Source: Phyllosticta citribraziliensis (Eukaryota). Taken from it: a stretch of DNA of 64,000 nucleotides. Within the stretch, counting starts at the first letter, position 1; each line of letters begins with the position of its first letter. The stretch covers positions 620,001 to 684,000 of the forward strand of contig NW_027117347.1 of the NCBI RefSeq assembly GCF_038025025.1, read 5' to 3'. Of the stretch, positions 1 through 64,000 are shown piece after piece. Below the pieces are notes generated by a model that worked only from the letters and a program-made list of their open reading frames with translations, was not told the origin of the DNA and did no database searches. A program made the position numbers and the translations under genes.

Positions 1-75
1 ATATTACAGGACACGACATACTTCTTTCTTCTCTTCTTGCGTTGCGGCTGAATGTGTAGTTGTGACTGCCGACAT
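1..75 (-). CDS. Probable first exon of a gene running off the left edge (MSAVTTTHSAATQEEKKE, then intron); product unknown
   Basis: ATG at 75-73, 18 codons to 22, then a GTATGT donor at 21-16 in phase 0. Confidence 0.45.
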
Positions 76-337
76 GTGGGGAGGAGGCTGGGGGGGGGGG
101 AGTGTGCCCTCCCCTGTACTCGGGGAGAGCACCAACAAGATGCGATGATTTGAGTGCGTGATTCTGTCTGTCTGCCTGCCTGTCCGTCTGTCTGCGCCTC
201 GTGGTCCTCAACTGAACAGAACCAGACACTTGGCTTCTCCCTTCTTACCGCAGCAGTCGCCGACGCCCCGTATAGTAATTGTCCTCCAGTGCATATAGCC
301 GAGGTGATGTCGTCATCGACTTTGGGCGCGGATGGTG

Positions 338-371
338 GGTTGGTTGGTTGGTTGGTTGGTTGGTTGGTTGG
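338..371. repeat. (GGTT)8 microsatellite
   Basis: Read directly from the sequence. Confidence 0.9.
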
Positions 372-1519
372 CGAATTGGGTTGGTCGGGTTCATGGGCGT
401 TTCTACTTTTAGCCTTTTCTGTTGTTGGTTGTTTACCGTATGTACAGTACAGTACACATGCGACGGCTTTATTGTCAAGGACTGCGTGACTGGGGGGGGC
501 GGCGGTGGCAGTGCTGCATACGTCACCGTTAAGGTGGCCAAGTCGCCTTTTACCACGTATCTTGTGAGAGAGACGGTGGTTAGATGTGGTGGTGGTGGTG
601 GTGGAGGAGGCATTGGAGTTGGTGTTCTCTCCTCTGGAAACAGCCAGACAGACAAGACAGCCTTGCCGCAGCCCAGGCGCGTCCGTCGCGCGTCAAATGG
701 CATTCGATTCGACTCGAGCCGAGCCGCCAGCGTTGCATCGCATCGTCAACGGTCCGTCCGCCTCCTCCTCCTCCTCCGCGCTCCATATTGTACATTACAT
801 AGTAAAGTACATACATCATCATTGCGTGCTGTCGCGCCAACCCAGCAAACAACACTTCTCCTTGGAACCGACATGTAAAACGGCAAAAGCGAGGACAGAT
901 GAGACAGCACCGTCTACGCGGCGTTTCACCTCGCTGCCCATCACGTCGTATGCGTCCGTTTCGAATCGTTACGAGTGCATCGATGTCTAGTCTTGACGAC
1001 CAACGGAAGAAGGGAAAAAGGGCGACGTAGGCGAAGGGAGTGCGGCTGTTTGTTGTTGGTCGCCGTGTGGTCGCCTGGGAATTTGCGAGGTGTTTGAGGT
1101 TGATTGATGCTGGATGGAGACTGAGGAGAGGATCAACTACCACCCACACCGCACACGGTGCTGCAATGGGATGGGATGGGCGCTGCGCTGGTGTTGATTG
1201 GTGGAAGGGCGAGTTGCTTGTTTGTCCGGTTGCGCGGCGTCCTCTCTGCAATTAAGGCAAGGCAGTTGGTCACTCTCTTGTCCATCCATGGATGATGAAA
1301 TGCGGACGGACGTCTCGCGTACTCATACACACTGTACGCGACTTGACAACGACGCGCCCTGACACTTTGGCTGCGCCTTCGTGCGTCCAGTCCTGCACTC
1401 CTGCAGGCACCGCGCGTCATTCTTGCCAGTGGAGACAACGGTCGCGGTCTTGATCAAGAAGAAACAAACACCTCTGCGGTTCTCGAGAGCAGAGTCCGAG
1501 TCCAACCCCGTAACCTAAC

Positions 1520-2285
1520 CTATGACCCTCGATCCAGCACATCCATCAGCCGCACGTTCCTGATCCGACAGCTCATAAGCAGAGCGTCGGCAGCGCAGCC
1601 CAACTCGCGCCGCGCCAGCTCCAAGTCGTCTTCGTAGCTGCTACTGTCGTTGCTGTGGTGCTGCCCGCGCATCGCCGCCATGATGGCTGCCGCCTCGGCG
1701 CACGACATTTCCTGCCCGCTGGCCGTGTCGCTGCCGTGAAGTGTCGAGGTGTGGATGGTCTGGTGGTCGTAGGCGTGCGGGAGATGCGGTTGAGTCGTAG
1801 CAGCGGCAGCGGCAGCGGGCTCGACGGTGTTGAGGGGGCTCTGTGGGATGGAGGTCTGCGCGCCGGCGAAGGCGTCTGTTATGGTGCTCGTGTATGAAGT
1901 CGCTCTCGTCATTGATGTGACTCCACCACCGCAGCCCACCATCTCCTCAATCCCCACACTCCTCTGCTCCCCCAGAAATCTGTCAACTTCATATCGAGAG
2001 ACGCCACGCTGTGCCAGCAGTTCGCGCAGCAGGCGATTCTCATGCGCAACGGCGCGCGCCGCCTGCTGGACCGCCGCCGTGGCCTGCACGCCGTGCTGCT
2101 CGTATGCTAGCAGCTTTGCCTGCAGCTGAGCGACGTGTTCCTTTTGTTGGGCGCGCGAGCGACGCTGGTTGTCGCGCTGGCGGATGGATGGCGGGATGGC
2201 GGATTTCTGTGGTGGTGGAGCTGTGAGGTGAGTGGGATAGATGCGTGGTTAGGTTTGGGGAGGGTGGACGGACTTTGCGTGCCAT
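1520..2285 (-). CDS. Small fungal bZIP transcription factor with Cys-containing C-terminus; exons 2285-2274 and 2206-1520
   Basis: Spliced MARK|KSAIPPSIRQRDNQRRSRAQQKEHVAQLQAKLLAYE...VAHENRLLRELL is a basic region plus zipper; intron 2273-2207 (GTCCGT...CAG) restores the frame of ORF 1520-2089. Confidence 0.85.
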
Positions 2286-2641
2286 GGATTCCGGCGGACA
2301 GGAGATGCTGAATGGAGCGAGGTGGATGATCGGCGCGGTCCTTTGCGTCTGCTGTGTGTTCGCTCGATTTAGAGGATTGCTTTGCGGCCGCGATGCTGTC
2401 TCCAGCGGGGGCAACTACATCACTAGCTCAAAGACCCTGTGCTCCGCCGCCAGCCAATCAGAGTCAATCAGTGACAGCTCTATTCGATGTCGGCCATTCC
2501 ATGACCACCACTTCACGCTTGCTCAAGAAATGCTAGATTCCAGAAGCTTTTCCTTTTCACTCCTGAACAACCCCCTTTTCCAAGCTCATTTGACCAATCT
2601 TTTACCAACTTCGTCATCCCACTCAACACTAGACCAGCACC

Positions 2642-4040
2642 ATGACCCCATCAGAACTGCCCATCGAGGCGAGCACTCCCGCCAACACCAAAGCTCACAG
2701 CACCTCGATGACCGCTTCGCCAGCGCTTGATACCGAGAAGCTGGAGCCCACATCTCGAAACGACGAGAACAAAAAGACATCGGCCTTCCAATCGCTCGGC
2801 TACCTCGACCGCTTCCTCGCCGCATGGATCCTGCTCGCCATGGCCGTCGGCATCCTCCTGGGCAACTTTGTCCCCGCAACTGGCCGCGCGCTGCAAAAGG
2901 GCGAGTTTGCTGGCGTGTCGGTTCCAATCGGTACGTACATTTGGCCGGGGTGGCAGTGTCGACTCAGCATTGGCCGACGTATTTTGCTGTGACAAGCTTG
3001 CTGATGGAGGAACGTCTTCGTGTTTGTTCTAGCGGTCGGTCTGCTCGTCATGATGTACCCGATCCTGTGCAAGGTGCAGTACGAGACGCTGCATCGCGTC
3101 GTGCGGCAGCGCGGCCTGTGGATCCAGATAGGCTTCAGCGTGGGCGTGAACTGGATCATTGCGCCGCTGCTCATGGTAACCTACCTATACACACCACCCG
3201 ACCCATCTCCCACCCCCAACACCAAAATAAAAACTCCAAGTCCGGACAGTAAGCTGATCAACGAGGACGCACCGTCAGCTCGGCCTCGCCTGGGCCTTCT
3301 TGCCCGACAAGAGCGCCCTGCGCACCGGTCTGATACTCGTGGGCTTGGGCCGCTGCATCGCCATGGTGCTCGTCTGGAACAGCCTCGCCGGCGGCGACTC
3401 CGACTACTGCGCCCTGCTCGTCGCCGTCAACTCGCTCCTGCAAATGCTGCTCTTCGCGCCGCTCGCCGTGCTCTTCGTCCACGTCATCGGAGGCCACTCC
3501 GGCACTGATGCTGGCCTCTCTGGTGGCAGTGCCTCCTACTCCACCGTCGCCACCAGCGTCGCCGTCTTCCTCGGCATCCCGCTGGGCGTCGCCGTGCTGA
3601 CGCGCGTCGTGCTGCGGCGCGTTGCCGGCGGCGCGTGGTACGACGGCGTGTTTCTGCGGTACGCGGCGCCGTGGAGCCTGCTGGGGCTGCTCTACACGAT
3701 CCTGGTCCTCTTCGCGTCGCAGGGCGCGCGTGTCGTGCAGCAGATTGTGGCCGTGGTGCGCGTCGCGGCGCCGCTGGTCGTCTACTTCGCCGTCATCTTC
3801 TTCTTGACTTTGTGCGTGGCACGGAGGCTAGGGTTTGGGTACGGCCTCGCCGTGACGCAGAGCTTTACGGCTGCGAGCAATAACTTTGAGTTGGCTATCG
3901 CTGTGGCGATTGCGACGTTTGGTCCCGCGAGCGATGAGGCGCTTGCTGCTACCGTTGGCCCGCTGATTGAGGTGCCGGTGCTGCTTGCGTTGGTTTATGT
4001 GGTCAAGTGGCTTGGGAACAGATGGGGTTGGAAGGATTAA
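2642..4040 (+). CDS. ACR3: Arsenite efflux transporter, ACR3 family; exons 2642-2930, 3033-3175, 3279-4040
   Basis: Motifs LDRFLAAWILLAM, GLLVMMYPILCKV, GRCIAMVLVW (conserved Cys), FTAASNNFELAIAVA, GPLIEVPVL; introns 2931-3032 and 3176-3278 join three ORFs in frame. Confidence 0.95.
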
Positions 4041-4407
4041 ATTCGCGGCGTCTGCTTGTTATTGTGTCATCAAAAGTACTTGCATAGTGGGTGTCGAAAG
4101 AAATGAGTCTTCCTGGGTGTAACTGAAAGAGTGGATGACTGCTCCCAAGGCGCAGCTGTCCCAGTGAACGAACTACTAGGTCCCATCTCTCTCGACATCC
4201 ACTATGGCTGCAGCATCAATCATGAACGGATCCAAGAGTTCTTTGAAATTTGCCTACCTCGGCCGCAATTACATGTGCAACACTGTTGTCCAACGTACAT
4301 GTCATCCAAAATGTACAACGCCGGTCCCAAATACTTGCCAACGTGATTACCAAGTCATCAAACAAAGCCTCAATCCAACATGGCTAGACAAAAATATTCC
4401 AAGAGTG

Positions 4408-6311
4408 CTAGTCGCCCTTTGGCGGCGACGGTCTCTTCAAAGGATGTGCCTCGGTATTCAACACGTAGTCGTCCAAGCTGATGACACTGGGCTCCTCGAA
4501 CAGCAGGTAGAAGTACTTGAGCGTCTCAGCGAGCCAAAAGCTCTCCATGCGATCCGCCTTCTCGACCCTTTGCGTCGTGACGTCGTCAAGCGCCGCGTGC
4601 GCAATGGGCGTCCGGGTAAGCTTGACGATGCGGTCAAACATGTCCCAGCCGCGCTCGAGCAGCGTGTCGTTGCCCGTGACGCGGTACAGAACAAACACCG
4701 ACTCGATGGCCTCGGGCCGCAGGATGTAGCGCGGGTCGGCGATTTTGGCGATGCCCTCGCGCAGGTGGTGCTTTTCGAACAGTTCCTCCGCCGAGTGGTG
4801 CGTCGTCCCCGTCTTCTCGACATCGGGCGCGTAGGCCTTTTCGATGGCGTCGCGCCACGTCTCGTAGTCCCAGCCGCACTCGTCTGTCGAATTGCACGGT
4901 ACGGTGTACATTATTTCGGGCATGATGCCGTTGGGGCTGTTGTCGTAGGCCCACAGACAGCCTTGCGTGAGCTGCCAGCCTACGTCGACGTCCTCCTCCG
5001 ACTTGAAGATTTTGCCGCCGACGGCGAACATGCCGCCGGCGAAGCACGTCAAGTGCTGGTTCTTGGGCTCCAGCCACACCTTTTGCGGTGGCGATTTGCC
5101 GTCCGGGCTCACGTCCCCAACCATGAGTACCGAGTCATTTTTGGGGACCATGGGGCGGTACAGCATGTACTTTTTGATTGGCGAAACTGAGTTGGAATAG
5201 AGCTTCTCGTATTGAGGCGTGGCGCCACCAAGGAGTAGATGTTGCTTTGCTACATTAGGACAGTCTTTTCCGAGGGCGGGAAACATACCTTGGGAAGATA
5301 TTCGTACATGGAGTCGGCCATGCCACCAATAGTAAATCCATTATACGACTTGAAGTCGAGCGTCTTGGCGTTCACGACGACTGGCCACATTCCAGGAAGC
5401 TTAGTCTGGCTCTGCTGCTCTTCGAGAAGATTCATGATCCTCGCAATGGCATCGTAGTACTTTGGGTCTCCGGTGGCCTGGCTCAGGCGTGTAAACTCCA
5501 AAGTCAAAGAACCAATCTCGGCCAGGAGCACGGTGTCATCGGCCTCCTGCTTTGCGCCCTCTGCTGCGTCCTTGAACTTCCAACGGGTGAGGGGCATGCG
5601 GTTGGGCGTGTCAAATGCCTTGTACAGCATTTCGCCCATCTCTTTTGCCTTTTCCAACAGGGAAGGGAATTTCCCGCCGCTGACATCGTACGCTGCCAGG
5701 AACCCACCAAGGTAGCGAATGGTCGTCTCAAAGACATTCAACTCGTCGAGAGAGCAAGTGCTGAAGTCTATCAGTTCAATGTCTTTCAACGAGTCTTGGA
5801 ATTCTTGGTGCAAGCCCATTATCCACAGCGTGTCGAGAGAGTCGACGAGCGTCGCAGCCCAGCCACCAAAAGTGTTGAGGGTACCGCCAGTGAGCGGCGT
5901 CACCTCGTCGCTGAGCCAGGCCTTTTTCCTGTAGCCAAGCCATGCGTGCTTGAATTCTTCTCTGACGGCGGCGACACGCTTGAGGCGCTTGTCACGTGCT
6001 TCCGATGTTTCATCGTCCGGATTGAATTGGTGCTGGATGCGAGGGATGTCGTTGCCAGGCTTGATCTCGGGCAGCGCAGCAAAGGAAGAGAGAGGGTAAT
6101 GCTGAGTGACGGTGCTCCAGCTGAATTTTGGATGCTTGGAGGCGGGCTCTAGTTTTGTTTGGTCGTCGTCGGACGGGGTCGAAGCGCCGATTGGAGAGGC
6201 GGGCGCCGACGGAGACGGAACGCGCCAATTACGAGGCTGATGCGACAAGTAAAGCACAAAGACGGCGAACGCGCCAATCGCCAGAGAGGCCTTGCGCCTC
6301 GCGGCTACCAT
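4408..6311 (-). CDS. Class I alpha-1,2-mannosidase (GH47) with N-terminal anchor; intron about 5288-5245
   Basis: Motifs FGGWAATLVDSLDTLWIMG, FETTIRYLGG, LAEIGSLTLEFTRLSQ, DSMYEYLPK, HLTCFAGGM, LRPEAIES, MESFWLAETLKYFYLLF, NTEAHP. Confidence 0.95.
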
Positions 6312-7296
6312 GGTGCTGTTCGGCTGGATTGAGTGATGGTTGGTAGAGGGCGACGTTTGAGGTTCAGTTGGATAGGTACTCGACTTGACGACGGGTTAAG
6401 GTGTCGGGTCGTGGCAAGGCCATCCTGCCTTCAATGTGATTGGCAGACGGCCATGGCCATCAAGGGGAGCGTTTGTTGGGCACCATGACGGCTCAGAACC
6501 ACAGGGCCGTCGCTTTTTCCTCATTCTTTCGCACAAGAAGAACAGTTGATGGGATTTTTGCCGTCGACGGTCGCGCATCCGCCAAAGGAATGCCAATGGC
6601 CTGACAGGCAGCTGCAGGTCGGAGCTGACGGGACCTGGGCTGGAGGCAGCAAATGGGAGCGACCACTCATTCACCAACCATCGTTGACCAAGCTCCAGGT
6701 TCTTTGCACACTCTCTACATGTGCTTTCACTGTCCTCCGTCGTGTCCTAGTTTCCTATTCTGTTCCTGCTCCTCCCAGTCCTCTTATTCTGTGCACCCCC
6801 GCTGACCAATCACGCCGGACGGGCAAGACTCCGACCACTCGCCATCTTGGTGACTTTGGACTGGTGTGCCTGGTTGCTCTCCGCTTCCGAGCTATTCTGC
6901 ACCTCTATAGCCGTGAAGCTGACCCATCATTTGCTAGTGCTCGCTGTAGTACATTGCCCGAGAGTCCGCTTCGTGTCGGAGCTGACAAATTCGACGCTGG
7001 ATTCCACGCACCGTCGAAGACGGTAGAGCGTGCTAACCGCCTTTTGGTGGTGCCCGTCTCTCGAATTATCAGCCATTGGCGAATAGGAGTCCAGAATTCC
7101 CAGGTCTTGGGTGCTGCATTTGGTCATGAAGTAGCTAATGTGGATCTCAAAGAGTACACGTACCAACATCTGATGTCACGGATTGCACCTACATAATTGA
7201 CACGGCGTGTCTATATCAAGCCTGGCCAATTCCCCTTCGCCTTCACCAATTCAATCACTTCTCCTTCATCGCAACCAGTGTCTCTCCCAAGCCAAC

Positions 7297-8017
7297 ATGT
7301 CTTCCATCAAGCCTCTCGTCCTCTACTCGCACGCCACGGGCCCCAACCCATGGAAGGTGGCCATCGTCCTCGAGGAGCTTCAAGTACCCTATGAGACCAA
7401 GTTTCTCGACTTTGCGGCCATCAAGTCCGAGCCATTCCTGTCAATCAACCCCAATGGGCGTGTGCCAGCACTCGAGGACTCCAACACGGGCGTCAAAATT
7501 TTCGAGGCATGTGCCGGTTTCAATCCAATGGACGGTGAATCCAACGCTGACGTGTTTGCAGTCTGGCGCCATCATTGAATATCTGATTGAGACTTACGAC
7601 AAGGAAGCCAAGCTGCACTACACGGCTTCTCCCGAAAAGTACCTGGAGCTGTCGTGGCTGCACTTCCAGATGAGCGGACAGGGCCCGTACTGGGGTCAGA
7701 AGGCCTGGTTCACCTACTTCCACTCAGATAAGAACATCACCAGTGCGATTGAGCGCTACGGCAACGAAATCAAGAGGACTCTCGGCGTCATCGACTCGCA
7801 CCTCAAGAAGACGGGCAAGCCCTACCTCGTCGGCGACAAGATCTCATATGCCGACCTCGCTTTTGTCCCCTGGCAAACCGTCTTGGGTTGGTTGATTCCC
7901 GACTATGACGCTTCCAAGGATTTCCCTGAGTGGTCCAAGTGGAACCAGAGCTTGTTGGAGAGGCCAGCTGTGAAGAAGGTCCTGGCCGACAAGGCGGCGG
8001 TTGCGCCGAAGCACTGA
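7297..8017 (+). CDS. Glutathione S-transferase (Ure2p-like); exons 7297-7506 and 7562-8017
   Basis: GPNPWKV, INPNGRVPAL, FE|SGAIIEYL, FQMSGQGPYWGQ, YLVGDKISYADLAF; needs a GC-AG intron at 7507-7561. Confidence 0.93.
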
Positions 8018-11000
8018 GAAGGGGGATAGAAACAACATGAGCCATAATGAATTTGCGATTTTTGCTTTCAAGGTGTGAATTGACTTGGTGACTGACTTTT
8101 GTGGTGCGTACCAGTCGGGAGAGAATGGACCGGCCACAACTTCAACTGAGTGGTCGGTCGCTAAGGATTGCGTAATTTGTGCCCCTCCCCCACACCTCTC
8201 CACACCCTCCTCCTCCGCGCCCTATTCAACTTTACCGCCTGTGCAGCTGCTGATGATTGCTCTCTGACTGTCAACGCAGTGTTTGAATGAGAATCGAATC
8301 TTGCGCCTTGGTATGGTCATTGCGGCAATCACCATCGATCAAGAACACCTGGATGGTCGAGTACTACACTGACAAGGCCACAGCACTGAAACACGCCTCA
8401 TCCAGTGGCCATTCCATGCATGAGTGCAGCTGCAATGCTTTCCGACGTCACTCCAACAGAAACAATCATAATCAGATCAAATCGAAGAACTTCTTGTCGA
8501 AACATCCCCGCTAGCCCTCAGCTCTGTTCTCTGCAACAGCATCACGGCTGGTGTTTCATGCGCCACACGCAGCTGAGATGCTCAACTCTTCTGTTGTCGT
8601 CATCCGAAGCTCACTCGCGCTTTCTTTTTCCCGTCCAACATCCTACCTATCGGTGAGCTGCAAATAGCAATACATCGACAAAGGCCCAAGGACTATCAAA
8701 CATCTACTCAGCATTAGTGAGCTTATCCTCGACCGAGCATTCCCGATCACAAACATCGACATGGCGTAGACCACTGGCGGCAGTGCCGCAGTGAGAAGTG
8801 TGCACACCGGAGATGCCACTACGGCGATACAGCTTCCCAAAACTGCACTTCTACAAGCATATCGCCGCAGTTTACGTGGGATGGTGGCCATTGTAGCTTC
8901 TGGGACTTGCACTCTGGTCAATCACGCTGGAAACCTTTCTCAAGATCGATAAGAAGTCAGCAAAAGATTGGCCAGATACGTCGCACGGAAACTGTTGTAG
9001 GAGACGACGCCTCCTGCAGATGCAACAAACAGATTCAAGTCACACAGCTACCCAAGATCGCAAATGTTCCCGAAGCTCAACACTCGCGCATGCAGGTGCT
9101 TGCGACATCCAGCCCTAGTCTTGTTTCATACAAGCTCACGGCGATTGCTTCTCTGTCTATTGATAACCAGGACAGGAAGGGTAGCGGACACAACCTCTAT
9201 ATGTTTCCAGTCGCGTACGGCAGTCCAATCACAGACCACGTCACAGCGCATGCACATTCGCCATCCACTCTCAAAGTTTGCAAGACCTGCGGGCTTGGTG
9301 CGAGGTCGGCTCATTTTTCTCCAGGTCGGCATCGGTACAGGAGTCTCGGGGGTGATCACAATCAAGTCGTAGCCGATCCCATCAGCAGCAAGCCGGTCGT
9401 CCCGGCCTTCGAGGTGAGTTTCCAGCCTCCGTATGGCCGCGATGCCCCCGTTTTACTGTGATCGCTGCAACAAAGTCCGTAAAGCATCCCACGTGCGGAT
9501 GGATCGTCATAGTCTCGGCATTGTGACTGGCAGGCGCCTGGGCGTCCTTGTCGCTATCACCAACCACCAGACAGGGGGCGGCTACAACCACCAACTCGGA
9601 TTCAAACAAGCGCCACAGCATCACACGGAATGCCGACCTGGATTCTGGGTCCGAATGGTTGCAGAAGGAAAACTGGAGCACCCAAGGTCTTTGGCGCAGC
9701 CGAAGCAACAAGGCACCGCGCGGAGCTGGGTCGTCCCGGAAGTTTACAAGAAAGCACACAAGTGGCTGTCATGGCTTGCGAGATGTACCTTATCAAGCTG
9801 ATGGAAACGGCCGAGCCAAGAACCCCCCACGGGCCGAATACCCTTTTACGATTAAGGTTGACCCAGACATCTAAAAAATAAGGTTATGGAGGCGCCGGGC
9901 GCCGCGCCCCTGCAGCTGGCGCCTTGAGGCAGGTGCAAGAGAATTTGTCGCCGTCGGAGGCCTTCCAGCACCAGGGAACATAGGCGCTCTAGCCACTTGT
10001 TTCAACAAAGTCGCTGTGAAGTCCAGGTCCCGCCATGACGAACAAACTGGACATTCTCCAATGACGATTGAGCCGTCCATCACCGACTTTTGTCCCTCGC
10101 ACGGCGGCCCATGCGCTCACTGCTGATACCTGCCTATCTAAGGTCCGCCGCAGACGAGGGTAAAAATCTCATCGCGACCTCTCACTCATGGACCTGACTA
10201 TCATTCTTAGGCGGCGCCTGCCGCCCGACTCGCCTCGGGGATGGTGCTTGACACCGCCATTCTCAGCTCGGCGCAGATTTTGAGACAACAACTGACATCA
10301 TCAACGGCTCGACGTTGGACAGACAAAAGCACGTTTTTCCCGCCCTTTTTTCCGCCTTTGATTGTTGCCCGTCTGTGGGGTCAATATAGGTACACGGATC
10401 TCCGGGAGACATTCCGCCGTGGCATGTTGACCCGTCTCTAGCGCTTGCAGGTTTGCTGTTGGCCGTTCGGTGGTGGTCTAGTGCGCTCGGTGGCTTGAGA
10501 GGCTTCTGCTCGGCCGTGCACAGTCCCAACCTCACCGAAGACAACAACACCGCAAAGAGTCCGGCCACCATCAAAGCCTGACGCAGTCAACAGCATCGTG
10601 TTCGCAAGGCACCTCGCTTCGACTGAATATTCGAGTGTAAAATTTCCGAGAGGGTCCTCCTGGCACCTGAATGCTGTGCCTGACTACAGGGCTGTAACGC
10701 GACGTCAGTCATGACTTTTCAGATGGTCTCTGGGAGGGTCTCCAAAAGCCAATAGTAAGCTTATCAGCTTCAAGCATAACAGGGATCCGAGCGGGAAGCC
10801 AGGATGTGATGCAGGAGAAGTTGAAAAAACAACAAACTCTGTCCATGGGACAAACAAATCACGACCTGAGGGATGCTCTGCAGTTGAGCGGCTTCGTCTT
10901 ACGATCACCGTCTCAAAAGCAACATGGTGCAAGCCAAGCTGCAGTGGGCGTCTGCAAGAGCCAGGCGCGCAAGTCTTTCTGCATAAGGCGGAAGTGACAG

Positions 11001-11267
11001 GCATTGGGTCCAGTGTGTGTGTCCCATCTATGCCCCCACATCATGAGCGAATTCTGCTCCAGCTGTCGGCGATCTGCTCACAACAGCCAGCAACGTGCCA
11101 GGCCCGCCGCTTTCGCTGAGCACCGATGGGCACCAGCACACCCCATTGGCAATGGCCAGCACATGGAGCGGTGGAGTCTGCGCCGCATCCATGCCACTCT
11201 GAGCCCGCCCACGAGCGGAGCCTTGGCTGAATCAAGCCCTTTTCCTACACCTGGTTGGCCCGCTCTG

Positions 11268-11274
11268 GTATAAA
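11268..11274 (+). promoter_or_regulatory. Putative TATA box of the secreted repeat protein gene
   Basis: TATAAA about 180 nt upstream of ATG 11451, followed by a pyrimidine-rich leader. Confidence 0.4.
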
Positions 11275-11450
11275 GGACATTCCGCCCTCAAACTCCGCCT
11301 CACCGTATCGTTGTCATCGTCAATCGCTTTCACATAGGTGATATACATTCATCACCAGACGTCCACTCTCTCTCTCACGGACGCTCCTTTCACGACCCAC
11401 AGCCATCCAATCCTTGGAAGTTGATCAATCTACACAAAAGAACAGCAAAA

Positions 11451-11858
11451 ATGCAATTCTCCACCATCGTCGCCCTTCTCGCCACCACGGTTGCTGCGGC
11501 GCCCTTCAACAGCACCATTGAGGCCCGTGGCTTGAACGAGACCTCTGCCCTCCTCCCCCGTGGCCTCAATGTCACGCGCATCGTCGAGTCTCGCGGCTTG
11601 AACGACACCTCCGTCCTCCTCTCCCGTGGCCTGAACGACACCTCCGTCCTCGTTGGCCGCAGCGCCAACGTCACTGTCCGCAGCTACAACGCTACGAAGA
11701 GGGGCGAGTCCGCCAGCTTCCCTCACGTCAACCTCCCGAAGCCCGTCTCTGGCATCTTCGAGGGCAACAAGAACATTCACGCCTTGCCCAACAAGACCAC
11801 GAACGATGTCAAGAGGTCCTACGGCAGCTTTGGCACCGGTACGCCATTCCGCGCGTAA
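11451..11858 (+). CDS. Secreted protein with tandem R-G-L-N-x-T repeats; may extend through intron 11839-11978 into ORF 11979-12340
   Basis: Signal peptide MQFSTIVALLATTVAAAP; CAAAATG start context; four RGLN(E/V/D)T units; strong C-ending codon bias; GTACGC donor and CAG acceptor keep the frame. Confidence 0.75.
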   Translation: MQFSTIVALLATTVAAAPFNSTIEARGLNETSALLPRGLNVTRIVESRGLNDTSVLLSRGLNDTSVLVGRSANVTVRSYNATKRGESASFPHVNLPKPVSGIFEGNKNIHALPNKTTNDVKRSYGSFGTGTPFRA

Positions 11859-14800
11859 AGCACAAGCATGCTTTTATACCATCCCGTTCCCCAAGAAACA
11901 AATCCCAAAACCGTCCATTCTTGCACGATGAACAAAAAAACGCGAACGTTTACCGATTCGATTTTCTCTTTTCACCAGGCTCTGGCGAGGAACCCCCTCA
12001 ACGACAAGAACATCTAAGACGAGCAGACGAAACTTCGGCCTTGGTATCTCCGCCGCAGCCTGCTGTCCCCGTCACCGCAGTCATTCCCGCAACAACCCCC
12101 AGCAACGCCACAACCCCTTCTCCATGGAAAAGCCCCCTGCGTCGCCTCCAGCGCCATTTTCGTCGCCAAGAGCTTCGGTTTCAAGCCCAAGCCCAAGACC
12201 AAGCCGAACCGCAGTCCCGTAACGCCTCTACTGCCACTGCTGCCAACACGCAGAAAAGGAAAGCAAACGCAAACGCAGCCCCCGTTGCCGCGGCCTGCGC
12301 CAGCAGTGGCATGGACGTGTGGAACCGATGCATATTCTGAGTCTTGGGCTCACAGCCACCCGCGACAACCTCTCCTCCCCGACTTTTCTTCATCTGACAC
12401 CTCGCGCAAGGACTTCAACTTCAACGGCGATGGTGGCGATTTTTGCGCGGTCAATACGACGACTGGCAGCAGGGCCGCCACTGCTACGCGCTGTTGTCGC
12501 TGTCTCTTGCGCAGTGCCATGGCGGCGGAGGCGGCAGCAGCACTACCGGTGGACGACTGCGCGCATGTGGCGCGAGTCGCGACCATCACCGCTTTACCTG
12601 CCGTCTCCACTCCCACTGCTGATGGCTCTTCATCCTCCTCACCATCTCCCGAACCTCTCGAGATTTCCGCGGCTGCCATTACCGAGCGCGAATTGCCTTC
12701 GTTGAGCGGTCTGGGCCGTGGCAACACCTTGATCTCGCTGTGGGTGGCGACGCTTTTCATGACGCTCTTTTGCGATTACGTTTAATGCGGCTTTTTCTCT
12801 CTTTTTGTCATGTTTTCTTTGCGCATATCCAGATTTGGTCACAGTGGTCTTTCACGTGGGATGGTTGGGCTTTTTCTGTCTTGCTTGCTACCTAGATGTG
12901 GCTCAATATATCATCATCATCACTTCAATCACCATCTGCAATATCGTGCTCATTGGTTTTCTTCTGTTGGTCAAGTCCTGCTCAAACCGCTTGTCAACGC
13001 CGCGATAGTTGTTCCATCTTGCTGCCACACCACACATGTCCTTTTTGGGCTTTATCAGCGACGCAGCGTTAGGTCTGCGTGCTCCCCTCCATTCAACGAG
13101 CGTATACCTTCGATAGAGATGTCAAAATCACCAAATTCCTAGTCGCTCTTCGTCCACTTTCACATGACTATCTGTCATCCCACTGAATGACTCCCATCCA
13201 CCCAACCAGGCCTCCTGCCGACCCACCCAGTCGTCCGTTCATTCCATAATCCCAACTGCCGCCATCCCTCCTCCCTCCCTCCTCAGTCCCTCTCTCTCTT
13301 ATCGTCCACTCCCACAAGTCTCGAATCTAGCCTCCCACCCTCTGTCTCACATCCACCCTCCCACCCCTCCACCTTCCTCTTCCCCATACATCCTGCGTCC
13401 AAAGTGCACCTGATGTCGTTCTATGACTATGACTAAGACGCAACGTCTTCTCGTCTTGACCCGACGACGGCGGCCGAGGTCACACCTTCTCCCGCCGCTG
13501 CGGCCCCCGTCTCGTATCCGCCGCTGTTCGCAGCTCTTCGCTCGCGGTGTTCGTTGCATCTCGTCATCTCCTCGAGTCGCTCTTCGCGCCTTCGCTTCTC
13601 CTCTAGGCACTACATACTTGATCACCTTGATGCGCACCGTCCGCCGTGTACACCACTCACTAACTTTGTTGTGCACCGAGTCGTCGTGGAGACTGCTGTG
13701 GGGTAACGAGCGATCTTCAAGGCGATATTGCGGAGAGAAGCGAGGTGTGGCTTCTTCCGTTCTTGCAGATCTGGCCTAGTGACTATGACGCTCCAGAAAG
13801 GAAGAGGAGAGAAAGAGAGGCGGTTGAAAAAGTCGCCGAGATGAAGACTCCACGCGTACGAGATGATGAACAGGATGGCGAGTTGGCTAAACGATCGCAT
13901 CGTCATTGCTTACTGACGACATCACTGGCATCGCACTGCCTCGCCTCGTTGTTGCCAAATCCATATGCTCATGCAAACGCGCAGTCCAGAAGCTCGGGGT
14001 TTGTCGTTGCGCGGATCGACGTGATGGGCAGCGCAGCACTGGACTGCAGACGGCGGGATAGAATAGAGCCGGAGAGGAAAGGGCGCCTGCTCTGCCGTCA
14101 ACTCGCCGATTGCGTTGTTGAAGCCGGAGGACGGCTTTGGTACTGGTGCCGTGGCAGGAGCGCCGACTACACAGGAGAAAGAAATTCGTAGGAGGATCTG
14201 TTCACCTGGAGTGAGAACCAGAGTCAATTAAGCAGTCGATGCTGTAGAACGGGTGGGTACTGCTTGGGATTGCGTGTATATTGAGGAGTCCTGCGAACCG
14301 CATGCATGAGCGTACGTTGACAGACAACGGAGCCAGAGCATTGGTGACTTCGACAGGGCGCCAATCAACATGGCTGCCGCTCAGAGAGAGGTCTAGCTCA
14401 CACGACAGGCAAAGTACAGTAAGACAATGATGTTCGATGCTTTTATGATGAGAAGCTAATGCAATCTTTTGTTAAACAGAACATTCCCCATCCTCTCTAC
14501 AAACAACATATGGGCGAGGAGGAGCGAAGAAAGATTTTGGCTTGACCACAAAACCGGCTCGTCACCGTCCCTGTCAAAGGTACGGGATTCCATCTCGCCA
14601 CCGCCGCCAGCAAGATGTTCTACACCCGAAAAGAAGAGATGAGAAGAAAAAGACGCGCGATTGGAAGAAACAGGCACCATCTGCGACGGCTCATCGGGCT
14701 TCAAGCCATTCGGACCTCGCACTAATGGGTTCGGATACCATGAAAGCGACATTGGAAGTCAGCCGTCGCAGGAGAGACAGATCAACCGAGTTCTTCAAGC

Positions 14801-15661
14801 AGACATAGCGACAAGCCGTGGGGTGCATGAGCCGACCTGGCAAAATACCCGGCGATCGATTGACGGTCTTCTGCCGCAAACGAGACGCACCCCGCAATCC
14901 ACATGCAGACATATCCAGCAGCAGTGCCCGCCGTCTTCGGAAAACTCCTGGTCTGTCTTGGCCGGAAACTTCAAGTGGCGCGAGGATTGTGCCGCGGATG
15001 GGAACCAGGACCGACCGTCTGCGGGAGGAGCCGAGGAAGGAAGAGCTCGGGGGTGCCGCGCCAGATACGATCGGATAAGTTGGGTGGAAGGTGGACGCGT
15101 GGGCCAAGGCAGCAACCAAGGAGGGTTGCGAATTGGGCCACGAGGAGGATGAAGAAGAGCAGTATTGTGGCTGCGGCGGCGTGGGTGGTTGTGGGTATGC
15201 AGGGCCACTTGCCACAAACGGACAGGCAGAGCGAGTGATCGACGACACTCGCATAAGCTTGTGCGTCTTGAGTGCGCCGTTGGCCGAGAAGGGAAATGTG
15301 GCCTGGAAGGTGCGAATGTTTGTCCGACCAAGATTGAAAGACTTCGAGGTTCCGCGGGGTTGTCACGGCCGCTCGGTTGCTGGTAAAGGCCGTACGAAGT
15401 CACGTCTCCTCGTGGCTCTTTGCGACGCGAAGAGGCCCATGGCGTTCCAGGACTTTGCACCTATGATGCTCTAGCCGGAGGCAATACTGCCTATCAATCT
15501 GCATGGCTGTCTGTTTGCATGTCTACTCCGGCCACTCGTCCTGGTAAACAGCCGAGTTGGCTATAGGCCCAAACGAACCATAGACTTAGCGACAACGATT
15601 GGTGAAAGAAGTTCCTCGGTCTTCGCTGGTAGTTTCCTCAATTTGACTGCTCGCCGTCACA

Positions 15662-18079
15662 TCAGACTTTGAGGCCGGTTGATTGAAGGAACAGTTGGCG
15701 CCGGTCTTCCGCCTCCCGGATGATTTCTGCGGACAGCCGAAGACTCGGAGCCAGATGAGCAAGGAGCTCGATCTCGCAAACCACGTCATTGATGATCGCG
15801 TCCATTGAATGCGGGGGTGGCAGAAGTGCCGACAACGAGGGTGACATTGTTGCGCCCATGACCAACAGCGTTTGTGAAACGACCCTGTAAAGCGAAAATC
15901 GTCAGCAAAGCAGCCACTTTGCCGTTCAGAAGCTGGGGTACGTACGAGAGCGCACCTTGCCACAAATATGGAAGGTGTCCAGCGTGGCTGATGAATCTAT
16001 TAGATCTCGCGGACTTGTTACCACATGTGTCGATGAACTTACTGAGCCGAGATGTGCTCCAATTGGCGGATGCAAGCTTCCAAGCAACGTCGGCAGTTCT
16101 CTTGCACCACCACATCCAGCGCGGCAGACTCGTCATTGAGGACCGCCAAAATGTAGGGCCTGAAGATCGCGGTCCGACAGGCAAAGTACCTCAGACGTAA
16201 GACCGTCTGCACCGGGTTGGAAAGCGGAACTCGACTGTGTGGGAACTGAACCGGCAATGGCAGGCCTTCGTACCACTGAGTGAGCTGTAGATCGAGCTCC
16301 GACACCAAGGGCTCGAGCTCTTGTATCGAAGTTGATGAGACGGTCTTTGTGTTGATGAGACGGTTGACGCGATTGAGGATGCGTCGCAGACCAATGTCGG
16401 CGGTGAAATACCACAACTCATCTCTGCCAGCTGGGGCATCTTCGAGCTCCTCTTCGAAACCACCCGGCAGACCAACATTGTCTTCTAATTGCGCTATTCC
16501 GGAGTGAGGAAGATCAAGGTCGGCAAGCAAGTCACTTGACCTGGTTAGCCACTCGATATTGACTCTCATATCTGGTAATGGTCTTACCTCTCAAAAAGAA
16601 GCGTATTCCAAAACACTCTTCCCCCAAGTTCCCTTGCTTGAGGCGACAGTCGGTTGGGTGCCCCCAACAAGAGCTGTAGCTTCATGCTTGCACTCGTCAA
16701 CATGTTCCAAGCATCCAGTGGTCGGACAATGTAGAACAGGTAAGCCGCGGCCAAGAACTGACATTGAGGAGCCAGCACATTGTTCAATGTCAACAGCCCA
16801 GGCAACATATTCCAGGCTGCTGCAAAGTAGTTGATGCCCGGCGGTTCGGTGTTGATTGGTTGCTGAGCCATGCTTCCAGCATTGCTGGCTGCTCCGAGGG
16901 CCAACACAAGAAGGACCATTGTGCATTCGGGCCCCTCGCGCAGTCCCTTGGAAATGGCAGTCCGATAGAATGCTGCCCATGTATTCGGGTTGACGATGGC
17001 ATACCAGACGTTGACGCGTGCGAAGAAGGCGTGGACGTACACGTTGGCGTTGGAAAGATCCAGGCTGATCGTTTTGTTCGAAAAGTTCAAAGGTTCGCGC
17101 GACATTTCGAGTGAGAGCATGACTTGCGGATCATAGTTCCGTGAAACGAGATCCCGAACCAAAGGCCACTGCAGCAGGTTCAAAGCCGAGTCCGCCTGCG
17201 TCTTTGATCCCGTGTTCAAGTCGGAGGAAAATTGGTCACGGCTCCCGAAGCCGTTCAGATTGCTTTGAGACAGCGGGACCATGCCGCTGAGGTTGCCGGA
17301 GTTGTGGGCAAGGATGTCGTCGTTGGTACTGTGGCTTGCAGTTGGAGAGTGGGAAGTGAAGTCGAACAAGTTGCTGACTTGAGGCTGGCAGGAGATGTTG
17401 AAGCGCAGCAATCCCTCGATGCGGTCAAGATGCTCGAGGATTAGCTTGTCGCCAGCATCCAGCTTTATCCCTGGCTCGCGGTAGACACAGTCTGCATTGA
17501 GTTCTGTGCACAGACGGCATCGTGGACGATTACCGTCGCAGCGAGATTTGCGGGAGCGGCAGATCTCACACTGAAAGAGGATGAGTCGACCAGGTTCGTG
17601 GGATATGAATACGGAAGTCTTGTTACACGTACCGCGATGATGGCTCTCCTGCGAGGATAGTCGATAGTATCCGTGCTTGGCCTCTTCTTTGCATTTGATA
17701 CCGAGCCGTGTGGAGTATTGCATGCGGAAACGCCATTGACAATCGACGGATGGGCGTCTCCACCAGCCCGTAAATCTTTGTCGGCACTAGATTGAGACAT
17801 GTTGCGCGGGCGCTTCTTGACAAAACTGCGTCCTGTAGGGCCTGTTGGAGCATATGCGGGGCCACAGGGAGCATTCAAGCTACTGCGAGCCAGGGTATTG
17901 GCATTTGATGAATCCAGTGGATCGGATGAGGACTTGAGCGATGATTTAAGCAAGTGAGAATCGATTTCCGGCAGTGTTCCAAGAGTGAGGCAGAAGTTGT
18001 CGGCCAGGTAATGACCATTCGTGGTCGATGTTGGTGCTGACACCGGGCTGAAGTCTGGGGAGGGAGTGATGGGCGTCAT
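15662..18079 (-). CDS. Zn(II)2Cys6 transcription factor; introns 17632-17571, 16587-16535 (or 16541), 16042-15988, 15945-15885; start uncertain (ATG 18079 or 17800)
   Basis: YPRRRAIIA|CEICRSRKSRCDGNRPRCRLCTELNADCVY binuclear cluster; four canonical introns link the ORFs in frame. Confidence 0.9.
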
Positions 18080-20617
18080 GATTGGTGGGTAGGCCAGGCA
18101 CATTCTCCAGGTACGTCGATGCAGCCGAAGATGGATCCGGTTGTGGCTTGTGTCGTGGTGGGAGTGGTGTTGCGCAGGCGGGGCGTTGGGCAGAAAGGAC
18201 CAAGACAAAGCACTGGAACTGCAGCCGCCTTGTGAGAGAGTGAAACAAAAAGATGGTGGAGTAAATCAGGTGCTTCTAGACGGGGGCCTGGGGATACAGG
18301 GCAAAAGGAATGATGGCACAAGTCTGATATGCCTGGGAATGGGGGTGCCATGTTGTATGTATTTATCCTGGTCTGGCGGTTGACCGAACTGGTGGACTTT
18401 GCCGGCAGTGGTTCTGAACGGAGCATTCCCTCTTCCTTGGGATTCTGGAGGCCTGGACGCATTGAGCAGACAATCTCGTGGCGGTGGCAGCCACGCGGGC
18501 GGCGAGGCGAGCGTGGAGGCGAGCACGGGCAGCAAGCGTCTGCATCCGCGCGGAGAACGGACTCGCCAGGGTAGTGTAATCCGACGCGCTTCGCCGTCAT
18601 CACCATGCCTCCACGAGCAACGCGTTGCGTTGATACGCCAGCAACACGTTGGAATATATTAATGGCCAGACCGACGACCTGGCCGCACCACGCGCTACCC
18701 TGCGCTTATCCGTCTCGCAGGGCGTTTGATTCGGTCGTGGCAGCACCTAGGCCGCCAACCCGTTGCACCGCAGCCGCGATGACAACCCACGCAGGTCTGC
18801 GGAGTGGAGGCCAGGCAGACCAATGTCTGTTGGTGGTTGGGTCCTTAAGAACAAGGTGTTCCTGGCTTTTTGACAGCTCTTCGACCTTGCGACCCACCCC
18901 AAGTCCACATCATGCCGCTGTTGTAGAACCACCGTTGCAGATGTTGAAACTTTCATCTCCGACTTTGCGTGGAAGCGCTCGCTTTCTACTGTCCCTTTTC
19001 GTGCTTGAGAGTGGCTCGTCGGTCTCCAAATCCAGGGAGTTGATGCTCGGAGTCGCCCCAAAATAGGTGTGTCAACAGATCATCTTGGAAATCCAGGTTA
19101 CTCGATTGCACGTCTGACCCAGAGGAACCCTGCTTGGAGGCGGATGAGATTTTGACCTGACCTGTGAGGAACCACGACCTCAGAGCTCTGGATATTTGGT
19201 GTGCCTGCTGAGAGCCCGTTGAGCTTGTTCGTCTGAGCGTCAAGAGCCCGTGTGACGCTGTGAATTAGCCTTTGTCGTAGCAAATGCTTGCAGCTCGGCT
19301 CCGTTTGAAGGAGCAGGGAAATCCAACGTCCTTCGCGTGAGGTTCTGCTACTTGACGTGGGAGTGGGAGAGCCGGACTTGTCTAAGAATACCCATTCCCC
19401 AAGGATCCCTCCCACCTACCGGACGTTGGGCACGATGCAGATCCGATCGACATGCGCAGGCCTAGAAGTCTGTCAGACTTGTTGCTCCTTCGGTAACACT
19501 CGCAGCGGAGGCCCCTCTTGAAGACCGGTCAGCCCAACGTCTGCTTTTGAGTGGCTTGCGAGCTGACGACGAGGGGGTTAGCCAGGTACGCGCCTGCACC
19601 GACGTTTGCAGGTGCTGTTGTGAACCGATCGGGCACCGATCGTACTACTGCGTCTCCAATTGGTGTGCATCCGACGTTTGCTGCCGTGCTTCCCATGGCG
19701 CTTGGATCGTTGCTGATGTATGACAATGGCGTTCAAAGCCAGCCAGTCTTGTTCAAGCTCTTTTTGACAAGAAACGTGCATGCATTGACGTACGTGAAAC
19801 TAGGATCGCGGAAGAGGGAACATGTGGTAGGTGCAATGTCCAGACCGAAAATGACCGGCACAGGTGGTAGCAGAGGTCGTTGACGGAGCCAGAGTAGAAG
19901 CCGAGGGGTTGGTAATGCATAGGGCCAGAATGATTGGTTCATAAGCCTGTGTCAAGCTTATCAAGAACACTGCATAAATGAAGAACCAATTCCTGAGCTT
20001 GAAAAAAGAAAACAACTAATAAAGGGAGTGGACGTGCTTGGTTCAATTTGTTTGGCAAGCCTCACAGTTGGGAATGAGGCCAGGTTAAACTTAGATGTCT
20101 CTTAGCACAGCCACAGGGACTGCACATGGTTTTGAAATCCCGAGCTCTGATTGAAGTGGGTGTAGAAGGCTTCAAATGGAGCCCAAGTGTCTTGGTCCCG
20201 GCCCCATGGCGAAGGACCGACGAGGGAGAAAGTTCGGGTCCCTAAGGAAACTTCTTCATGGAAGGAAGGTGCGGTAGTGGTTTGCATCACCGACTCTCGG
20301 GAAGTTTGATTCCGTGATCCAGGCAATGAGCCGTCAAACGACGCGGCGAGGCTTTCCGTAAACATCACGGAGGCTTCTGGTAAGCGCTATTCAGCTGTTA
20401 GTGTCAGAGAAGCTGCGAGACGGGTACCTGCCTTTGTTCGCTTGGATGCAGTGTGCCGTTTCTACAGGCAAAGTTGTTTTGCAAAGCATCTTGCAAAGCC
20501 TTCGCTGGATCAAGGAGCATTCCTCCCTTCGGTCGCTTATACACGAAAGGCTGCCAAGGCCCGAACTACCCTTTGTCCTACCTAGCTGAACCACAAGAAC
20601 GGCATACGGATCTCACT

Positions 20618-21262
20618 ATGAGCGACGAGAACCGCAAGCCTCGCCGTCCAAGCCAGGATGTTGCAGGGTCTCAACCTGCTGGCCAAGGAGGCAAAGACTT
20701 ACCGGCTGTGGAGCCCAAGGTGGTCAATCAAGAGGTGACCAGAAGCCTGAATCTTATGTTGGCTCGCATAGCTGATCTGCCAGGATGGGCTGATGCCAAC
20801 GGCTGAGAATATTATTCGCTCGGCCTTGTCCGCGACTGGGCTGTACTCCGAGCGAAAGGCTGGTGCAGAGGTAAGGCTTAGTCGACATATCCTGGGTAGC
20901 GTACTCATGGTTTTGAACAGGGCTCGAACAAACGGTCGCCAAAAGACGCGGCGAAGACTACTGGTGCCCAGATAGCTGAAGCCACGACTGCCGCTGCCGA
21001 AACCGTTTCGAAGGCCGTGAAGGAGGTCGGAACAGCAGTGTCAGACTCCGCACACAAGGCCAGCGAGAATTTGGAGAAGGAGGACGATTCTCTTGGTCCT
21101 TACGGAAGCCCAGCGACATGCGTTCCCAGCGACATCGATCCCATCGCCGAAGTCGTCCACACTGGGCTTGACCTCAGACAGGATAATAACGACGGAGGCG
21201 AGAATGGCAGGGCCAACATTTCGGACAAGCCCAACGGCAAAGGCAATGGCAAGCCAGAGTAA
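20618..21262 (+). CDS. Hydrophilic hypothetical protein; exons 20618-20734, 20784-20870, 20921-21262
   Basis: Two phase-0 GT-AG introns join three separate ORFs into one continuous frame. Confidence 0.6.
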
Positions 21263-21900
21263 TTGTGCAGAGTTGAAGATGGAGTGGACAGAGGTCAACG
21301 ATGGTGTGAATCGGGCGGCCAGGCAGCTTTTCAAGCAATCCGTTCGTTCTGGGTACTGGCTAAGTATGTCATCAATACATGATATTCAAATCGGTCCCAG
21401 TCTGTTGGTGCTCATGTTGCAGGCCTAGAAGGAAGGAAGGAAGACGGAAACAGCCACGTTCGACAGGATCTTGCAAGGTGAGTTGACAATCATGGGATAT
21501 ATCGACCGAGGGCGTGACGCTTGGAGAGCACTCAGGGCTGAAGAGCTCGTTGAGCTCGTTGAGCATCGTGAGGGCGGCTTTCTTCGTGAAGTTCGCGGCT
21601 CGTGGGATCCAAACATCCGGAGTAGAGTCAACATGAGGGGCACTGAATTGGTCCGTGAGAGCTGCGGACGATAGCGAATGACGCAAAGGATCAGGACAAG
21701 TGGTTCATGGCAATAAGAAAATGAAGGGACGAAAGTGTCGCTACGGGTGCGCAAGCGGGACGGAAGCCTTTCCGCACCGATGAAAATGCACGGGCCCCAT
21801 GTCGGCGCCCTAGACGCCGACCAGCCAGGGCCTCGTCTACTTTTTTCCTACGCGCAGTTCTGCGACACAACCACACGCTATCCTGTCTAACGCTTTGAAA

Positions 21901-23882
21901 ATGGGAAAAAGAACCCGCAATGAAAGCGCCGTTGCCGATGGGCACCCGGAGCCCAAAAAGACTCGCACCGAGACCGGCGACGCGGCCACTGACGTCGTGT
22001 CGCAGGAAGTGAAAGGCGCAGCATCCCAGAAGAAGTCGAAGAAGTCGAGCAAAAGCGAAAAGAAGGACTCCAAGAAGGCTGACAAGTCCGAAACCTCCAA
22101 GGAGCCCAAAGAAGAAAAGTACAAGAGAGGAAAGGAGTCGAGGGAACAAAAGAGATCGGAGAAGGAGCGCAGAATAGAGGCCGGCGAGGTTGACCTCGAG
22201 ACACAAGACGCAGAAGCTGCTGCAAAGCAGGCCAAGAAGGAGGCAAAGCGAGCCGCAAAGGCAGCCAAGGAACATACTGAAAATGATGCCGAAGCTGAGA
22301 AGAAGGCCAAGAAGGCTGAGAAGGCGGCTCGAAAGGCCGCGAAGAAGTCTGGCAAGAAGGCTGAAGAGAACGGTGCTGAAGACACGGTCATGGAGGATGC
22401 TCCTGTCGAAGCCAATGGCGATGCTTCTCCGGCTTCGAATGGCGACGCCACATCTGGATACGTTCAAGCCGCCGCACTCTCAGCGCTGCCCCAGTCTGAG
22501 ATTGACGCCTTCTTGTCGAAGCACTTCATCACCATTACCGATCCCTTGAAGACCGCCTCGAAATTCCGCCCGATCGTTTCGTTCGCCCATCTTCCCGTCA
22601 CAGATGAATCTTTGCGCGCTCCCTTTGCTAGCTTCTCTGCTCCCACACCCATACAAGCCGCGGCATGGCCGGCCCTGTTCACGGGCAGGGACATGATTGG
22701 AGTCGCAGAGACTGGTTCTGGCAAGACCCTGGGCTTCGGTGTCCCTTGCGTACGCCACATTACTTCGCTGCCGAAGAAGGACCAAAAGGGTGTCAAGGCG
22801 GTCATTGTGTCGCCCACGCGCGAACTTGCGTGCCAGATTCATGAGCAGATTGACAAGCTGGCGGGTCCAGCTGGGCTCAAGACCGTCTGCGTCTACGGCG
22901 GTGTTCCCAAGGATGACCAGCGCGCTGCGCTCAAGAAGGCCACCATCCTTGTGGCCACTCCCGGCCGTCTGAACGACTTCATCGACGAAGGCGCCGCGGA
23001 CATCAGCAAGGCCGACTTTGTGGTCCTTGATGAGGCTGACCGCATGCTCGACAAGGGTTTCGAAGACGCGATCAAGAAAATCATCAGCAGCACTCGTCCT
23101 CTGAACGAGCGTCAGACTCTGATGTTTACTGCAACATGGCCCAAGTCCGTCCAGGAGCTCGCTGCGACCTTTATGAAGTCTCCCGTTAAGATCATGATTG
23201 GAGAGAACGCATCTGGAGAGCTGCGCGCCAACACGCGCATCTCGCAAACAGTCGAGGTCATCGAGCCGTGGGGCAAGGAGCACAGGCTGATTGAGTTGCT
23301 CAAAGAGCACCAAGCTGGTTCAAAGAAAAACGACCGTATCCTGGTCTTCGCGCTGTACAAGAAGGAAGCCACGCGCATCGAGAACCTCATCCGCAACAAG
23401 GGCTTCAGGGTCGCAGGCATCCACGGCGACCTTGGACAGGCGCAGCGCACTGCTAGTCTGGACAAGTTTAAGAAGGGCGAGGTGTCTCTACTCGTGGCGA
23501 CTGATGTCGCTGCCCGCGGTCTCGACATTCCTGACGTCAAGGTCGTCATCAACAACACTTTCCCGCTGACGGCCGAGGACTACGTGCACCGCATCGGTCG
23601 AACCGGTCGTGCCGGCGCGGATGGAAAGGCGATCACGCTTTTCACGGAGCACGACAAGGCGCTGGCTGGAGCGTAAGTGCCGATCCCGAGTACCATTTTT
23701 GCAAAACTTGCTAACGAACCTACAGCCTCGTCAACGTCCTCAAGGGCGCCAATCAGCCCGTTCCTGAAGATCTGATGAAGTTTGGCACGACGGTTAAGAA
23801 GAAGGCCCACGACGCATACGGTGCCTTCTACAAGGACCCGGCGGACATGAAGGAGGCCACAAAGATTACCTTTGACGACTGA
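21901..23882 (+). CDS. DBP3: DEAD-box RNA helicase Dbp3 (60S biogenesis); intron 23673-23725
   Basis: Lys/Glu-rich N-terminus, [31 protein letters not shown], Dbp3-type tail [19 protein letters not shown]...TKITFDD. Confidence 0.95.
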
Positions 23883-24567
23883 GTCGTCTGTCTAGAGCGT
23901 AGATACCCCGACGTCGCAGGGTAGAAAGGGAAGATGGGAAAGATGGGTGTTGTCCAAATTTTATTCAAAGGCGCAATGAATTGGCTTGAATCGGGAATCG
24001 CAAAAGTTTTAAGTGGTTTTAGAGAAGAGAAGGCTTCATCAAGACGGCACTGTGTTAGATATGCTGCTCATAGAAGGCATTCATCTTGGGGAGAGCAGGA
24101 GAACCAGGGTCGAGATTGGACCGAAAACCCACCTGTTCTGTAACAATACTGCCTCTGCATATCCACTTGTAGCTTGCACATAAATCTAGCCTCACATTTT
24201 CGCCTCCAAAAGATGTCCATTCAAATGTGAAAGGGGGCAACGCGCGGAATATAAAACGAGACGAAGCCGTGGACGGCGACCTCTCGCCCGCCCGCGCAAT
24301 CGGCGACCACGGGCAGCCAATCACGTCTGGACCCCAAACTCGCGCCAAGTGGACTACCGCTCGCTGTAGGTCTACAAGAGCTGAGTTGCTCCCCATACTG
24401 AGTCGACAAAGTCCCGTTCTTCGACTTGATCGGCACGTTTACGATTGCAACGAATTCTTCGCCAACAGCTCCCAAGCTTTCCAGGAAAGCGCTTGTTTCG
24501 GAGATACGCACGCCTCTCAGTCTACATACTTGCCTATTACCTGTCAAGTCACGACAACACCAACGAA

Positions 24568-25125
24568 ATGTGCAAAAAGGCGACTTGCGATACGTGCCGT
24601 ACGTCTCTCCCTCCTGCCCTTCCGACCCCGTCGCTTTAGCAGGAGTGCCTCGAGCTGGAGAGTCGCGACTTGGTCTACAGCGCATATGATCTACGGATAC
24701 TCAACAGAACAAAGAGCTGACAGAGCGATCGCAGACAAGACGACTTGGTGGGGCTGTACGTAACCCCAACTTCTACCTTTGCACCAGTCTCGCGACCTCC
24801 CCCCCTTCAACTGGATGACCACTCTCTCTTCAACTTCTCGACTTCAAATGCTGCATCCCACCATCCCACCATCCGCCTGCCAGCCTTCTACACAGCGCAT
24901 CTATCCTTCCACTGCATCGCCCAACCCCTGCCCCCATCAAGCCCCCCACACCCTTCTCATCGTACCAAAATCCACTAACCTCACCCGTTTTTGTAACGAA
25001 CAGGCGGCAACCACATCCCGAGCGTCATGACCAACGTGCCAGAAGATGAGTGGTGCGGCTGCGATCCCAAGGTCGAGGTCGACGGCAAGCAGTACCCGCC
25101 CAAGGGGTCCGTGGCGGCGGCCTGA
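24568..25125 (+). CDS. 57-aa Cys/His-rich microprotein MCKKATCDTCHKTTWWGCGNHIPSVMTNVPEDEWCGCDPKVEVDGKQYPPKGSVAAA; exons 24568-24598, 24735-24755, 25004-25125
   Basis: Two GTACGT donors, branch points GCTGAC and ACTAAC, CAG acceptors; the 174-nt spliced frame is open and ends in TGA. Confidence 0.85.
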
Positions 25126-27712
25126 CTAGCTTGGGTCCGGGGATTCTGGGGGTGATTCGGGTGAGGTGTTGGAATGGAGGATTTGAGGGGGGAGAGGATA
25201 GGGAAACGGGGAGAAGTGTGCCTGGCGCGTGGGGGATGGCGTTGGTTCGAGGCGTTGGTTGAGTCGAAGGAGTTGCAAGTGGTTGGGTTGATGAATGATG
25301 AAGACCGATGGGGATCGGCGTGGATGAGCTTCTGGGGTCCAAGGTACGAGGGTTCGGTACAATGTGATTGATTCCTCTCTGCTCATGCTTCCTCAAAGAT
25401 GGATGCCTGCGGCAAAAGTGGATTGACGGGCGGAAAGATGTCATGGTGTAGGCAACCAGTTTATCAGCTGTTTGATGCAACACGGACAGGACAGGGCAGC
25501 AGCGCGAAGCCTCGGTCAAGCACGGCGAACATGTCAGAATGTCACGGCCTGTAAAGGCGACCTCGTCTTCCCGTGAAGCTGAACGAAGGATCAGCCCCTG
25601 TTCCAGTTGCATCTCACGACTGGCGTGCATGTTGGACATGATGGGACTGCCGCCTTGCCCAATTCTGTGTGGTTAAACATGATTCGAACGGACAAGTTGA
25701 CTTGTTTGGCCTGTCTGGACGTCTCGATGATTGACAGGCCCAGGCGGTGGGATGGATTTGGGAACGCGGCGGAAGGCCGGTCGACACACTGGAAGAGAAC
25801 TAGACATGGCGTCTTCCTCGGCACGGCACTGTCTTCGGGGCTTGAAGAGAAAAAAAAATTTTTTAGAGGAAAAGGAAAAAAAAAAAGGTGCATGTCGAAG
25901 AGGCTCCCAGATCGCAATTCCCAGGCACGCTGCCAGCGTTGATCGACGCAGGGTCTGCGGGCAGCTAGGAGCATCCAGGTCAAGGGCCCCGTCCAGGTCA
26001 CAATTTTGGTTGCGAGTAGTAAACCCAGGGCAAATCTTTTGGGCAGAAGACAATGCAGAGGGACGAACGAGGGATGGCAAGAATCCAAAAGTGGAAATGG
26101 GCTAGCAGTGGTAGAGACGGACGTGCAGAGAGAGGACAAGTACGGCATAGCCTCTTGGAACGGGAGCGAGGGGTTTCGAGGAGATGAGGTGGATAAGTGA
26201 TGCCTCAGGTGCCGGGCGGGTGCTTTTGTTTCCTCTCGTGTCTCCAGGAGACGGTTGGCGGCGAAGGCTTCTGGAAGTGGGCGGCGGCGGTGGGATTTTG
26301 GGGAACGTGCGGCAAATGTTTGACCTACGACGCCGACGACGTTGTTAGCTACGGCGAGGAACGGGGCCTCTTGTAGCCCGCTGCGTCGCGCTGTAACGCA
26401 CGTCAAACAAGCGCAAGGTGGATGGCAGGTTTCATTGCCTGCCCTACACCTATGATCGACCTGTGAGAAGCGGGTCAAGGACGAGAGGGTGGGGATGGTG
26501 AGAGCCCGCCGGCAGAGGCAGGGCTGGCCGTAGAGCTGCGCGGTGAAGGACGCAACTGCAGGACAAGGAGATGGGCATGCATGCAGTTGGCAGCGGATGG
26601 GCTCATTGGGCCCGTCATTGGTGTTGGCGTCTGGGAGGTGTTGGCGTGGTTGTGGAGTGGTGTGGTGGTGAGGTGCATCCGGAGTGGTTAAAGGCGTGAG
26701 ACGGCGCGTGCGGCCAATGGCGGGTGCTCAGGGCAGCGCGGCGGCGGCACATCGATGCGGCGGATTGGCCTGCCCAAACCCCACCATATAACTCACGAGA
26801 GGCATGCAATAGCCTCCGTTACCACCCTCCTCTCCCTCGCCCTCCCGCCCGTCCATCAACTCCACCACCGCCTCTCCTCCTCCTCGCCGCTCCTCGCCGA
26901 CTCGCTCGCCCGCCGCGCTGGCCCGCCGCCGACTCCTCCGCTGTCTAGTCTCTAAGCGACCTCCTGGAACCCCCGCCAGCGTCTACCCCTGGTGCTGTCG
27001 TAGCGCCGCCCGGGTGAGTCCCGTCCTCCAAGACAACAACGAGAACGAGCGCTGACCAGCTGCTGCAAAAGCTCCCATCTCTCACTCCCGCCAACCCCGC
27101 CAGTCCTCCATCCGCTCGACCACACCACTCCTGCGCCGCCCGCCCGTAACCGCCGCAACGACTCTCTCTCCCACCTTCCTCACCCTCCCGTCTCCCCGCA
27201 CTACGCTCCCCGCTCTGCTCTCGAGAGACACGTCTTGGGCCTCCAACGCGCGAATCCCACGAGCAGTATCCGCCGGCGCAACCAAGACATAGAGCATACG
27301 GCGGCTCGGGCCATAGATTCTCGCTCTCCCGTGTCACCCACGGACGAGGGTCGCACCGCAATCTTGGGTAGGTCACATTGGCTTCGTTCACTGGCTGACG
27401 ACTCCACATTCAATCTCCATGCCCGTGGTTCATGCGCCGCAAGACCTGGGGGGCCCAGCGCTCTATTGCCAATATCTGCACCTGTCCCATGTTTCATTCG
27501 CTGTGCCGCATGGCCCAAGGTGATGTGAAGACAGACTCAACCTTTGGGTTCACAATAGAGACCATAGCTATGTAGCTACACCCATTGGTGTCTACGCTCG
27601 GGCCATGCTCCTCTTTATCAACTGCTGCTCTGCTGCTAGTTTCTTTGACCACTCCACCCTTTTTTTCTTGTTTCCGAATCCGTCTTTTTCAGCTCCTTGG
27701 CCCAACCGCTGA

Positions 27713-29061
<1,349 letters not shown>

Positions 29062-29589
29062 TGAATGGCCCTTGAATCACCTTGTCCAGAAAGATAGCCC
29101 GTTGCTCTACATGGATGGGACTGGACGTGATGGCTAGATGAATGGTGGGGTGTATCAGGCCCCGCAGACGACGCCCAATGACAGGAATCAACTGGGGTAC
29201 CACAGCCACAGCAGCAGCAGAGAAGCAGACAGATGAAAACTTTCGGATAAACTGGGGAATGGACACGAGCGGCATGGAATCTTGCGAGAAAATTGACTCA
29301 CCTTAAGGGCCTTTTGCCAAAACTGGAGCATCTGAATTGCTCCATCGTCACTTGCCCGCTGGTTTCGTCCGTGCCGCAGGTTACGGCACTTGCCTTTGCT
29401 CGGCTGTGTATACCCTTGACAATGCAAAACAGGAGCCAACCTTTGTTCTATGCGGTCCACTGGCTCAAACGTATCCATTCTTTTGCAATGACGCCGGTTC
29501 CCAATGTCTTGAGTGGTGATGCATACTCCATATCATACACTGCGCGTCAAGTCCTTGCGTCTCTGGGCCACGACGAGCCTCCATCCACC

Positions 29590-30235
29590 TTACTCGTCAC
29601 ATCTACCATCACGCCAGCCCGTCCGCCAGCGTTCTTCCCACTTGGAACATTCAAAGACGTCCTTGCCGAGCTTGACATTGACGGCGTTGTGCGCCTCGCA
29701 CATCCAGCGGCCAAACTCGTCGCGACTGCTCACGCGCGGCGCGTGCACCTTCATCCAGCCCTGGAAGTCGTCGGCGCACACCCAGCAGGGATACAGACTG
29801 GCGAAGCTGCGCAGAAAGCCCCGCGCATTGTCCTGTTGTGCCGGCGAGGGCGTCACCGGGTACGTCGCCGTGATGCTGTGCAGCAGGGTCCAGGTGCTGC
29901 GGCCGAGGGCTTCGACGTCGGGAGGGCAGTCGGGCGGCGGTTGGGGCTGAGAGACCGTGGTTGCGGCGGCGGTCGGAGAAGACGATGTCGTCGTGCCTTT
30001 GGTCTGCGCTTTGGTCATGGCGGCCCACGAGGCGAAGGACGTGCAGGAGCGGCAGCTGGCGGCATGGTTCAGCGTTAGAGAGGCTGAGCGTAGGTGGGTA
30101 CAAAGGTTGTTCGGCTTACGGCTTGCCGTCCGGGCCCAGCACGACGCCCTTGGGCAGCTTCTTGGGGCCGTCTCCCGCGGCAGTGGTGGTCGAGGCTGGC
30201 TGATCATCGTCTCTCCGGCCGGCGGTGTTGTCCAT
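29590..30235 (-). CDS. ERV1: Mitochondrial FAD-linked sulfhydryl oxidase Erv1/ALR; intron 30119-30056; alternative upstream ATG at 30346
   Basis: DGKP|CRSC shuttle disulfide, CPPDVEALGRSTWTLLH, YPCWVCA redox CxxC, CEAHNAVNVKLGK. Confidence 0.93.
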
Positions 30236-30633
30236 GGCGGCGGTGGTGGTGGTGGCGGCCTCTGGTTGCGCGGGCTCTCCGGTGTTCTTTTCGACGGCGC
30301 ACAGGAACCTCGAGAGGATGGGGACGTCGGCGAAGGTCAATGGCATGGATCCTAGTTTGGATTCCCCACGGCACTGCTCATTATTTGTCAGACGTTTTGC
30401 TCTGCCGTGCTCTACATGCTTCGAGGCGGGCCGTGCGCGCCGTGGTAGACGGAGCGGGCCCTGCCGAAGCGATCGAAGTCATAGCCGGTGCATCGCGCTG
30501 CAAGACGTGGACAACCGGCAATTATTTTTTGGGTCGTGTTCAAGCTCCAAACGCTTTCCAACGCGTCATCCCGCGGTTGTCCGCAACCCCACCGCCGTAC
30601 AAGACTTCGCTTTTTCTCCTTTCTCCCACCATC

Positions 30634-31623
30634 ATGAGCGCGACCTCCACGACTCCCGTACCGCCAAGCGCTGCCGCCGAACAAGTCCCTGTTCTCCTCC
30701 TCAAGACCAAATCAACTCCTGCCGACGGTTACCAAGACTTCTTCTCCGCCGCACGCAATGCCCGCTTCGACCCCATCTTCGTGCCCGTCCTGGAGCATCG
30801 CTTTCGCTCAGAAGCGCTGCAAGACCTGCGGCGTGACATAGTCAGCGGAGGTTTCAGCAACGACGCCTCGCGTGCCAAGTACGGCGCCATAATATTCACA
30901 TCGCAACGGGCAGTCGAGGCCTTTTCGCAAGTCGTCGCAGAGCTGCGGTCCGAGGCGGCAGAGCTGGACCTGGAAGACCTGCTCCCCGCGACATTGCCGC
31001 TGTACGTCGTCGGACCAGCCACTGCCCGTGGTCTGCGCGCGCTCAATCTCCGCTGTCCCATTGTCGGCGAGGAAAGCGGCAATGGCGAGGTGCTGGCGCA
31101 GTTGATCCTCGAACATTACAATGGACTGTCGAGCGCGGCCACGGCGGAAGGCAAGAGGCTTCCGATCCTGTTCTTGGTGGGTGAGCAGCGTAGAGACATC
31201 ATTCCCAAAACGCTGCAGTCTGCCGAGCTCCCCGAGCACCAGCGGTCGCGTGTCGACGAGGTGGTTGTGTACGAGACGGGCGAGATGCAGTCGTTCCGAG
31301 CAGACTTCACGGCGCTGGTGAAGCGGCATGAGGAGGCTGGGATCCGGCAGCAGTGGGTCGTCGTCTTCTCCCCGACCGGATGTAGAGCCATGTTGGAGAG
31401 CTTGGGGCTCGTGGATCGGGCGACAGGCAAGTTGACCAGGAGCTTAAGAGACGCGCCGACACGGACCTGGATCTCGACCATTGGCCCCACGACGAGAGAC
31501 TATCTGGTCAAGAACTTTGATTACGAGCCGGACGTTTGCTCCAAGAAGCCGAGCCCGGAAGGAGTGGGCAGTGCCATAGAAGAGTTTATGCAAAATAGAG
31601 CAGAGGCTTCTCAGTCGCTGTGA
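30634..31623 (+). CDS. HEM4: Uroporphyrinogen-III synthase
   Basis: VLLLKTKS, IIFTSQRAVEA, YVVGPATA, GNGEVLA, FLVGEQRRDIIP, VVVFSPTG, IGPTT. Confidence 0.9.
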   Translation: MSATSTTPVPPSAAAEQVPVLLLKTKSTPADGYQDFFSAARNARFDPIFVPVLEHRFRSEALQDLRRDIVSGGFSNDASRAKYGAIIFTSQRAVEAFSQVVAELRSEAAELDLEDLLPATLPLYVVGPATARGLRALNLRCPIVGEESGNGEVLAQLILEHYNGLSSAATAEGKRLPILFLVGEQRRDIIPKTLQSAELPEHQRSRVDEVVVYETGEMQSFRADFTALVKRHEEAGIRQQWVVVFSPTGCRAMLESLGLVDRATGKLTRSLRDAPTRTWISTIGPTTRDYLVKNFDYEPDVCSKKPSPEGVGSAIEEFMQNRAEASQSL

Positions 31624-32095
31624 GCGGCGATTGACGCTAAAATCCAACACATCCTCTGGTGGCCGTCTGTTTCCTGTTCCTGGACGCGCACTGCCTCACT
31701 CTGATTTAGTCAATGGGTTGTGGTTCACTTCTCAATGGCCCAGCATTGGATCTTTTTGTCTGCGTGACTGCGGCAACGTGCATCATGCCTCGATCTGTAC
31801 TTTCCCGATGGAGGTGGTCGCAGTGTTCACTGTGGACCTAACCATGGAGTCGAGTTGCACTGGAACGCGTGCATGACGTCAGCGCGATGAAGCTTAAAGA
31901 GACGCGTCCCAACTCTCCTTCAACCTCTCCCCGTCACAAAGCCCACTCTTCCTCCTCCAAACAACACACTCTCAGCTTCGTCTGTATCTATCATTCGATT
32001 TCTTTCCACAGGCTCCTACGTTCGAGTCATTCTGCCCAACTCGCATACAAGACATCTCGCAATCACTTCACTACGACAGCAGAGCAAGAATCACC

Positions 32096-33335
32096 ATGGC
32101 AGACGGAAAAGCGACCGAGCCTGTGTCGAGCCAGAACGGCAACGGCACGCACAAGCCGCAAGACGAGACGTCGCCTCAGGGCACGAAGCGCAAGGCTGAC
32201 CCTACTTCCCAGACCAAGGGTGCGCCTTCTGAGGATGCGGCTCCTGAGAAGAAGCAAAAGACTCTCGACGACGACGTCGAGGTGAAGAAGCCAGCCGAAG
32301 AAGCCGACACTGCAGATGGAAATGGCGTCGACGCTGAGGAACAGCCGGATGCAAAGCTCGACGGTGAGAATGGCGAGCAGAGTGAGAGCAAAGAAGGTAA
32401 AAAATCCGCCAATGCTCACCTCGGATTGCGCCGCTGACACTGCTTCAGATAACGCCGTTGTGGAGTCATCCGACCGCGAGAAGAAGCAGCCTTCCAACAT
32501 CCTCGAAAAGGGCATCATCTACTTCTTCACTCGCAGCCGAGTTGGTGTCGATGACGCCGAGAGCCCTGATGATCTCCAGCGTTCTTATTTCGTTCTTCGC
32601 CCTCTTCCCAAGGGAGCGAAGCTGACTGACGGCGCCATCGAAGACACCGACAACAATCGGCTCTTCGCCCTGCCCAAGAAAGTGCTGCCAAAGAGCCCCA
32701 ACGACAGATTCATGGCCTTTGTCGAAAAGGCCAACGCCAGCATGAAGCAACTCAAAGACGAGTTCTTCGCCGGCTCTTCTCACGAGACCAAGACTCGCGG
32801 CACGCAGCACCAATCGCCCATGACTCCGCTGGGCGAAGGCGTCTACGCCATCACCGAGACCAGCGGCCGCAGCGGCCACCTCGCCTACATGCTTACCATC
32901 CCGCAAGAGCTCGGCGAAGTGCAGCACGAGATGGGCATCCGCAACAAGGGCAGCTTCGCCGTCAGCGTCAAGAACCCGACGCGCAAGGGCCCCGCCAACG
33001 CCAGCCTGCCGCAGACCCCCGACTTCCCGCAAGAGCTCCTCGACGAGTTCCGCGGCCTGGCCTGGGTCCCCGTGCAGCCCAAGTTCTTGGACTACGCCAA
33101 CGCGCAGATTCTGCTGATTGGCGAGGGCAACGCGGCGGACGACCATGTCGGCAAGGCGCTCGATCCGACGCGCAAGGACCAGAAGAATGGCGATAAGGAG
33201 ACGCCTGCTGAGGAGCTGGAGAAGCTCGAGCATGAGGACGAGCTGCGTGTTCAGCACTTGCATGGCGACGATACCGTCTTTGACGACTTGAAGCTGAACT
33301 TGGATGAGTATCCCAAGGTGCCGACGACGTGGTGA
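32096..33335 (+). CDS. Conserved fungal protein of unknown function with an acidic low-complexity N-terminus; intron 32397-32448
   Basis: Phase-1 intron joins ORFs 32096 and 32316; strong codon bias; globular core ILEKGIIYFF...HLAYMLTIP...SVKNP...FLDYANAQILLIGE. Confidence 0.85.
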
Positions 33336-33454
33336 TGAGACGGGCGGCAAGCCAACTTTTCCACGGCGTATGTGGGCGAAGTGAGTTGCGTGAACGGACG
33401 GGTGGATTGGTCGACAGACGGGCGCTGAGCGGAGTGGAGTTGTTGGATGAGTCA

Positions 33455-33458
<4 letters not shown>

Positions 33459-33488
<30 letters not shown>
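33459..33488. repeat. (TC)15 microsatellite
   Basis: Read directly from the sequence. Confidence 0.9.
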
Positions 33489-33495
<7 letters not shown>

Positions 33496-35317
33496 CTCTC
33501 CTTCTCGCATTCTTGCTTGCTTCTTTACTTGCTTACACCGGCGCCGCCTCCTTTTCCTCTAACCTCTCGCCTCCTTGCCCGGGACCAACAATCATGCGCC
33601 GCTCAACAAATCCCGTCAGGCGGAACCACTGGCTCTCCACGTGGATATGGCTGGCTGACTGGATGGATGAAGGAATGAGTGGCTGGACAGCACTGGCGGC
33701 GCAAAAAGATTCAAACCCTACAAACGTAGATAGGCACGTACATGTAGCTAGACGAGTGGTTATGAAGAACCAAATCACAATCTCATCTGGCAGTACGCCA
33801 CATCGTGCCCTCTACCCATCATTTTTTTGCTTGCTTCGTTGCTTGCTTAGTCGCTTGTTTGCCTCAGCGCGAGGAGGTGGTCAGTCTACCTACGTCCGTT
33901 GACGGCGCGGCGACAGGACACGACTGGACCCGATATCGGCCTCCCTTCCTTGGCTCCTTGCATCCTCCTCTTCTTCCCAGCTCCCTAGTGTCGTTCTGCC
34001 ATCTCTGGGAAGCGGCCTATCTGCACCCACCGCTTTGCTTGTGGGGTGTCTGTGGATCTAGAGGAGTTGTCATGTGGGTAAGTGGAGGAAGCCAAGGCAC
34101 TGGGCGGCGAGCAAGCTCGACTTTGGCTGCTCTGTCGGGAATCACGATGGTACGGGAGAGCAGATGCCGAGCCAGATGGACATGCACATTCGTGTCGGAG
34201 TGTACTTCGCCGTTGTTTAGGTGGACTCGATAGCGAACGCCAGAGGCCTCTCCGATCAGGAAGCAAGCAAGTGGCAAAGTACGTCAGATACAGTACAAGC
34301 GCCAAGTAAGAAAGCAGACCCGAGACCCGGCACAGGTGGCCGGTTATCCAGACAGGCTGGGCTGGTGGCCTGCAAGATGTGGCAGGCGACAAGGCAACAG
34401 GCTAGAAGCCACCAGCCGACACAATCAGTGAAGCCCGATAGAGGCGCTGCAGACTTGAAAGGTGGATACAACGTCGCAAGACAGGCCAACAACGCCGAAG
34501 ACACGCGAGCAGTAATGCAGCAGCTAGAATGTCAGTCTCCGTGAAAGGTGCAAAAGGCCAGACAGGCAGCGAGCAAGCTTCTTTGCATTCTTGGTAGTTG
34601 GATGATTGGGTGTGACTTGCAAAGAGTAGCAGTAGTGGTTCGCTGAAGACGGAAAGACAAAAAGAAAAGAGGAGAGAGAAGTGTGAGTGAGAGACAGAGA
34701 GGAGCCGCGGCCATCCCCCCAAAAAGAAAAGGGGGGGCTCTTTTTCATTTCCGAGGAAAGCAGCCCGGGGAATAATTCCGTAGTCTCGAAAAACAAGTTT
34801 CCATATCCCATTCCCTTCAGAGTGTGATATCAATCACAACCAGAGCTCATCGAGGACCGTGTTCATGGCCTTTTTATGCATGAACCGCCTGAGCCTGTTG
34901 AGAACCCTTCAACGCCGACCAAGTAAATCGTGTAAAAAGCCTTTGAGCAGAATCCCAACCCGAGCCTTGCTTCGAAAGCTTGGGCCGCTGCTGCTGTTGC
35001 TGCTGCTGCTGAAGGCGAGTTTTCCGTCCGCCGCCGTTGTTGGCGGAAGGCGGCTGCACCCCAGAACGTCGTCGGCTGGAGGAGCCCGACGATGCGCCAG
35101 AAGAAAATGATGATGCCGAACTATTAGAAGAGCGACGGAGTGCTGCGAGGAGCGCCGAGGCGCCGCGCTGCACGTCGCGTTCGTCGCCGTTGAATCGTAC
35201 AGTGTGAGACATGGGCCTCTTCGTCCTCGTACGCGTGAGATCCACAGGTTCCTGCGCAAATATTGTCTGGGGTGCCTGGCTATCGCAAGAATTTGTTCCC
35301 GTGGATCTCGCCTCATG

Positions 35318-35933
35318 CTACTCGATACCGTGTTCGCGCTTGGCAGCATCTAACTTTTGCTGGCGGGCCTCGAGACTCTCTTCTCTCCGGTTCATCTTTT
35401 CTGGCTGGTGATATAGTACTGGAGATGAGATGAGTAATGGGCTTTGCGAGCTTTGAGTTGAAAAATGACGTACCCACGAGGTAGCGGTTCTGGAAGTTGA
35501 AGCCGTTTAGCTTATCGCACGCCTGCTTGGCGTCCATTACGTCCTCATAGACAACGAATGCAGTTCCCTTGGTGTTGTTCGCAATGCCCTGGCGAATTTG
35601 ACTATGCCGCAATGGTCAGCACCGCGTCATGGAGATGTAAGGGCGCATGTGTCGAGCGAGATTGCGACATACCGAACAGGACCGAACTTGCCGAACAGGT
35701 CGAAGAGCTCCTCGGGGGAGACGTTGTAGCTGGTGGCGGGGTCAGCATTGACAGACTTGGACGGGCCTCGCGGGGGCGCCAAAAGTACCTCAGGTTTTTC
35801 ACGAAGAGAGCTCTGGGTGGACATGATGGTTAGCATGGTCTTGTGCTTGGAGTTGGAGGCGCGCGAGTAGCGAGTCAAGCCCCAGAGTGGCTCACCGGTT
35901 GACTTCGGGGGCAAGCTTTCCGCCGCGACTCAT
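35318..35933 (-). CDS. SF3B6: U2 snRNP branch-site protein p14 (SF3B6); exons 35933-35896, 35812-35789, 35729-35673, 35601-35474, 35418-35318
   Basis: Spliced [90 protein letters not shown] is the p14 RRM. Confidence 0.93.
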
Positions 35934-36949
35934 AGCTTGGCTAAAGTTGTAGTGGTGAGAGTGGTAATGGGCGCTGGAGAAAAGGTGGTACTCCGAAGAG
36001 TGGTGGATGTAAAGGATGTTGGCGGAGGATGCATGCGGAGCGATGGAGTGGGAACCGGGACAGCGCCAAGTCGTCACGTGTGAGGCTTGGCGGCCAGACG
36101 GACGGACTTGAGGTGGACGACTGCAGCAACGGTGACTCTTGCAGCAGAGCAATCAAGCCCTTCGCCGGCGTCTACGAAGACATCGATGTAGGGCTATGGA
36201 ATGCATACGATACTGTGGCATTGGAGGCTTCCATGACCCTGCTACCATGTGGAAGCGCCCGTGGTCTTCCCATACAAGTCAAGTCCACCTATTGCGACTT
36301 GGGCTGCGAAGAATCGCCAACCTGGGATATGAGTTGGTTGAGAGCCCGGCCAGCATCTCCTCGCCGAAGCGCTTGTATACATATTTCTACATAGGTAGTC
36401 GCACCGTCGTCGTGCAATCGAGGATTCGGTGGCGCAAGCATCGCTGCGCTGTGCTGCGCTGCGCTGCGCTGCGCCTGCAGAGGCTTGGAGCAGGCGCCGA
36501 ACTGAGCATCGATACATGGGTAAAAGTAGTTTGCAAGAAAAGTCGCAGTCCAACCGTATGCGAATGCTCTGCTGGTCATCCACTGGCTCTTTGTGTTGGT
36601 TGTGCTGGCCCAGCGCATGCGTTAGTCTTGTGTGTTCTGAGGGCGCGCTTTTGCGGTGCGGTCTACTCCTCCGCCAGCCGCTAGCTTGAGTACCTCTCTC
36701 ACCCACCATCCAACGTCGAGTTCCCCTCCACGCACCGCAGACCACGCCCTCGACAACGCACGCGGCCTGCCATCCGCCGAGCGCTGCTGCCATCTGTTCC
36801 AACCGGGAATGAGTGCTCAAAATCTCCAGCGCTCAACTCTGCCCGTCGGCGCGCCGTAGCCGGTGGTCCTCACACTTGCGGACCTCCGCGGTTCCCTTCA
36901 CCTCTACCGACTCCAACCACTCTGCCCCAGGACGGCTACCCGTGCCAAA

Positions 36950-39900
36950 ATGAAGCTTCGTAGCTTCAAACAAACTCCTTCCGACATTCCTCTCCCGCCG
37001 CGGACCCCTTCTCCAATCCACCACCTGATCGAACCTCTGACACCAACGTACCCCACCGCACACAAAGATGGACCACTGTCCGCCGCCCGCGATCCCAATG
37101 CTGCCGCCTCTGCTACCGCAATACACACTTCCACACTCGTCAATGGCCGAGGAGGTCAAGCCAAGGGATTGCAGAGGGGCCACAACAACATTGAAAGGGC
37201 TGCTCACCAGTCGCGTCATGCCCACACCAGACAGAATCGCGGTTCTTCTCACGGCTCCCCCATTGATGCGCTCGCAGATGTTGCGTCCTCGCTGGCATCG
37301 AGTCCAGTTTTTGCGCAGCCCGCTACCATAGCAATACAGCCACACGCCTCCCCGCGACCGACGACGCGCCCATTCGCCAACGGCTCGCGACACATACACA
37401 CAGCATCGGACGTTCAAGACTATCGTTATGTTCAGGCCCAGAATTATGGATACGCTCATGGAAACGACCTTGAGGAGCGACCATCCAAGCGCGCTCGTTC
37501 GGACGCCGGGAACTCCCATTTATTCCTTCAAGGCACAGCGAGACCTGCAACTAGCCATAACCCGAGCGGCAACTGGCCCAACGGCTTTGGCGAAAGTGTC
37601 TTTGGCGCAGGCCTCGCCCCGTATGCCTCACCATCGATCAATAATCTGGAGCTAGACGTTGCCCAAAGTTTGCTCCAGCTAAGGAGCAGCGGAAGTCTGG
37701 ATCAGTGTAGCAGCGCTCGAAAGTCGATGCCAGCACTCGACAACAACTCTTCTCGTGACGGTCTCGCCAACTGGCACCCAGCGTCCGTACACGGACTCGA
37801 TCCATCGATGCAAAGCTTTCGCCCAGATTCCGGTCTGATTGATGGACATCAGGCGAGACACCGCCATTCCATTGCCACCTACCAGCCAGAGCCCTTGCTG
37901 AAAGGTACAGACGCTATCGAAGCAACTCCCAGTTCGCAACCTCCTCCGAAAACGCAGACCCACACCCCGCCAGAAGACGTGCCTGATCTTGCCAATACAA
38001 ACAAGACCATCGAAAACCCTCCTCGGGCCGAGGGGAAAAAGGGGAAGTCACATCAAGGTTGGCCCAAGGGAAAGCCGCGTGGTCCTCGCAACAAGGGGGC
38101 AACCAAGAAGACCGCAAAAGTCGCCAACAAGGTCACCGAACTCGCGGCAGTCCCGCCAAAAGAACAGGGAGTCGATCAGCTGCAATCTCCCCAAAGTCTC
38201 AATGAGGTCCCACCTGGCAGCGCCTCTACAGAAAGGAAAGAGGTTCCACCTCCAGAGCAGGATCAAGAGATCCCGCACCGGCCTGCTCCAGTTCAGGCGA
38301 CTACAAGTACGGCTAAGCGACGCAACTCCTTTCCTGATGGCCATGGCTCTGATACTGCGAACCCCACAAAGGATAAGCTGCCGCTGGACAGAGCCGCCTC
38401 TGTGCCACCTGATAACAGCATGCTCATAAAGGCTTCGTCTTCTGCGGAGCCAGAACAGCTTCCGCGACTGGCCCCGGCCCCTATCGAGGAAGAAGTCACA
38501 ATCTGCGCTGGATGCAACTTTTCACGAGGACCATCCACGGGCCAGAATGATCAATGGATCGGGTGCAACGGGTGTCAGGGTTGGTATCATTTCGCTTGCG
38601 CTGGGTTCAGGAACGCAAAAGAAGTAAGCAGCGTTGACAAGTTCTACTGTCGAACATGTAAGCCAAAGTTTGGCTCCACCACCTGTAAGTGCCACTTTCT
38701 GGATCACAGCCTATTGCTAACGAATGCAGTTGTCCGCAAATCTAAGCGCGCCCATACGGCGGTCGATTACGCTGGCCTTAACGAAGGCGTCCTCCGAACC
38801 TCTGAAGATGAGCACGAACACCACTACATCCAGCCGATCAAAGACGGAACGTTTACCTTTCAACCTGAGACCTTCCCTCGCATGCGTCCTGAACTTGTGA
38901 CTGCTGAACACTTTGAAAAGAGCGGTGGGTTTAAGGAGCCTATCGTCATACCCGCGTGTTGGAACCCACGACCGAAAGTACCTGGCACAGATACGGAGAT
39001 GGCCGACGCAGCACCTGCAGCTCAAGATGAGAAACATGACGGATTTTACGATGATGTGGAATATGAGACTGCGCCTGACGATGGACAAGATCTTCTCGAC
39101 ATGGTCATCCCGGCAGATCTCACGGTGCGCAAGGTTGCAGATCTATATGGCCCCGAAGAGAAAGTTGAAGTCATCGATGTCAAGTCTCAAGAAGGAGAAG
39201 ATAAGAGATGGAACATGGCCAAGTGGGCAGATTACTACGAAGACGAGGGCGAAAAGCCCGTCCGCAACGTCATCAGCTTGGAATTCTCCCACAGCAGACT
39301 CGGACGTCTGGTGCGAAGGCCAAAGGTCGTGCGCGATCTCGATCTGCAAGATGCGGTCTGGCCACAGGACGAGACTGCCAAGGGAAACTTTCCCAAGGTA
39401 CAGTTCTACTGTCTAATGTCAGTCGCCGACTGCTATACCGACTTCCACGTCGACTTTGGAGGCTCCTCAGTCTTCTACCACATCATCAAAGGAAAAAAGA
39501 CCTTCTTCTTCATTCCGCCGAAGAAGCAACACCTTAAGAAGTACGAGGAGTGGTGCTTGTCGCCGGCGCAAAATTTCACATTCCTTGCGCACGAAACGAA
39601 AGAATGCTATCGGGTCGATCTTTCTGAAGGCGACACGATGCTTATTCCATCTGGTTGGATTCACGCCGTCTGGACACCTGCCAACAGTCTTGTCATAGGT
39701 GGCAATTTCCTGACCCGCTTGAACTATGGCATGCAAATCCGGGTAGCCGAAGTGGAGAAGAATACAAAGGTCGCGAGAAAGTTCCGGTACCCCTCCTTCC
39801 AAAAGGTCCTTTGGTATGCAGTCCTCCATTACCTCCAGGACGATCCTCTGCCCCCATCCGTGTCCCAACAATTCAGCGAAGGAAAACAATTCTCCCGCAG

Positions 39901-41858
39901 CACTCCAACCTACCTTGAACTGGACAAGTTTGGTCACAACTCGGATCCAGGACCGGAGAACTACAATGCTCGCTACTATTCCCAAAGTGAGCTTGAAGGT
40001 CTGCCAGACCTCGTCAAATACATTTTCCGGACGGTCATGATTTCGCAAGGTTGCCTTGAAGGCATCACTCAAGAGGTCCGCAACGCTGTGACCAGGTCTA
40101 TTCCCAAGGGCCACGGCGAACCCCTCGAAATCATCAAGACATTCGCCATGTGGACAGCATGGAAGCGAGGCAATGAGGATATTCCGACATGGGCACATCC
40201 AGATGCAGAGCTCCCCGATACTGGAGTACCAGGAGAGAAGAAACTCAGCAACGCCGCCCTGAAGAGACTCGAGCGCAAGGCATTCATCGAGAACTACCGC
40301 GCAGCCGCCCCGGAACGTGCACAGTCGGCTAGATTGCGGACGAAGGCATTGGAAGGCGACAGTGCTGAAGCAATGTCCCTGGTCAAGCACACCAGTTCGC
40401 CCAAGACCTCCGTGCTGGGTCCAAAACGCATCGCTTGTGATGCATGTCGCAGGCGTCGAATCAGGTGCAAGCACAAAGATGAAGTGTCGTCTCCTATTTC
40501 GCCACAGGCGAATGCTTCCGGAGAGCGACGGCCTAGCGCTCCAATCGTCGCTGTCATGATGCCGTCGCCTCTGAACCCTGAGGCCGTATCCCCGTTGAAC
40601 GGTATTCACCCGCAGATTGTCAATGGCCATCTTCCTGCTGCAGTCGTTTCGGACGTTCCCCAGTCTGCAGAGATTCCAGAAATAAGGCGGAGAAGCAAGG
40701 CTTGCTTGGATTGCCGGAGGAGCAAAGTACGTGTTTATCTAGACACTTTGTATGGCTCGCATGCTTACGATTCTCTAGCGACGTTGCATACACGATGAAC
40801 ACGGCAACGTAGATCCGGTCAAGGCTCAGGAACAACCAGTTCCGCGGGGCAGACGGCGTGTCAGTGGCGGAGACGAAGCCGATGGGTTCAAGACATCGAG
40901 GCTAGACAGCGGTCTCAATTTCGGCCAGCAAGGACTATATCCGCCACCAGAACAAGACTTTGTTCCGGATCATCAAGAAATGATGGCGCCTAGTGCTTAC
41001 CCCCAGCTCTCAGCCGAAGAATCTTCCGATGTTCTCATGGTTGATGCACATTCTGTCGACGCTCAACCTGAACCACAACCACCGGTCGATGCCATGAGTA
41101 GCGTTATAGACCCAATGCTCGAGAATTACCCTCAATTCGGAACGATCGACGAGGAGGTCGATCAAATACAGGTCAATGGGGCACATCCTGTTGATCTAGC
41201 CACAGCTACGGAAGTGCAAGTGCCCGACTCGGGTGACGTTGCTCTCCCGAGCACGGAGAGTGTGCACGAGGTGCCCGTTGCTCCCATGGCTCCCATGGCA
41301 CGCATGATCGTCTCTACCAAGCAACCCTCGATGATTGGTGGCGAACCGTCTCAGCCAGTCTCTCCTCACGGCCCCAATGGTGTCCAGCAATCCTCGCCGT
41401 TGACAGAACTCGGCAATTCTATGTCTCCTGAGCGGCCGCGCATGGAAATGCTGATCGACCCTGCACTCGACTCGCCTCTTGAACGTCGACAGTCTTTGCG
41501 AACCTCTAGGCCAGTAGAAAGGTATTCGGAAACGGCAAATTCTACGCGCTTGTCACAACCGCCAAAATCTCGCCGTACCTCTTCCAGGACCCCTGCACCA
41601 GCAAAGAGCCCTAGCATCAGCGGAAACAGTGTCAAGGCGCCACACACTGTAACTCCTGCAAGACAACGAAGAAACAGCAATGCTGTCTTGGAGTTTGTGG
41701 ATACAGCACCTAATAGTGCAGCGAAAACCGTGAGCAGCGAGCCAAAGCAGCGCACGCTGAGCCAATTGGAAAACCCGGACCAAAACGAGGCCAGCATGAG
41801 GTTGATTAGAGAGATGATGGCAGGAGACAGGGGATTGCGGCGGCGAGGGTCAAGGTAA
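36950..41858 (+). CDS. JHD1: JmjC + PHD histone H3K36 demethylase (Jhd1/KDM2-like); introns 38685-38729 and 40727-40778
   Basis: PHD (CAGC...WIGCNGCQGWYHFACAG...FYCRTC); JmjC motifs NVISLE, YTDFHVDFGGSSVFYH, IPSGWIHAVWTP. Confidence 0.93.
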
Positions 41859-43063
41859 GACGTTGTCATTTCTCGCGTGGCGTTTCTCAACGGTGTTTCT
41901 TTCCTCGAGCTTTTTGGGACGTGGTGGTGGCAGTTTCAACGTAGGAAGTGCAGCTGCACATGTCCATTTGGAACAAAAACAAAACAAAACGGAAGAGGCC
42001 AAAACTGGTTCGGCATGGCAAATGGAGGATACGGTAGGGATTGGATGGAACTTTAAAGAGCTTTGTCAGGTGCAAACCTATATTTTGTGAGGGGGCGTTG
42101 TACAGACATCTGAGAGCATCATTCGCGTCTCAACAGTTGCTATTCTCTCTCTTCGACCATTTTTACTCTACGTCTATCGCTTCTAGCTTTGGTCGCTCGT
42201 TGCGGGTGGAAGGTGTGTCATTCATTTATGGTGTAGAGGGGTGGCGTTTAGATTTTGTTCGGGTCGAGGTCTCCAGAATGCTTGATGCTGTGGGAATAGC
42301 TCATGCCTGGAAGATTATCGTCGCGGGTCTTCTCATCGTGGGTGGCTTTGCTGCTGTTTATATTTTCTTTGTCTCTTTACTCTCTCTTATAATAGTTGTT
42401 GATTTTCTTTTCATTAGCCGTGTGGGAGGCATTTTGTTCGTCTTTGCTGCGGAGTCTGGATGGTGCGTGAAGGAAACTGGTAGTTAGGTGGATAGAATCA
42501 TTTTGCGCAAATGCATCTGTAGTTCACAAGTTGCTCTGATGCTTTCGAGTGATGTGCGAGATTTGCAGCCAGACTAAGGACTGTTTGCTAAATCTACGTG
42601 AGAATCTCAATCCAATCGGGGTGCCGTGGTGTTGAGCTCACGCCGATCATGCTCGGCCGCATTGACCCGTCAGGGTTCCCGTTCAAGACAGCTTAAGCGC
42701 TTGGCTAACAGCACAACGTCTCTTGCTGTCACCTCCGGCAGCCTCCGATGATGAGGTATCAAAGGATTGATAACCCGGATGCAGTTGCCGATCGCAGTCA
42801 CGGCCAGTTACAGCCATGATCTGTGTCACGGGCAAGCGGCAGTCGTAAGAACGCCTCCGACTGGTCCACAACCTAAGACCAAGGCCAGGTACATACACGA
42901 AGCATCCTCAGGTACCACGCTGACACGACATACCGCCTCTCAGACCACTTGACTCGGATACATTCTTTCCTCGTACCTTTGTAACAGCTTCATCCGTTGG
43001 TCCTCAAACATTACAACTCCTTCCTCCACAATCTATACCTAAGCTCTTAGTCCTTCCATCACC

Positions 43064-44380
43064 ATGGACACCTGGCTCCCCCAAGAAGTGATTCGCCGCA
43101 AACGCGATGGCTTTGCGCTCAGCACCACCGATATCCAACGCTTCGTGGCTGGCATCACCGACAACACACTCTCCGAGGGACAGATAGCCGCCTTCGCCAT
43201 GGCCGTGTTCATGCGAGGCATGGCGCTCGAAGAACGCATCGCCTTCACTGCAGCCGTACGCGACAGCGGGCAAGTGCTGCGCTGGGAGCTACCAGGCCCG
43301 GTCGTCGACAAACATAGCACGGGCGGCGTGGGCGACTTTATCAGCTTGCCGCTGGCACCGCTGCTGGCCGCTACGGGCTGCTACGTTCCCATGATCAGCG
43401 GACGCGGTCTCGGACACACGGGCGGGACTTTGGACAAGCTTGAGAGCGTGCCCGGCTACAACGTCTTCCCCAACCCGGAGAAGTTTCGAGACGTGGTGCG
43501 CGAGGTGGGCTGCGCCATCATCGGGCAGACGGCGGACCTGGCGCCTGCGGACAAGAAGCTATATGCTATCCGCGATGTCACAGCTACGGTCGAGTCGATC
43601 GACCTCATCACGGCGAGTATTCTGGGGAAGAAGCTTGCAGCAGGGTTGGACGTACTGGTCATGGACGTCAAGACTGGGAATGGCGCGTTCATGGCGAAGC
43701 TGGAAGAGGCGGAGCGCCTGGCAGAAAGCATTGTGCTCGTGGCAAATGGTGCTGGAGTTAGGACGAGGGCTCTGGTCACGGACATGGGACAGCCGTTGGC
43801 GAGGAGCGCTGGCAACGCCGTCGAGGTGGAGGAGGCCGTGGCGCTGCTCAAGGGCGAGGTCAGAAGTGAGCGCTTGTGGGAGATTACCCTAGCCATTGCC
43901 GAAGAAACCCTCGTCGAGGCCCGCATTGCGTCGTCCAAGGAGGAAGCACGCAAAAGTCTGTTGGAGGCTTGGAAGAGCGGCGCTGCGCTCGACCGCTTCC
44001 AGCAGATGATCACTGCCCTGGGTGGTCCTGCGGACTTTACCTCGAAATACGAGGACTATGTGCCCAAGGCTCCGGTCGTCAAGCCCATCTACGCAGACAA
44101 AAACGGCGTGGTCAATGAGGTCGACACCAGGTCCGTTGGTCTCGCCGTGGTTGCTCTGGGTGGAGGTCGAAAGCGCCCATCCGACGCTGTGGATCCTGCC
44201 GTTGGCTTTACGAAGCTGGCTTTCCCTGGCGAAGCAGCTGATTCCGATCACCCCATCGGCTTTGTGCATGCGCAGACTGAGCAGCAGGCTGATGATGCTG
44301 CTTTGACACTTAAAGCTGCATACTCCATTGGCGAGGCAAGCGTTTCGTCCACCTCACTTTCTGTTTACAAGCGGCTTTAG
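43064..44380 (+). CDS. deoA: Thymidine phosphorylase, bacterial DeoA-like, intronless
   Basis: LPQEVIRRKRDG, SEGQIAAFAMAV, DKHSTGGVGD, SGRGLGHTGGTLDKLE, APADKKLYAIRDVTATV, KKLAAG, DVKTGNGAFM, LGGGR. Confidence 0.93.
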   Translation: MDTWLPQEVIRRKRDGFALSTTDIQRFVAGITDNTLSEGQIAAFAMAVFMRGMALEERIAFTAAVRDSGQVLRWELPGPVVDKHSTGGVGDFISLPLAPLLAATGCYVPMISGRGLGHTGGTLDKLESVPGYNVFPNPEKFRDVVREVGCAIIGQTADLAPADKKLYAIRDVTATVESIDLITASILGKKLAAGLDVLVMDVKTGNGAFMAKLEEAERLAESIVLVANGAGVRTRALVTDMGQPLARSAGNAVEVEEAVALLKGEVRSERLWEITLAIAEETLVEARIASSKEEARKSLLEAWKSGAALDRFQQMITALGGPADFTSKYEDYVPKAPVVKPIYADKNGVVNEVDTRSVGLAVVALGGGRKRPSDAVDPAVGFTKLAFPGEAADSDHPIGFVHAQTEQQADDAALTLKAAYSIGEASVSSTSLSVYKRL

Positions 44381-44856
44381 ACGCCATTGATTTGGGCATC
44401 ACTAGACCAGTAGTCAAAATAAAACACAGAATTGGACTTGCTGCTATGCTGTGGACTTCGAATATCTAAATGCCCAAAGTGGTAATGCATATCACGTGTA
44501 CTCGCAGCACGGGCGTTTCCGCCGTACTGCATCATCGCGAGAGGTTGATCCCAGCTCAAGCATCAACTTTCTCCCTCACGCCCCGCGAACCGCGTCCACC
44601 CCACCAACCCACCAGCTTCAATACGAGGGCCAAGCAATCGTGGACGCGCGCCTAGCCCGCACCCAATTTGAACGTCCTCCGATCCATCACACGCGAAAGC
44701 TCTCCACGAAACCAAAGATCCTCGCATGCCGAATCGATAGCAGCCGCCACTGCTTGCCTCACCATCACCTCCGTCCACAGCCTGCAGTACCACACAAATT
44801 CGCCTGCGCGGCGCCGCCTCTCCAACCTACCTCATCGATCGACCCACGCTCCCGCC

Positions 44857-47800
44857 ATGTCGTCCATCCCCGCCGAAACACGCGTCTGGATCAGCGACAA
44901 CCTGCTGCGGCTAGCCGGCCTGTCGGACCCAACAGTCGTCGACTTCGTCGCGGCCACGGCGTCAAGCGCCAAATCGGCGCCAGCGCTTGCGGACAAGCTG
45001 GGCAGCTTCCTCGACGACGACGCGGGCGACTTGCGGGGCTTCGCCGAGTCGCTGTTTGCTAAAGTGGGGAAGCGCGCGGATGCGAAGGGCAGTGCGGGCG
45101 CAAAGGAGAAGGACAGAGATGGCAAGGGCCAGCGCAAAAAATACGCGTTGTTGGATATGGAGGAGGATTCGATGCCGCCGCCCCCACCCCCAGCACCGTC
45201 GGTGAGAGACGACAAGGAGAGGAGCGAGAGGCGCAGAGAGAGAAGGGATCGGAAACGTGAGCGGAGTCGTGATCGGGAGGACAGAGACAGGCATCGGTCG
45301 AAGAAGCTGCGGCGCAAAGATGTTGACGACTTTGAAGGCCGATGGGGCGATGAAGAGTTTGTCGAGGAAGAGGCAGAGGAGGAACCTTATGAGGGATCGA
45401 GTCCAAAGAGAGCCCGGTTGGATGATGGGTCTGCGAGTCCGCGACCGTCGGGCAGGGGGAAGGACGAAGAGCCGGAAGAAGAATTGGACGAAGAAGAGAG
45501 GGATCGGAGAGAAAGGGAAGCGTTTGAGAAGAGGCTGCGAGAAAAGGATGACAAGTCTACGAAAAAGGTCGTCGAGGATCGCACGCAAAAGGATGCTGCG
45601 CGACGAAGAGCTCTAGCCGACGATGCGGAAGCTAGAGATGCTGCCCTGTCCGACCTGCGGTTGCGTTCGAGGCAAGAGTATCTCAAGAAGAGAGAGGCAG
45701 AGCAGCTTGCTCTGTTGCGGAAACAAGTTGCGGAAGAGGAAGAGGAGGAACGCCGAGCTGCCCCTGGCGAACTCACACAGGCGGAGCTGGACTCTTTCAA
45801 GAGAAACAGAGAGACGCTGCAGCTTGCAGAGGAGCGTTTGCGTGTGGACGAGCACACAGATGGCTACGCGCTTCCGGAGGACTATATCACAGAAAAGGGC
45901 AAGATTTCGCGGAAGAAAAAGGAGGAGGCGCTTTACAAACGCTACGTTGATCGCGATGAATACGGCCGCGAGCGATTCGTCACGGAGCAAGAGGAGTGGG
46001 AGAGGGAGCAGACGGCAAAAGCAAAGGCTCAGATTGCACGTCCAGAGCGCGTCAACGAGGGCGATTATGAATACGTCTTTGACGATTCGCAAAAGATCAA
46101 CTTCATCATGGACCAGGCGCTGCCTGGCCAGAGGCTGAGCAAAGAGCAGCAAATGCTGGCCAAACAGATAACCGCCGCAGAAGCCAAGGCCAAGTCCATC
46201 GACGAAACCCGCAAGAGTCTCCCCATCTACACGTGGAAAGACCAGCTCATGGAAGCAATATCGCAGTATCAATGTGTCGTCGTCGTGGCCGAGACTGGGT
46301 CGGGAAAGACGACGCAAATCCCGCAGTTCTTGCACGAGTCGGGCTACACGTCCAAGGGCGAGAATGGCGAAGCTAAGAAGATGGTTGCTTGCACCCAACC
46401 CAGGCGTGTGGCTGCCATGTCAGTCGCCGCGCGTGTGAGCGAGGAAATGGGCGTCAAGCTGGGCAAGGAGGTCGGCTACTCGATCCGTTTTGAGGACAAT
46501 ACAGACCCCAAGAACACGATTGTCAAGTTCATGACGGATGGAATGCTGCTGCGAGAGTTTTTGACGGATCCGAGTCTGGAGAATTACAGCGCCATCATCC
46601 TCGACGAGGCTCACGAGCGTACCTTGGCGACTGACATTCTGTTTGGCTTGCTCAAGGACATTGCAAGATTCCGGCCGGAACTCAAGCTCATCATCTCGTC
46701 AGCCACGGTTGATGCGCAAAAGTTTAGTGAATACTTTGACGATGCTCCCATCTTCAACGTGCCAGGCAGACGATTTCCTGTCAACGTCTACTACACCCCT
46801 CAGGTATGCTTACACTTGCTCCACTCGATTCTGCGTACTAACAATTCAACCCAGCCCGAAGCCAATTACCTTTCGGCAGCCGTCACAACAGTGTTCCAGA
46901 TCCACATGTCCCAGCCTCGAGGAGACGTTCTCGTCTTCTTGACTGGCCAGGACGAGATTGAGAAAATGGCCGAAGACTTGGCAGAGACGTCACGGAAACT
47001 GGGCTCGGCAGCACCAGAGCTCATCATCTGTCCCATTTATGCCAACCTACCGCAAGAGGAACAGGCCAAGATCTTTGAGCCGACACCGCCAGGAAAGTGC
47101 AGAAAGGTCGTATTGGCCACCAACATTGCAGAGACATCGCTCACGATTGAGGGCATCGTGTACGTCATCGATCCGGGCTATGTCAAGGAAAATGTGTACA
47201 ACCCCCGGACAGGAATGGAGTCGCTCGTGGTTACGCCGTGCAGTAGGGCGTCGGCCAACCAGAGAGCTGGTCGTGCTGGCAGAGTCGGTGCTGGTCACTG
47301 TTTCCGACTATACACCAAGTGGGCCTACTACAATGAGCTGGAGGCCAACACGACGCCAGAAATCCAACGGACGAATCTTTCGAGCACTGTGCTGCTGCTC
47401 AAGAGTTTGGGAATCAACGACTTGGTTGGGTTCGACTTCATGGACGCCCCGCCGGCAGACACGCTGATTCGGTCATTGGAGCTGCTCTATGCTCTGGGGG
47501 CTTTGAACGACAAGGGCGAGCTGACCAAGAGGGGTCGTCAAATGGCCGAGTTCCCTGTCGACCCCATGGTGTCTGCTGCCATTCTCAAGGCAGACCAGCT
47601 CAAATGCGTTGAAGAGGTCCTCAGCATTGTGTCCATGCTGGGCGAGTCAGCTGCTCTCTTCATCCGGCCAAAGCAACAGAAGATTCACGCAGACTCGGCT
47701 CGAGCACGGTTCACGATGAAGGAGGGCGGCGACCATCTCACGCTGCTCAACGTTTGGAACCAGTGGGTGGATGCCGACTTCAGCTACGTGTGGGCCAAGG

Positions 47801-48258
47801 AGAACTTTTTGCAGCAGAAGTCGCTGAGTCGGGCGCGAGACGTGCGCGACCAGCTTGCTCGCCTTTGTGACCGAGTCGAGGTCACGATTGAGGCGAGCGG
47901 AGCCAACGACCACGTGCCGATTCTCAAGTCGTTGCTGGCAGGCTTCTTCCCCAATGCAGCGCGGCTGCAGCGCGGCGGCGACAGCTACCGGACGGTCAAG
48001 AATGGCATGACGACGTACCTGCACCCCAGCTCGGTACTGACCAAGACTGGCGACAGCCCGCCCAAGTTTGTGTGCTACTACGAGCTGGTGCTCACGAGCA
48101 AGGAGTACATGCGCAATGTCATGCCGATCCCGAACCCGGCGTGGCTGAACGAGGTGGCGCCGCACTACCACAAGATGAAGGACCTGGAGAGCCTGGGAGG
48201 GGACGGCAAAAGGGTGCCGCGGGGAGGGCCAGGCGGCGCGAGTGGGAGCAGAGTGTGA
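44857..48258 (+). CDS. PRP2: DEAH-box pre-mRNA splicing helicase, Prp2/Cdc28/DHX16 type; in-frame intron 46804-46854
   Basis: [37 protein letters not shown]-terminal SRQEYLKKRE and EQEEWE blocks typical of DHX16/Cdc28. Confidence 0.9.
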   Translation: MSSIPAETRVWISDNLLRLAGLSDPTVVDFVAATASSAKSAPALADKLGSFLDDDAGDLRGFAESLFAKVGKRADAKGSAGAKEKDRDGKGQRKKYALLDMEEDSMPPPPPPAPSVRDDKERSERRRERRDRKRERSRDREDRDRHRSKKLRRKDVDDFEGRWGDEEFVEEEAEEEPYEGSSPKRARLDDGSASPRPSGRGKDEEPEEELDEEERDRREREAFEKRLREKDDKSTKKVVEDRTQKDAARRRALADDAEARDAALSDLRLRSRQEYLKKREAEQLALLRKQVAEEEEEERRAAPGELTQAELDSFKRNRETLQLAEERLRVDEHTDGYALPEDYITEKGKISRKKKEEALYKRYVDRDEYGRERFVTEQEEWEREQTAKAKAQIARPERVNEGDYEYVFDDSQKINFIMDQALPGQRLSKEQQMLAKQITAAEAKAKSIDETRKSLPIYTWKDQLMEAISQYQCVVVVAETGSGKTTQIPQFLHESGYTSKGENGEAKKMVACTQPRRVAAMSVAARVSEEMGVKLGKEVGYSIRFEDNTDPKNTIVKFMTDGMLLREFLTDPSLENYSAIILDEAHERTLATDILFGLLKDIARFRPELKLIISSATVDAQKFSEYFDDAPIFNVPGRRFPVNVYYTPQVCLHLLHSILRTNNSTQPEANYLSAAVTTVFQIHMSQPRGDVLVFLTGQDEIEKMAEDLAETSRKLGSAAPELIICPIYANLPQEEQAKIFEPTPPGKCRKVVLATNIAETSLTIEGIVYVIDPGYVKENVYNPRTGMESLVVTPCSRASANQRAGRAGRVGAGHCFRLYTKWAYYNELEANTTPEIQRTNLSSTVLLLKSLGINDLVGFDFMDAPPADTLIRSLELLYALGALNDKGELTKRGRQMAEFPVDPMVSAAILKADQLKCVEEVLSIVSMLGESAALFIRPKQQKIHADSARARFTMKEGGDHLTLLNVWNQWVDADFSYVWAKENFLQQKSLSRARDVRDQLARLCDRVEVTIEASGANDHVPILKSLLAGFFPNAARLQRGGDSYRTVKNGMTTYLHPSSVLTKTGDSPPKFVCYYELVLTSKEYMRNVMPIPNPAWLNEVAPHYHKMKDLESLGGDGKRVPRGGPGGASGSRV

Positions 48259-48666
48259 TGTAAGGTGGTTGGAGTAGTGGTGTCAATGGTGTAGATAGAC
48301 GGTAAATCAATGACTCGTCTTGAGGTGGGCGGGATTGGCGCCATGACGTCTATGGGCGAGCGGCAGGGAAGTCATGGCCAATGGAGCCTCCCCGCCGCAC
48401 CTGTCATCAAACATGTTTAAACGCTGCTCCCGACCGACCTTCCAAACCTTTCGCCTCTCACCACGAGCTGCACACAAACCTCACCTGCATCTCTCCTCGT
48501 ACATTCCACTTCGCCTAAGCGCCCACGCCCTGCGAGATCCCTAGGTAGCGCCCCACTGCATGCATGCACGTCAACTCCTTTAGCGCCCGCCCGCTCTTTG
48601 GCCAACTTTAGCCGCTGGAGCAAACGGAACCTACAAAAGCTGCCGACTGCTCCAACCGTTGCCCAA

Positions 48667-50160
48667 ATGTAAGCTGGTCTTCATTCTTTGCTCCACTCCC
48701 AAAAGCATTTCCGTTGCCAATCTTTCCGTTTTGTGGCTCTTTCTCTGCTGTTGTGCTGTTTCTACTACCTACACCATTCCATTGAAACAATTGCGACTAC
48801 TTCAAACATCTTTCCTCTCCCCTTCAAAATGGCCATATTTGCGTACCCTCCCCATCCTCCTCCGCCTCCTCCGCCCTACAATCAACCGCCGGCATTTCTC
48901 GCGCGCGCGCCGTCTCGTTCCCGCTCGCTCACAGTTCTCCCCGTTCGCAACAGGAACCGCTCGCTCTCAATTCGCTCTGCGCGGAACAGGGACGGCAGCG
49001 AGGGCACGCCCTCGTCCAAGCCGCTGCCCAAGCACCGCTTCACCATAACATCGCTGCGTGGAATGCAACAGCCGGAGCTTTCGAAGCGTCTGTTCAAGCT
49101 CATCAAGTCGGAGAACCACGCCATTAGCGCCCACGAAACCGCCGGAAGAGAGCGCGCCAGCATCGCCGCGCAGTTGAGCGAATGGGGCGAGGCCACGGGC
49201 GATGATGCTGTATCCGACATCAGCGACAAGTTGGGCGTGCTGATGGCAGAAATTGCGGAACAGGAAGACCTGTACTCTCAGGGCTTGGAAGAATATCGCG
49301 GCGTGCTGAAGCAGATTCGGAATACCGAAAGCAGTGTGCAGCCTAGCAGAGACCACAAGATCAAGGTTTGTTTACCAAAGCTCCCGGGTTCAAGCATTGA
49401 GTGAGGCGTATTGCTTGAGGCTCGATCGAAACAATTGCTAACGCGTCTTGCAGGTTTCCGACGAAATCGCTAAATTGAAGTACAAGGAGCCGCAGAGTAC
49501 CAAAATCGTACAGCTAGAGCAAGAGCTGGTCCGCGCTGAGGCCCAATCCCTGGTGGCCGAGGCGCAACTCACCAACATTGTGCGTTGACCCATACTCCTC
49601 ACTCCGCCACCCGACTAACCTGGAAACAGACTCGTCAAAAGTTCAAAGAGGCCTACTCAACGCATTTTGCGGCAGTCATTGAACGCGCCGAAAAGCAGGC
49701 ACTCCTGGCCAAACACGCTCGACGACTGATCAACCTCCTTGACGACTCGCCAATCGTCCCCGGCGAGTCGCACCCACCTTACGCCTCGTCAAGTTCTCCC
49801 GAAGCTGCTCGCGAAGTGCTCAACGACGCTGAAGATGAGCTGCGCTCCTGGCGTCCGAGCTGGGAAGAAGTCATGAGCATGGCAGGCGGCGGCCGCCTGG
49901 GCGTCGGCGGATTGGGCACCACGGCGCCCCCACCGCAAGCGCAGTCAGAGTACGGCGGCCCGGTCAGGGACAACTACTCCGAAACTCAGGGCGGCAGTAC
50001 TGTTGGAACTGAAGTCGAGTCCGACTTGCACCCGGCACTGCGGTCGAAGCCGAGAACCACCAGCGGCGAAAGTGAGAAGAGCAGGACGCAGCAGAATCCG
50101 CCATATCCCATCTCTGAGGCAGAGAGAGAAAGAGCAAACGCAAACGCGGTCATGATTTGA
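48667..50160 (+). CDS. Eisosome BAR-domain protein, Pil1/Lsp1 family; first exon ambiguous; introns 49366-49453 and 49580-49629
   Basis: PELSKRLFKLIKSE, QLSEWGE, DDAVSDISDKLGVL, IRNTESSVQPSR, LEQELVRAEAQSLVAEAQLTNI|TRQKFKEAY, LLDDSPIVPGE. Confidence 0.9.
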
Positions 50161-51662
50161 TCTTGCAGAGGACGACAATTCATTGTCAATGGACACGTGC
50201 GGCTCACATGAGCGGTGCACTACTAATGGGGCAAACCAAGTAATACGTTTGGACGGGCAGAAGTAAGGCTTGATATGGCTGGCAGGCACGCAAACGGGGC
50301 TGAGCAATTTGATAAATTGCCGTTGCTGCATCTCTTTACGCTGCTGTCTCTCTCATTCGCCGCCTCCATGTCAGCTCTTGCCACTGTTTGTGGGCGATGT
50401 GGAAGGGACGGGTGGGTTTTGTTTTTACGACGATTATGATACCAACACCAATACGTTATGTAGCGAATCTGGCGGCTTGGGAAGGAAAGTTAGTACAGCT
50501 GCACGCAACGGTGCTTTTCTTTGTGGCAATTCTGAGATTCTCCACTTGTGTCGCTTGTTCCTTGAGCAATGATTGCTGAACCATGACATGCATTCCTCGA
50601 CGTTGGACCATCACTTTATCCACCAGGCGTCTTCAAGTGGCCGCATCTGTACAGGAATGGAATTGTTCAACAGTGTATTCCGCACAAACACAAGCATACA
50701 CGCGCACGCCATGGCCTCTGGCTGCGAGGCGAATCTGACAGCTTACCTTGTATTCCTGAATGTTCTCGTGGTATCCGTCCAAATCCCCACGACTCCAGCA
50801 ATTTTGGCACACACACCGCGACATCCTCGCTTCTCTTCCCGACTACTCTGGCAGCGCGGGCGAGTTGGATTTCTCGCGCAAAGACACCTGTTGCGCCGTT
50901 CTCGCTTACAAGCAGCGCTTACAAGCAGCGCTTTCTTGCTCCGATGGTGCGTAGGCCCGATGCGTTGTCTCGTCGAGCGGTTTGCAGGGCGTCTAGGTGC
51001 GCTGAACACACGTCGTTTGCGCGCAGAGAGTCGGTGAGGTGTGAGGTGATTACTTTCGTGCGGTCGAGGCGCTTCTTTCGCTTCTTGCAGCTGGCCAGGA
51101 AATTCTTCTGGGGATGTGAGGAAGACAGTGGACATAGTGTTTCGTGAGAGCGTGCTCTGAAAGGTATTCGCTGTCCTGGAGCCTTTTACCCTTCTGAGAT
51201 GGGCGAGGAGCTCAGTGGCAAGTTCTGGGCCTGGAAGCAACTCGACTGGTTCCAGCGGGTAGAGTCTACCGCCCGCCGCCGCGTCCCAAAACTGTCTCGC
51301 CTTTCTGCACGTCGGCGCGAGAAGGTTGGAGGTCAGGTAGGTGAGTGAGCCGGTGGGGAGGAGAGCGCGCGCCGTCGATATAAGAGCGCTGACGTCCCTG
51401 CGCCCACTCGTCTTCCCTTCTCCACCACCCAGACAGGCCTTGACGTTGGATAGACGGCCGACTTTTTTTCCTGGGAAATCAAGGCGGAAAACGGTAAATC
51501 TCGCCACTGTCATCGTCGTGCCGCCGCCGCCTGGCTCTTTTCAATCCTCCTCTTTCGGTCAACCCACCGCATCCTCCAAGCCAACACACTCTTCTTCTCT
51601 TCAACCCATCATCACCACACACCAACCTGCCAACGAGATACGCGCTTGTGTGTTGGACGACC

Positions 51663-53493
51663 ATGCCAGCCAAACACGCCCATCGCAATAGCGATGCCGA
51701 GCTAGCTCAGTACCGCTCGCTCCTGGGCTCATCGACGCCCGAGAACAACGGCATCACTGGCCTCACCGAGGACCTACTCAACGCGCCCCTCTTCTCCTGG
51801 AGCGTCAAGCGCGCGCTTTCCTCCACGCCGGCGGCCTTCACGCAGTACGCGTTGCTCGGCCACGAGAGGCGCCCACACCGCGGAAGAATCGACTGTGACG
51901 GCATTAGTGACGCACAACAAAACAATGAGCCTGAACCACTCTTTCTGAACACCAATGCCCCGTTTTCCGCCTTCCTGTGCGGTGCCCAGGGCTCCGGCAA
52001 GTCTCATTCCCTCTCATGCATCCTTGAAGGCTGCCTCCTGCCGCACGTGGCAACCATCGGTCGTCTGTCGCAGCCCCTCGCGGCCATCGTCTTCCACTAC
52101 GACGCGTGGAGTAGCAGCGGCGACGGCAGCAACGGCGGCGGCATCTGCGAGGCGGCGCATCTGGCGTCGCAGGGCGTGAAGGTGCGCGTCCTGGCCAGCC
52201 CGAGCAATTACTGGGCCCTGGAGAGGGCCTACCGCGAGGGCGTCAAGGGCGGCAAGGTCGAGGTCGGCGTGCTGAGGTTGAGCGAGGGCGATTTGAGCGC
52301 GAAGAGGATGCTCACTCTCATGGCGTTGGACAGCAAGGATGGCCGCGTGCCGTTGTACATGGAGGTATGTTGGTCTGTCCATCTTGCTCCGTGAGAGCGA
52401 GTGCGTTGACGAGGAGCCGTCGTGTGTGCTTTGCTGAACGACTGCTAATGTGCTGTTTGGTGAGCAGGTTATCCACCGCATCCTTCGCGATATGGGCGCC
52501 GCCGCTCAAGGACGAACGGGCTTCGACTACAGGCGCTTCAAGCAGCTCCTCGACGCCGAGCGCTTCTCCGCCGACCAGCGTGGACCGCTGAACTTGCGCA
52601 TGCAGTTGTTGGAATCCTTGATGAACCTGCCTTCATCATCGCGTCTGCCCAACACGCAAAAGTCAAACACCACCACGGCCAGCCTGTTCGCGCCGGAGCC
52701 CGGAACCTTGACCATCGTCGACCTCTCCGACCCCTTCATCGACCCATCTAGCGCCTGCACGCTTTTCGGCGTTGCGCTCTCGCTCTTTCTCGAGCACGGC
52801 GCTTCGAAGCCTCTAACAGGCCGCGTCATCGCTCTCGACGAAGCTCACAAATACCTTTCGACCTCTTCGGAAACGGCTTCATCGGCGGCCGCAGCCCGCT
52901 TCACATCTTCTCTGCTCTCAGCCATCCGCCTGCAGCGCCACGCCGGCGTGCGCATCGTGATCGCTACCCAAGAGCCGACCGTCGACCCGCGGCTGCTCGA
53001 CCTGTGCAGCTTGACCATTGTCCACCGCTTCGGCAGTCCCGCGTGGATGGGCGTCTTGGGACGTCACTTGGCCGCCGGAGGAGGAGCCAGCAAGGGCCTC
53101 GCGCACCACGTCGACGACGCCGACGGCGTAATGAAGAACTCGGACGAGCTTTTCGACGAAATCGTCCAGATGGGCGTCGGCGAGTGTTTGGTGTTTTGCC
53201 CGAGCGGTGTTGTGAGGACCGATCAGGAGGTGGATGGCGGCCGAGGCGACGAAAGATCGGTCAGGAGGCTGGGAAGAGAGGTCTTGAGGTGCAAGACCAG
53301 AGCTAGAATCACTAGCGATGGTGGAAGGAGCATTTTGAGCATGAGAGAGATGGGCGAATCTCTGAAGGAGATCGAGGAGCAGCAGGTGGTGCAGAAGACA
53401 GGACAGGAGGCTACAAATGAGGAAGAAAAGAAAGGAGGACGGCATGAGAAGCGTGCTAGGAAGGCAGTCAAGCAGCAGCCAGCTCGTGAGTAG
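51663..53493 (+). CDS. P-loop NTPase with HerA/FtsK/VirB4-like motif layout; intron 52365-52467
   Basis: Walker A CGAQGSGKSHS, LTIVDLS, Walker B VIALDEAHKY, RLQRHAGVRIVIATQEP, TIVHRF. Confidence 0.85.
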
Positions 53494-56400
53494 GAGGGAT
53501 AGAGACTCCGGCAGGAAGTGAGGGAAAAGAGAGGATGGGGCGCAACGAGAGACGAGCTACTTGGAAGGTCAAGCCAAAGCCAGGTCGTGAGAAAAGGGGA
53601 CGAGGGGATCGCAATGGTCACAGGGTGAGTCAACAAGGAGGGAAAAGCAGAAAGAGGAGACAGGATTGGGGAAGATTGGAATCAGAGACCGGTCTAAAGA
53701 AAGGGAGTAGGTAGACGTCCAATTTTGGAATAGAAACGGGCAATCCGCTTGGATAAAGGGAACAGTGTTCAAGAGGACAACGTGAGAAGTGAATCAGCAG
53801 GACCAGCGCCTCCCTGAACACGTCTGTTCCTCCTCCCAGCGAGGAACCTTCATGGCTTTGCCCCTCTGACCTCACAGTAACACAGCAGGTCTCAAAGCTT
53901 TGACGCTGACTGACAACTCCTCAGGTAAAGCCATAGTGGTGAATGACGGTTTCTAGGTATGGCCATACCGGTGAGGGACTGCTCTCAGGGCGATATAGCC
54001 AAAGTGTAATATTTTCCTCGACACTCGCTGTAGGATTCGACACGTTATGCGAAAAGGGGTCGCCGGGATCTTCGTTTTCATTGCGGATACGGAACAGGCG
54101 ACATTCCAGAAGTCTTTCTCTGGCATATCCTCGACTCGAAGACCACAGAGCCAAACTGTCTGCCGAGGGCGTTAGTCCCAATAAGTCGGCTCGGTCGTCG
54201 ATCCGGCTTTGCACATGCAGCGTCCCGCGGTGATTATCAGCGGCGGCACAACCCCTCTACCACCACACCTCAAAACACGATCCTTAGGCATCTAGCAGCC
54301 GATATGTCGTTGAGCTGCCCGTCTCTTGGTTCCGCTCCACTGTAAGTTCGAGGGCAGCGATATCCTGTTCGGATACTTGTCCGGCCCACGCGAAGCGAGA
54401 TCTGATCTTGCTCGGCATGAGATCACGCAATCCAAGAGACGAGCCAGGGTTTGGTAGTGTAGCGGAAGGGTTGGAGATGCCGAAATTGCGCATGCTCGAA
54501 GGTGAAAGGGGCGCAGCTGGGTCCTGTATCTGATCCTGGATAAGACACGCTGAATGGTTGAGCGTTGAATCGGCGGATTAGGATCTTGAGGTTGAAGATT
54601 GTTTGCCCTTGTGATCCACTGGTGACACCAGATGGTCGAAGGCGCCGAGGTGAGAAGATATTGCTCGCTCTATAGACGTGATGGCGTGCATAGCGCTCCA
54701 TTCGATTTGTTTTGCCACTGATTTGCGAACGGCTTTCATGCAGGACCTGGAGTTTCTGATTACGGCATCATCAGCTGTGGTGTCCAAACATCCGCAGTTG
54801 GAAAAAGTTCGGTTCTCAACAACTATGCCACAAAAGACGTCCCGGTTCCGCGTGGGGTTGGAGGTAATTCTGCGAACTCGCAACAAGCTTTCTCTTCCTA
54901 CGCTCGTGGACGTCAGGATTCGGAAGGTCACTCGCACGTAGGCTCCGATATTTTGAAAGATGATGTATTCCCGCACCGAGACCACATGTTTGCGAGATTT
55001 TGGCAGTAAGAGGCATGCAGTGCGGGCTCGCGGTGCCTCGGGAGTCCACCCACACGCAAGTCCATCATCGTGCGGCAATCGCGCTGATAATCTGAATCTT
55101 CGGCAGTCTTTGCCGTGACTTCATCGTGTGGCCGTCCTCGAGCATGCTCGTGTGCAGCGTCGCCGGGACGAGCAATTTTCTGCAGCTAACGACAAGATGA
55201 AACCGAGCATCTGACACAAGACAGCGAGGATGGAACACATGAAACTGTTCGACTGTCCAGAAAGGTTTGACAGCTGCATCTTTCATCTTTTGTTCAGTAT
55301 CAAGCCTTGAGGATGTCTTTGGCCAGATCTTAGTCAGCCCGGAAACTAAGCAGGGGCTCACACGGACGGCTCGTCGGTTGCAGAAACCGATTCTCAACGT
55401 TTGAAGTTAGACTGAGGGACTGTGCCGATGGACCAGGACCTTGGAAGGGTGATCTTTTGCCAAGATGACCCGAGGATCTGGGTTCGTCCGATGAAGTACC
55501 AGGACTTGGAGCTATTTCGAAGCGGTAGATAATAACCAAGCTCTGAAGTGGTGGAGATCTTCGCATTTGACATTTTGAAGAGCCCTGAAACACTTGGTCT
55601 TCCAAGGATCACATGGCAGGATGTGAAGGTAGTGTCTAGTAAGTGGTAGGATTTTGCTTTGGGTTGGCAGCTGTAACGCAGCCTTCGGGACAGCTGGAGA
55701 CGTGTGGAGCTCGTGCTGGCTTAGTCTTTAAACACAGACTACTGTTCCGCCCGCACAGACAAGGGGCGTGATGGTCTTTCATGCCTTCCCCTTCACTTTC
55801 CGATTGATGCCATGTAAGGCATCCAGAGCCATAAGGTTAAGTGTCTCAGTAACCGGGTCGAAGGTAGCCAGCCTATATTCTGTGATCGAAAGATTTGCAA
55901 AGCCCAAGAGTCGCTATCCGGGAAACAGGTTGTACGTCCTTTGCACAATGGCTGTGCTTACTTTTCGGTGCACGCTGTAAGCCATTGCCTAGAATGATCA
56001 GCGCCCAGTCTGCAGGTTTATCAAAACTGCCGTGATGATGAAATTAGTGCGTAAAGGCGGAGGGTGAATTAGGGAGTTCTTGCTATAGATTGATTTAAGC
56101 TATGCTGGGTTTAATAAATAGAAGTGATAGATAATACGAGTAGGCCACTCACATCTCGTGATATACGAAGAGCTTTGCCGAGACGGCAACGTATCATTTG
56201 TAATGCGAGGATGAATGCTGCCTCAGGCGATTCGTGTAGTAGTAAGCTGTTGTGCGGGACAAATTGACCTTCATCCCAGGGGCATGGTGTTCTTTCCTGA
56301 AATAGTAGGAGGACAATGCCTGTGATGGCCCAAAAGGGATCCAGGACGGTTCTTTTAGGAAGGCATTTCAGGGATAGGTATCCAATGTGGTGGTGTTCCT

Positions 56401-57345
56401 CGCCACGAGCTGCCAGACCGGTCGTCAGGCTTGTCCCTCGGGCATGTAGATATGAACATGGGACTTCGGTGATGACGGCATATCTTGTTTAACTCAAGTG
56501 TCCAGTCACGGGCGCTCATACAGAGAACCGAGATGCGTCGCCAATGGCATCGGGGATTTTTTTTTTTCCAACATGATCAGTGGTTAGATGGAGATGGGCT
56601 TTCAGGGTGGAAGCGAGGTGGTGGTTCGTGTCCACAGGGATCTCCCGATGATGAGTAACCCACGTCACTCGATGCCGGATTGGACGGAGAGTTTGCACAA
56701 TAGTTGGCTCTGGCTGCTGGACACCATGGCTTGCAACGGGCAGACGATTCGGCACGTAGCTAGCTTTCGGGTCTTGTCAACGGTGTCTGGCGTGGGTACG
56801 CAGGGCTGGTGGGTCGGATCAGATTACCGCGGGCGAAAATGGGAGCAAAGTGAAGGGAGAAGAACAGGAGTTGGTTGGTGTGTGTGAGAGCTGGGGTTGC
56901 AGATGGAGCGGGATCAACGCAGGGTTTGACGGAGGCGGCTAGGCCTAAAGGGGAAGAGCTTGCGAGGCGAGCGTTCCGCGTCATGCTAGCGCAAGCTTCC
57001 CCCAGCTTCACCATGTCTGCATGTGTCGAGCTCATGTTTCCCTCGTACCTATTTCGCGGTAGGCTTTTCTGTCTGCCTAATGACCGTCGCACTCTCTCTG
57101 CATGCAACGCCCTAGCAGCATGTACCTGATGGCACCAGCGTCGTCCTTTTTGATCTGACCAGTTGGCCCATTTTCTGGCGCTGGTCAAGGTCATTCATTT
57201 CTCAAAAGTCTTCGACCCCCCGGCAATCACTGGACTTATATACCCGCTTTCCGCCGGTGCGTCGCGCATACGGGGTCCTGGCCTCCGTTCTCTTGCCTGT
57301 TACGGTCATTCTTGCGATTTTTGTTCCTATCTAGCCTCGCAGACT

Positions 57346-59638
57346 ATGGTCTATACCGGCAAACCGAGTCGTGGATGCCAGACATGTAAAAGCCGCAGGA
57401 TCCGCGTAAGAGACCTCTCCGCCTTACACCCCATACAAGATTGGTCTTTGGACCTTTGCACTGGATTGGCTGACCGCATCCCAGTGTGATGAAGGGCGTC
57501 CGACGTGCCAAAAATGCCAGAAGTCTGGTCGATCTTGTCCAGGGTTTCCGGACGAGTTCGACCTCATGTTCCGCAATGAGAATGCCGCCGTCGTCCGTAG
57601 GGTGCGCAGGCAGGCTTCCAAGACGAGATCAAGTCCGACAGCTACAAGTTCGAGGTATGCGGGCGCCAGTCTTATGTTAACGCGCAACCGTTCCATCACT
57701 CTTTCAAACTGCAAAGCTTCCGGTCCTTTTATATTCTTGCGGCCTCCACCATCGAACAGCTCAAGCGTGTGCATCCTTGGCGTAACGCTCCAGCCATTGT
57801 GACCGTTTTACTTTCATGCGAACACGAGTCTAACCGAGCAGGCCCAGCAGCGAGTCTCCGAAAGACGGTGATGATGAAAAGCGAATCCTTCCTCCCGCAC
57901 AGAGATCGAGCGCTCCGAGGACAGATTCTTTCAATGTCGCGGACCAATCACCGTCGAAGAATACCCAGCGCCCTCAAAAGCTGACTTTCACCTCTACTAT
58001 CAAAACGCCGATCGAGACGCAGGCTACTTCTTTCTTCTTCCAAAATTTTGTCATTCCTCCGAGACAGTCAAAGACAGTAGATACTTTCCTTAATTGCCTC
58101 GTTCCCTACTACAACTCAGCCAACATGTCGTCCGCTTTGCACCTCGCAACAAATGCGGTATCACTATCCGCTTTCGGCAAGGATCCAAGTCGTGGAGCAA
58201 CAGCCCAAGAAGCTGGACGAGCGTATGGCAAAGCTCTACGCAAAGTGGGAGAGGCTTTGCAAGACCCAGCTTCAGCGGCAACGGATGAGACAATCTTGTC
58301 CATTCTGCTCTTTGCCCTGTACGAGGTACATCCCAACCACAAGCCTTTTGCAAATTGCCGCGGCCTCCCCGCTGAAGAAATCCAAAACCTGTGTTGAGAA
58401 AGATGTTTGATGCCCCCGAACAGGTACGCTGACAATGCATGCAGTCAATAATGTCTACCAACGATTCGATCACGGCTTGGAAACATCATATCAGCGGCGC
58501 CGTAACTCTGACCAAGTTACGGGGCGCAGATGGCTTCTCGACGGAGCATTCTCGCCAGATTTTCCATGCGGTAAGAGCCATGATGGTAAGTCAATATTCG
58601 GTGTATATGGCCAACCCAGCTAAACTTCTGTAGTTGTCCACTTCGATTCAAAAGTGTATAGCCATTGAGGATTTTTCAAGCAGCAACCACTGGCATATCG
58701 AAGACGAAAACCCGCCGAATCGACTTACCCTCATGTCCATGGGGGTCGCAAATATTCGCGCGGAGCTCAAAAAAGTCCTAGATATGCCGGATGGCGTGCA
58801 GAAGGTGACCGAAGCTCGAAAATTACTCGAATCTGCGATCAAAGTCGACAATTCGCTGCAGACGTGGTGGGATTGGTTGCCCGATAAGTGGCAACCCAGA
58901 ACCGTGTCCATGGTCTACGAGTTAGATCCAGATGTGCAGCAAGCCGCACGGTGGCTGGGACCAGTTCACGTCTACCCTGACATTTATGCTGCTCACGTCC
59001 TGAATGACTACCGCATCTGTCGCATCACGACCCAGACTGTCGTCCTTGCGGCTTGTTCAGCAATCTCACCGGATCTTTCAGATGAAGAAGCCGCGGCAAT
59101 GACAAGGCGCGCTCGTTATATCACTCAAACACTGGTCGACGACGTCTGCGCTAGTGTACCCTTCCACTTGGACTACAGTGTGCAGCAACAAGCCGATGTA
59201 GGGCCACAAGACCGGCAAGGTAGGATTTGACCACAACATCATACTGTACTCTATAGGCTAATTTACGAACAAGCTGCGGAAGCTCTAGGCGGCTACCTCC
59301 TGGTTTGGCACATTTTTGTTTGCGCCAACCTCGAAACCCTATCTCCTCTACAACGTTCGTGGCTACAAGGTCGTCTCAGCTACGTGGGTCGGGTCGGGGT
59401 TATCCAAGCTCAAGTCTTGTCAATGGTCCGGCGCCGTGAGGACGCAAACAAGTTCGACAGCCCTGGCCCGGCTGGACCCATTCCTGGACCTCTGACTCTG
59501 TCAACGGCCACGGAAGCTTTGAGCGGCATGACCCTCGATGCGGGCATTCAGAGCTTGAATTATGACGAACTTGCGCAGCGAGCCGCTGGCCAAGTCGGGC
59601 ATGGCACGAGGCTTCCTGCAACGGTCCAGTCAAAGTGA
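57346..59638 (+). CDS. Zn(II)2Cys6 transcription factor, multi-intron (first intron 57406-57484; internal exons not all resolved)
   Basis: MVYTGKPSRGCQTCKSRRIR|CDEGRPTCQKCQKSGRSCPG...LMFRNE; later blocks ATDETILSILLFALYE, WKHHISGA, DDVCASVPFHL, GGYLLVWH. Confidence 0.88.
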
Positions 59639-60079
59639 TGGTTCTGGCTGGAACCGTACCGGCTCCAAAACATCACGTATCTAGTCTTGTAATTACATGC
59701 CGACTATGTACCATGAATGGAATCTGTTGGCGTTGGAAAAAATGCATCCACACTCAGAACTGTATTGCTTCTGATTTTGCTTCCTTGGGTCTGCTGCCCC
59801 CCGTGAGACTAAAACATGCCACCCGGACACATCTTGACTTTCAAAATAGGAAAATAGTGACAGCTCCGAATAAATGGAACATACGTTAGCAGCATTTGAG
59901 CATGCTCAACTAAGTCCCGAGTATTCATTGCCCAAGCCGGGGGCATCGACCAACGGCATCTATGATGTAAAGACGGCTTGTGATTGGCTGTCGGCCGAAA
60001 CCACCCCCGGATTGCCAAGCGCGTGCCCCAAGACGACGACCCTCCACCGATCGACGACATCACCATCCAACCACACACA

Positions 60080-61119
60080 ATGGCTTCGAGATTCAGTCCA
60101 TTTGCCCTGCGATCGAGCATCCGGGCGGCCAGATGGGCACCGCGGCCCCAATGGCGCTCCTTTGCGACTACTTCCCGCGCGCAGAGTGATTCGCTCATGG
60201 TCGTACGTGCTCTCTCCACGTCTCGACGGCGCCGACAACAGGCCGCCATGACATCCGGGGAATAACCAGCTGACGATTGTGTGGCCATCAACTACAGCAC
60301 AGGGACACGCCCGAGAACAACCCAAACATCCCGTTCAAGTTCAACGAGCAGAATGAGAAGCTCATCGAAGAAATCCTCGCCCGCTACCCGAGCCAGTACA
60401 AGAAGGCGGCCGTCATGCCGCTGCTCGACCTCGGCCAGCGCCAGCACGGCTTCACCAGCCTCAGCGTCATGAATGAGGTCGCCCGCCTCCTGGATATGCC
60501 GCCCATGCGCGTCTACGAGGTCGCAACCTTCTACACAATGTACAACCGCACGCCCGTGGGCAAGTACCACGTCCAGTGCTGCACAACGGTATGGCATGAC
60601 TTCGGGGGAATTGGGGAACGCGGAGTGGACTGAGGGGAAGATCGCCATCATCATCAACAGGACACTGGGGCTGACAGCCGCGAAAAACAGACGCCATGCA
60701 TGCTGCGCAACAGTGATAGCATCATGAAGGCCATCGAGGAGGAGCTGGGCGTCCACCCGGGCCACACGACCCAGGACGGCCTGTTCACCTTTACCGAAGT
60801 CGAGTGCCTTGGCGCGTGCGCCAACGCCCCCATGGTCCAGATCAACGACGACTACTACGAGGACCTCACCGCCGACAAGACAAAGTCGCTGCTCAAAGCG
60901 CTGAGGGCCTCGGCCCAGGCCACGGGCGAGGCCGCCACCGGCGTCGACGCTGAAATCAACCCCCAGGACAGGACGTACACGGCAGGCGGTGTCAAGATTC
61001 CGGCGCCGGGCCCGCTGAGCGGAAGGCAGACGTGTGAGCCGCACACGGGTTTGACGGCTCTGACGGGCGAGCCCTGGAGCAATGAGGTCTTTAGAAAGGA
61101 TGGCGCTCTCGACGGTTAG
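60080..61119 (+). CDS. NDUFV2: NADH:ubiquinone oxidoreductase 24 kDa subunit; introns 60203-60297 and 60589-60690
   Basis: Arg/Ser-rich presequence, [35 protein letters not shown], 2Fe-2S ligands CTT|TPC and [10 protein letters not shown]. Confidence 0.96.
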
Positions 61120-61794
61120 ATTGTAAAGTATGACGAATACCTCAAACAAGCAATTGTACGATGGGACTTTTTGCAGCCCTTTTAGGGTGCTTCCAGAAGC
61201 GGTCATAGAATATGGCAAACAGAGCGCGAATACACGGTTCTTATTTATCCTGTGTCAAAAGCCGTCAGTGGCATTGGTTCTGGAGACGAAGGATAAGTTC
61301 CCGGCCGTCTTCGAACGAAACAAAAGTTCCGGCCACAACTCGACTGGCCATGTCGTGAACAGAGCGACGTTGATGCATCAACAGCGTCTCCTTTCAACAT
61401 CTCTGCGCTTCTGTTGCAACTCCCTCGGAACCTATGATTAAGCTGTACAGAGCTAATCCGTCGAGTCAAAGATTCTCTGAATTGAGCAACTTCAGGCCAA
61501 CATTCGATTGAAGTGGGGGGATTCGAAAGTCAGCCAATTTCTTCATTACGAATTTGATTGAATTCTGCATGACTTTGATTGGCCGCCTCCTAACATCAAG
61601 AGTGACACAGGGGATGACAAAACACTTTTGAAAGGGTTCTTCCTTAAAACGCCCATACACTTTTCCCCAGTAGGTCCGTAAATAAGATCCACAAACGCCA
61701 ACGCTGTGCAGCAAAGGAAGCATCCCAAAGCCCAGCCCGGTCCGGTCCGGTCCGCATGGATCCCATCCCGCACACGTCCCATAGAGAATTTCCG

Positions 61795-63193
61795 TTATTC
61801 CTCAGTCGCCAACACCATCTTCTCCCTCTCGCTCCTCCGCCTGACTTCGCCCTTGCGGCTATGTCTCCTCTCGTTCTCCTCTCTCCGCTTGAGGGCGGCA
61901 AGCTCCTCCTTCTTGATCTCGCCTGCCTTCTTGACCGTCTTGGGCACGTGCCTGTGCCGTGCGATACGCCGAACCTCGGGCATGTGCTTGTAGCGCTGCT
62001 TGAGCGCCTCGTCGTATTCGAGCTTCTGCCGCTCGGCGGCCGACTTGACGCCTTGCCGTGCTGACGCCTTCGCTCTCCACAGCCGCACATTGCCGTCGTC
62101 CGAGCCAGAAAGAATGTAAGAGTTGTCGGGAGTCCAGGCGCATGAGAAGACGCGCTGCATGCGCTTGGTGTGGTAAACGTCGCGTGAGTGGCCTTGCCCG
62201 CGCTGCCACAGCCGTACGCTACGATCGTAGGACGCAGACACAAGCTCTTCGCCCGTCGGCGACCAGTCGACGTCCATGACGGCGGCAACGTGGTCTCTGA
62301 GGACGTTGAGCGCGCGCTTCATGTTCCGCACGTCGAAAATATAAACATTGTGGTCTTCGCTGGCGGCGGCAAAGTTGAACGCTTCCATTGGGTTCCAGGC
62401 AATGGCGTTGCAGGCCAGCGTCATGACGGAGCGGTGGAGGGGCGAAGACGTGCGGAGGTCGTACAGTACAATGGAGCGATCCGATGCGGCCGAGGCGAGA
62501 ATCGACGTCTCTGTCTGGTTGAGGGAGACAGCGTTGATCGTGTCAATGGCCGTTGGCCATGCGATGGTCTGCGTCGGATTCGAGGCTGGCCTCGTGGTAT
62601 CGTAGATGGAAATCTGGGAGGAGGAAGACACGGCGATCGCTGGGTCACTGCGGTGATGGGTGATGCTGGTGAAGGCGCCTTGCCCAAGCCATGTCGCAAT
62701 CGGCCTGCTGCCAGAGGTCGTCTGGTACGGGTCAAACATCTTGACCGTCTTGTCCGTTCCGCAGGAGAGTATCTTTCGGTCGCGCGACCAGGCCATGCCG
62801 CGGACCATGTTTTCGTGCGCCTGCGCTTGCCATATCTCCTCCTGACTCGTCAGATCCCAAACCTTGACGACTCCGTCGCCGCTACCACTGGCAAAGTGCT
62901 CCAAGGACTCGGGATCTTTTGCGATTGAGTAGACTCCGTCGACGTGGCCCTTGCCGAGTTGAGCGAGGAAGGGTTTTGCAAACATGCGGTCCACTTTGGT
63001 CGCATTCAAGGCCCTCGTGTATTCCCGAGCTCTCTCGAAAGGATGTAGTGCCGGATCCAGGTTGCGAGGCGCGCGGGCGACATTGGTGCCCGGTGCCTGA
63101 TAGTCGGCCGCTGAGCGGGAAAGGGCTTTGATTTTCTGCCAGCATGTCAGTCTCCGTAAATTCAAGGCGAAGGTCAAGAGATTAGCATACCAT
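61795..63193 (-). CDS. SOF1: U3 snoRNP WD40 protein Sof1/DCAF13; first coding exon is the ATG only, intron 63190-63136
   Basis: M|KIKALSRS, RNLDPALHPFERAREYTRALNATK, WNPMEAFNF, YHTKRMQRVF, SGSDDGNVRLW, RIARHRHVPK. Confidence 0.95.
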
Positions 63194-63442
63194 GTTGGTG
63201 TGTGCGGAGGACAGGGTTCGCCGCAACGGCGAGAACTTTTGGACGTCAAAATGCTTGGCGCGGCCTGCGGGCGGTGAGCTCGAAACGCCGACGCCGACGC
63301 GACATCAGAGCTCCGGTACGGATCCAGCTACTGCCATCAGCCAGACATCAACAACCTATCATCACCACGCCGGAGCATCTCCCCGCTCATTTCCTCTCAA
63401 ACCTCTCACGTCCTCCCTAGACTCACCCTTCCACCACCCAAG

Positions 63443-64000
63443 ATGGCGCCAGCGGCCCCCGAAGACGCAAAGAGGATAGCAGAGGCCCAGAAGCTGGCAA
63501 AGAGTGAGCCGGGAAAGGCAGAGGCCATCTACCGCGACGTACTCTCCAGCGACCCGGGTTCCAGCGATGCTGCAATCAAGAACTTTGAGACGGCCCTCGT
63601 CTCCCTGGGCGAGCTGTACCGGGATCACAAAAAGGTGGACGAGCTGGGGGAGCTGATTCGGCAGACGCGCTCTGTCATGTCGACGTTTGCAAAGGCGAAG
63701 ACGGCGAAGCTTGGTGAGCAAGTTATCCATCGGCATCTTCACATTGACTGACTCTGTGAACAGTCCGTCAGCTTCTCGACTTCTTCACCGCCATCCCCAA
63801 CACGCTCGAAACCCAAATCACCGTCACCAAGTCATCCATCGAATGGGCCGTATCCGAGCGGAGAGGCTTCCTCCGACAAAACCTCGAGACTCGCCTCGTC
63901 TCGCTCTACATGCAGAAGCAAGCCTACTACGATGCCCTTACGCTCATCAACAGCTTGCTGAAGGAGCTGAAGCGCCTGGACGACAAGCTGGTGCTCGTCG
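63443..64000 (+). CDS. RPN6: 26S proteasome lid subunit Rpn6, 5' part truncated by the window; intron 63714-63763
   Basis: FAKAKTAKL|VRQLLD, IEWAVSERRGFLRQNLETRL, LLKELKRLDDKLVLV. Confidence 0.93.

Follow-up and report, generated by a model that had tools for sequence, protein, structure and literature searches.

The window, i.e., the whole 64,000-nucleotide stretch of DNA that was analysed, carries a gene of the bacterial thymidine phosphorylase (DeoA) type that is physically integrated in a fungal chromosome. Very probably, this is a working gene that stems from one old transfer of a Pseudomonas-like deoA to the ancestor of the Botryosphaeriales and that has been inherited vertically under purifying selection since. 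The initial annotation had proposed a bacterial gene acquired horizontally by this fungus: the transfer itself stood up to the analysis, but it proved to be old and common to at least three families of one order, and thus not special to this genome.

The coding sequence (43064..44380, forward strand) is an open reading frame (ORF) running from ATG to stop without introns and encoding 438 amino acids, and its existence as described was confirmed far beyond chance. The stop-to-stop frame opens at 43043, just 7 codons 5′ of the ATG, which leaves no space for a hidden N-terminal exon. The start context reads ...catcaccATGGac, and a minimal 5′ UTR (43017..43063, forward strand), taken from the start of an RNA contig of run X2, has CACCATGG at its 3′ end, so that the fungal gene does have the eukaryotic start context attributed to it. 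Three Pfam domains scored above their gathering thresholds on the protein, namely PF02885 (Glycos_trans_3N, residues 7-69), PF00591 (Glycos_transf_3, residues 79-309) and PF07831 (PYNP_C, residues 349-422), i.e., the layout of an N-terminal helical bundle, an alpha/beta glycosyl-transferase family 3 domain and a PYNP C-terminal domain. The NCBIfam thymidine phosphorylase profile TIGR02643 gave 644.1 bits for a cut-off of 570.7 and NF004490 gave 611.8 bits for a cut-off of 269, while the pyrimidine-nucleoside phosphorylase (PyNP) equivalog NF004747 remained at 381.7 bits, under its cut-off of 559. Residues 4-437 aligned with E. coli thymidine phosphorylase 1azy (E 1.6e-153), with a score of 514.9 bits versus 288.1 bits for the human enzyme 2j0f. 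By domains, profiles and alignment, the ORF is thus assigned to the NP-II enzyme family as a thymidine phosphorylase (DeoA, EC 2.4.2.4), and the description of an intronless 438-aa ORF with full DeoA motifs was borne out. The matches in a protein atlas were thymidine phosphorylase and pyrimidine-nucleoside phosphorylase clusters only and added nothing on distribution. By analogy with the solved dimers, to which similarity is of the 57% identity class, the fungal enzyme would be expected to form a homodimer.

The residues that make up the active site are conserved. The motifs DKHSTGGVGD and PMISGRGLGHTGGTLDK, as well as Y167/R170/S185/K189 and F209/M210, showed no variation among 8 fungal and 6 Pseudomonas sequences, and their E. 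coli counterparts in the 1azy alignment are D83-T87, M111-T123, Y168/R171/S186/K190 and F210/M211. All of E. coli K84, H85, S86, S95, M111, S113, T123, Y168, R171, S186, K190 and F210 were matched in this alignment, and the corresponding K83, H84, S85, S94, M110, S112, T122, Y167, R170, S185, K189 and F209 were likewise invariant in these fungal and Pseudomonas sequences. We take these E. coli residues, except M111, to be those binding phosphate or the pyrimidine; Met111 is presumably a Lys in PyNP. Over the whole protein, 181 columns were invariant in 36 Pseudomonas-type proteins, and 164 of them held the same residue in 8/8 fungal proteins, while the fungal copies differed at the other 17. 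Since not a single one of these columns was fixed to another residue in all 8 fungal rows, this column test speaks neither for nor against a single origin. The eight fungal proteins are 438-441 aa long and their root-to-tip lengths in the tree resemble the bacterial ones. The families of the Botryosphaeriales are dated in PMC3825231 to have split 57-103 million years ago. Taken together, the sequences indicate that the enzyme has been kept under constraint since the transfer. Besides, the C-terminal KRL was considered as an acquired peroxisomal signal and this reading was rejected, since the fungal ends vary (KRL, QRV, KRM, QRL, LRL, MRL) and since KRL or ARL is also found at the end of some Pseudomonas proteins.

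The gene lies between two intron-containing fungal genes, as had been claimed, and both neighbours were established from Pfam and from RNA contigs spliced at GT..AG joints. Upstream, a JmjC/PHD histone-demethylase-like gene (JHD1-like, 36860..41858, forward strand, 5′ limit approximate) matched the families JmjC, JHD, Cupin_8 and PHD and contains introns at 38685-38729 and 40727-40778, illustrated by the joints 38684>38730 and 40726>40779 in runs X2 and X14. Downstream, a DEAH helicase of the PRP2/Cdc28/DHX16 type (44857..48258, forward strand, start codon putative) matched DEAD, Helicase_C, HA2_N, HA2_C and OB_NTP_bind and contains an intron at 46801-46851 (GT..AG joint 46800>46852 in a spliced RNA contig). 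The C-terminal exon of this PRP2 gene shares 99% identity with a 1116-aa Phyllosticta protein and 90-93% with those of other Botryosphaeriales, and this length of 1116 aa equals that of the spliced window gene if the putative start codon at 44857 is accepted. Further eukaryotic genes of the window were recognized by Pfam (Zn2Cys6, Pil1, Sof1, GH47). The RNA contig of the upstream gene in run X2 ends at 42463, and the intergenic region between this transcript and that of the thymidine phosphorylase gene (42464..43016, delimited by the contig ends), which would bear the promoter, is without homology to the Pseudomonas deo cluster. Nucleotide homology to Pseudomonas deoA is confined to the ORF and ends at its ends. 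The absence of deo neighbours claimed in the initial annotation was confirmed: the DeoC, PNP_UDP_1 and phosphopentomutase families had no match in a Pfam scan of 48 window ORFs (16 + 32), and tblastn with 10 neighbours of Pseudomonas deoA gave E>=0.03 for every one of them in the window. Remnants of a bacterial deo cluster were sought beside the gene and none was found in the window; only deoA was kept, the 10 Pseudomonas neighbours having left no trace there.

Linkage to the flanking genes was observed in contigs independent of the assembly, which upholds the earlier argument against simple contamination. In run X6, a separate run with its own organism label that represents a relative about 95% identical to the window, a DNA contig of 2398 nt extends over 42582-44908 with 101 differences and spans both gene junctions. 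In run X5, a contig connects 44373, at the gene's 3′ end, with 44870-45636 in PRP2. The JHD1-thymidine phosphorylase-PRP2 site was seen in close relatives only, at about 95% and 86% nucleotide identity, and a single insertion across the order is therefore argued from protein monophyly. In a scan of metagenome contigs, 397 of the 599 matched stretches encode relatives of the enzyme; no fungal copy was among the best 80, which are all at most 50% identical, were taken as bacterial and provided no synteny data.

The gene is transcribed. Run X2 provided an unspliced RNA contig that matches the window over 43017-44286 with 0 differences, and X2 is RNA-derived because it carries spliced joints in both neighbours. 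This contig begins at 43017 with only adapter-like letters before, and the true transcription start may be further upstream. In the RNA-Seq run X14, labelled as a plant metagenome, two contigs lie over 43267-43996, with 36 differences in one and 92 in the other, and spliced contigs of the neighbouring genes were present in both runs. A minimal 3′ UTR (44381..44430, forward strand) is suggested by an X14 RNA contig of a relative that continues past the stop and then into adapter-like letters. Contig depth does not allow expression to be ranked, and breaks in coverage from one contig to the next were not taken as transcript ends. The composition of the gene is host-like: its GC3 is 0.705, compared with 0.586-0.739 in 8 host coding stretches and 0.922 in Pseudomonas deoA, and its codon use correlates with that of host genes at 0.856, inside the host range of 0.764-0.909. 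The proposed domestication was supported by these host-range values of GC3 and codon use and by transcription.

The distribution of the protein is narrow in fungi. Of 8000 proteins scored in the protein search, the 120 best, down to 609 bits, comprised the protein itself, 7 Botryosphaeriales-type proteins at 78-83% identity and 112 others at 64-73%, the named ones of which were from Pseudomonas/Stutzerimonas, bar one labelled Pantoea sp. Among these best 120 of 8000, the 7 Botryosphaeriales-type proteins, located on contigs up to 1.99 Mb, were the sole matches closer than the bacteria, and no fungi outside the Botryosphaeriales were present; below 609 bits, fungal thymidine phosphorylases of another origin may exist. 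The PRP2 exon, used as a control, matched fungi of many classes, with identity sliding from 99% to about 75%. The broad fungal distribution that would have spoken for vertical descent was seen for PRP2 and not for thymidine phosphorylase among these 120 matches. Saccharata proteae was among the PRP2 matches and not among the named thymidine phosphorylase matches listed, which could be due to loss or to an annotation gap. On the bacterial side, a true thymidine phosphorylase was present in 9 of 301 genomes of the class of the donor-like genome (E<1e-100), the 8 others being 43-57% identical, and in 27 of 301 genomes of its order (E<=1e-80), the 26 others being 51-59% identical. A scan of genome contigs, based on query-derived and idiosyncratic patterns, recovered a single Pseudomonas MAG (68%) together with 79 diverse loci (36-57%), and these loci served as outgroups.

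The maximum-likelihood tree of 45 rows placed the 8 fungal proteins in one clade (support 100/99), sister to the Pseudomonas-type proteins (96/88), the two together being supported at 99/87, and a quick tree with 85 rows was concordant; the bacterial origin by horizontal transfer was thus borne out. In this sampling, the Pseudomonas-type rows are the best matches to the fungal query, whereas the other gammaproteobacterial rows are samples, and it is possible that a closer donor exists outside the sampled bacteria. The branching order of the fungal clade (Aplosporella, window, P0003, P0006, Neofusicoccum, Lasiodiplodia, Diplodia) agrees with the families of the Botryosphaeriales, its stem measures 0.22 changes per site, and two Flavobacteriales MAGs group beside it in the 45-row tree. 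Identity between the fungal and Pseudomonas proteins ranges from 62.9 to 72.1%, an interval that overlaps with the one among Pseudomonas-type proteins (65.1-98.9%). The trees comprised fungal and bacterial rows, and animal distance was judged from the scores of 1azy and 2j0f.

According to the preferred history, a gammaproteobacterium near the Pseudomonas lineage would have donated just the coding sequence of deoA to an ancestral member of the Botryosphaeriales, before Aplosporellaceae, the Phyllostictaceae-like lineage of the window and Botryosphaeriaceae diverged. The sequence would have been inserted between the JHD1-like and PRP2 genes, would have acquired a fungal promoter and start context while drifting to the codon composition of the host, and would then have been passed down vertically under purifying selection. 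That an ORF of a Pseudomonas-like bacterium was instead wrongly joined to fungal DNA, through contamination or a chimeric assembly, has next to no probability. The 68% protein identity to the DeoA of a Pseudomonas MAG and the lack of an intron would fit such an error, but both junctions are spanned by the X6 DNA contig (42582-44908) from another run with another organism label, GC3 is 0.705 versus 0.922 in Pseudomonas, the nucleotide match to the Pseudomonas gene, 970 nt at just 70% identity, does not reach beyond the ORF, the 7 other fungal-type orthologues (78-83%) sit on contigs up to 1.99 Mb, and an RNA contig from a run with spliced RNA lies over the gene. Descent of an ancient eukaryotic gene, lost from nearly all other fungi, is extremely improbable as well: although animals own a thymidine phosphorylase, the human one matching at 288 bits, and the fungal copies track the family tree of the order, the fungal clade falls within the sampled Gammaproteobacteria as sister to the Pseudomonas type at 99/87, its identity to Pseudomonas (62.9-72.1%) overlaps the internal spread of that type (65.1-98.9%), the E. 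coli score (514.9 bits) is far over the human one (288.1), and other fungi are absent from the best 120 of 8000 matches while the PRP2 exon matches many classes.

The single transfer was also weighed against several independent ones, from related bacteria to different lineages of the Botryosphaeriales. Synteny being known from close relatives of the window only, and deoA being mobile among bacteria, as illustrated by the two Flavobacteriales MAGs beside the clade, such a scenario has some appeal; it is nevertheless very unlikely, as judged from the tree, in which the 8 fungal proteins form one clade (100/99), with a stem of 0.22 changes per site and an internal order that matches the families. 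Finally, the gene could have been kept while no longer acting as a thymidine phosphorylase, either as a relic or recruited to another role or substrate. The deo partners were not co-transferred, the fungal copies depart from Pseudomonas-invariant residues at 17 of 181 columns, and the activity is a prediction from sequence; however, all the phosphate- and base-binding residues considered are invariant, the ORFs are intact in 8 lineages of families that split 57-103 million years ago (PMC3825231), root-to-tip lengths are like the bacterial ones and the gene is transcribed, so that a change of function is very unlikely.

The closest known system is the Pseudomonas/Stutzerimonas DeoA (TIGR02643), which forms the sister clade to the fungal proteins and shares with them 64-73% full-length identity, the same length, the three domains and all catalytic motifs. 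The Pseudomonas gene belongs to a nucleoside/DNA scavenging cluster with DeoC, a PNP-type phosphorylase, a CNT transporter, a 5′-nucleotidase and nucleases, whereas the fungal gene stands alone among genes with spliceosomal introns, with a eukaryotic start context and a GC3 of 0.705 versus 0.92. E. coli thymidine phosphorylase (1azy, 1tpt, 2tpt), aligned over residues 4-437 with D83-T87, M111, S113, T123, Y168, R171, S186, K190, F210 and M211 matched, differs as a member of the deo operon and stands further from the fungal protein than the Pseudomonas type does. The animal enzyme (TYMP/PD-ECGF; 2j0f, 1uou) has the same fold family and reaction, but it scored 288 bits versus 515 for E. coli and, at about 480 aa, carries an N-terminal extension; the fungal gene did not come from it. 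Some fungi possess an oxidative thymidine salvage, in which pyrimidine deoxyribonucleoside 2′-hydroxylase, thymine 7-hydroxylase and iso-orotate decarboxylase lead from thymidine to thymine and then to uracil. The phosphorylase would likewise take thymidine toward thymine, but the oxidative enzymes are unrelated 2-oxoglutarate dioxygenases, whereas the phosphorylase would free thymine directly and conserve the sugar as deoxyribose-1-phosphate. In the same fungal order, BDLA_00012548 of Botryosphaeria dothidea is listed as a bacteria-derived transferred gene in Table 4 of a 2024 paper, with the annotation PYNP_C, thymidine phosphorylase and "Bacteria" as donor (PMC11051394). Compared by annotation, it is almost certainly an orthologue of the window gene. 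The one sentence and one table row devoted to it there give no donor lineage, distribution, expression or locus (PMC11051394). In literature searches, only PMC11051394 was relevant to thymidine phosphorylase transfer in fungi, in Botryosphaeriaceae and in six genera, and only cancer and mitochondrial papers matched fungi lacking thymidine kinase.

Regarding function, the enzyme would act in the cytosol, where thymidine (or deoxyuridine) and phosphate would yield 2-deoxyribose-1-phosphate and thymine (or uracil), a specificity predicted from its sequence relatives, with uridine as an expected non-substrate. Its physiological role would probably be nucleoside catabolism, i.e., the scavenging of DNA-derived nucleosides or the metabolism of analogues, rather than dTMP salvage, the host being presumably without thymidine kinase. 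Such a catabolic route would also call for phosphopentomutase, deoxyribose-phosphate aldolase and thymine 7-hydroxylase as partners. More tentatively, the phosphorylase might provide a direct phosphorolytic entry to thymidine and deoxyuridine breakdown that is absent from other ascomycetes, with a measurable growth gain on DNA from dying plant tissue and an altered handling of pyrimidine nucleoside analogues; this proposal is rather doubtful at present. As to its significance, this is a clean and well-supported old transfer of a single metabolic enzyme from a bacterium to fungi, intact and expressed, in at least three families. It is an ordinary case of gene transfer that opens no long-standing question: the enzyme is a textbook one, and transfer had been flagged for a related species in a genome paper (PMC11051394). 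What is added here is modest and consists of the placement of the donor lineage as sister to the DeoA of the Pseudomonas type, a lower bound on the age of the transfer, which preceded the family split, the insertion site, and evidence for transcription and constraint. The gene could be used as a marker for the order and as an entry point to nucleoside catabolism in the Botryosphaeriales. This order comprises wood-inhabiting endophytes and latent pathogens, among them important pathogens of trees and fruit. RNA contigs of two relatives were found in planta, an observation compatible with growth on plant DNA rather than a demonstration of it.

The open reading frame (ORF) at 43064..44380 of the forward strand encodes, from ATG to stop, a 438-aa thymidine phosphorylase (TP). 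The ATG is preceded by ...catcaccATGGac, and the frame is open for only seven codons upstream of it (stop-to-stop start, 43043). The protein contains PF02885, PF00591 and PF07831, i.e., the three-domain set of type II nucleoside phosphorylases. It passed TIGR02643, the NCBIfam curated equivalog for thymidine phosphorylase, with 644.1 bits (cut-off 570.7), and failed NF004747, the equivalog for broad-specificity pyrimidine-nucleoside phosphorylase, with 381.7 bits (cut-off 559). Sixteen distinct sequences were matched in the Protein Data Bank, the top one being E. coli thymidine phosphorylase 1azy (514.9 bits, residues 4-437); scores fell to ~310-333 bits for pyrimidine-nucleoside phosphorylases and to 281-288 bits for human thymidine phosphorylase. 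Within the thymidine phosphorylase family, TP is unremarkable. The motifs DKHSTGGVGD and PMISGRGLGHTGGTLDK, together with Y167/R170/S185/K189 and F209/M210, were invariant across the eight fungal proteins (the window and seven relatives) and six Pseudomonas proteins, and align with E. coli D83-T87, M111-T123, Y168/R171/S186/K190 and F210/M211. Following the structural literature, we take these residues to be those binding phosphate and thymine in thymidine phosphorylase, and Met111 presumably distinguishes this enzyme from the Lys-bearing pyrimidine-nucleoside phosphorylases. Besides, of 181 columns that do not vary among 36 Pseudomonas-type proteins, 164 hold the identical residue in all eight fungal proteins. 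Fungal-bacterial identity (62.9-72.1%) overlaps with identity within the Pseudomonas type (65.1-98.9%), and fungal and bacterial root-to-tip lengths are alike in a 45-row tree. Judged from such comparisons, TP appears to be under ongoing purifying selection on its catalytic function.

The C-terminal exon of the adjacent PRP2 gene shares 99% identity with a protein assigned to Phyllosticta citrichinensis, 90-93% with those of Neofusicoccum, Macrophomina, Botryosphaeria, Lasiodiplodia, Saccharata and Diplodia, and at most 79% with those of the remaining fungi; therefore, the window belongs to a Phyllostictaceae-like member of the Botryosphaeriales. TP was searched against 5.8 billion proteins, and the top 120 of 8000 scored candidates were inspected. 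Apart from TP itself, seven of these were 78-83% identical, of which five carry species names (Aplosporella prunicola, Lasiodiplodia hormozganensis, Neofusicoccum parvum, Diplodia intermedia and D. corticola), and 112 were 64-73% identical; the named members of the latter group were all Pseudomonas or Stutzerimonas except one labelled Pantoea sp. No further fungi were found among these 120, whereas the control search with the PRP2 exon reached fungi of many classes with a gradual drop in identity. Hence, TP is not widespread in fungi among the best 120 of 8000 matches. Saccharata proteae, of the same order, was found at 91% among the PRP2 matches and is absent from the named TP matches in the best 120 of 8000, which could mean that this lineage lost the gene or that its copy is unannotated.

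A quick IQ-TREE phylogeny of 85 rows and a careful one (LG+C20+F+G4) of 45 rows hand-chosen from them were concordant. The latter held all eight fungal proteins, 23 of the Pseudomonas type, two from Flavobacteriales MAGs and 12 from other Gammaproteobacteria. In this tree, the fungal TPs were monophyletic (support 100/99), as were the Pseudomonas-type proteins (96/88). The initial annotation had proposed a bacterial gene transferred to the fungus, and this is supported by the sister position of the two clades (99/87) and by the restricted distribution. A functional thymidine phosphorylase was very probably gained once from a Pseudomonas-related bacterium. The TPs of the two Flavobacteriales loci (L002, match 6001-7251; L005, match 6001-7242) share a long branch beside the Pseudomonas-type plus fungal clade (99/96), apart from the other sampled bacteria; this placement could be due either to a second transfer between phyla or to a long-branch effect. 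Species genomes were also sampled around G001, a Pseudomonas MAG with a 68% identical gene. True thymidine phosphorylase was present in 9 of 301 genomes of its class (E<1e-100; the eight besides G001 at 43-57% identity) and in 27 of 301 of its order (E<=1e-80; the other 26 at 51-59%), a patchy distribution in the donor-like group; many of the other genomes have instead a paralogue of ~500-550 aa that is 27-36% identical.

Single metabolic genes are well known to pass from bacteria to fungi, and the present case is sound, unsurprising and already flagged. A bacteria-derived thymidine phosphorylase of Botryosphaeria dothidea is listed in PMC11051394 (HGT methods, results passage and Table 4), and full-text literature searches returned no other paper on TP transfer in fungi. 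Relative to these parts of PMC11051394, our analysis adds a probable donor lineage, the extent across the order with a minimum age, the JHD1-PRP2 insertion site, host-like codon use, RNA evidence and a measure of constraint. Within the fungal clade, the branching (Aplosporella, window, P0003, P0006, Neofusicoccum, Lasiodiplodia, two Diplodia) matches the Botryosphaeriales family and sub-clade order in the relevant part of PMC3825231, which places the family splits at 57 (28-100) to 103 (45-188) million years ago, estimates described there as preliminary. On these dates, the transfer would be no younger than the splits. A 2-3 residue insertion ahead of the PGPVVDKHSTGG motif (alignment A1 columns 76-78, window residues 75-76) was seen in P0003, P0004, P0005, P0007 and P0008, i.e., most Botryosphaeriaceae-type TPs, and is missing from the window, Aplosporella, P0006 and all Pseudomonas proteins.

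In the Pseudomonas MAG, deoA lies in a cluster (L001:27-12042) with a TonB-dependent receptor, ExbB, a 5'-nucleotidase, a CNT nucleoside transporter, DeoC, a PNP-type phosphorylase, an S1/P1 nuclease, an endonuclease/exonuclease/phosphatase (EEP) protein and, beside DeoA, an unassigned ORF; the cluster looks like one for scavenging extracellular DNA and nucleosides. Ten neighbour proteins of this deoA left no trace in the window (best E-value 0.03), and the fungal lineage seems to have kept deoA alone. TP would likely convert thymidine (or 2'-deoxyuridine) and phosphate into thymine (or uracil) and 2-deoxyribose-1-phosphate. It is predicted to be cytosolic because it has no N-terminal extension and no convincing C-terminal targeting signal among the 8 fungal and 6 Pseudomonas sequences compared. 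Fungi are commonly regarded as lacking thymidine kinase; therefore, TP would feed catabolism and not dTMP salvage. The base could pass to uracil by an oxidative thymine pathway, if present, and the sugar phosphate could enter central metabolism through phosphopentomutase and aldolase.

The GC3 of TP (0.705) falls within the range of eight host coding stretches (0.586-0.739), versus 0.922 for the Pseudomonas MAG deoA. Its relative codon use correlates with that of pooled host genes at 0.856, compared with 0.764-0.909 for a host gene against the remaining host set. TP and the Pseudomonas gene share 70% nucleotide identity over 970 nt, and the likeness stops at the ORF borders.

Four of 23 listed sequencing runs were compared with window 38000-48500, contig depth being kept out of gene ranking. 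Run X2, which has the organism label of the best holder and belongs to a different study, is RNA-derived, since its contigs carry GT..AG joints at 38684>38730 and 40726>40779 in the upstream JHD1-like gene (JmjC/JHD/PHD by Pfam, 36860-41858) and at 46800>46852 in the downstream PRP2-type DEAH/HA2/OB helicase (44857-48258; 51-nt intron, 46801-46851), which confirms introns in both neighbours. One X2 contig of 1293 letters matches 43017-44286 without any difference or joint; it is the unspliced TP message, starting at least 47 nt 5' of the ATG. The same three joints were spliced in X14, an RNA-Seq run of a plant metagenome. Its two TP contigs over 43267-43996 differ from the window at 36 and 92 positions per 730 letters; therefore, two relatives appear to transcribe TP in plant material. 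The linkage of TP to its flanks was recovered in two further runs. In X6, a DNA run with a separate organism label, a contig of 2398 letters (42582-44908; 101 differences, 13 gaps) contains the upstream spacer, the entire TP, the downstream spacer and the first PRP2 codons. In X5, from a more distant relative, a contig of 1626 letters links the TP 3' end to PRP2, running from 44373 across pieces of diverged spacer to 44870-45636 (104 differences per 767 letters). The initial annotation had described an intronless 438-aa ORF with DeoA motifs, in agreement with the ORF, the domains, TIGR02643 and the unspliced contig. Its position between intron-bearing JHD1 and PRP2 without deo neighbours is likewise borne out by the spliced contigs and by a scan of 48 window ORFs, which gave no match to DeoC, PNP_UDP_1 or phosphopentomutase.

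Domains found in further ORFs of the window include fungal Zn2Cys6, GH47, HemD, DEAD helicase, Sof1/WD40, Pil1, protein kinase, GST and SBF transporter. The JHD1-like RNA contig extends ~600 nt beyond the stop at 41858 (41859-42463), which suggests a long 3' UTR; a 148-aa ORF within this stretch (42041-42487) had no Pfam match. The PRP2 intron is in frame and stop-free, so that the naive ORF 44668-48258 runs through it and gains 17 false residues; spliced from the ATG at 44857, PRP2 is exactly as long as the Phyllosticta model (1116 aa). Directly downstream lies the Pil1 eisosome gene (48673-50157), in two frames (48673-49401 and 49540-50157) presumably separated by an intron.
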